Shown here: piece by piece, positions 1 through 64,000 of the stretch
How the letters are laid out: every line of letters starts with the position of its first letter
Numbering within the stretch: the stretch's first letter is position 1
Source: Zygnema circumcarinatum SAG 698-1b
Lineage: Eukaryota; Plantae; Zygnematophyceae
Assembly: GCA_037447605.1 (NCBI GenBank)
Contig: CM074820.1
Coordinates: forward strand, 124,001 to 188,000
Reading direction: 5' to 3'
DNA: 64,000 bases
Made by a program: the position numbers and the translations under genes
Notes under the pieces: model-generated
Databases searched by the model: none
Seen by the model: only the letters and a program-made list of their open reading frames with translations
Told to the model about the DNA's origin: nothing

Positions 1-154
1 CTTTTTAGACGGAAGTGAAGATGTGATGCTGTAATGTACAGACACTCCGGCATGGCCACTACACAAAGGCGAGGATGAAATGAGCGGAGGAATTGGCTTG
101 AGCAGCGAACGGCAACAATCACGGCCACCAAACGAGGCATTCATGCGTCTGTGC

Positions 155-1916
155 TCAGAGCGGTATGCCGCCACTGGAGAACTCCAGTACCTGCTCATCC
201 CACTCACCAAACACTCTCAATGGTCAGAAAGTGTCGACTCTGTGCGCAGCGAACACAATAAACGGCCTGATGCAAGCCCGGTTGACTTTCGAGTTCAACA
301 CTCTAATTTTCCAAGTGGGCAACATGGAGCCCGAACCCTTCCGCCAGTGTTGCCACTGCTCTACCAACCGTCGCATTGCCAAGGGGGGAGTAATCACCTG
401 GCGAGGCGGCAGCTGGGAGAGCCAATCAGAGGCGTGCGTGGGCAACAGGCCTAACGCATTTAGCTGCAATTTTCCCGGGAAACAAGGGGCAAGTGGAGAC
501 AAAAACTTAGGTTTCCAATATTTCTAAACGAGAAGTAAAAAATGGGGGATACTGTGAAAAGAGAACTTAGAAACGTGAGGCGTTAAGACTTTACTTAGAA
601 ATAAATGAGGGAAAAGTGAAGATCGCAGGTCAAGACCAAGAAATGTGTGTCCCGCTACGGCCATTGAGCCATTTAGAAAAAAAGGAGTTCCAGGTTTTGT
701 AGTTTCCAGGAAAAGGGAGGGCTTGAGGAAGGGAAATGGAGTACCTTCCACAGCCCCAAGATGAATCCTGCAACATTGATGGCACAAAAGAGGAGCTTCG
801 GCAGCAGAACGTCTGTTCTCGGGTCTTGGAATGGCTCAAACACTGCAGAAAGACGTATTTTACATCCTTCATTACATTTCAGAATATGGGTCATGAACAT
901 CGAAAGTATATGAACGTTTATAGCTCTCGATATAACTTGTCAATTAACCTGAGGGAAACAGGTCATTGAAATGGAGGGGCATCATCGAACAAGGGCTGCC
1001 AACATCGAAAAAGATTAGAAATACACTTACTCTTGTTTACTTGTTGAAATGCACTTATTGGTTGCCACACTGCTGAAAAGACGATCCCAATACTGAATAT
1101 GTGGACAGTGCTTCCCGCCATCCATAGCATGAAGGCCATCATGAGAATGTTCTTGACTGGGGCTTGCGCAGCCTCCCATGCTTTCTGAACCCAAGGAAAA
1201 AGAAAAACATCGCATGTCGAAATGCTTTAAAAAACTTCCGCCAGTTTAGCTTACTTCCATAACACGGCTTGCGGCTTTCGTTTGTGGATGAATCAGCTGT
1301 TAGAATTCTAGGCCTCCGCTTCCAGCTAAATAAGTGAAGTCATTTGGGATAAAGAGAGCCGTAGGAGAAGCTTTCCGGTGCGGGATGCTTACAACGATAG
1401 AGCAGAGGTCATCTCCTTTTGCATTCAGTCTGTTCGTACCTGCTGCTTCCAGGTAGAATCAACGTCCTTCACTTTTACAGCCTTCGACGACGTCTCCTCC
1501 TGAATCCGCCATAGCGAGCCTTGTCTTTCTTTCAGGGTAAACTAATGCATATCCCGCTAAACCTCACAATGTTTGAGCTGTTGTTTAAGAAATGCACAGG
1601 ACAAGGGAGAGGCAAATACACTGAAACTTACGCTAGCGTCAAGTTTCCTGAGAGATGAATTTGCTGCAAAAATGGAGGAGCCATAAACATGTATTATCAT
1701 GCCTAAGGTGAAAACGCCCAGCTAACACAGAATTTATCTGTACAATCAAAACCCTAACCCTAAAAAGCACCCGAAGGTGGAAAGGGCAACGAGGCCCACA
1801 GCATCCGCGGCCTGGCGATTGAACCCGAGTGGATCCGCGACCTCCCGCGTGGTCGATGGCGGCGCTTCTCCGAGGTCGACCGCCCATCTCCTCGCGGAGC
1901 GGCTCGAAGACGCCAT
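155..1916 (-). CDS. EMC4: ER membrane protein complex subunit 4 (6 exons)
   Basis: Spliced translation MASSSRSARRWAVDLG..DPLGFNR / EETSSK..STWKQQ (1499-1440) / KAWEAAQAPVKNILMMAFMLWMAGSTVHIFSIG / FEPFQD..PKLLF..GLWK / LNALGLLPTHASDW / VLEFSSGGIPL*; matches plant EMC4 motifs. Confidence 0.92.
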
Positions 1917-1970
1917 AGATTCGCCGGTGGAAGGAGAGAGCCGGGCACGAGGAGACAGCGGGCGATGGGA

Positions 1971-2000
1971 GGCATGGCATGGCATGGCATGGCATGGCAT
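1971..2000. repeat. (GGCAT)6 microsatellite upstream of EMC4
   Basis: Six perfect GGCAT units read directly. Confidence 0.95.
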
Positions 2001-3101
2001 GAGCGGAATCTGCTTCTGGCCGTTCACACTGTGAGTACGTGCCACAAGGTGGATCGGAGCGTTCAGATCAACTGTCGCTTCCGCTGGATCCGGAAATGGT
2101 TGGCTTGGTCCGCCAACCAGTGGTTGTCAACTTGCCTCTGTTTTGGGCATCGATGCAGGGTGAAGCATCGATGCAGTGGGTCGCCCTGCACAGCGACGCA
2201 GCGTGCAGTGCAGACGCAAGATGGTCGTGCGCGGCTCAAGCGGAAAGGGAGGCAGTACTGGCTGCAATGTTTTCAATTCGTGGTGGCAGTAAAGATTTTA
2301 GTTTTGTTATATCACGCATCTCGATGTGCAAGAGGAGGCAGTGCCGCACCCGACAGCATGTAGACCGTCAGGACTCCAGGGGCACAGGAACACTACGTCC
2401 AAGAATGCATCACAATTTGCGCCCCAGAACGTTGGTTCTTGATGATCTAATAGTAGACTACGTTTCTGTTATGGCTCCAAAAAATAAAAACAGGGTCCTC
2501 AACGAGATTCCTCAGGTGCGAAACGATTGCGGTGTACGAAACCCGCAGTTCGACTATGCAAGAGGAGCCTACACAGTCCTGCACAACTCGTGTCCAGATA
2601 ATGGTTTGCTGAAGAATTCTGTAGTGCCTCGTGTACACTGCGATAAATGTTGCGCTCGTCCTCTCTCTCCCTAAAGCACAAACGGGCTTTTGTGCCCCTG
2701 CATAAAAGGCTTGTACGCTGCACTGCTTTCAGTGCGGGCGTGCAGCCGTCTGCTGTTCCACACTGGCCTTCTTCGAGGAATTGTGAGAGCTGACAATAAC
2801 CGCAAGTTGGAGGGCACATAAAGCTGCAGCATCTAATGACTGCAGCGCGTCTCCCAACTGAACGGCAGACCAACAACTCCTCCATGCAGGTGGGTCGGCA
2901 TTTGCAATGCAACGACTACTGTCACTCAACACAGCACGCCATGGTAACGAGTGTAGCGCAAAAACGCTCAACTATGCTTTCTGAAGATCCCCAACAACAT
3001 CCACCCCACACCATCCCAAATCCATATGGTTAGCATACTTCCAATCAGCAACCACAGCCAAAGCTACTTATGCAATTGCATAAGCAATTGCCAAGAGACA
3101 A

Positions 3102-4842
3102 CTATGAACTTCCGGCCTTCTGCTTGACTTGCGGCCTCCCACCTGTTTCCAGGGCCAACGCATTCTAGTGTGCCAAAAACAGTAGGTCTACGGTCGAATT
3201 GTACCATTAGTTCCACAAAATGGAAAAGAACATTAAGATTTCATAACAGCAAATAACACCATTCAGGTAACGGAGTGATGAAAGCCTACTTGCACTGGAA
3301 GAAATAGTTTAAATTCCGCAGGAAGTTCATCGTCCGAATAGAGGCGATCAGAAAAGTAGATGCGCCGCAAACGACAGTTGGCATGCACCTGCACTCTAAG
3401 AGTTTCCACATAGTTTGTTCCATATGCGCGCTTCGTGAAGTCAGCAAGGTTGAACTGGATCTGATTCCAGCCATCATCAAGGCGCATAGGCATGGTGCAA
3501 ATGAAGGGCTTCACGCGCGTTGTTGACTGCAAACCCCAACATTCATTGCATAAGTACTAGAAAGTACATAGGCGACTTAAAAGTAGAAGATCAGTTAACT
3601 ACCTGAGTTACAGCAGAAGGGCCTGTATCCAGCAATTGTGCGGAGATCACCCAATCCCAACATGACCTCCGAAAGATTCAGTTTGTGTGTTTAACAAGCT
3701 TGGCACATATCCTTCGTAGGGTAGCAATATTGGTCCATAGATATGCGTTAGATAGCATACCAACCAAATAAGGCAATCCCAAACTTGTCACCCTTGACAA
3801 CGTTTGGTGAGGGAATCGAGCGTACTCAGACAGAGTTTTCACCTGGAAGTTAGAGGCTCTAAAGCGCCTTCGAACATTCTTGTCATCCAGGATCTGCACT
3901 TCAAATGTGAAATACTTTTGAACATTCTTGACGATCATCACCAGAAACGGAAGCTTGATTCCTAGTGTCGCAGCTGGATCGGCGGGACAAGTTATAAAAT
4001 TGGTGCTGACGTTTGACCCCAGAATTTCTAACGCACTTGACTGAATATCAGGATCAGTCAAACGCTTCACATGTCCATTATCGACTGCAAACAATCGAAC
4101 AACCAAAATCGCATTAGATGATCTCACACACTTCCTGTGAAGACAATTAATGCTAGAGGAAGAAACGGTTGGCATGTAAATTTCTGAAAACCCTGAAATG
4201 GAGGACAGGTATAGCTTTCGACGACACATGCAAGTTGATGCCGACACCACTCGAGAATGCACTCAGTTGCAAGTGCTGTTGCATTCTTCATAAAGATGAA
4301 GGCATCAATGAGATTAACTCTGTTCTTTGTCGTGAAAACCAGTAATTTTGGCCATTTTCAGTTGTACCATTTGATCATGTACCAGTTGATCGAAATGCAT
4401 TTGATTGCGAACTTCGCACGGTGAAATAGGGATCACCAACAGCACGGAGAAGCTATACGGTAACGCTTTACAAGGACATCTCAACTGCCAACGTGACACT
4501 ATAGACAGTACATTATGCGAGGTTGTCCTCACCTTCCTTGGACCATATCTGCAGCGGTTTACTCCTGCAACACCAGCAACGCCAGAGCATGAGGGAGGGT
4601 AGAATAGCGGACATTACTCTATTACCTAAGCTTCAGAATGAAGATTGCAATTTCCGCTGCTGAAGTCTTATTCGTTCTGACAAAGACGAAAATGGCGTTT
4701 AATGAAATCAATTCGAATTCATGCGAAGCTAGATACAGTTTGAGATGCGATTCTTAGTGCCATTATCTCAGCCACGCGCAGCGACTTACCCGATACTGTA
4801 CAATATTGAAAGAAAGCCCGATTGAAAAGTGTTCTTGAACAT
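3102..4842 (-). CDS. CFAP20: Cilia- and flagella-associated protein 20 (BUG22)
   Basis: [18 protein letters not shown] / [10 protein letters not shown] / [18 protein letters not shown] / [22 protein letters not shown]; the short last exon (KAGSS*, stop at 3102-3104) is tentative. Confidence 0.93.
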
Positions 4843-5651
4843 AATTGCAGCTTCAGACCTAGAAATGAAAGCTTCATATCCCTTTGTACCCTATTTCTCC
4901 TGGCAATGGCTTCCTGACAAAAATCTGATTATAGTCTGGGTGCAATGTCTGCACATATGCAACACAACCACATCACCACAACAAAATCAGTAACCAGAAG
5001 GTAGCAATTCCAGTTCTAGGGAAAAAAAATTAGAAAATATCCCAGCGAATTAAAAAAATAAGATAGTCTTGCAGCTCTTGTCAGCCATTGTTGAGAAAAC
5101 AACTTACAAAGTCCTTGACGAGCAAAAAAACGATTGCAAAAAATGCACAGAACAACAACTCAAACTCTGCGAGTTTTACGAATGCAAAGACGGCTTCCAC
5201 AGAGCGCGTAAGCCAAGATTTAGCGGGACGCGCATGCGCCGGAGGCATGTCGCTCTATCGCCAGCCCTGCCTGCCTGCCTGCCCTCCTCGAGACGTCAGG
5301 CCAAGGCCGTCCTGCACAGGATTCAGGAACGGCGCCACCGTATCGTATCGTCCCCTGCAAAACCGTATCATGTTGGAATCTCGACACAGTATGCTGCGAT
5401 AATCCTTGGCGATATCGCCATTTGGAGGGGTACGGTACTGCTATAGGAAAGTGCCTGCTTTTAGGGAGAGCTCTTTGAAGAGTAGCTGTCCTCTGAGGGA
5501 CGCGTTACAGTAAACGTTTCTGAACTGTTAATAAACATGACTGGCGAAGGGTTTTGAAGAGCTGCGGAGTGATTGATTATGGTGGCTACGACGGAGTGGA
5601 GCACTACGTCTACCGCCAGCAAACTGGATCCAACCGGTTTACTGTTGCAAG

Positions 5652-8326
5652 ATGAATCTGAGTCTTCTTGGTGAGCAAAGCTTCAAAAACTGGGCAGATA
5701 GGATAGGGTAGGATTTGCGGATAGGATTTCTAGGATTTGCAAACCGGAGGTTTAACAGGACGGGCTTGTCCAATGCAGACCCGTTTCAGGACGACCTGCC
5801 CGAAGTGATTGAAGAATATTTGGACTATGGGGTTGCAAAATGCATCTCTTTCAACAGAAGAGGGACATTTCTTGCAGGTAAGAGCAAGAAATGGGTTGAC
5901 TTAGCTCTATCCAAAGTCTATGTGTAAGAATCGACCTCATATTTGCATACTTGAAGCACTTTTGCGGCTCAAGTCGCCATTTCCACTTTCCCTCTTCTCT
6001 AAATGGGTGAAATTGCTGTAGAATATTTTGTATAGGCGCCGCATACCGCATTATTTACACGTATTAAATGTTCGTTCTTCAATCTCCATTGCCTATTTCA
6101 ATGTTGTAGTCTCTCCAGGAAACCTAATTTGCTTCTCTACTTCGCTGGCACAGCTGGCTGCAGTGATGGTTCATGCCTCATATGGGACTTTGGCACCAGA
6201 GGGGTCGCCAAGAAATTGAAGTCATCGGAATGCTCATCGCCCATCACTAGTGTGAGCTGGTCCAAAAATGGACATCACATTTTGGCAGCTTCGGTTGACT
6301 GTTCCCTCGCTCTATGGGACGTTGCTGGAGGAACAAGAACAGCAGTGGTCAGCTTTCAGACGGCGGTGATGCATGCCAGACTGCAGCCCGGCGACAGCAA
6401 TTTGTGCTTGGCCTGCCCAGTGGAAAGCCCTCCCCTTCTTGTTGACCTTATCACTCATGAGAAAATTCAATTGCCAGTAACCTCTTCGAAATGTTCTGAA
6501 GCAGCAGTTTCTGCACGTGGTAAGAATTCGGATATCAGCATCGCATCTCCTGCAGCTGCAACTTTCAGCAAACTCGGTGATATAGTTTACGTCGGTACAG
6601 TCCGCGGTGAGATCTTGGTCGTTAGTGTGAAGAGCAGGCAGCTGCTTTCGTCTTTGCAAGTTCAGGGTGGCGCATGGATAAAGCAATTGCAAATAAGCAG
6701 AAATGGGCAGTTTTTACTGGCCAATTCAAATGACAGGGTTATTCGAGTGTTTGAAGTCTCGGAAGACACTAGCAAAAAGTCGAAGGAGAACAACGGATGT
6801 GGAGCTAATGATTCAGCCGACGATGCTACAGAAAATCATGTTTCCGCTGGCTCAAAGGTGAAGCTTTTGAAGGATTATCAGGATGCTGTAAATAAATTGC
6901 AGTGGAAGTCTGCCTGCTTCAGCGGAAACGGAGAATATGTGGCAGGCGCGGCTGCGAATCGGGGGGAACACAAGATTCAAATTTTCAGCAGAGGATTTGG
7001 GCAATTAGCCCGAATTTTGGAGGGGCCGAAGGAGGCAGTCACTGACATGGCGTGGCATCCAACAAGGCCAATAGTAGCATCAGTTTCACAATCAGGACTC
7101 ATCTATCTCTGGGCTAAGGATTATGTAGAGAATTGGAGTGCATTTGCTCCTGACTTCAAGGAGCTTGAAAACAATGAAGAGTATGTGGAGAGAGAAGATG
7201 AGTTTGACATTGTACCTGACGAAGAAAAGGTAGCACGCTTTCTCCTTTGACTAATTCATGAAAAGCAATGCAACAGCAATCCTTCTCCTATCAGTCGGTT
7301 GCCGAGCATATTGTCGGTCTGTTTTTGAAAGTTCCTAGGTGATTCACCAACTAGATGCTCGTTTTAGAATATAGCTCTTACCATGGAATGCACTCAAGGC
7401 CTTGCCTCTCTCAACTGAACATGTTCCTCTGTGGGAGATGAGGACCATTTTAGGAACCACCTCAATTTATCTTAACTCTGTTCCTTCCCTTAAGGTAAAT
7501 ACTGATCCTTTCAGTTGTTTTCCCCAGTAAAGATGGAAAAGCTGAGCTTTTTCAAGTCAAATTTAGGAGAAACCTCGTGCTTGGTTTGCTGAACGTTGCC
7601 ATCATTCTGAGAGTCCTGCAGGTCAAACCAACGAAGTCAGCAGATGAGAATCAAGACGTGGACATTGAGACGGTTGAGAAGATAGCCGCATTCAGTGACT
7701 CGGACGACTCGGAGCAGGGCCTCTACTTCCTCCCTACAGCGCCGGAGCCCGATGAGCGGCCTGACTTTGTCGAGGGAGAGGAAGGGCCCGAAATAGAGGG
7801 CCCAATAGTGGTAGAGGGACAGTCGGGGAATTTTGAAGACGCCTTTCCTACTCAAAGTCATTTGGAGCGAGACACTCAAAGGGGGGGCAGAATATCAGGA
7901 GACTTTGAGAACGGTCAGTCTACGAGACTTTGATTGTCTGACATTTGGTTTTTACATACGGCGAGGACCTTTGTTGGGAGAAATTGTTGTGTGCAGTCAA
8001 AGTTATACCTCATCGTGAACTCGTGCGCGGAAACCAAGAACTGAAGTCAAATGAAAAGGGACATGAACTGTTTCACGACATCTGATTTTAGTTCTCACTC
8101 GCCTGGAAATGTTTTCTCCATGCTCAAGTGCAAATCGGACCTCTGACCAATCTCTTGTCGGTCATGACTTGGTTCCTTTGATGCAGAAGAGGAAACGCCG
8201 CAAAATGGTCGCCGTGTAAGGAAGAGAAAGCTTTCCGAGAAAGCAGCAGAGCTTGAAGCGGAGAAAGAGTCTGCCAAAAAAGGCGCACGCAATAATTCTG
8301 GAGGTAAAAAGGGCAGCCAGCCTTGA
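5652..8326 (+). CDS. RBBP5: WD40 COMPASS subunit RBBP5 (RBL/Swd1)
   Basis: MNLSLL/DPFQDDLPEVIEEYL..FNRRGTFLA / WD repeats..ENWSAFAPDFKELENNEEYVEREDEFD / acidic exon / ..RKRKLSEKAAELEAEK..GSQP*; GT-AG phases consistent. Confidence 0.93.
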
Positions 8327-9090
8327 GCATGGCCGCTGCCGGTGACCGGGGGAGAGGAGGTAACTCCCGCCATTAGCAGGCAAGGCAGCGAAGCCTGAGA
8401 CTGAGGAAGGAGAGAGGGCGCGAGTTCATGGAGTTCGATCGAGATGCGAGCAAGGGGTACCCGTCCTCGTGGTTTCCTCGCCATCATTCTGGTATTGGTC
8501 AATCTCTGGCATCTCCCTTGCACTGCACAATTTGATCAGCGAAGCGGGAAAAGCGTTGGGAATTAGGGAGGTTATCCAATTCTGCAGCGTTCATCATCTT
8601 GATGCTTTCTACTTTGTTGGCTTGTTGAGACTCTTCTGCCCTGGCGGTAGCATTATCCAACTTGTATTTCCGATGCAACTTATATCGTTTGCTGCTTGGC
8701 TAGAAATTGAGTAAGTGAAGCCAGGGAGAGACGCGTGTCGTTCTAGTTGATGATTGTTTCGAACGAATCTGTGACCCAGAGCAGTGTTTAAGACTCAGAC
8801 AAAGCTTCTGTTTGGCGCGTGTGCAGTGATGATCATCACGAAGGCTGAACTAGTCATGCCAAATCGCTGGCAGCAAGAGGCGTGTGAAAAATGCGATGTG
8901 TTCTGGAAAATCATTCTTATTTTACTAAGAAATCTCCCATAGCAATACCCTGTGTTGACCCGCTGCAACTCTCCCCCTAGTGCTGCGAGGGCCGTGCAGC
9001 AATCGCTGCCTTTCGCCGCTTGACGATGCCCCGCGCTGTGAACTCAAACATCATCACCACCTTCTGTTGCCGCCCACTGCTCGCAGTATG

Positions 9091-9295
9091 CCTCGCACGT
9101 GCGAGGCGTAGGATCCTGCCCATTCAGCCGTTGGATCCCGCACTTGACGAATTGTCCGATCCTGCCCATCCAGCCGTTGGATCCCGTGCGTGCGAGGCCT
9201 AGGATCCTGCCCATCCAGCCGTTGGATCTCACAAGTGTGAGGCGTCGGATCCTGCCCATCCAGCCGTTTTGTCCCACGCGTGCAAGGCGCTGCAT
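9091..9295. repeat. ~45 bp minisatellite: four copies of a 27 bp core GGATCCTGCCCATCCAGCCGTTGGATC with variable 18-19 bp spacers
   Basis: Cores start at 9111, 9157, 9202 and 9247 (the last is degenerate); 16 bp perfect palindrome CCTCGCACGTGCGAGG at 9091. Confidence 0.9.
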
Positions 9296-9802
9296 CCCGC
9301 GCTTTGTGGTCGATCGACGGTGGCCGTTGGGGCCGTTGCGGGCCGCCGTCGATCGGGCAACGAACTCCGTTGTCCGTACGTGGTCGTGACGCCCCCCCGT
9401 CCAATGCGAGGGCACTGCCGTAGATCGGCGGCGGTCGGGCGGTCGGTCGGTCGGTCGGTCGGCGCGCTGCGCCACGTGGCGCCTCACAGCGCTACTACGC
9501 CTGCAGGCCCGACGCGACCAGGTGCGGCGGGGAGACGGCGAGCGGGAGAGGGAGAGAGGGAGAGAGGGAGAGAGGGAGAGAGAGAGGGAAAGAGGGAGAG
9601 AGAGAGAGGGCGGGTGAGGACCAGGACCGTCGGAGAGGGGAGGACGGGGACGCTTGTGTGTGGAGGTTGTGAATGTGGAAAATGTAAAGAGTGGGAAAGA
9701 CCGGAAGGCAGACGAGAGTGGGAATGCAGTGAGAAAATACTCAAGCAGGAGCGAGAGGGTCTCAGAGAGAGAGAGAGAGAGAAAGGGGAGGCCGGGGGAA
9801 CC

Positions 9803-10717
9803 ATGTCGACAGCTCAATGGTCGTCTCACACTTTCATCTCGAATGGCCTCTCCATCAATTACTACCACTCACTCTCTAACCCTGGCCCTAACCCTAATGT
9901 CACCTCTCCGTCCGCTTTGCCCATCCTCGTCATTCTGCACGCCCTTCTTGGAAGCGGCGCCGCCATGATTCCCATTGCCTCGAAGCTGCTGCCCAGCTTT
10001 GAAATATTTATTCCTGATGCCCGCGGCCACGGGCACTCTCAACCCATAGCCTCTGGAACTTTCCAGCGGTCGTGGCTCGTGGCAGACGCCGCCGCCTTCA
10101 TCAAACATGTGACGCTGGAGGACGCAGCGGGCAGGCGGAAAGTTTTTCTGCTCGGGCACTCCATGGGAGCTTCCACCGCTGCCCGAGTCGCAAAATTGTT
10201 CCCGGAACTCATTGCGGCCCTCGTCCTTGAAGAGCCGCCATGGCGGCGCGGCGATGGCGATGCGATCGACCCCAGCAAGAGGACATTGCCGCGGAGCCTC
10301 CTTGACGAAGTGAGGGCTTTGCAGAATTTGAGCAACGCAGAATTTCAGAAGATCGACATACACGCAGCAAACTTACCGATGTTGGCCGAGTCTTTTAAGG
10401 CAGCGACCCGCGCCTTCGATGTGGAGGAATGCGCCGCCACGTTCTTTGCATGCGATGACGAACTGAATGAGGCAGTGGCGAACATCACTGTGCAGACGCT
10501 GCTGCAGTTTGGGGACTCTGAAACCGGTTCTAAACTGGACCCAGAAACTAAGCAGAAAACTTTTTGGACTTGGCCTCTCGGAGAATTCTTACATTATCCT
10601 GGTGGCGGACATTTTTTGCACGTCGATCATGAGGCTCAGTGGGTGAAGGATGTGGTGGACTTTCTTGAAAGGAGCGGAGGAAAGGTTTCGCAGAATGTAG
10701 GGATAGCTGTTATTTGA
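9803..10717 (+). CDS. Intronless alpha/beta-fold hydrolase (304 aa)
   Basis: LHALLGS, PDARGHG, nucleophile elbow GHSMG, LVLEEPP, catalytic-His region GGGHFLH; ATG at 9803 follows a GA-rich leader. Confidence 0.9.
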   Translation: MSTAQWSSHTFISNGLSINYYHSLSNPGPNPNVTSPSALPILVILHALLGSGAAMIPIASKLLPSFEIFIPDARGHGHSQPIASGTFQRSWLVADAAAFIKHVTLEDAAGRRKVFLLGHSMGASTAARVAKLFPELIAALVLEEPPWRRGDGDAIDPSKRTLPRSLLDEVRALQNLSNAEFQKIDIHAANLPMLAESFKAATRAFDVEECAATFFACDDELNEAVANITVQTLLQFGDSETGSKLDPETKQKTFWTWPLGEFLHYPGGGHFLHVDHEAQWVKDVVDFLERSGGKVSQNVGIAVI

Positions 10718-11777
10718 AGGCGGGTAAAGGCTGTGAATGCGCAGACCTGGAAGGAATTGAGCACAGGGCGCAATGTGGAGGGATGGGGGACATGAGGGTT
10801 GTAAGTTAAGACGTTCGTATTTTAAGCTTGGTTTTTCCAAAGCAAAGTTTTGGATCAGCTTGTAAAGGCACGTCCAGTACCATTCTCAATTGGCCATGTG
10901 TGTGCAAAATATCTGCAGTGTCTCTATGTCCCTGCTCCTCCTCAGTAGGGGCTTCAAATCTTCGCGTTCTGGAATTGGAATCTGGTTGCGATTCACTCGG
11001 GATTGTCGCGGCAAACAAATGCAAATTGCAAAATGCGGAAGTTCAGATTGGAACCCCCTCGTGGCAGTGACTTCCCGCCTGTGCCATTTCACTGACACAC
11101 TGCCAACGGAAGATTTATAGCCAAGGATGAGACGGCGAAGGGGACATTCATTTCCCGCCACAAAGGCTGGAGAGTGACGGAAATGGAAATGGAAATTCTT
11201 ACTCATTTTTGTAAATTCATTGAACTCGTGCACACACGCGCCAGTCACCTGCCACGTGTCACCCACCCTCTGTCACCCACATCGTACTCACGCTTTTGAA
11301 GTCATCGCGTGGTTAGTAACTGACCGACCAAGTTGGTCAAGAAAGTTTATGGTAAAAATGGTTAGCCACGAGTTGTTCCGTCTGGCTCAGAGGCGACTTG
11401 GCGTTGGTGGTATCGCGATGGCGACCAAGTGACGAGGGCCTTCGGCAGACGCAGCTGACCGCCTGGGCTAGTCAGTACCGTGGCTAAAACTGCCCGCCGG
11501 ACGGCGCAATGTTTTGACCAACTAACGGCCGACTAACGACCGGCTGGCGGAGGTGCACCTGTACGGAACTGCGCGACCCGCTGTACGGCTATACGGCTGA
11601 CGTGGCATGAAACAAGGACGCGTGCGGAACCAGCGACCGTTTCTAATGGACCCCACTTTGCTGACGTGGCGCAACCTTATTGGACCTTATTAGGGAGCTG
11701 CTGACGCAAGCAGCGACGGATGACGGTACGGAATCTCCATCTCCCGTCTCCCTCTCCTCTCCTCCCTCTCCTCCGCT

Positions 11778-11784
<7 letters not shown>

Positions 11785-11856
<72 letters not shown>
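11785..11856. repeat. (CT)n microsatellite
   Basis: Perfect CT run. Confidence 0.95.
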
Positions 11857-11858
<2 letters not shown>

Positions 11859-12431
11859 GGCCCAGAGTTGAAGAATGAACTCGAGAGAGGAGAAGTTCAT
11901 CGCTGGACTGTGAGTGGTTCCTTCCAGAAGGGCTCTCTCTCTCTCTCTCTCCCTCCCCTCCCCCCGGCTGCCTGCCTGGATGGAGCAGAAGGTCTGGCTC
12001 ACGATCGCGGTGGCGCTCAGTCTCGAGCGCACGCTCAGAGTGGAGCTCTTGCGATCGATTTCAAACCTGTTCAAAGGGACTTTTCCGTGCACAGTGTTCT
12101 CGCAGAAAATGAGCGCCTGCACATAATTTATTGACTCAAATTGCATCACAGGACGTGTCCGGAACTAGCAGCCCCAAATAAAGTTATTTGTTTTCCTTTC
12201 CCCGAATGATCAGGTAGATAGATCTCGCAAAATGTGGAGCTACATACGAACGAAGGTATTCACGACTCATCAATGGAATGCAGGCTTAGAAGAAAAGGAG
12301 AGTCAGCCATGATGATTACTGCACATTTCAACTTGAAACCCTAAAGGCCTCTCTAAACGAAGGTGTTTGAAGGACTTCCAAAACTACAGCATTTCATCAT
12401 TTTCACAATAGTTCGGAAAACTAGTTGAGCC

Positions 12432-18681
<6,250 letters not shown>

Positions 18682-19510
18682 TGAAGAGATTAGAATATGA
18701 GACCCCGCACACCCCAAGTATTTTATGGGCACAAAGTGCCTTCAATTTTACAGAAAACGCCGGAAAGTACCGGAAAGGTGCATTCAGATAAGTCAAAGCC
18801 TTGGATTTAGTTTTGTGTGTGTGTCTGAGCCCCTGTAAATAGAAGGTAAAGGTAAGGGCAGACATCGTCCGATTTTCGATTTGCAGGACGTGTGTGGCAG
18901 CCCATTCAGTTCAGTTCGCCATTGCACGGCTAACTTTAGGCACAGGAACGAGCAGCAGCAAAGCACACGGACCTTCACATTTGCCCCAATGTCGGCATTG
19001 TGGACGGCACATGCTGGAGAGTGCAGGGCTCGTAGAATAGCGGACTCTCGCTTGAGATGTAAATGTTTTTGTGGTCCCTGCGCACCATGTACAATAACAC
19101 TCTTCCCTCTCCCTTCCTCCCTCCCTCTCTCCCTCTCTCTCCCATGGTGAGGCCCAACTCTGGATGGAACCTTGTGAATTTCTTTTTAGAGAACTTTTTC
19201 CTCAAGCAGCACGGAAACAAACAAACAAACAAACAAACCACAAACCCTATTTTTCTTTCCCTTTTATAAATTCGCAGTGTCTGGTTTGCACGAGTGGTGA
19301 TGATGCACGACCCCGCGTCGATGGGGATGGCAGTCCAAATTCTTCCTCGCATGGCCGCCGGAAATTGGCGCGGAACACGGCGCCATGGCCGCATGGCGCC
19401 GTCCGCTGACATTCTTACACGCCATAGCCGCGCTCCCTCCTGCCCCCTCCACCTTCCCCTCCTGAAGCCCGCGGTCCCTCACCCTACCCCTGCCCTAAGT
19501 CCTGCAGCAC

Positions 19511-19556
19511 CCCTAACCCTAACCCTAACCCTAACCCTAACCCTAACCCTAACCCT
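19511..19556 (+). repeat. (CCCTAA)7 telomere-like repeat 14 bp before the nucleoside hydrolase ATG
   Basis: Read directly; ATG at 19571. Confidence 0.95.
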
Positions 19557-19570
19557 GAAGGAGTCCCGCC

Positions 19571-21706
19571 ATGGAGTCCGGCGCCCCTCCAAGAGCGAGC
19601 CTTGTGTGGGTGGACGTGGACGCCGGCCTGGACGACGCACAGGGCCTCCTCCTGCTCGTGGCGTGGCTCAAGGACCACCCGCACGCCACGCTGGCCGGCA
19701 TCTCCTGCGTCTCTGGGAACGTGGGAGTGCAGCAGGTGGCGCTGAACGTGCGGAAGGTGCTGCAGCTGGCTCGCGCTGAGGAGAGAATTCCGCTCTATCT
19801 TGGAAGCTCGAGGCCGCTCGTTCAGCCCTTAGCTCCTCCTACTTGTGTAAGCCTCGTGAATGCGTCTCTTCCCTTTTTTCCTACTCAGTTCTTGGATCCT
19901 GCCCTCTTCTTCACCTCACCTTCGTCTCTCCCTTCCTGAATCGCTGATGCACAATGGCTTGTTCAAACGGTAAGAGACTGATCATAGAGTCGTGAGGTAA
20001 AGTGACCTCCTGCTACGCTTAACTACTGAGACTGAATATTCCCTGGTCCCTGGTCAACTGCGCTCCACTTACGTCGCAGTACTTTGGCAGTGATGGACTG
20101 GGAGATGTGGACATGGAATCCCTTCATTTGGAGCCGTTCGATAATGAAAAGTTTGTACCAAGAAATGGGCATGCTTCCGTTCACTTGGTAGCATGTGCAC
20201 GGGAGCACAAAAATTCCCTGACAGTGATCGCCACTGGTCCACTGGTATGCATAGTCTCTACTCCCAAAATCTGCCCAGCAGCGCTGTCAGCTTCATCCAA
20301 AGAATGTGCATGCCGTAGCGTGAATTTCAATGAACAAAGTAGGGGGCTGTCTGTGTGTAATGCACTACTGAGCAAAAGATGTCATTTGAGGTGCTTTCAT
20401 GCTCTCTCAGTGAAGCTATCATTTATCCAAAGTTTTAGCATCTTTTGCAACTTCGCAGACAAACATAGCATTGGCATGTCGACTCGATGACGAGTTTCCC
20501 CAGTTAGTGGATCGTGTATGCATTATGGGCGGAAGCGTTGATTCCAAAGCTAATCCGGAGTTTAACTTCAGCCTAGATCCGGAGGTGAGACGATCGGGGC
20601 TTTTGTTAAGGGTGCGGCCTTTTGGAGTTTATTGTATGAAGGTCTTTAGTCACACTCTTTGTTCCCTGGAGGATTGGAGTGGTCTGAAAGCATGCACTCT
20701 TCTCAGAATTTGATGAAACATGCTGACCGCAATTCCCCCCCCCATATATTGCTTCCCGTGGTTGTTGGAACTGCAGCAATTGCTTGCAACTAACAAATGG
20801 AATTTTGGGCGCGCCAGGCCGCTCATATATGTTTGGATAGTTTTCCTCTTGTGACACTTGTCACTTGGGAGTGCGGTATTGCGAATGCTCTTTCCTGGGA
20901 CTGGTTCTACCAATGGCTGGCTGCCAGCTCACCACAGGTACGTGTGTCTCACAGGTTCGATCCTGCTGCCCTTTTGTGTTGCTATGCCTCTCATCTTTAA
21001 CCATCACGAATGTGAGTGAAAGCCCCTTGTCAAGGGCTGCACGACCGCTCAGTATTGCTCAGTCCCAGGAAAATGCAGCCCCTTGCGTACTTAAATTGAG
21101 AATTTTCGTTTTGGTTCTTTGTTTCCTGGCCTTGGCATGTAGTAGGCTGTCTTCATGATGACGGCTTGCAGAGACAGTGCTGCAAGTGCTGAAGCGGATG
21201 GCTACAGCGGGTATGTGACATGTGACGCATTGGCCTTCGCGGTCTGTCTGAACCCGGCCTTAATCAGCTCTGCCTCTCAAGTGAAAGGAGAAGTCCTCAT
21301 CAGCTCCGATAAAGGGGCTTCCGGGCGTCTTGTGACATCTAAACCGCTTGATGGGAAGGTGAGTTCTTGATCGGAGGGTCAGATTGGATTTGCTTTAATG
21401 GGCACAGGCAGGAATATAGTGATAAAAAATTCTATGCTCAGAGGACGATGCCGGTTCCATGCTAGTGGTGATGTTCAATGTAGCTGCTTGTATTTTTTCA
21501 AAAAATCTCAACTATTTGTAGGGTTTCTTGTGCACGCTGCTTCATTCCCATATGGAAATTTGTCGAAGCTCGAGTTATGGGCTACAGGGCACCATTTTGA
21601 AGGTTTGAGGAGGCCTCGTCGTGTGCAGGCGAACGTGGTTTTGGTGGAGAAAGTGGAGATGGCAGGCCTGCTCCGCCTTCTGACAGCGGCCTTTGGCGGC
21701 TCTTAG
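19571..21706 (+). CDS. Inosine-uridine preferring nucleoside hydrolase family protein
   Basis: DVDAGLDD (DxDxxxDD), SGNV, YFGSDGLGD, ATGPL/TNIALA, MGG..EFNFSLDPE/AAH, TCDALAFAV, ends AAFGGS*. Confidence 0.9.
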
Positions 21707-22151
21707 CACGGTTTGGGGCATAACTTATGAAGGGACGGCCTGCAGAATGGGATGCAGGAAATATTCCGAGTTGGAAGGTGGTACACATCTTGGGGGTGTA
21801 CAGGATGGGACCAAGTGTCTATAAAAAACAGTGAAAAAATCGTTGTACATTTCAGGGGAGTGAAACATAGCTCCAAGTTTCCTTTAATCTACGGCAAAAC
21901 TACTCGGCTAAAATTCCTTGCCTAATAACGTCACTGCCTGCCAGTCCAGGACACCGCATCTTCAGTTCATCCGAAACATCACGTCCCATGTGAATATGAG
22001 ACCGCAGGTCTTCGTTGTGCATTAAGAATATGCGTACGTTAAACTCTTACCTGAAAAAAACTACTGGGAGGTGAGCTGTTTCATCTCTACCTACCTTTTT
22101 ACCATTTGTCGCAACCATACCAAATTACAGTACTGTTGAAATTGAACATAT

Positions 22152-25100
22152 TCACGGAATTGGAAGCTCGCCTGCAGAGCACGCCACATCCTCCGTGGCT
22201 CTCTGGCTTGCACCAGTCGCCTCGTCAATGTCACCTGGAGAATCTTGGGCAGCACACATTGTGTCGAGACCTCTCACAAGATCCACAAGGCCTCTTCTTG
22301 AGCATGTGCTGGAATGGGGGTCTTCTTCCATGGAGGGAAGCTCCTGCAGCCATGGCTGCTGCGGCCCCATGACAGCATGCAGCAGGCGGTCAAGCTCTCC
22401 CCTTTTGACCATGTCCATGATGAGGCCAGAAACATCCGACATCTGTGCCAATACAACACTTGTGATATGAGAAATTGCAGCGGGAAACAGAAAGTCAACA
22501 TGCAAAAGCCATTCACAGAGGCTAGGAGAGTGTGAACCCCTACCGCCTGCCCCCTCAAATTGACAGGTTATGAAAACACCCTGCTTACCTGCAAGGGAGA
22601 GTTCGATGCTAAACTGAGCTCCAACTCCACAAGCTGTCTCCCCCGAACTGCCTCCTCTTTTGGACATTTCAGCCACAGCCTGACGTCTCCCCCCGCATCC
22701 TCCAGCTCCTCCCACCTCTCGCTTTGCTCCCCCTCCTCCCCTTCTCTCTGCTTGAAAAATCCTGAGCTTTCAACACGAGTAAACTGCATACTCTCCCCTT
22801 CTAGGGCTAAGTCGGATCCTTCGTTAGAGGCCTCAATCCCCCCTGGTTTCCATGCGCTTCCTCCTGATGGACTCTCGGCACTTGGTGGCGACACTTCCTC
22901 CGAACTCTGTGGAGAAGTACTAAACTCTGATTCTTCATCAAATGATGGAGAATCGTTTGGCTTACTGCTAAATGAGATGCTGCTGTAGAGCTTTCTTCGA
23001 AGAATTAGGCCTGCTTTATGACTGATCATGAAAGTAGGAATTTGCACTTCAGCACCATTCACATCTGGGCCCATCACAAGAACGCTGTTGTCTGGATTCG
23101 TGTTCACGACCACCACGCCGATAGCTCCGGCTGCCTAAAAAAATCATAAGAAAACATTTTTAGTGAATGAGGCCGCTGAGATTACACTCTTCCTTATTTT
23201 TTTGCGCATGTTCACTAGTTTGTCCAATCCTGCCGGTCTCATGCGCCTGAACCTTAGAGTTGCTTAGACTTATTCAAGATTTTTATGTCGTTCAGATTCC
23301 AGGCTTCATTTTCAGATGCTATGTGGTTGCAAGACTGGAAACCTTCACATCTTGATCTTTCCGTTTTCAGGGTTGTGAATCTTGCCGTCCAAACGACAAA
23401 GGGAGAGGGGTGAGATCCGACACGTGTGTGTGTGTGTGTGTGAGAGGGAGCGAGAGAGAGTGAGAGAGAGAGAGGGGGGGGGATGGCGAGAGAGATAGAG
23501 AGAGAGCACCTGTGCTCGGAGGGCTTTGCTTGTAAAGGAACATCCGCCACGCTCAACAACTGCCAAGCTGTTAGCTATGGCTTCCGCATTCTTCATGTCA
23601 GCGCACGCATCCAACGGCTGAGATTCCACAGCCCGCCCCGCAAGGTGCAGCCCTTCCTTGAGAGACGGGCCAAAAAGGGCGTGGCCTGCTATATACTCCT
23701 CGGAGCTCCCTCTTATTTGGACCGAGCAGCCTCTCGCATGCGGGTCGTCATTGACTTCAGGAGAGACTTTCAACAGACACAAGCAGAAAAACAAGAGGTG
23801 TCAATTGCACGGGAAGCGCAAACATGTTGCCCATCCAGCCACTTGCTTTCTCGCTGAACATCCACTGGTGGATATCGAAAACAAGATTGAGCTTCTACAC
23901 AGAGGGCAGTGAAGGTGCGACCTCAAGTTCTTGCTGCAGAGAGTGATGCAGAGAGAGGGAGAGGGAGGGGGAGGAGAGAGGGAGGAAGGGGAGAAGGTAA
24001 AAGAGTGAGAGGAGGGCGAGGAGAGGAGAGAGGGTAAGGGAGATGGGGGGAGATGGAGGAAATGAGAGAAGGGGAGGAGAGAGAGCGATGAGAGAGAGAA
24101 GGGAGAAGAGGGACGGGGGCCGCGAGGCGGGGCGAGGGGGGAGAGGGAATGAGCGGGAGTACCAAGAAGGAACTGCACTCGCGCAACAGGGCGGCGAGGG
24201 TCAGACTCAGTTGGCACCCCAATGGTCCACCCCCTACAGATTCCTCGGCCCTGCTCGTCCCCCCCCAGGACGCAGGCCATAGACCGCCCCCTTGCAGTTC
24301 CGCTCAGCCTCCCCACTATCTCACCAGGTGCAATCTGCAGCCTTCCCTGTGCGCTCAGCCTCTCCACAATGCTCCGTACATCCTCTGCCAGCCCCTCCCT
24401 TCCTCCATCTTGCCCTTCCCCTCTTTCAGCTGCAGTTGAGATGCTCTCAGAAAGGAGAGCTGCAACGGCTTCTTTTGCAGCCATACGCCTTCTGCGGAGT
24501 GTCGGGTCAATGAAGGAACCGAGGGACGGCAGTTTTGAAGGGTTTGATTGAGCCTCGAGGTCTCCAGGTTCTTGTTCTCCGTTTCGAGTTGAGTTAGCAA
24601 CCTTGTCTTTCTCCTGGGGGTTATCTTCAACTCCCTCTTGCTCTAAATCTTCCTTCTCCACATGCAATGCTTCGCTCACGGAAGGCTGAATATTGTTTTG
24701 GGGCTCAGAATGAGTTCCTATGGGGATAGGTCTTGCTGGGGGTTGGGAAGTCACTACGCAGGTTGTGTTCTGGCCAGAGGACGTGCAGTGTCCATAGAAG
24801 GAGGAGGAGAGAGAGAGGGGATAGAGATGACCCTCAGTGGAAAAAATGTAGCGCTCTGCAATATCCACTTGAGGAGCAAAAAGAAGATAGAGATACCTGT
24901 GCCCAGCAGTACAAAAAAGAAAAGCAATTACAGCGTTCGTTTAGATAATGAGACCTATGGTGGACGACGATTGCAACAACAAATGTCCAAATTTGTGCTT
25001 CAATTAACAGCGGGCGTGCAGAGAGTCAGGTGTATGTACTTGAGAGTCTCTGCAAGAAAGAAGCTTTCCATGTGGTCATCCAATTGGCCCGTAGTCACAT

Positions 25101-28100
25101 CTTGCACACTTGCAAACCCACATTCTGCAAGTTCCCGGCCATAACATGAACGAGTCCGATAAAAGTTCTTGATGGGGCCGGAAAAAAACGTCTATGTATG
25201 TGTTCGGTCCAAAAGCCCGAACACATACATAGACGTGTGCATTGAAGAGTGTCAAGACGTTCATCAATTACATAGTAGTGTTTGAGTTATCAAGCTCTGT
25301 ACTATTAAAAAGACCAACTCCATTCATGTTGCTCTATCAAAGGTAAACCTTGAAAGACAGTCTCCGAACATGACCCCAATGAATGCCAGTGTTCACACCA
25401 GGAAGGGAAATGTTTTTTTTTTTTCCACTTGAGATATGAAGCACCTGTTCTTGTGCGCTGCTGAAGAGCATTCACCATAGAACGACCAATTTCCAAATAT
25501 TTGAAACTTCCTGTGGCCTGAGCTCCGCCCCCTACACCACAAAGGATTTTTCTCTCAAGAACTCACGTTTGATCCGAAGATTGATCAATCGCCCATTAGC
25601 TGCACTTTTATGACTGCTTGTTGATGTTAAAGAGACCAAGAAAAACTTGAACTTTCCGCCTTTCTAGGGTATTAGAGATGGAAACAAGCAGACCTTGTAA
25701 AGTAAGAAGGTGCTTTCAGCCATTTCCGGTCGCAAAGGATACCCTTTTTCTCTGGAAAAATGCGAACACCAATAAGAGATACGCAAAATAAAATAGAAGC
25801 AAAAAGGAAACACATGCAGCACAAGCTGAACATACTCCTGCAACGTAGACGATGTTTCCTACTTGGTGTTCTGCACGATTCTGTCGAGCAAAGAACGCAC
25901 ATATCTTTTTCAAGCTTCAGAAGCGAGAACTGATATTCTCCATGCATAGTCCTAAACTAACGAATTACGAATTGGCAGAAGAGGAGTGTCCGAAAAAGCT
26001 TACAGAGGATGCACCTGCGTGGCCAACAGGTTGAATAGCTCGGGCAGAAAAGTGAACTTCTCCCACGCTGCCCAAAACTGTTCATGGAGCGCAGCCGCCG
26101 ACTGCACATCTCCCACCAGCACCTGCAAAATACTCCGCTTTTGAGTAAAACTGCTCCAGAAAAGGTGAGATGTTTCGTGGAGCCAAGAAATGGTTATCAC
26201 ACATGAATCAAGTATATCAGTTTACCACTCAACTGTACAACCTTTACAACTTGCCGCCATCAGACGACCGATTTTCGTTATAGAATGAATGATACGCCGA
26301 ATCAGACGCAAGGGACACAGTGAGGAACAAAACGAAACAGAACAGGACGTGACCGGACAAAAGCGTGAACTGGACGGCACGGAACAGGCCAAGAACGAGA
26401 GAGGCCCACGTGGCAGAAAACTCTGTTCGTACTATAGCCCCTACTTTCCCAACGAGCTACATAGAAGGGAGCCGAGTCATAGAGAGGTCGCACGCAAACT
26501 CCTGCGAGCAGAGAGGGCCCCTCACCTGCATGCCTGGCCAGAAGGCCTGCAGAGAGGCCACCCATGGGCGGGAGAGGCGGCCTGTGTCCATGCTCACATC
26601 AAGAAGCCATGCAATTCTCCGCTCAGCACCAGCTCGCAAATGCTGCATAGCTGCCACATATGTCTGCACAAGTTCAAAAACCACAATACGTACAACTTTA
26701 AAAACATCATAAGGACACATTGACGATAAGGACGATAGGAAGATAAGGAGGATAAGGAGGTTTTTTGAAGATAAGGAGGATAAGGAGGTTTTTTGAAGAA
26801 AAGGACAGGGCCAGGAAGCAGGAGCAAGAGGGAGGCTCCTACACTAACGATTTCAGATTTTCAGGTTTCTTGGAAGGGTTCTAAGTTCTTTGATTTATGG
26901 CGTTTCCGCTAGTGATCGTGAGAGGGAGTGAGAGAAGAAGCCCACCGTTGTGAACATGGAAAGGAGTTCCGAGTCCCCCAACAGCAGGTAAGACTTCAGG
27001 AGGTACTGCATGCCCAAATCCAGTCCCTGCTTTAGCCTTTTTGTACCCAGAAACTTCGCACAGCCAAACTCCCCTGTAAACTACGAAAGACAAATTAAAC
27101 TTTCAAATTCCACACTACCATCATCTCCAGCTCCACATTCTACAGTGGGTTTACACAGTTAGTTAACCCTTACGAAATATTACTACAGTCTGACGTTTAA
27201 CACGACATACTTCATAAAAGGAGTCGATGCCGGGTCCGGCGCCACTGTCACGTTGTATCCAGATACCTGCTTCCGGTGCAACTTCACCATAATAATCAGC
27301 AACTCTTGAAAGCATCTCTCCTATAATATGGAGTATTTATTCAAAAATTACTACAGAAATATTATTGGATAGCGTCCAACTCTTTTCCCTATATCTCAAC
27401 TAATAATTGCTCGAAAGTTCTCTGGCTTTACATCAGGAGCAGCTGCATGTAAGAGCTTACAACAGTAGGGCAAGAGAAGAGAATCGGAGTGTCTCTGCTG
27501 TTTCAAGGGTTTCGAAAGGTTTGAGAGGATGCAGTTCTTTACCAGAGTTGCAGTCAATAGTATTTCCAAGCAAGCCCAAACGTGATCGTCTCCCATATAG
27601 GGCAACCACAGCAGCTTTGGCGCTTTCCTGTACTCATTTACACCCCGACGTTTCATTTTTTTTTTTCCGTGGTTCAAATTCGCTCTCTTGCAAAACTCTT
27701 ACACTGAAGCGACAATCTCGTGACAAGATATTCAAGGACTTGCAACCGTTTACAATGCATATGAGCTGCTCCTCACTGACTCTTTTACCAAAGTGAGAGA
27801 CGCACCCTGCCTCCCTCCTACCTCAAATATGGGCTGCCCGGAAAGTCGGCTGAGGAGGCCAAATTCGAGGAGCAGGGTTCCGGCTCCAGCAGTGCACGTG
27901 TGGGTGACGTCACCAGGGATGACCCCATGCCTCAGGTTCACCTGCTCGCATATAAGAACGCAAAGCCGAAAAAAATCACGTATCGACAGAAAAAAAATGC
28001 ATTATCATGCTCACTTTTTCTTCCCATCATACTTCATTTGGGCAGTGAGACCGGTCAAAGGGGGAAGGGGAGAAAGAGGACAGAAGAGAGAGATAAGAAG

Positions 28101-29786
28101 GAGAGAAAGAAACAAGAAGAGAGTGGATTGGTAGAACTCAGTAAAATGCCCTGTAAAACTTACCCATGCATATGGCAGATTCGTTATTGTCGTAAATGCA
28201 GGAAGCAGCCTGTTCAGCGGCCAAACAAGCACTAGAAATTTCTCATTTCACACTCAAAACATCAAGATTGCTTCAAGTTTTGCAAACTTGCTCCTTTCTC
28301 AAGCACTATTCAGGTTTTACTAATGTACTCACTCTCAAGTACTCGCAGAAGTACAGCAATAAATGATGAATACAGCTGACACTGAATGCGAGAAGAATTA
28401 GCATGTAAGGGTCCTACCTGTAGCCTAGGTCTAAAGCATGGCGGAGCAACTCCCCCTTGTAATTGGGAACAAGCTCAATTCCTTCTAATTTTGGATTCAG
28501 CACTGGGTCCTTGGGTACAAATTGGCGGCTCTGTTCAATCAGCACGTGGGCTGACAAAAGACCTCCAAGCGCTCTTATGGATGCCTCGAATACATTTCTG
28601 CGAAGAGCCATTCAAACTGCAGTGCTTCATCCCAGACACGCTCCTCCCTCTCTCGCTCTCTCCCGTTCACCCTCGTGTGTCCGCCGTATGCACGTTCAAA
28701 CATACATCTACCTTCGAGAAAAACTACGAATGCGAGCGTGCAGAAAATGAAGTTAAATATTTTTTTGATCCTATACAAAGTGATGTGCGCATTGCATTGT
28801 TTTCAAGGGATCGAAATACTGGTATGTCTTGATTTCTTTCCTTTCTCTCCCCTATTCCCCATTCAGATCTGTTCTCTCCACCGACATCCTCTCGTCGCCA
28901 CTCCTCTTACTCACATGCGAATGTCGAGATCGAACGTGAGGTTGTGCCGCAACCATTCAACTGCCCGGTTGAACTCGGTGGCGTTTCCCATGACCTGCCC
29001 AAGGTCAAGCTGTCGCGATTCCTCAAATGTACAAATTGAGGATGCAGGACTTGTTCGATAACTGCCTTTTAGCATATTTGACTAACCATTTCAATCAGCA
29101 TGACAACATTGCCTACTGGACACCATGCACAAAAGACAATCGGAGGAATGGCAGAGTTTCATAAAAATCTCACCAAAAGTGTGTCAAGAGAATCTATCAG
29201 AGTCATTGGCATGCCCCCGTACGTATTGATTCCAGTACAGCTGTAAAAATGCAGCCGCCAATTTTGATCAGCTTCATGCCAGAAATACTAATTGGCTCCT
29301 TACTAATTCCCAGCAATCAAAATGTTCACAAAAGACTCGAAAAGTCTCTACTTGCGTATGGACAGTGATGAAGCAGGCCTCTTTACCTGAGAGGGCGAAG
29401 TTCATCCATTGGGAAAGCACGTTCTATGAAGCCATTGTACGCATGTGAAAACATTTCCTCCACTTCCAACCTGGCGGTCCACATTCCGACTCACGACCGA
29501 GTGATCAACACAGACTGATGAGGGATCACTTTGCCCATGATGAATGTAAGGGAGGGGGAGGAAAGAGACGGAATTGCTTTGATCTCATAGAGTTGTTGCT
29601 GCTGCTTTACCTGGACTTCTCCACCTCCTGCTGGGTCCACTTTTGTCCTAGGACAGCGTCAGAGTCTGGCTCCCCCTCCAGAGGCGAAGGCATGCTGCAG
29701 AGCGCGGCCACGGCGAGCAGCAGGGCGAGGCCGCGCAGCGCCACCTCGTGCAGCCTCCTGCCCGGCGGCCATGAGAGCGCATCCAT
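22152..29786 (-). CDS. EDEM-type GH47 alpha-1,2-mannosidase with C-terminal PA domain (multi-exon)
   Basis: Signal/anchor, [83 protein letters not shown] motif [30 protein letters not shown]; some internal exon bounds not resolved. Confidence 0.88.
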
Positions 29787-30107
29787 GGCGCCTGAACGCG
29801 CTCCCTTGGAGAGCGCGGCCTGGCGTCCTCTCTCCCGCTTCAAGTCTCCATGCTCGCAGCTGCGCCCAACGCTTAACGGTAACTTTGCGCACGGAACGGT
29901 GCGGTGCTTCCACGCGGTTGCCGCACACCGCAAGTGCTGAACCATCTGCCACCTCAACATCTAGTCAGCACAAATCCAATCAGATTACGCCACGTATAAC
30001 GAGTGAGTGCCACGTAGTCCTATACAGTTTGCTGGGAAAAACCCGCACGACGACCCCTGAAAGGCATTTCATGAGCTCACAGACCAGGAAGGAAAGCTTT
30101 TGGAGCC

Positions 30108-31047
30108 ATGGCGGCAGTTCTGGCCAGCAGCTTGTCTCCCGTTCTCATTAATTCGCAGCCTTATACTGCTTATAATGTCACTCAGAAGCTTCAAAAACAG
30201 CAGACGAGGCTACTACGTCTGCCCGCTCAAAGAAACGCGCTGGCATTTCGGCTGAGCATAGCAAAGGTGGATGGCGTCGTGGAGCCAACACTCTGTTCGT
30301 GTAGAAGCGACAGGAGCGCTGAGGCAGTAGATGCTGCGGAAAGCAACGCCGCGACCCATAGAAATCTGCTCTTGAGTTCGCCAGTTGTAGTACTTTCAAG
30401 CATTGGCGCAGCCGCAGTTGCAAGGGCTGAAGTGGGAGACTTTGAAGGGGCCCCTGTACCTGTGGATTCTTCAGACGCGGCCGTCAATATCGCCATTTCT
30501 GTGCTGCTCACATCTGCTTTTGTTGGCCTCATTGTGCTAACTGCAGGGGTAAGTCCCTATGGCTGCTTACAACACTCGTATTTCTGGAGCTTTGGTTGTT
30601 CTCAATTGAACTGCACCCTTTTAGTGCTTTAGGGTTGTCATGTTTAGCAGAAATAAGCGTCAGCTGTGCATATACTGCAGGTACTGAAGTTCGTAATGTG
30701 ACTACAATTGGTTCAGCATTATATGGTGCTCACATCTCTAGAATGCATCCAGCTGCACTTCACTGCATTAGACTGCTGCCTGTATGCATCACGAAGAGGC
30801 AACTTCAGATTTTCAGGGCTCTTGATCATATCTCAGCAGGGCTTGGGTTTGAAGAGAAACGTTTAACCGTCGCACTGTTGTCGTAATTGGGCAGGTTATT
30901 TACTTGGCGTACACTGATTGGAGAGACAAGCGTGAATTGGAAGCGGAAGCAAACCCACCCACAATATCTGAGACAGAACCACCCAAGCCAAAGAAGGTTC
31001 GTCTTGGCCCCAAAGGCTTTGGTGGTGACATTGATCGAAGTAAATGA
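30108..31047 (+). CDS. Small plastid-targeted single-pass membrane protein of unknown function (2 exons: 30108-30548, 30895-31047)
   Basis: Ser/Ala/basic transit-like N-terminus; hydrophobic span ISVLLTSAFVGLIVLTAG/VIYLAY crosses an in-phase GT-AG intron; C-terminal GPKGFG. Confidence 0.75.
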
Positions 31048-31842
31048 AAGACCTGTGTTGAGGTCATGAAGCTGCTGCCCAGCAATATCGAGATTTGTGG
31101 CGATTGCCACTCAGTCCGACAGTTCATCTCGAATAAAGGAGTAGAGAGGGAGTTAGGGAAGACGACGAAGACAGACAAAAGTTGGTGAAGGGAGTGGAGA
31201 AGTACGGAAGGGGAAAGGAAGAAATAGAGGAAGAGTTAGAGATTGGAGGGAGAAATTAAGGATTGCCGGGAGGTGAAATGAGTGGGACAAAGGAGAGAAG
31301 GAGATTGAGGAGAATATAATCATTTAAGGTTAGAGTTTGCAACAAGAGTCATACTCGGTTGGCTTGGGGAATACCCTCTGGCCAGTCCCCCACAAAGACT
31401 ATAGCATAACCCAGTTTTGATAGATTGTTCCATCCATTTCTCTCATGTGGACATCACCATTTTTCTGCAAAAAGAGAATCATATAGTTACTTGTACTTTA
31501 TGCTGGCACTCTTATGACTTACATGTATTCCGAGACATACAATTGCAGAAACTGTACCGTATCCCTTGAACTTGCACTGTCAGCTTTCCTTTTCTGCTAA
31601 AACAACCTATGCAGAGGCGTTAACCCTTACAACAATGGACCCTCCTCACCTTCGGCTACGCTTCATGTCTAGCTTTCGAGTGTGAATATATTAACGAAAG
31701 GCTCGAGCCTAACAATCTTACCATCTGCAACTGCAAATTAAAAATTTGTCCTACACTTGCGATGCCTTACGTATCCAATTACACATACTCGGCCTACTCT
31801 TTATCCTTACATAGGCAAACCTAAGCAATAAATTAGGGCCAC

Positions 31843-36398
<4,556 letters not shown>

Positions 36399-36441
36399 CT
36401 AAAGGCGCCTCTGCAGCTGGAGGGCGGATGGGCCGCAGTCC

Positions 36442-36664
36442 CACGTGGCAGGGCAACTGCCCAAGGGCAGAAATAAAATGTTTCCGACGAATGAAAGCAG
36501 CCGTGAGCCGCTGGGCGCCACACGGTCATAAGTTTTTCGGCTGTAGGCACCGTTCAGGCTGCGTCGCGTGGCTGGACATCAGCCGTCGGATCGAAAGGAG
36601 GGGGTTGCGGCATGGATCCTCGCTTTTGAGTGGTCCACGTGGCGGACGAGTGGATGGCCACGTA
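36442..36664. promoter_or_regulatory. G-box cluster upstream of PDS
   Basis: CCACGTGGC at 36441 and 36635 and GCCACGTA near 36657, 115-340 bp from the PDS ATG. Confidence 0.55.
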
Positions 36665-36945
36665 GGCAGCTTTTCTTTGGCGGATGATGAAGGCTGGTTT
36701 TGGCCGTACGAACAACAACGGTACGGACTGTAGGTCGTTGGGCATGCCTCCATCCATGCCCATGCCCATGCCCATGCCGATGGTCATGCCCATGGTCAAT
36801 TTCTCCACTGACTATGGAGATGGAGGCGATGGAGAAAATGGAGCCTTGGCATGCATGATCATGTGGATCATATGATGGGGCCCTCATGAGGCTATGCGCA
36901 TGGGTGAGGGGAGATGATCACATGATGGGCCTCCCATGAGGCCAT

Positions 36946-37026
36946 GAGGCCATGGGGCCTTGGGGCCATGAGGCCATGGGGCCTTGGGGCCATGAGGCCA
37001 TGGGGCCTTGGGGCCATGAGGCCATG
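36946..37026. repeat. 24 bp tandem repeat GAGGCCATGGGGCCTTGGGGCCAT x3.4
   Basis: Units at 36946, 36970 and 36994, partial at 37018. Confidence 0.92.
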
Positions 37027-37145
37027 CCCATGGGCATGGATGAGGGGAGGGAGGGGTGTGGAGGATCGTTGAGGCGATTGAAGCCTTAGAGCCTGAAGGG
37101 GGAGGACGGCGGGGAGGTGCCTGCTCTATGACATATGTATGATAT

Positions 37146-41482
<4,337 letters not shown>

Positions 41483-42500
41483 TTGCACAAATGGGCTCTG
41501 TTCTTCGGAAGCTTCTGAAGGGTCCCATGGGTTGGTTTCGGTTTGCAGTTCAGGGAAATATTGTAACTGAAAGGGCGTCAGATCGTTGTGATTAGTTCGT
41601 TTGCGGAATATGACTTGGGAAACAGCATTGTAAATGCGTCACCGCAGCGTCTATGTCGAGTTAGGAATGCGAATAGCCATGCAGGACAACTTCTATGGAA
41701 ACGTTATGAAGTTTCGTAGGTTTGTTTCTCGTGTGGCTCAGTTTGCTTCAGAGCAGAATTAAGATTTTGGACTTTCAACCTTTAGCTTTCGCGTTAAACC
41801 TATTTGAAATCAGAAATCGTACTGCTTATGAATCTGAACTTCAGTGAAAGACGATACTGCTTTCGATTCTCCCCACGTGTCAAAAGCGTGGTCGGCCCTC
41901 CTTCCTTTCCTCCAAACTCCTCTCATTATTATAATGGTGCTCACTCTTATCCTCTCCGTATCTCCCTCTCTCTTCACACCTTGGCGCTTGCCAGTCTTCC
42001 CCCTCCAATGATTTTCAGGATCCTACTAGCATTAAGCTTCATCCAAAAGAAGTAAGTCCTCTGCTACTGTATAGAGCGAGCCTGGACAGAGTTGCGTGAC
42101 TGATGTTGGGCAGATCGCCGAGGATCAAACAATCAAATTCCGAAACCGTTTCCCCAGCACAGCAGCAAAAAATGAGAAGCGATTGATGTTTTTGGAAAAA
42201 AGAATGGATGAAAAATAGTGTCAAAAACAAGTAAAAAAAAAACTCTACAACCTTATTTCTCTGCTGTGTGCCTAGTTTACGAAACAAATAACAACAAAAA
42301 AATCTTCATTTTTCTCCGTTTTAGTAGATTAAACCGAGTATTCTTGGTCTCGACTGAAAGCCTTCTTTCATATCCCTTACATTCGGAATTCTTGCGGAAG
42401 TCACAGCCTGACCTTTCCCTAACATTTCCCAGTACGTAAACATTAAATCTAACAATGCACAACTAGAAATTTCTTCAAAAAAGCTCTTTCCCTTTTATAT

Positions 42501-43900
42501 TCAATATCGTGCAAGCTCCTTTCTCGAAGAGCTCCTCGCTGCCAATATCCGCTTCTTCTCCTCCTCCCCCTCCTGCATCCTTTCAGCGAATCTCAAACCT
42601 GGCCACGCCTCCGAAATAATGCCCACAGAAATATCATCCGCCTGCAGCGCCCCCTCCGCGGGGCCCTCCTTCAAAAGCAGTAGAAGAGCCGCAAGCGCAT
42701 CGGGAACAAGCACTTCCCTGGTTTCATATATTTCAATTTCAGCACTTTCAGTTCCATGTCCGCATGTCGCAGTCACAGTCACTTTCCTCATCTCCCCCAT
42801 GAGCGCGTCCTGCAAGTTCTGGTCTCCCTCCGTGAAGGGAACACCCAATAGAGTGGAGGCGTGCGTGTCTTCCTCGTAAAAATCCTGCACACAAAGTCAG
42901 TCATCATCGCACAATTAGCACTATAAAATGACAGAGATAATTACAAAATCAGGAACTTAAGGGGAAATCAGCACAATCAACTGCAACCAAAACTGTGCAG
43001 AATACTAGAAACCCATCCATGCGTTTTTCGGAACTTACATTTTCCCCCAATTTCTCAAAAACCCAAAACTGTAAGCTTCAGGATATATAAAATAAAAAAG
43101 AAAAAAAAAACCCTTACCTCGAAGTTCCCGTTAGACCCCAAAATTTGGTTTTTCAGGATGTTTTTGAGCACTCTGAAAGTCGCATTCGCAGACCGAAGAA
43201 GCGCCAAAAATTCTGGTTTTTGAATGAGGCGCTCGTAAGCTGAGTCCACAGGAGACAAGAGGATCGCCGACGGCTGGTCGGCCAATAGGAGGTCGACACC
43301 TGTCGCCATCAGCAGCTTCCGCGTAGTCGAATGCGCGTCCCCCATCGCCCTCAGCGCGTTGTGAATTTTAATTCTCATAAGGTCGCGGAGAGGAATGTTC
43401 TCCGCACACTCCCTGTCATCCTCTGCGTCGTCCCCCTCCTCCTCCCCTTCCTCCCCCTCCTCGCCAGGCTCCATGGCCTCCTCCGTCTCCCCTCCTTCCT
43501 CCGCTTCTTCTTCTTCCAATTCTTCATCCAATCCTGTTCCCATCTCTGTATCCCCTTCCATCCCCGATTCCGTTTCCGTTTCCGTTCCCATGTCCCCTCC
43601 TCCGTATTTCGGAGCGAGTCGGGCGAAAAACCGCAGGACGTGCCCGAGCGCGGACTGAACGGTGGCCGCCTCGCGGATGATGACATCATTCGCCCGCTCT
43701 GCATCACTGACATCATCGTCCTCGCTGACGTCATCGCGCGCTGCCACGACCCCCCCCCGCGCCTCCTGCTCGCGGAGGAGGGGATCAGAGCTCAGGATGG
43801 AAGTCTCAGAGAGGTCGGGAGGGGTCAGGGAGGAGACCGCACGGAGAGGGCACGCCAAGAAGAGCAGGAGAGGGAGGAGGGAGAGGCGGGAGGGAGCCAT
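42501..43900 (-). CDS. Secreted acidic protein with a divergent fasciclin (FAS1) domain, 388 aa (exons 43900-43118, 42884-42501)
   Basis: Signal peptide, E/D-rich spacer, FAS1-like H1 AILLSPVDSAY, LKNILKNQIL, STLLG, H2-like IYETREVLVP; phase-0 GT-AG intron. Confidence 0.75.
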
Positions 43901-44061
43901 GGCTGCGCGAGGGAGAGGGAGAGGTTGGAAGGGAGAGGGAGAGGGGGAGAGAGGGAGAGGGAGGGAGGGAGACAGGGGGAAGGCGAGGGCGCAAGGGAAC
44001 GCAGCCTCCACATCGGGCCTTTCTGCTGACAAGTGGTCCGAGACTCCCAATGGCGGGACGC

Positions 44062-44945
44062 CACGTGGGCACGAGCTGTACGCGTGGCGAGCCACTATTG
44101 CTCGGCGGGCCATGCGCCGTAATGACACCTGACAGGCGGTGGTCCACCACGTGGCGCGCCTCGGCGGGTGCGGACAGAAAGGCGGGGAGCGGCCGCACGT
44201 GCGGGATTTGGGCACGAAAAATAAATTAAAAAAATTGAGAGCCGACAGAGGCTGAAGGAAATGGTTGAACTGGGGTGGCGTTGAACTTGTGGACCTGCGT
44301 TCGCGGCTTCTGGAATAGTTCAACACCTTGGCTGGGAAATTTTCGCAGATGATAACTTCGAGGCTTGGATCCACCATGGAGATAATCGCGGATCTGCGTA
44401 ATCTGATCCGTCCGATTCGCATCCAATGGCTGTCACAGCACCGGACTCCGTGAGAGTCACAACTTCATCGATTCCAACAATTTAGGCGACAGGCCAAATC
44501 TGTACGGCAAACCCATTTCCCAAAAGCTGGACAGGTCCGGAGCAAGTTCCACCTTGAACATGTCCGCCAGCAAATTTTGCTAAAAGCCAATTTCAAATGG
44601 ATTTTGTTTCTGAAACTTCGCAATAGGTTTTGCCGTATTTTTTTGTGTCAAGTACCTCGGTAGTCCAATTATGGCCGTCATCGATAAATCTAACCTCCGG
44701 TCGCCGCAGGATTCTGAACACGGAAATTCTCACCGAAAGGGCGGCAGAATTTTATTTGGCCTGAGATGGGGATCAATGGCGAGCTGCCACGTCAAGCTTG
44801 ATTGATAAATTTTCGGATTGGTCGCAAAGTAAATACAAGAGGTTTACGGACCGATGAAATGAATCAAATCTCAATCGCGACACGTAGCCGCACGTGTGCA
44901 TGACGCTCCAAGTGGATATGCCACGTAAGTTTCGCCGTTCACGTG
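44062..44945. promoter_or_regulatory. ACGT/G-box cluster upstream of the FAS1 gene
   Basis: CACGTG at 44062, 44148, 44196, 44891 and 44940; CACGT(A/C) at 44788, 44881 and 44922. Confidence 0.55.
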
Positions 44946-45085
44946 AGGGTCAGGTCAAGGTCGGTCAAGGACCCGACAAATCGACATAATTCAGGTGTTC
45001 GTCACATGGAGCCGCCGTACGGATAGGCCTGGTCGGTGCGGGAGGGGCTGTGGCCGCGGGCGGAGGACGGGCGAGGGCCGCCAAA

Positions 45086-45181
45086 GGACATGGACATGGA
45101 CATGGACATGGACATGGACATGGACATGGACATGGACATGGACATGGACATGGACATGGACATGGACATGGACATGGACAT
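45086..45181. repeat. (GGACAT)16 microsatellite
   Basis: 96 bp of perfect hexamer. Confidence 0.97.
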
Positions 45182-45329
45182 GGTGGATGGATGCATGCAC
45201 AGACACGCGCGGTCGGTCCATGGCGGTCAGCGGTGTGAACGAGGGAGGTCGGGACTCGCCGGGCACTCGGTCGGAGGCTTCGCAGGTGGGAACGGATCGG
45301 ATCGACTGCCGCCGCTGGCAACAGGCGGA

Positions 45330-46380
45330 GGGGAGAGGCAGGCGGGAGCGGGTGGAGAGGGAGAGGGAGAATGACAGGGAGAGGGAGAGGGACAGGGAGA
45401 GAGGGGAGGGAGGAGAGGTAGAGGAGAGAGAGAGGGGAGAAGAAGAGGCAGAAGAGGAAGAGGAAGGGCAGAATGAGTGGTAGAGGGAGCGGGAGAGGGG
45501 AGAGGAGAGAGGGAAGGGCGAAGGAGAGGCAGAGAAGGGCGAGGGAGAGGGAAGAGGAGAGGGGAGAAGGAGAGGCAGAGGAGGGAGAGGGAGAGGGGAG
45601 GAAGGGAGGTGAGAAGGTGAGGCAGAGACGGGCGAGGGAGAGGGGAGAGGAGGATGGGAGGGGAGGAGGAGAGGCAGAGGGAGAGGGGAGAGTAGAAAGG
45701 GAGGGAAGAAGAGAGGGCGCAGGAGAGGGGAGAGGAGAAGGAGAGGCAGAGAAGGGCGAGGGAGAGTGGGAAGAGTGGAGAGGGGAGAGGAGAAAGGGGG
45801 GGGAGGAGAAGAGGCAGAGAAGGGCGAGGGAGAGTGGGGAGGGGAGAGGAGGAGAGGAAGTGGAGGGAGAGGGAGTGGTGGCAGTGGAGGCTCGAGAGGA
45901 GGGAGGGAGACAGGGGATATGGAGGAGAGAGGGAGAGAGAGAGAGGGGAGGGAGTGGTGGCAGAGGAGGGAGAGGGAGAGGAGAGAGAGAAAGGAGGGGG
46001 TGGGGGGAGAGGGAGGGGAGGGGGGGAGGAGGAAGAGGGAGAGTAGCGGTATGAAGTGGAAGGGAGAGAGAGAGTGGGGAGTGGGAACGGGATAGAGAGA
46101 GTTAAGTGGTTGAGGAAGACGGATCGCGAGATTGCCGGAGTGAGGGAGGGAGAGGGGAGCGGGAGGAGGGAGGGAGCAGAGAGAGGACTGTGGGTGACAG
46201 GCGACTGGACGGGAGGATGGGAGAAACGGAGAAAGTGAGGGGGAGGGGGATGGGAGGCATAGGAGTCATGAGGGGATGAGAGAGGTAAGCGAGGGAGGGA
46301 GGGAGGGCGGGACTACGTGTGTGTGAGAGGCAATGGCGGGAGGACAAACTCCGTGAGAGAGAGGCAAGAAGTGAGTGAGA
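45330..46380. repeat. GA-rich low-complexity tract
   Basis: About 1 kb almost entirely G/A on the plus strand. Confidence 0.85.
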
Positions 46381-46549
46381 GTGAGAATGGCATCATCATA
46401 GATGTCTTTGTCAAAGACTGCTTCCACCACTCAAGGAAAAATCATCACTTCTAAACACAGAAAAAAAATTACATTTTCAATTTAAGCAGGTATTTTAAAT
46501 TGTTCGGCGTGTTAAAATAATTTTAATAGATTAAGAACTGAAATTCCTG

Positions 46550-47155
46550 CTACCACGTCATCCTCCCAGCGGGAACACGCTCCTTGGTGAGAAGCAGCAG
46601 CTTCCTAATATTAAACCCAAAGCCTTTCCCGTGCTTTCCCCAAATGCCATTTGTACCCCTTTCGTAGTCATCCTCAAAATTTAAATCGTCATCGTCATTG
46701 CTGTCTTCGGCAAAAATGTCGTCGGATAAAGGGTCGTCATCTTCACTGTTTTTAGAAAAAGGAGAAAAAACGTTAACCTTGGAACACAATTCGAAGATCC
46801 GATTCAAGGGAAAGATAAGCGTACTGTGGGGCCCACTTTCTGACGGGTCCACTTTGTCGGTATCATCGCCAGAACCTTCAAAATCCAAAATTGCGTTTGG
46901 GTCTTGCTCATCATTCAAATAGGAGGAAGCATCGGTCGAGTCAGATGGCTCCCCACTGTTTGACTCCGACTCGAGAAAAGCCTCCTCAGAGTCCAAACCC
47001 TTCATGAAATTTTCTTCAATAAGAGCGTCTTGAATGTCTTGTTTTTCGGGCAGCAGTTCTGAAGAGGTTGTGACGGCGCACACGAGGGAGGGGAAGGCGA
47101 GAGTGAGGAGGAGAGAGGCGACCAGGAGGGAGAAAGCGGGAGAGGGAGGAGACAT
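46550..47155 (-). CDS. Secreted acidic orphan protein A (201 aa, single exon as read)
   Basis: MSPPSPAFSLLVASLLLTLAFPSLVCA signal, long D/E/S-rich region, ends FNIRKLLLLTKERVPAGRMTW*; CT-rich leader like neighbouring genes. Confidence 0.7.
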   Translation of the reverse strand: MSPPSPAFSLLVASLLLTLAFPSLVCAVTTSSELLPEKQDIQDALIEENFMKGLDSEEAFLESESNSGEPSDSTDASSYLNDEQDPNAILDFEGSGDDTDKVDPSESGPHSTLIFPLNRIFELCSKVNVFSPFSKNSEDDDPLSDDIFAEDSNDDDDLNFEDDYERGTNGIWGKHGKGFGFNIRKLLLLTKERVPAGRMTW

Positions 47156-47363
47156 GACTGGAGGAGAGCAAGGATACAGAGTGAGAGAGAGATACGCAAG
47201 GGAGGGAGAGAGGGAGGGAGAGGGAGAGAGGGGGAGAGAGAGGGAGGGCGCGGGAGAGAGATAGAGAGAGAGAGAGTGAGAGAGAGGGAGGGAAGAAGGG
47301 CGGCGCGCCGAGTGACCAGGGAGGCGAGTCCTTGCGCCGGCGCTTGCAGGGCACTCCAAAGGT

Positions 47364-47459
47364 GTACGGCCGACTGCTTTCAGATGTACGGAACCGTTGA
47401 CCACGGGTTTCGTACAACCTCTGGATTTGGCGTCACCTGAAAGTACAGAGTGAGTGTAC
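47364..47459. promoter_or_regulatory. GTAC cluster upstream of orphan A (5 cores in 96 bp)
   Basis: GTAC at 47364, 47386, 47412, 47443 and 47456. Confidence 0.55.
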
Positions 47460-48143
47460 GAACAAAGAGGCGGTTGTGATTGGAGGGACAAACCGGGCAG
47501 TTAAATCCTTACCCTGATTGGCGGGTCGATTGGGAGAGAAGCAAAACTTGAGATTTACACTTGTCTAAGCGCCGCGTGATTGGAGGACTTCACTGAAGAT
47601 GCCGCGTCGGGCAGTGAAAAAAAAGTAGTTTGTTTTGCCCTGAAATCTCGGATAGTCGGTACTTAGTCCTTAAAGCCGTTGACTAATCCGGTTAACCAAA
47701 TTCTAAATCTTCGGAGTCCAAATAAACGGCCCAATCAGGAGACGGCGGCAACCGACCTCTCTCCATGTGCCGACGCAGTTGAACACAGCCGTTCCAAATA
47801 TGTTTAACTCTCAGATTACAGTATTTACACGCATATAGCCAAATCGACCTGTTCCTTGCCATCTCTTGTTCGGCAAATCTGTTGATCCACTTGACTGATC
47901 TTCTGTTGTCGGTCAATCTGATACGCGAATCCCCTCGCGCGTGTTCACCGTCCAGCTTATCCACTTTTGATCCTGGATCCAGCTTGCGATCCGATTCCAC
48001 TGTGCGGCCGCGGCAGTTGTCATCGTTCCTTCAATGAATGCCAGCCGCAACTGCCCCCGCCCACATGGAACGCCCTCCCGTTACCGGCACCTGCCATCCT
48101 CAAGGGTCGTCGTCCAACTCATATAGCCAATCGCATTGAAGCC

Positions 48144-48293
48144 GTACGATGACGTGGCGTCGTAACGTCCAACATCCGTACTTAAATACAGAGTACAGAG
48201 GTACAGTACTAGCTCGTTTGTCGTTAGCGCTGTGCCGGTACCGTAAAAACATTCAACTGAATTGTACGTTGTCCGTACTGCCACGTCATGTAC
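48144..48293. promoter_or_regulatory. GTAC cluster upstream of orphan B (9 cores in 150 bp)
   Basis: GTAC at 48144, 48178, 48193, 48201, 48206, 48238, 48264, 48275 and 48290. Confidence 0.6.
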
Positions 48294-48444
48294 GGCGCGG
48301 GCCACTGCGAGCTAAAGCGGCCGCGCCCTCCGCTCTCTCTCGGGCACCGCCACTTTCCTCTCTCCTCTCTCTCTCTCCCTCCCTCTCTGCCTCTCTCTCT
48401 CCTTCTCTCCATCCCTCTCTCTCTCTCCCTATCTACCTCAATCC

Positions 48445-48888
48445 ATGGCTACCTCTCCCTTATCCGCGCTCCTCCCCTCCCTCCTCCTCATGCTCATCCT
48501 CACCACATCCGCCGATGCAAGCGCTGAAGCGGCTACCGATGTGACCGAGCCAACCGAAAGCGAGGTGACAGCGGCGGCGTTCGTGAGGGATTTCCTCACT
48601 CAAGAGGCGAAGCTGGAGGCGAAGCTCAACACGAGGATGGGCGACGCGGCGATGGAGGATTCGGAGTACGACGACAATGCAGATTCCTTCGTCGATCGCG
48701 GTTTTCTGCGGTCCGGATTCGGAAGAATTTTGAGTCTGTATGCGAAGCTGGCTGCGAAGGCGGCGAGGGAAGAGGGAGGGAGGGAGGGAGAGAGGGAGGG
48801 AGAGAGGGAGGAAGGCAGCGACGGAGGCGCGACGGAGGAGTGGCGGAATGTGGCAGAGAGGAGGGCTTTAGGGAGGAGGATGCTGTAG
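48445..48888 (+). CDS. Secreted acidic orphan protein B (147 aa)
   Basis: MATSPLSALLPSLLLMLILTTSADA signal, acidic region, amphipathic SGFGRILSLYAKLAAK, ends ERRALGRRML*. Confidence 0.72.
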   Translation: MATSPLSALLPSLLLMLILTTSADASAEAATDVTEPTESEVTAAAFVRDFLTQEAKLEAKLNTRMGDAAMEDSEYDDNADSFVDRGFLRSGFGRILSLYAKLAAKAAREEGGREGEREGEREEGSDGGATEEWRNVAERRALGRRML

Positions 48889-50174
48889 GCAGCGGCAGGA
48901 ATGAATTTCTTGACTTAAGTTAATCTTATGACTTCATTGAATCGGTCGAGCTGGAGGAGGGGGAATTGGAGGACGGCGGACACATTATCATTTCACAGTT
49001 CTATTCTCGATTACTCTTGCTTATTATACAGGCTTTAAGGACTGTAATTGTGCTACTTTGGAAGAGAGCGGGTGGCGTATAGGGAAACATGTTTACCACT
49101 ACGTAGCGTGACGTGACGGGCCATGCATGTACACGTAAGATAGGCTCAGACCTGTTGACTTTTTTGGAGTTTGGTGTAAATAGCCTGCTTTCCTTTTGAA
49201 GTCGAAGTCGGAAACAAAATTTGTATTTTCATGTTGAAGTGTCGTAGTTGTTTTTTCAGTTGAGAGAGGTATTCGCTGCTCTGATCGACATGGAGACAGT
49301 CGAACATGTTGGCTTTGTAAAGGGTTTAGAATTCAATGCCTAATGTACACCTTCATTGAAAAGAGAACCTGCTTTTGTTCCTGTTTTCGTTCTGTTGTTT
49401 GAAGGATTCTCGCGGAAGTTACGACGAGTCAAAAACTGTTTGTGTTCGGCTCAAGCCCTTGCAGTCCTGCGTGTAAATAAAAAATTATTTCTATGGAGAA
49501 TGCATTGTTGTCTGTACCTCCAGGATCTGATGATGCCAACATCATGCCTGCATTCTCTAAGCACGTTCATGCAAGATTTTATTGCACAAAATGATGATGA
49601 TGATGATGGTCATGATGTAGTCCACCATTCAAAGCCTAACCCGACCAAACAAACCACTCAAAAGGTGTAACTCATCTAAAAAGATGAAGCACAATTTTCC
49701 TCTTTAAGTATAGACAGCCGTCCAATGGAACCCCAGACAAGGCAGAAAGCCGGGTTTTTGAATGCGATTAAAAAAAAAAGAGGACATGCTTTCATCTACA
49801 ATAAGTGGCTCCATGGAGTGGTTTAGAAGGACCCCTTGGGGGCCCTCTCAGTCAAAGCCAAAAGCTTTATCGACATCCTTCCCATGAAAAAGTTATGATC
49901 ACGAATGCAGGAGGGCCCATGTACAGAACTCCTTTCTCCCTCTCCAACCCCTCCCTACCCTTTGACAGGTTCTCATGGAAATTCAGCTTGCATTCGAATG
50001 GCGAAGTCCATGCACCAACGAAATGACAGGTGGCACGTAGGAACTGGACGTTAATAACTGCTATGTGAGCAATGTATGCCGCTGCCTGCTTCACCGATAC
50101 CTTCAATAGCTAGTCAAATCAATTGGATCAAACAGAGTCAGCAGAGTCAGCCAAGTCAACCAAGTCAACTTTGG

Positions 50175-52550
50175 TTAACCCTTGAAATGCGACGGTACGT
50201 GCTTGGGAACCAGATCTTCCAGCACTTCAAGTTCCACCTTATGGCCCTCCGGGACTTCCCAGGGCTTCCATTCTGCGATCAAAGAATATAAGAAAACAAA
50301 GTGTGAAAATTCGAAAAGTGAGGAAAGGAAAGGCAGAGGAAACAGGAGGAGGAGAGGGAGTGGGGGAAAGAGAAGGGATGGCAGAGGGACAGGGGGAGGA
50401 AGGGACGAGGGGAGAGGGAAAGGGAGGAGAGGGAGAGAGAGAGGGAGAGGGAGAAGGAGAGGGCGAGGGGGAGAGAGAAGGAGAGAACAAGAGAGGGGAT
50501 GGCAGAGGGACAGGGGAAGGGACGAGGGGCGAGGGAAAGGGCGGAGAGAGGAAAGAGAGAAGGAGAGGGAGAGGGAGAGGGAGAGGGAGAGGGAGAGGGA
50601 GGGGGAGAGGGAGAGGGAGAGGGAGANNNNNNNNNNGGGAGAGGGAGAGGGAGAGGGAGAGGGAGAGGGAGAGGAAGAGGAAGAGGGGGAGGGAGAGGGA
50701 GAGGGAGAGGGAGAGGGAGAGGAAACGGGCGAGGGAGAGAGGGAGGGGACGCAGAGGAACGGGGAAGGGAAGGGACGACGGGAGAGGGAGTGGGAGAGAG
50801 AGGAGAGAGAGGGAGAGGGCGACGGGGAAAGAGAAGGAGAAAGTGGGGAAAGGGGAGGAGAGCCGGTATAGAAGTGATAAGCACCGTACGAATTAAACAT
50901 CATCCAAAAAACGTCGTGACTCTCTTGTCCCAACCTGTCCTCTCCCTCACTCAATTTTTCCTAACTCTGATTCAGATAAGCGTCTCTGCAGGGTAGTCCC
51001 TTCGCATAAGTATTTCAGAGAGTCCCATCACATTCCCACATAGCTACGCTATTCATTTGTGAGGAAATTCTCTTCAGTAAATCATGCAACACGAGCAAAC
51101 TTGAAATTTAAAGCATGTCTCCAACCCAAGGAGGAGGCTTGCTGCGGTCCTGAACCCTGCGCTAACATCATGCCTTCTCGAGGACTCTGAAAAATGGAAA
51201 AGGAAGGGTGAGGAAAGGATCCTCTATGACTGTGATACTACGAACCCTAAATCTCCAAAAACCTTGAAAGTACAAGATCCCTCAGGTTCAAGAAAATCCC
51301 CAATCACAGGAACCCTACAAAACTCTAAAAAACTTCAGAACAATTGAATAGTAAAGCCTCAGAATCTCCTATACAACCGAAGCTCTTCCAAAGGCTACAA
51401 CAAGCTCTTCGAACCCTAAGATTATCAGAGAACCCAAAAAATCACCACACTTTGCGATACTGCAATACGCAGAAATACTCTGAAACTCCCCACTACTCAT
51501 TATTTCTCCAATAGAACCCTAAATTCCCAGAAAACCGAAAATCGAAAACTGAACGCCACAACCCGCAAACTAAAATCCCCACATTCAAAATGAAAATCTC
51601 AATCACTCTTCTCCGGCCCCCTTCGAGCACTTCTCTCGACGCTGAAACATGAAATTTCCCGACCCCCTTCGAACCAAAACCGAGTTCACCTCGTCCATTG
51701 TAAAGTAGCCCTCAAAAATCTAAAGCCCAAAAACCAACAAACCCGAAGAACCTCAAACCCCAACTTACAAATCGTAAATATTTAACCCTAAAAAGTCTCC
51801 TGTCCACACATACCATCATTGATAAAGAGCTCTTTCAGCTCATTCTTCAACAACCCTAAAAACATACCCCAACCCCCCCCCCCCNNNNNNNNNNCCCCCC
51901 CCCCCCCCCCCCCCGGCCCCCCACCCCCAACCCCATGTCCTGAACCCCCGTACTCCTGCATCCTAACCCTAAACCCTACACCCCAACCCCAACCCTAACC
52001 CGAAAACCCTAAGCTTAACCCTAAACCCTAAAACCTTGACCGCAACCCTAACCCTAAACCCTAAACTCCAACCCCAAGCCGAACCCTTGAACCCTAAACT
52101 TCAACCCTAAACTCTAAACCCCAACCCTAACCCTAAAACCCTAGACCCCAACCCTAAACCCTAAACCTGAAACCCCAACCCTAGACCGTGCCCTGCCTGC
52201 CTGGCTTGCTGCCTGCCTGCCTGGCTCTGACCTGCCATCTTGGGAATGAGTTCAAGCTCGTCCCTGGCCTGGCAGATGAGCTCCTCGACCTGCCCGCACG
52301 CCACGCGCGCCTCTACGTCCGCCGCGTCCCGCGCCTCCTCGCAGGCCTTCAGGCGGAAGGCCGTGAGCCGCTCCACGCTGCGCCGGTACTCGGCCTCCGC
52401 GGGGACCGCCTGCACTGCGCGCAGCGTCTCGCGGTACAGCTCTATCAGTACTGCGCGCGCATCTGCGACCACGGGCAGCCCCACCACGCCCGTCGACTCC
52501 TTCTGCGCCGTCGACAGCAGGGAGGACCGCGAGAACCGCCGCAAAAACAT
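50175..52550 (-). CDS. NDUFA5: Complex I subunit B13 (exons 52550-52232, 50272-50175)
   Basis: STGVVGLPVVADARAVLIELY..CGQVEELICQARDELELIPKMA/EWKPWEVP..PKHVP; phase-1 GT-AG intron. Confidence 0.95.
51960..52185 (+). repeat. Degenerate CCCTAA/CCCTAAA/CCCCAA telomere-like repeats at the 5' end of the NDUFA5 intron
   Basis: Read directly; sparser AAACCCTA-like units extend back to about 51240. Confidence 0.88.
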
Positions 52551-52554
52551 GGCA

Positions 52555-52595
52555 AGGGTTTAGGGTTTAAGGTTTAGGGTTTAGGGTTTAAGGGG
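52555..52595 (+). repeat. (TTTAGGG)n-like telo-box array just upstream of the NDUFA5 ATG
   Basis: agggtttagggtttaaggtttagggtttagggtttaagggg. Confidence 0.9.
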
Positions 52596-52875
52596 TGAAG
52601 AGAGGAGGGGGAGTTGAGGAGGGGAGTCAGGGTCGAGGGGGAGGGATTAGGGTTCAGGCGGGAGAGGAGAGGGGGTCCAAGCGCTTTAGGGTTGGGAGAG
52701 AAGGCCCCAGGACCGGAGGGCGAAGGGGACCTCGTTCCATGTACAGTAGACGGTTCCAGTTCCCTTTCTGTTCCTGTTTCATATCGTGAGAAATATAACG
52801 GGACGGCTGTACGGCAAGGTACATGTGAATGTACGAACCGTTTGGACGTATGTACTGTACAACTTATGAAACTAT

Positions 52876-53036
52876 TAGGGGGTGTCAGACTTAAAAAATT
52901 TCAGTACGCGTGTTCGTAAGTTTGACATCAGAACGAGTACTCCAGTATAATAGCGATCCTCCTGCGGCGGAGTACTTTCGTAACCTTTTTTTTCGTAACG
53001 CTTTTCGTAAGATTTTGTTAAGTCTGACACCCCCTA
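52876..53036. mobile_element. Candidate MITE (157 bp with TA flanks, 17 bp perfect TIR)
   Basis: TA-GGGGGTGTCAGACTTAA (52876-52894) pairs with TTAAGTCTGACACCCCC-TA (53018-53036); AT-rich noncoding interior with four TTCGTAA. Confidence 0.7.
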
Positions 53037-53573
53037 TTGAAGGCGGGAGAGCGGGAGAACCGGGCGGAACGAGCCCGGGATTAGGGCGGGCTGGCTGGCT
53101 GGCCAGGCGCGGAATTAGGGTTGGGAGGGAGCCATGGATAGGGTTCAAGGCCGGATGGAAAACCAATTTTGTATAGATTTTACGGATTAGGATTTAAGAC
53201 GCCGCCCAACCGAGCGGGTCTGAAATAGGGCTCGACGAGATTCCATCTTTCAAAGTTAGGGTTGGGTTGCAGGGACTCGGCAGGGGCGCTTGAGAGGGTA
53301 CGGAATTGTCTCGCACGCGGCGGTGGCAGACACTGGGTGTGGCAGCTGAAAGCGGGGATAAGGCGAAACAATTGTACGGAGAATTGGCGCTCTCTTTGGA
53401 AGGGTATGTAAGGTATTGTCTTTGCGCTCCTTGAGAGGGAAATGGCAAACAGGAGCGGAAATGGATTACGCAGAGTTTATTAGCGTTTCTAGGGTTATGG
53501 AATTCCAATTGGGTTGCAGGGTATTGTAGGGTTTGAAAAAGAAGTTGGGACTTGACAGCTTGAGGATTTGGGC

Positions 53574-56500
53574 ATGAGGCAGAGAGGGAGAGGTGGTGGG
53601 AGGGGAGAGAGGGAAGGACAGAACAGGCGGACGGGCGAAGAGGAGAGGGAGGAGCGGGAGCGGGAGCGGGAGAGAGAGAGAGAAAGAGAACGAGAAATAG
53701 TCAGAGCGAGAGAGAGAGTATGGGATCGAGTGGGAAGGAGACATGGAGAGGCGGAAAGAACGGCGCAGGTCAAATGGAGGGAGGTAAGGAAAACTGATGT
53801 CCAGCACGGAGACAGAGTTTCCGTGAAAAAACGTCTTGGAATTAGAGTTACGGAATCGTTTGGGCAAGCGAAGGTGACGGCGGACCTGCGTTATGCACAT
53901 AGAGAGCGGGGAGGGAGTGAGCGGGCAACAGGGCCCGGCGGCAAAATTTCTGCTGAGGAGGGAGGGGTGGGAGGGGCTTGGAAATTTGAGGAAGATAGGG
54001 GTACGAATGGGGATAAGGAAGAAGCCCTTTTGTTACGGGAAGAGAAGGTGGCATTGGGTCCGTCACGGGGAGTTCATAGAACCGCCCCCCTAAAAGTTCC
54101 GTCTTTCGTTCAAATTTCTCCAAATTCAATCGCCGTATCTCTCCATAAACCACTGGATGAAGCCAGGAATGGAGGAACAGCTGGGAGTTTATCGGAATCA
54201 GATGAAAGTTCGGAGGAAACTTCATCAACACCGTCACCTCCGTCACAGCAGCCGACTTTGGAAAAGTTTGGTGAACCCGAATTTCCGAATCGGTCTGAAG
54301 GTTTCATGATGGGGTTAGAAAATGGCTTTGTGAATTCGGGAAGTTTAGAGAATTTTTCACCTTTGGGAGGATCTCAGGGAAGGTCAAGTATGGCTACGGA
54401 AGCGGGTGGAACGGAGTCGAACGATAGAGAAATGGAAGTTGAGATGGGACAGGCGGTGGGTTCAGAGTCACAGAATTTGGAACAAGTTCATGATGAGAGG
54501 GATTATGAGAACGGAGGAATGGGGTTAGACGGTGAAATGGGCGGGTCGATTTTTGGTTTGAAAGTGATGAAGGGATGTGTGTATGGGAAAGGGAATGAGG
54601 ACGAGGAGGAGGAAGAGGGAGAGTGGGCGAGAGATGGTAGTGGGGAGGGAAAGGGAGAGGGAGAGGAAGAGGGAGAGGGAGAGGGAGAGCGAGAGGGAGA
54701 GGGAGAGAGAGACGGAGAGGAGCGGGTGCTGGAGTGGGAGAGGGCGAGTGGAAAAGCAGAACGTGTGGAGGATGGGGTTTCGGATGAAGGGAGAGGAAAG
54801 GTGATGGAAGGCGCGAAAACGGAGCAGAATAGTCTGGGAAGTAGTAGAGGGAGGGAGTCAAATGGGAGAGGGGATGAGGAGGGAGGGAATGGAGAGTGTG
54901 GGGCAATGGTGAAAGAGGTGGAGGAAGGGGAGGAAGAGGAAGAGGAGATGTTGGACTACGGAGAGTACGAGGAGAGAGAAGAAAAGAAGGATGGGGGATG
55001 GGGGGACAGGGAGGCGGGAGGAGGGGAGAGCGAGAGGAGAGATGCGGAAATGGATGAGAGCATACAAGGAGAATGTGTACAGAGGATATTGGGTGAAGGA
55101 GGGTGGGACATTGAGGAGAATGAGGAGGAAGGAGAATTGCCAAAAGAGGGAGAGGTAGAGGGTGAGAGGGAAGACGCGAGAGTGGAGGGGTATGAGGAGG
55201 AAGGCGAGTGGAATGAGAGAGAGGACGTTCAGGTAGGAGGGATGGAAAGAGGGAGTGAAGGAGGGGAGGAGGTAAGGGACAGAGAGGGGTATGGTTCCTT
55301 TTATCAGACGGAGGGATACTTCTGGGAGGAAGGGGGTCATGTTGTCGATGCGGCGGAGGGAGATGGAGATCGAGAGGGAGTGAGAGGGGGAGACGGAGAG
55401 GGAGACAGTGGAAAGGAGAGGGGACTTGTGGAGTATGAGGGAGAGGGTTTTGAGAATGAAGATAGAAAAGAGTGGGAGCGCGATGGGGAGGGAGCGGAGA
55501 GAGTGGAGGGGAAGAATATGGAGGAGGTGATTAGGGGCGAAATGGGAGAACGAGAGGATGGAAGTGAAGGAGCGAAGCGAAAGGAGGGGATAGTGGGACA
55601 TGATAGGGGTGGTGCCAAAGGGAATTTCGAACAATTTGAAGATGAATATGGTGGATATGGGAGGGGACAAGGCAAGCAACGAATACGGAATGCTGGTGTT
55701 GGTGATACTCAAAATTATGATTCTCGAGGGAGAGGAGGGATAGCGAGAGGCAGAGGAGAAATTGAAGGTACGCGAGAGAAAGGATGGAATGTTAAGCACG
55801 AGAGCGGAAGTGACGGGAAGGAGAGGGAGAAAGCGGCGGGGGGTAGTGGCGGATCAACGAGAGGAGAGAGGGAGGAGAACTTGCAGGCAGAGAAAGGAAT
55901 TTTGAAGGTCAGGAGGAATAGGGGGGGGATGCAAGAAGACGATAAGAGAAAGGAAGGACGAGAGGGTGGAGAGAGAGAAGAGGTAGGGGCCGATAGAGTA
56001 GAATCTGGGGACATGAAGAGAAAGCGAAAGGATGATGAATGCAAAGTGGGCGAAAGAGAGAAAGAGAATTTGAAAGGGAAAGAGAAGGAAGAGAGAGGTG
56101 CGAGGGAGACGGAAAGGGTGAAGGGGACCAAGTGGGAGGAAAGTGGGAAAGAGAAGAAGACGGACAAGGAGAACGACGAGCGAGTGAGAGTGAGGAGTAT
56201 TGAGCAGGAGAAGCACGGGGAGAAGAGAGGTCAACATCTGAACGAGCGGGAGAAGGAGAAAGGGAAGGAGGGCGGGAGAGAGGAGGGAAAGAGAGATGGA
56301 TTATCAGCGGACGTGAAGGGAGAGAAGGCTTTGAGAGAGAGGGAAAGAGAAAGAGCGAGAGAAAAGGATAGAATTAAGGAGAGGGAAAAGGAGGAGTTGG
56401 AGAGGTCAAGGCAGAAAGAGAGAGGACGAGGAACTAGAGAGGATGATGAGAGAGAGAGGAAGAGGAGGAGAGAGAAAGTTGAGGAGAAGGAGCCCTCGAG

Positions 56501-57845
56501 AGTGAGAAGTCGAGAAGGAGTGGAGAATGGGAACGAGAGGAAGAGGGAGCGAAATTGGGAAGATCTGAGAGAGAGAGAGAAAAAAAAGGCGATCAGAGAA
56601 GGAAGAGATGGAAGAGTGATGAATTCAGAGGGAAGCAGTAGAGAAAGATCGGCAGATATGAAGGGGGGCGAAGGGTTAGGGAAGCGAGAGAGGGGAGGGA
56701 GGGAGGTCGGAAGAAGTGTAGTCAAGGGTGATGTGGTAGAGGTTAAAGGGAGGGGAAGGGAGAGGGAGGATGGGGAGGAACGGAAAGAAGGAGAGAGGAG
56801 GATGCAAGAAGTAGATGGAGGAGCAAAAGAAATAGAAGGCAGAGGAGTGGAGGAAAAAAGTGAGGGGGAGAAAAAGAGACAGAGCAGACAGGAGAGAGAT
56901 GGTAAAAGACAAGGAGAAAGAGGAATGGAATTTTCGCCGGAGTCAGGAGAGATAGATGAGGGAGAGGAGAGAATAGGTGTGAGAAAGACAGTAGATTCAG
57001 AAGAGGAGGGAGAGGAGGTAGTAGTGGGATCGAGATGGGGCGGACTCGGAAGGGGAAGGTGGGAAGTGGAGGATGAGGAGGGAGAGGGAGAGGGAGGAGG
57101 AAGAGAAGAGAAGAACGAGAAGGGGGCAGAGCGAGGGGAGGAAGAAAGGTTCAGTGGGGAAGAGATGGGTCCAGAGTCGGGCAGTGCCGAAATTAATTCC
57201 GGCTCAAAAACGCCTCCAGCGGGCAGCTCTGGGAAATTTTGTGGGCGGCATATTGACATGCTTCAAGCCTGCCGTAGTGTGAATGAATTTTTGCAAATGG
57301 ATGTTTTGGGAGAGGGGGTTTATGGAGTAGTTCATCGAGCGAAGGATAAAGTGACAGGAGAGATTTCGGCCTTGAAGAGAGTGAAGTTGGATAGAGAGAG
57401 AGAGGGATTCCCTATGACTTCATTGCGCGAAATAAACATCTTGCTAGCGTTCAACCACCCGTCTATAGTAGACGTGAGAGAGGTGGTAGTGGGGAACGAT
57501 CTCGACAGAATCTATATGGTGATGGAGTACATGGAACACGATTTGAAGGGGGTTTTGGAGACCATGAAACATCCGTTCATGCAATCGGAAGTAAAGTGTT
57601 TGATGATTCAGCTTTTAGAGGGGACTAAATACCTCCACGAGAATTGGGTTTTGCATCGCGACTTGAAAACCTCCAATTTGTTGATGAATAATAAAGGGGA
57701 AATCAAAATTTGCGATTTCGGACTTAGTCGACAGTATGGAGACCCGCTTCGGCCATACACGCAACCTGTGGTCACTCTTTGGTACAGGTAAGAGCACGCT
57801 TCCTCTCTCTCTCCTCCCTCCCTCCCTTCCCTCTCTCTCCCTCTC

Positions 57846-57881
<36 letters not shown>

Positions 57882-59485
57882 GTCTCGCACACACAACACA
57901 CGTCAAGGTGTGTTTGAAGTTATGGGGATTTTGGGAGTCAATGAACTTTACTTTTTTTTTTTTATAGGTAGCCAGATGTGGTTAATAGGATAATAATCTA
58001 CTGCCTTCCTCTTTTCTAAAAATCACAACCAAATATAGAATACCGTTGATGCCCTATTTGATAACGATTTGTCTGTTTCTGTTTCCTTTTCTAATACTCG
58101 ATGTGTTTGGGGGGGGGGGGGGTGGGGGCAGAGCACCCGAACTTCTCCTTGGGAAAAAGGAATATTCGACACCGATCGATATGTGGTCATTGGGATGCAT
58201 AATGGCGGAACTATTTTCAAGAAAGCCCCTTTTTCGGGGAGAGTCGGAAATCGACCAACTGCACAAAATCTTTGAGCTTCTGGGCACGCCGACTGAACGG
58301 ACGTGGCCGGAATTTTCGAAGCTGCCCGAGTTCAAGCGCCTGAAATTTGAGGAGCAGCCCATTTTCCGGTTACGCGAAAAATTTCCCGTCATGGCGGTGG
58401 CTGGAAAACCCACTTTATCGGAAGCGGGTTTTAATTTACTGAAGCAGATGTTGGCATTCGACCCTTCTAAAAGGATAACTGCAGCAGAAGCATTAAAGCA
58501 TCCGTGGTTTTCCGAAGAACCTCACCCAAAATCAAAGTCGGAGATGCCCACTTATCCCATTTTGAGCGAGAAAGAAAGGTGCTTCTCTCGTCCCTCTCTC
58601 GTCCACTTCCTCTCTGTCTCTCTCTATACATACCTCCTACGGAAACTCTCTCCTTTTCAGTCTTGCAAGTTTTTTTTTCTTCTGAGCTGCTCCCCTGTCG
58701 CACTAGCTCTCTCCCACTTCCTCCCTCTCTTTGTTTTTGCCAACCGTAACCCTTAACCTAACCCCAACCCTAACCCAATTTCAAATCCTATTTTTTACGC
58801 TAACCCTAACCCTAACCCTAACCCTAACCCTAACCCTAACCCTAACCCTAACCCTAACCCTAACCCTAACCCTAACCCTAACCCTAACCCTAACCCTAAC
58901 CCTAACCCTAACCCTAACCCTAACCCTAACCCTAACCCTAACTCCTAACTCCTAACCCTAACCCTAACCCTAACCCTAACCCTAACCCTAACCCTAACCC
59001 TAACCTAACCCTAACCCTAACCCTAACCCTAACCCTAACCCTAACCCTAACCCTAACCCCAACCCTAACCCTAACCCTAACCCTAACCTCTAACCCTAAC
59101 CCTAACCCTAACCCTAACCCTAACCCTAACTCCTAACCCTAACTCCTAACCCTAACCCTAACCCTAACCCTAACCCTAACCCTAACCCTAACCCTAACCC
59201 TAACCCTAACCCTAACCCTAACCCTAACCCTAACCCTAACCCTAACCCTAACCCTAACCCTAACCCTAACCCTAACCCTAACCCTAACCCTAACCCTAAC
59301 CCTAACCCTAACCCTAACCCTATCCCTAACCCTGACTCTATCCTACTAAAACGATACATTGAGATTGGGGGCTTTGGACCAGGCGGAGGCGGAGGAGTCA
59401 CCGGAGTCCGGACCCTCTGAAGGAGCAAATGCGGAAGGAGAAGTTGCAGGCGGAGTCCGGCGGAACGGGAGGCCTGTTCTCATAG
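53574..59485 (+). CDS. CDKG: Cyclin-dependent kinase G (CDK11-like) with a very long E/G/R-rich N-terminus (exons 53574-57787, 58132-58578, 59383-59485)
   Basis: [66 protein letters not shown], tail [21 protein letters not shown]; start codon uncertain. Confidence 0.93.
58800..59333 (+). repeat. Interstitial telomere-like array, about 89 CCCTAA hexamers, inside the last CDKG intron
   Basis: Read directly, with occasional variants (CTCCTAA, CCCCAA, CCTAA). Confidence 0.97.
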
Positions 59486-59562
59486 AAATGCAGGAAACAT
59501 TCTGTGTTAAAGATTATCTTCGAAGTGGGTTAGGAGATGAGTAATCCTTAATCCTAATCCTC

Positions 59563-59596
<34 letters not shown>

Positions 59597-60302
59597 GAGA
59601 GAGATAGAGAGGGAGAAAGAGAGAGAGAGATAGCAAAAGAGAGTCTCACGTATGTTGTTCTGAGTGATTGTCGCAAAGAGTTCAGGGCGGTGGTGGTTTG
59701 GGGGGAGTTCACTAGTGATCTTTCTTTAAATAGGAAGTATTTTTATATACTGATGTATACCACGCTCACTTGAGGCAAATTGAGATTTTGTGTCTCTCTC
59801 TCTTTTTTCGGACGTTGTTAGTGGCACAGTCGCAGTTTCTAAAGACCCGTTATTTACTTTTTAATTTACGAAATTAATTGTAGCACAAATGAATTGAGGC
59901 AATTTTGCGAAACCCTCAAGGAAAAGAAAGTCAACTAACAGATTCGAAATGAACCAGTGACAAAATTTCATCTACAAATAATGATAAATAGCCACGACAA
60001 AAGAGGCCAAAAAAAAAAAAACTGAACTCTCAAAATTTGACACCGCCATTTGACGTAGTAGCCGCAGCTAAACCGATTCAATTCCGCCCACAAAACCAAA
60101 CCTTATTCTACCTAACAACACCACTTCCAAACCCTAAAATGCGCTGAACCCTAACATACCTCCCCATCAAACCCTCGCACTACCCCTGAACTCTCAAACC
60201 GTAACAACCCTAAAATTCCCTTAACCCTCCCACACCTCTGAACCCATCTCTCCTACAAACCCTATAACTCCTTAATTTCCCTTTAAACCATAGACTGTCC
60301 CC

Positions 60303-63300
60303 TCACGCCTCGTGCACGCCCAGTCCGTAACTCTTCAAAGTTTTTGCAATGACGGCCCTGGCTTGGTCACAGAGTTGGTCAGGATCGGTCCCCTCTATGG
60401 CCGGATGGATGACTACAGTGACTTGACCAGGCCTCAAAGTGTGCTCCTTGGTATTGGGCATAAGGGCGCCCGCGCCGATGAGGCTGATGGGAACCACGGG
60501 GGATTTGGACTTGGCAGCCAGAGAGAACGCTCCTTTCTGGGGGGGGGAGGGAGAGGGAGTGAGAGGGGGGAGGGGCGAGCAAAGAGGGAGAGATGTGAGA
60601 CAGGGAGAGCAGGAAAAGGGAGGGGAAGGGAAGGGGGGTGGGAGGGGAAGGGGGGTGGGAGGGGTAGGGGGAGGGGGGGGAGAGGGGGGAGATGGGAGGG
60701 AGGGGAAGGGGAAGGGGGGCGGGAGGGGTAGGGGGAGAGGGGGGAGAGGGGAGGGAGGAAAGGGAAGGTGAAGGGGGAGAGGGAAGAGAGGGGGAGAAGG
60801 AGGGGGGAAGGGGAGTGGGAGGTGTGAGAAGGAAGAGAGAGGAAAGGAAAGAAGGATTGGGAAGCGAGTGGGAGAGGGTGAAGGTGATGGGGAGAGGGAG
60901 GAGCGGGGAGGAGAGTGGCGAGCGAGGAAAGGGTTTGGAAAGGGGAAGGGGGGGGGAGAGGGAGAAGGCGAGGAAAGGGAGGAAAGGAGAAGGCGGAGGA
61001 GAGAGAGGGAGAAGGAAGGGGAGTGGGGGGAGGGAGAGAGTGAGAAATAGGTGAGGGGGGAGGGAGAGACGGAGAGCGGAGAGGGAGAAGGGGGAGGAGA
61101 GTGACGAAGAGAGAGTGGAGAGAGTTCCAGATACAGGAGAACGGAGGGGAAGGACGAAAGGGGAAGGGAGGAGGAAGAGTGTGGTGGGGAGAGTGTGAGA
61201 GAGAAAAAGAGAGAGAGAAGAGAGGAGGCGGGGACATAAGCGAGCAGAAGTAAAGGTGCAATTCTACCTTGAATGCATCCATTTTCCCGTCCTTTGTCCT
61301 CGTTCCTTCCGGAAAGAAAAGCACCGAAGCTCCGTCCTTTAGCATACTCAGACATTTGATGAGGCACTCCTGCAAATATTTTATATTAAGGTAAAAAAGG
61401 GGAGCATCCGAGGACAAGTTAGCAGATGAAATTACTGGTCAAGAAAGAAACACTTCAAGCCTCTCCTCCTTCCACGAAACACCCCTCTTCTTCTAGTCAT
61501 CTTTCTCTCCGTATTCATTCAAAGAATTATTGATGGGCAGCTTGAAAACTCCTGCGTCAGCCTTCAGAAAGACATAAGAGTCCCAACATTGAAAATTAAA
61601 CAAAGGGAGACGGTCCAAAAAAAAAAAAAAAAACGCACTCTTTGGCTTCGGCTATCAAGCCGTTTTAACGGAATGTGTCCCGTCAGAAACATGGACCACC
61701 CGATGAACGGAATTAGAAAATTCTCCGTTTTGCTTATGAATTTGAACGGTCTCCATAGTGCGAACAGCGTGAAAATGTCGAGAAAGCTTTGGTGGTTGGC
61801 GACGTATACCGCGGCGACATCAGGCGGCGGCAAATTCTCACGGCCAATAACCTCCACTCTGAAGAGAATGGAGTTCACATAGAGACAAAGGAGGGAGTTG
61901 CCAGCAAGAATGATTGCGACTATGGGAACGGAGAGGGAGGAGGGGGGGGGGAGAGGCGGAGGGGGGAGGGAGGGAGAGGGANNNNNNNNNNGGGAGGGAG
62001 GGAGAGGCGGAGAGGGGAGGGAGGGAGAGGCGGGGGGGGGAGGGAGGGAGAGGCAGAGAGGGGAGGGATGGAGAGGAGGAGAGGGGAGGGAGGGAGAGGC
62101 GGAGAGGGGAAGGAGAGGCGGAGAGGGGAGGGAGGGAGAGAGAGATGGACAGGAAAGGGATGAGAGGAAGCGGAAGATGGGGAGAGGGCAAGGGAGTGGG
62201 AGAAGGAAAGGGTCAAAGAGAACGGGAGGGACAGCAACAGGATAGGGAGAGGGCGGGCGAGAGACAAATTATCCTTATTAATCATTTAGGCAGAGGAGTC
62301 AAACAAACCCACTTATAAAAAGGAGCCATTGTTGCATTTGCCCAGCAGTTATTCGTAAAATGATGGATCCGTCGTTTTACTTTGTCGAATAGAACCACAA
62401 AAGGATGTATTAAGATCATAAGGGCGAATAACGGAACGGCGAGCGTTAAAGTCCACACATAGAATGCGACCGCCCGAATGATCTGTGCTGCAGTGGCGGG
62501 TTCTGCAGTTTAACGGAACGGCAACAGCGTGACAGCGCGGATGACGTCAGTCCAACGGGTGAACTTGACATGAAAACTGGTTTGCAAGCTAAGCACCTTC
62601 ACTTAGCTTTGGGGGAAGAAAATAGTAGTGGAAAAATGTTTGCCAGCAAACCATCTGACCCGAGAAGGAATGGAGAGGGAGAGGAGGGAGGTGAGGCAGG
62701 GGTGAGCGTGTGAGAGAGAAGAAAGCGGGAGAGGAGAGGGAAATGACGAGAGGAAGGGGGAGAGAGCGGGATGACAGGGAGAGAAAGAGACGAACGAGAC
62801 AGCGGGAAGTGGGAGGGGGGGAGGGAGAGAGAGAGAGAAAGAGAGAGAGAGAGAAGGGAGAAGGAGTGGAACTGGGAACGCTAGCTGGCACGTAAAGGAC
62901 AAATACTCAGTGAGGGGGAGAGAGAGAGAGGGAGAGGGAGGGTAAGGAGGGGGAGATGCACCTTTTTCTGAATCTGAGGACGGCAGTTCAAATGGTCCCT
63001 CAGGCACTGCTGCGCCTGCCACCTGGCAGACTGTGGTTGGCCGAAGAGATCTCCTCGTACAGGGTGGACACCCAGCGAGGCGACGCGTGGCAGACAGCTT
63101 TAAGGGCACCGAGCTTCGTGAATGCGACCGTACAATTGCTTGTCTTACCTGGAGCCCATCTCCTGCAGCCGCAGACAATGCGCTTCCGTTCAGTGACAAA
63201 ACGGGTGAAACAGGGAAGAGGGTTACTTTCAAGGTTTTAAATTTATGAGTGTGATGGGTCTAAATTTTTAGGGTTCTAAAAATGGAACTTTTGAGGGTTC

Positions 63301-63740
63301 TAAAAATAGAAGTTTGAGGGTTCAGTTCAGGCTCGCTGCGGTTTTTTTTTTTTTTTTTTTTAAGTTTTATCAGGTGGATCAGGATTATAAAGATTGAAAT
63401 GCCTTCCTTTTGCGAAATAACGGCTGGCGGCAGGATTAAAAAAATTAAAATTCTAGAAATGAAGGGCATGCCACAGACTTGAGCCCTGAACTTATTAACC
63501 CTAAAACTCCAAGAGAGTTTTAGAGTTAATCTTTTAGATTAACTCTAAAATCCCAAAAACCAAAAACCAGAAACTTACTTTCCCTTCGCGTTAGTTAAGC
63601 CCAATCGAGGAGGTGCCCAAGGCCTTCCTTCCCCGAAAGGACGCGGAAGCTTCCTCACCTTGCAGGAGCGGTATGGGCCGCCCGGGCCGTACGGACGGAG
63701 GGGCGAAAGTAGAAGACGGGAGAGAGGAGAGAGCCGCCAT
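60303..63740 (-). CDS. LPAT1: Plastid 1-acyl-sn-glycerol-3-phosphate acyltransferase
   Basis: Transit-like exons 1-2, RAVAFYVWT..HPFV, VANHQSFLD (HX4D), FKFISK, LFFPEGTRTKDG, KGAFSLAAK..VVPISLIG; start codon tentative. Confidence 0.93.
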
Positions 63741-64000
63741 GGCTGGTGCAGGTGCGGGGGGGGAAGAGAAGGGAAAATATGGGACGAGTAGAGAGGGAAG
63801 GAGCGGTAGACGGAGGGAGGGAGGGAGAGCGGGAGAGAGAAGTGGAGAGGGCGAGAGTAAAAGGAAGGAGAGGATAGAATGAACTTCGTCAATGGATAGG
63901 GCGATCTATGTAGTGAATAACGGAACTTAGAAACGACGTCAGTAACAGGATCTGTGACGACACAGGTCCAGCAGTGACTGGAACTGCATGTAGCCGGAGT

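Follow-up and report, generated by a model that had tools for sequence, protein, structure and literature searches.

A Zygnema circumcarinatum locus with three predicted secreted acidic proteins, one resembling the N-terminal half of a FAS1 domain

Three neighbouring open reading frames (ORFs), here called F, A and B, lie within a 64-kb stretch of DNA – the window, by which we mean the whole stretch analysed – from Zygnema circumcarinatum SAG 698-1b, a green alga near land plants. We hold with moderate confidence that they encode three lineage-specific extracellular acidic proteins: F, a divergent FAS1 protein; B, a possible FAS1-less relative of F; and A, an unrelated orphan. The starting point is what is observed at the locus, namely the ORFs, their composition, their coding-like codon use, the similarity of F to the N-terminal half of FAS1 and the F–B similarity statistics. 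On the favoured reading, all three products would be secreted, highly acidic and mostly disordered or helical. F would have a single FAS1 domain behind a long, acidic N-terminal extension and would most likely work through that domain in the extracellular matrix or cell wall. B would be a small secreted protein, perhaps an old FAS1-less relative of the F extension that descended from an F-like gene, and A would be an acidic orphan sharing a head-to-head promoter island with B. Because the three form a small orphan cluster without a functional handle, the value of the locus is modest.

All three ORFs sit where the initial annotation had placed them, and gene models read from the sequence are given in Table 1. 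Exon 1 of F runs from a signal-like start through an acidic region, an amphipathic helix and a purine-tract acidic linker to the FAS1-like half; reading on through the intron reaches a stop after 21 codons. B has a signal-like start, an acidic region, a cationic helix, an acidic stretch encoded by a GA tract and a C-terminal helix, and contains no cysteine. The body of A is acidic and non-repetitive, its C-terminal tail is basic and hydrophobic, and it contains one cysteine.

Table 1. Features of the F, A and B loci, in window positions.
Feature	Position	Strand	Remarks
Gene F exon 1, coding part	43118..43900	-	261 aa; ATG at 43900; GT donor at 43117
F signal-peptide-like segment, residues 1-24	43829..43900	-	hydrophobicity scan
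F cationic amphipathic helix, residues 83-98	43607..43654	-	hydrophobic moment 0.60
F FAS1-like N-terminal half, exon 1 residues 190-254	43139..43333	-	phmmer, repeat HMM, PDB
F RKLL	43310-43321	-	within first helix of FAS1-like half
F intron, phase 0	42885..43117	-	GT..AG read in sequence
Gene F exon 2, 127 aa + stop	42501..42884	-	coding 42884-42504; codon score 9th/323
Upstream region of F	44062..44945	.	five CACGTG G-boxes: 44062, 44148, 44196, 44891, 44940
Orphan A, 201 aa + stop	46550..47155	-	coding 47155-46553; codon score 24th/323
A signal-like start	47075-47155	-	hydrophobicity scan
A RKLL in basic C-terminal tail	46595-46606	-	
A/B head-to-head intergenic region	47156..48444	.	CT-rich leaders + GTAC clusters 47364-47459 and 48144-48293
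Orphan B, 147 aa + stop	48445..48888	+	coding 48445-48885; codon score 8th/323
B signal-like start	48445-48519	+	hydrophobicity scan
B cationic amphipathic helix	48712-48759	+	hydrophobic moment 0.62
B C-terminal helix with RRAL/RRML	48859-48885	+	

Each of the three opens with a hydrophobic segment that leads into a cleavage-type site of small residues – signal peptides here being assessed by a simple heuristic alone – and each is strongly acidic, with net charges of -36 (mature F exon 1), -28 (A) and -10 (B). Among ATG-initiated ORFs of 60 aa or more across the six frames of the window, just eight have a signal-like start, and F, A and B are the only ones in the window to combine such a start with a CT-rich leader and an Asp/Glu content of 22% or more. 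The three form a real, non-random cluster of acidic proteins that are probably secreted.

The five G-boxes upstream of F fall within 1060 nt, against ~0.3 expected from the window density. The intergenic region between A and B contains 15 GTAC, against ~3.3 expected, and includes one of the two places in the window where GTAC is densest; these clusters lie directly upstream of both A and B. A further GTAC cluster lies upstream of, and adjoins, an NDUFA5 gene.

The FAS1 assignment made for F in the initial annotation is supported for the N-terminal half of the domain only; the Pfam model finds nothing and exon 2 gives no signal. An exhaustive phmmer search with the end of exon 1 against 1.84e9 proteins returned two matches only (E 1.1e-6 and 3.5e-5), both to bacterial multi-FAS1 proteins (P0001 and P0002), with no self match and no eukaryotic relative. 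The alignments of F are in register with 11 FAS1 repeats and cover the N-terminal half of the domain. An HMM built from FAS1 repeats matched exon 1 over positions 3-63 of 125, and exon 1 was its best match anywhere in the window translated in six frames; that scan revealed no further piece of FAS1 in the F intron or close to A or B. The best PDB match of the FAS1-like half was the FAS1 of TGFBIp (E 0.06). Pfam FAS1 (PF02469, gathering score 22 bits) gave no match to the F exons scanned separately, even at E<=10, and a word-based protein search with exon 1, swamped by low-complexity words, scored 8000 candidates of which none passed. The acidic extension had no match in a PDB sequence search.

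Conservation within the matched half is partial. Where the H1 motif (T-x-F-A-P-T-N/D-x-A-F) is expected, F reads I-L-L-S-P-V-D-S-A-Y, so that the proline, aspartate, alanine and aromatic residue are retained and the threonine, the phenylalanine and the alanine before the proline are lost. The Tyr-His motif (L-l-y-H-v) is absent, the aligned positions reading L-K-N-Q-I-L. Exon 2 found no match in Pfam, the FAS1 repeats, P0001/P0002, PDB or the ESM Atlas; the C-terminal beta-rich half with its H2 motif was not recognised there by the repeat HMM, P0001/P0002, PDB or Pfam. The ~70 residues of exon 2 that precede a V-L-V-P stretch would fit a FAS1 C-terminal half in length, and exon 2 would then hold a candidate C-terminal half followed by a charged tail. 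The FAS1-like domain would span the intron, and AF2, run on the single sequence of exon 1 by itself, gave a model (pLDDT 48) that could not serve for a fold search.

We then asked how far the three proteins are related, as the initial annotation had proposed. BLASTP gave E>0.6 for all pairs, and A showed no similarity to F or B that was detectable in any test; an HMM of the F and B helices scored A at -1.7 bits. Judged by the refutation criterion of the initial annotation, a lack of significant HMM similarity among the three proteins, a common family breaks down for A and is marginal for F and B, the one pair for which the evidence is suggestive. Between F and B there is a weak, colinear similarity with the cationic amphipathic helix at its centre (z about 3.5, p 0.003-0.006); 7 of the 16 helix residues are identical, as had been noted. 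Smith-Waterman z scores were 3.4-4.5 across global and local shuffles, and each of the two helices has the other as its best match in the six-frame window, with a score of 37 against 27-29 for the next best. B is also the best non-self phmmer match of the F N-terminal region; with the whole window as the search space, the F–B E values were 0.17-2.2, which is non-significant. BLASTP with composition adjustment missed the pair, and the 3'UTRs of F, A and B gave no convincing alignment. These comparisons are suggestive of a relationship between F and B through the helix-centred region, and B may be related to the F N-terminal extension while having no FAS1 part itself.

The similar signals and linkers that had been offered as signs of kinship proved to be CT/GA simple sequence instead. 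CT tracts, when translated, give the similar signal peptides of the three genes, and GA tracts give the acidic linkers present in F and B. DNA matches among the three loci fall almost wholly in these tracts, in many registers and on both strands, and the pyrimidine profiles of the loci agree with a tract origin of the matches. Around the F ATG, from about -90 to +90, the sequence is 77-100% pyrimidine, a polypyrimidine tract whose downstream end encodes the F signal. Because look-alikes arise from CT tracts that overlie start codons and from GA tracts within coding regions, likeness of signals and linkers is not evidence of kinship here: most of the apparent kinship of F, A and B stems from simple-sequence DNA. 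On the favoured reading, the signals would resemble each other through polypyrimidine tracts across the start codons and the F and B linkers through polypurine tracts, rather than through common descent. For the Zygnema genome there is a lesson of method – CT/GA tracts can mimic shared signal peptides and acidic linkers.

Neither orphan found a homologue: A by Pfam, word search, the ESM Atlas or PDB (mature A), and B by Pfam, word search or PDB. Word searches with the non-signal parts of both recovered neither a relative nor a self match in protein collections that are described as spanning genomes and metagenomes. In Pfam scans of the ORFs and the trimmed exons at E<=1 and E<=10, the sole match was a meaningless one of A to TFIIA (E 0.68). 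A single-sequence AF2 model of B is all-helical (pLDDT 60). We also rejected a dehydrin- or LEA-like identity, which acidic disorder, an amphipathic helix and upstream ACGT-core elements might bring to mind, on the grounds that there was no match and that the starts are signal-like.

ORF length by itself is weak evidence for these genes, because the window holds 75 ORFs that reach 130 aa or more, and stop-free segments 80 codons or longer number 323. A and/or B could be non-coding: chance ORFs, kept open by stop-free CT/GA tracts beside promoter-like islands, and perhaps non-coding transcripts. Both lack a gene call and a homologue in the protein collections searched, the Atlas gave low recognition values (1468 for A), and the antisense strand of the B GA tract likewise scores high in codon use. 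Looking up the exact products of A, of B and of the NDUFA5 ORF nearby returned no record. We nevertheless consider non-coding status unlikely, given the codon use of the non-repetitive parts. Mature A has a frame-specific bias of 0.19 against -0.16 and -0.56 in the other frames, and B residues 25-108 one of 0.36 against -0.59 and -0.20. Ranked by codon frame among the 323 segments, B, F exon 2 and A stand high (Table 1) and the F exon 1 ORF is 37th (0.27 in frame, -0.32 off frame); the scores of F, A and B, positive in frame and negative off frame, are comparable to those of Pfam-supported exons. Both A and B, moreover, have an ATG after a CT leader, as F does, canonical cleavage-type sites and a GTAC cluster just upstream.

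F and B might share a new secreted module: a cationic amphipathic helix set in anionic disordered sequence, fused to FAS1 in one case and free-standing in the other, with the helix as the working part, for example in pectin or membrane binding or as a released peptide signal. We rate this as quite improbable. Were it true, de-esterified pectin or membranes would be example targets of the helix, and the module would represent a lineage-specific extracellular system of algae near land plants.

The initial annotation had gone further, reading F, A and B as one local family of prepro-proteins cut at R[KR]xL by a site-1-protease-type subtilase to yield signalling, adhesion or pheromone products. 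The motifs it named are present (RKLL in F and A, RRAL/RRML in B; the six-frame window has a background rate of 0.098 R[KR]xL per 100 aa), the three proteins share the order signal, acidic, helix, acidic, and F and B are weakly similar. Cleavage at RRXL by SBT6.1/S1P is established for RALF precursors, in which the motif lies upstream of a ~50-aa mature peptide with YIXY and four cysteines (PMC11371470). F, A and B resemble S1P/SBT6.1-processed precursors such as RALFs and group-2 pectin methylesterases in pairing a signal with R[KR]xL. The position of the motifs argues against processing. In every repeat alignment reaching that point, the RKLL of F aligns to the first FAS1 helix, and it is therefore not a linker cleavage site; the motifs of B lie in the best-predicted helix, at the extreme C-terminus of the low-confidence AF2 model, where a cut would free five residues or none. 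In A, just 14 residues follow RKLL. A and B have no RALF or pectin methylesterase domain and no sizeable mature part past the motif; neither shows YIXY, a four-cysteine pattern, a ~50-aa mature part or a Pfam RALF match, and the Pfam match, cysteine pattern and YIXY are missing from F as well. The motif was, in addition, picked after inspection, A is unrelated by every test, and no paper among the matches listed in a literature search combined PR-IP, the Closterium pheromone, with fasciclin. We regard such a processed family as very unlikely.

Antimicrobial-peptide precursors with anionic pro-pieces, such as those of the amphibian dermaseptin type, also carry a signal, an acidic region and a cationic amphipathic helix. 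It is highly improbable that the F extension and B, and perhaps the basic, hydrophobic C-terminal tail of A, are likewise precursors in which anionic pro-regions keep a cationic peptide, one that acts on membranes or binds the wall, in an inactive state: the helix moments (Table 1), net charges of +3/+4 and acidic flanks fit, but the argument is architectural alone, no dibasic or other clear processing site lies beside either helix, Pfam and PDB revealed no homology to known peptide families, and the F helix belongs to a larger protein with an additional folded domain.

We return to the reading of F as a divergent FAS1 protein. FAS1 cell-wall proteins are known in zygnematophytes and are stress-responsive (PMC12820192). 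Like plant FLAs and streptophyte secreted FAS1 proteins, F has a signal-like N-terminus followed by FAS1-like sequence; unlike them, it escapes the Pfam model, has a degenerate H1, lacks the Tyr-His motif and has an unrecognisable C-terminal half. It further differs from FLAs in lacking Ala/Ser/Thr-Pro glycomodules (its 13 prolines, 9+4, include no clustered Ala/Ser/Thr-Pro) and in showing no GPI signal, its C-terminal tail being charged and hydrophilic; there is one N-x-T site in the domain, and a long acidic extension stands in place of AGP regions. Should F prove to be a true FAS1 protein, it would indicate how far an adhesion and cell-wall domain has drifted in the algae nearest land plants, beyond the reach of Pfam, and it would carry an acidic extension where plant FAS1 proteins carry arabinogalactan modules. 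F also resembles the bacterial proteins P0001 and P0002, its sole significant matches, and human TGFBIp/beta-ig-h3, top-ranked in PDB. It has one FAS1-like domain against the four to six of multi-FAS1 proteins, with single-repeat scores of at most 15 bits and 34-37% identity over ~55-70 residues only; F, P0001, P0002 and TGFBIp stay in register through helix 1, the Gly-Leu/Val-Asp turn and the x-x-x-A/S-P-x-D/N-x-A-F/Y segment.

The gene to which the initial annotation had assigned a FAS1 domain (F) and its neighboring orphan genes A and B were modeled by reading both strands. A and B are arranged head to head with 1289 bp between them; F shares the strand of A and is located 2.65 kb downstream of it. 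The window is eukaryotic in its features – GT..AG introns, plant-type telomere-like repeats, and long CT/GA tracts.

Gene models of F, A, and B within the window
Feature	Position	Strand	Details
F start codon	43900	-	ATG
F exon 1	43900-43118	-	261 aa
F intron	43117-42885	-	GT..AG, phase-0
F exon 2	42884-42504	-	127 aa, then stop
Orphan A	47155-46553	-	201 aa
Orphan B	48445-48885	+	147 aa

The anatomy initially described for the three genes was borne out: signal-like starts, acidity, the 16-residue cationic amphipathic helices, and the RKLL, RRAL, and RRML motifs were all found. F, A, and B alike have a hydrophobic N-terminal segment and, after it, a cleavage-type site of small residues, and their mature parts are strongly acidic (net charges of -36, -28, and -10, respectively). 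In a six-frame scan of all ATG ORFs of 60 aa or longer, only eight had a signal-like start, and only F, A, and B combined such a start with a leader that is 85% or more pyrimidine and an Asp/Glu content of 22% or more – arguing that the cluster is not a chance pick. Codon use was scored with a model for which 878 codons from Pfam-supported exons of the window (WD40, alpha/beta hydrolase, kinase, and others) served as training set, and each piece of the three genes scored positive in frame and negative off frame. Of the 323 stop-free segments with 80 or more codons, B ranked 8th, F exon 2 ranked 9th, A ranked 24th, and the ORF of F exon 1 ranked 37th, on a level with the training genes. The three ORFs thus look coding, and F, A, and B form a real cluster of acidic orphan proteins that are probably secreted.

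The initial annotation had further proposed that the three genes are one family, citing a common layout of signal, acidic stretch, helix, and acidic linker. Around each ATG, from about -90 to +60 or +90, the sense strand is 77-100% pyrimidine, and purine content reaches 77-100% in the second acidic linker of F and the acidic stretch of B. The acidic body of A is not purine-rich simple sequence. DNA matches among the three loci are almost confined to the CT-rich leader/signal region and the GA-rich acidic tracts, where they overlap in many registers and involve both strands; they therefore represent simple sequence, not homology. Translation of these tracts accordingly yields the Leu/Ser/Pro-rich signals of all three proteins as well as the Glu/Gly-rich linkers in F and B, and both features fall away as evidence of kinship. 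Other simple sequence lies between A and F: a perfect hexanucleotide microsatellite at 45086-45183, (GGACAT)x16.3 with 100% matches, and about 750 bp of GA-rich sequence at 45331-46081, with nested higher-order periods of 13, 47, 68, 133, and 192 nt, that keeps long spurious reading frames open on both strands.

Most of the one-family claim did not hold. Pairwise BLASTP gave E>0.6 in every pair. A showed no significant similarity to F or B in Smith-Waterman comparisons (p 0.08-0.78), neither F nor B was among the top phmmer matches to queries from A, and an HMM of the F and B helices scored A at -1.7 bits; by these comparisons A appears unrelated to the other two. For F and B, the alignment outside the signal peptides is colinear. 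With the acidic tails it scores 76, compared with 42.5±7.5 when the sequences are shuffled globally and 52.4±6.3 when they are shuffled inside 12-residue windows; without the tails it scores 47, compared with 28±5 (overall z 3.4-4.5, p 0.002-0.006). In a six-frame translation of the whole window their helices, 7/16 identical, are reciprocal best matches (37, next best 27-29), and B is the top non-self phmmer match to F residues 25-165. Counting against kinship, these phmmer E-values come to 0.17-2.2 when the window is taken as the search space. Together these similarities are suggestive of an old relationship, with B possibly a FAS1-less relative of F. No relatives of A or B were found by word searches or the other searches run; because word searches detect only relatives with 5-residue words in common, this absence is weakly supported.

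Between A and B, 15 GTAC cores were observed (about 3.3 expected), clustering directly upstream of each gene. A second dense cluster (9 per 300 nt) at 52740-52980 adjoins NDUFA5, upstream of both that gene and a long kinase-domain ORF, as would be expected if GTAC clusters mark promoters in general here. We take them as signs of real promoters rather than of a special regulon. The small NDUFA5 (complex I subunit) ORF occupies 52164-52550 on the minus strand (Pfam E 4.9e-22), with degenerate plant-type telomere-like repeats (CCCTAAA/TTTAGGG) on either side (51960-52180 and 52555-52600). Short N runs at about 50500-50560 and 51850-51900, read as XXXX in translations, fall within simple-sequence tracts and are probably assembly gaps. 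The kinase-domain ORF is a 1407-codon open frame (53568-57791), nearly all GA-rich (Glu/Gly/Arg), with the Pkinase domain at its end (Pfam E 3.3e-41); the N-terminal exon or leader of this gene is low-complexity and very long. Upstream of F, five CACGTG G-boxes (about 0.3 expected) lie within about 900 nt (44062-44945), ACGTGGC-type cores among them, and two ACGTGGC-type cores lie upstream of B (48152 and 48280). Osmotic stress raises FAS1 wall proteins in zygnematophytes (PMC12820192).

Processing at the R[KR]xL motifs, another initial proposal, is not supported. They are rare in the window's background (0.098 per 100 aa), which makes their occurrence in F, A, and B mildly notable, but the motif was picked post hoc, after looking at the sequences. 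The RKLL of F sits at the FAS1 helix 1 position in every repeat alignment reaching that far, and so placed it would belong to the fold, not to a linker. The RKLL of A leaves just 14 residues to the C-terminus. RRAL and RRML make up the final nine residues of B, in the best-predicted helix (block mean pLDDT 77-79) of a model that is low-confidence as a whole. A and B have none of the other hallmarks that define RALF-type precursors, namely four Cys, a YIXY motif, and a mature peptide of roughly 50 aa (PMC11371470).

The suggested link between the Closterium pheromone PR-IP and FAS1 is likewise unsupported, as is a pheromone reading: none of the papers listed in the literature search names PR-IP together with fasciclin, and the latter word is absent from the main PR-IP papers.

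The FAS1 domain of F stood in part. Pfam detected no fasciclin domain in any piece of F, A, or B. In an exhaustive phmmer search of 1.84 billion representatives, the last 101 residues of F exon 1 hit two proteins and no others, namely P0001 (E 1.1e-6) and, more weakly, P0002 (E 3.5e-5); both are bacterial, with five or six Pfam fasciclin domains each, and no eukaryotic relative was among the hits. F aligns in a single common register with 11 repeats, from helix 1 through the Gly-Leu/Val-Asp turn and a degenerate H1 motif into the helices beyond. Scores against single repeats are weak (15 bits or less). An HMM of these repeats matched F at positions 3-63 of 125, and F exon 1 was its best match in the six-frame window. 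The best PDB match, the four-FAS1 protein TGFBIp (E 0.06), keeps the same register. FAS1-like sequence is thus supported for the N-terminal half of the domain, but none of the sequence methods used gave a FAS1 signal in F exon 2 and the Tyr-His motif is missing; the exons were searched separately, and the putative domain would span the intron. An AF2 model of exon 1 alone was unusable (pLDDT 48). Unlike an FLA, F has neither arabinogalactan modules nor a GPI-type tail, and that assignment was therefore rejected. From its sequence, F is best read as a very divergent FAS1-like protein.
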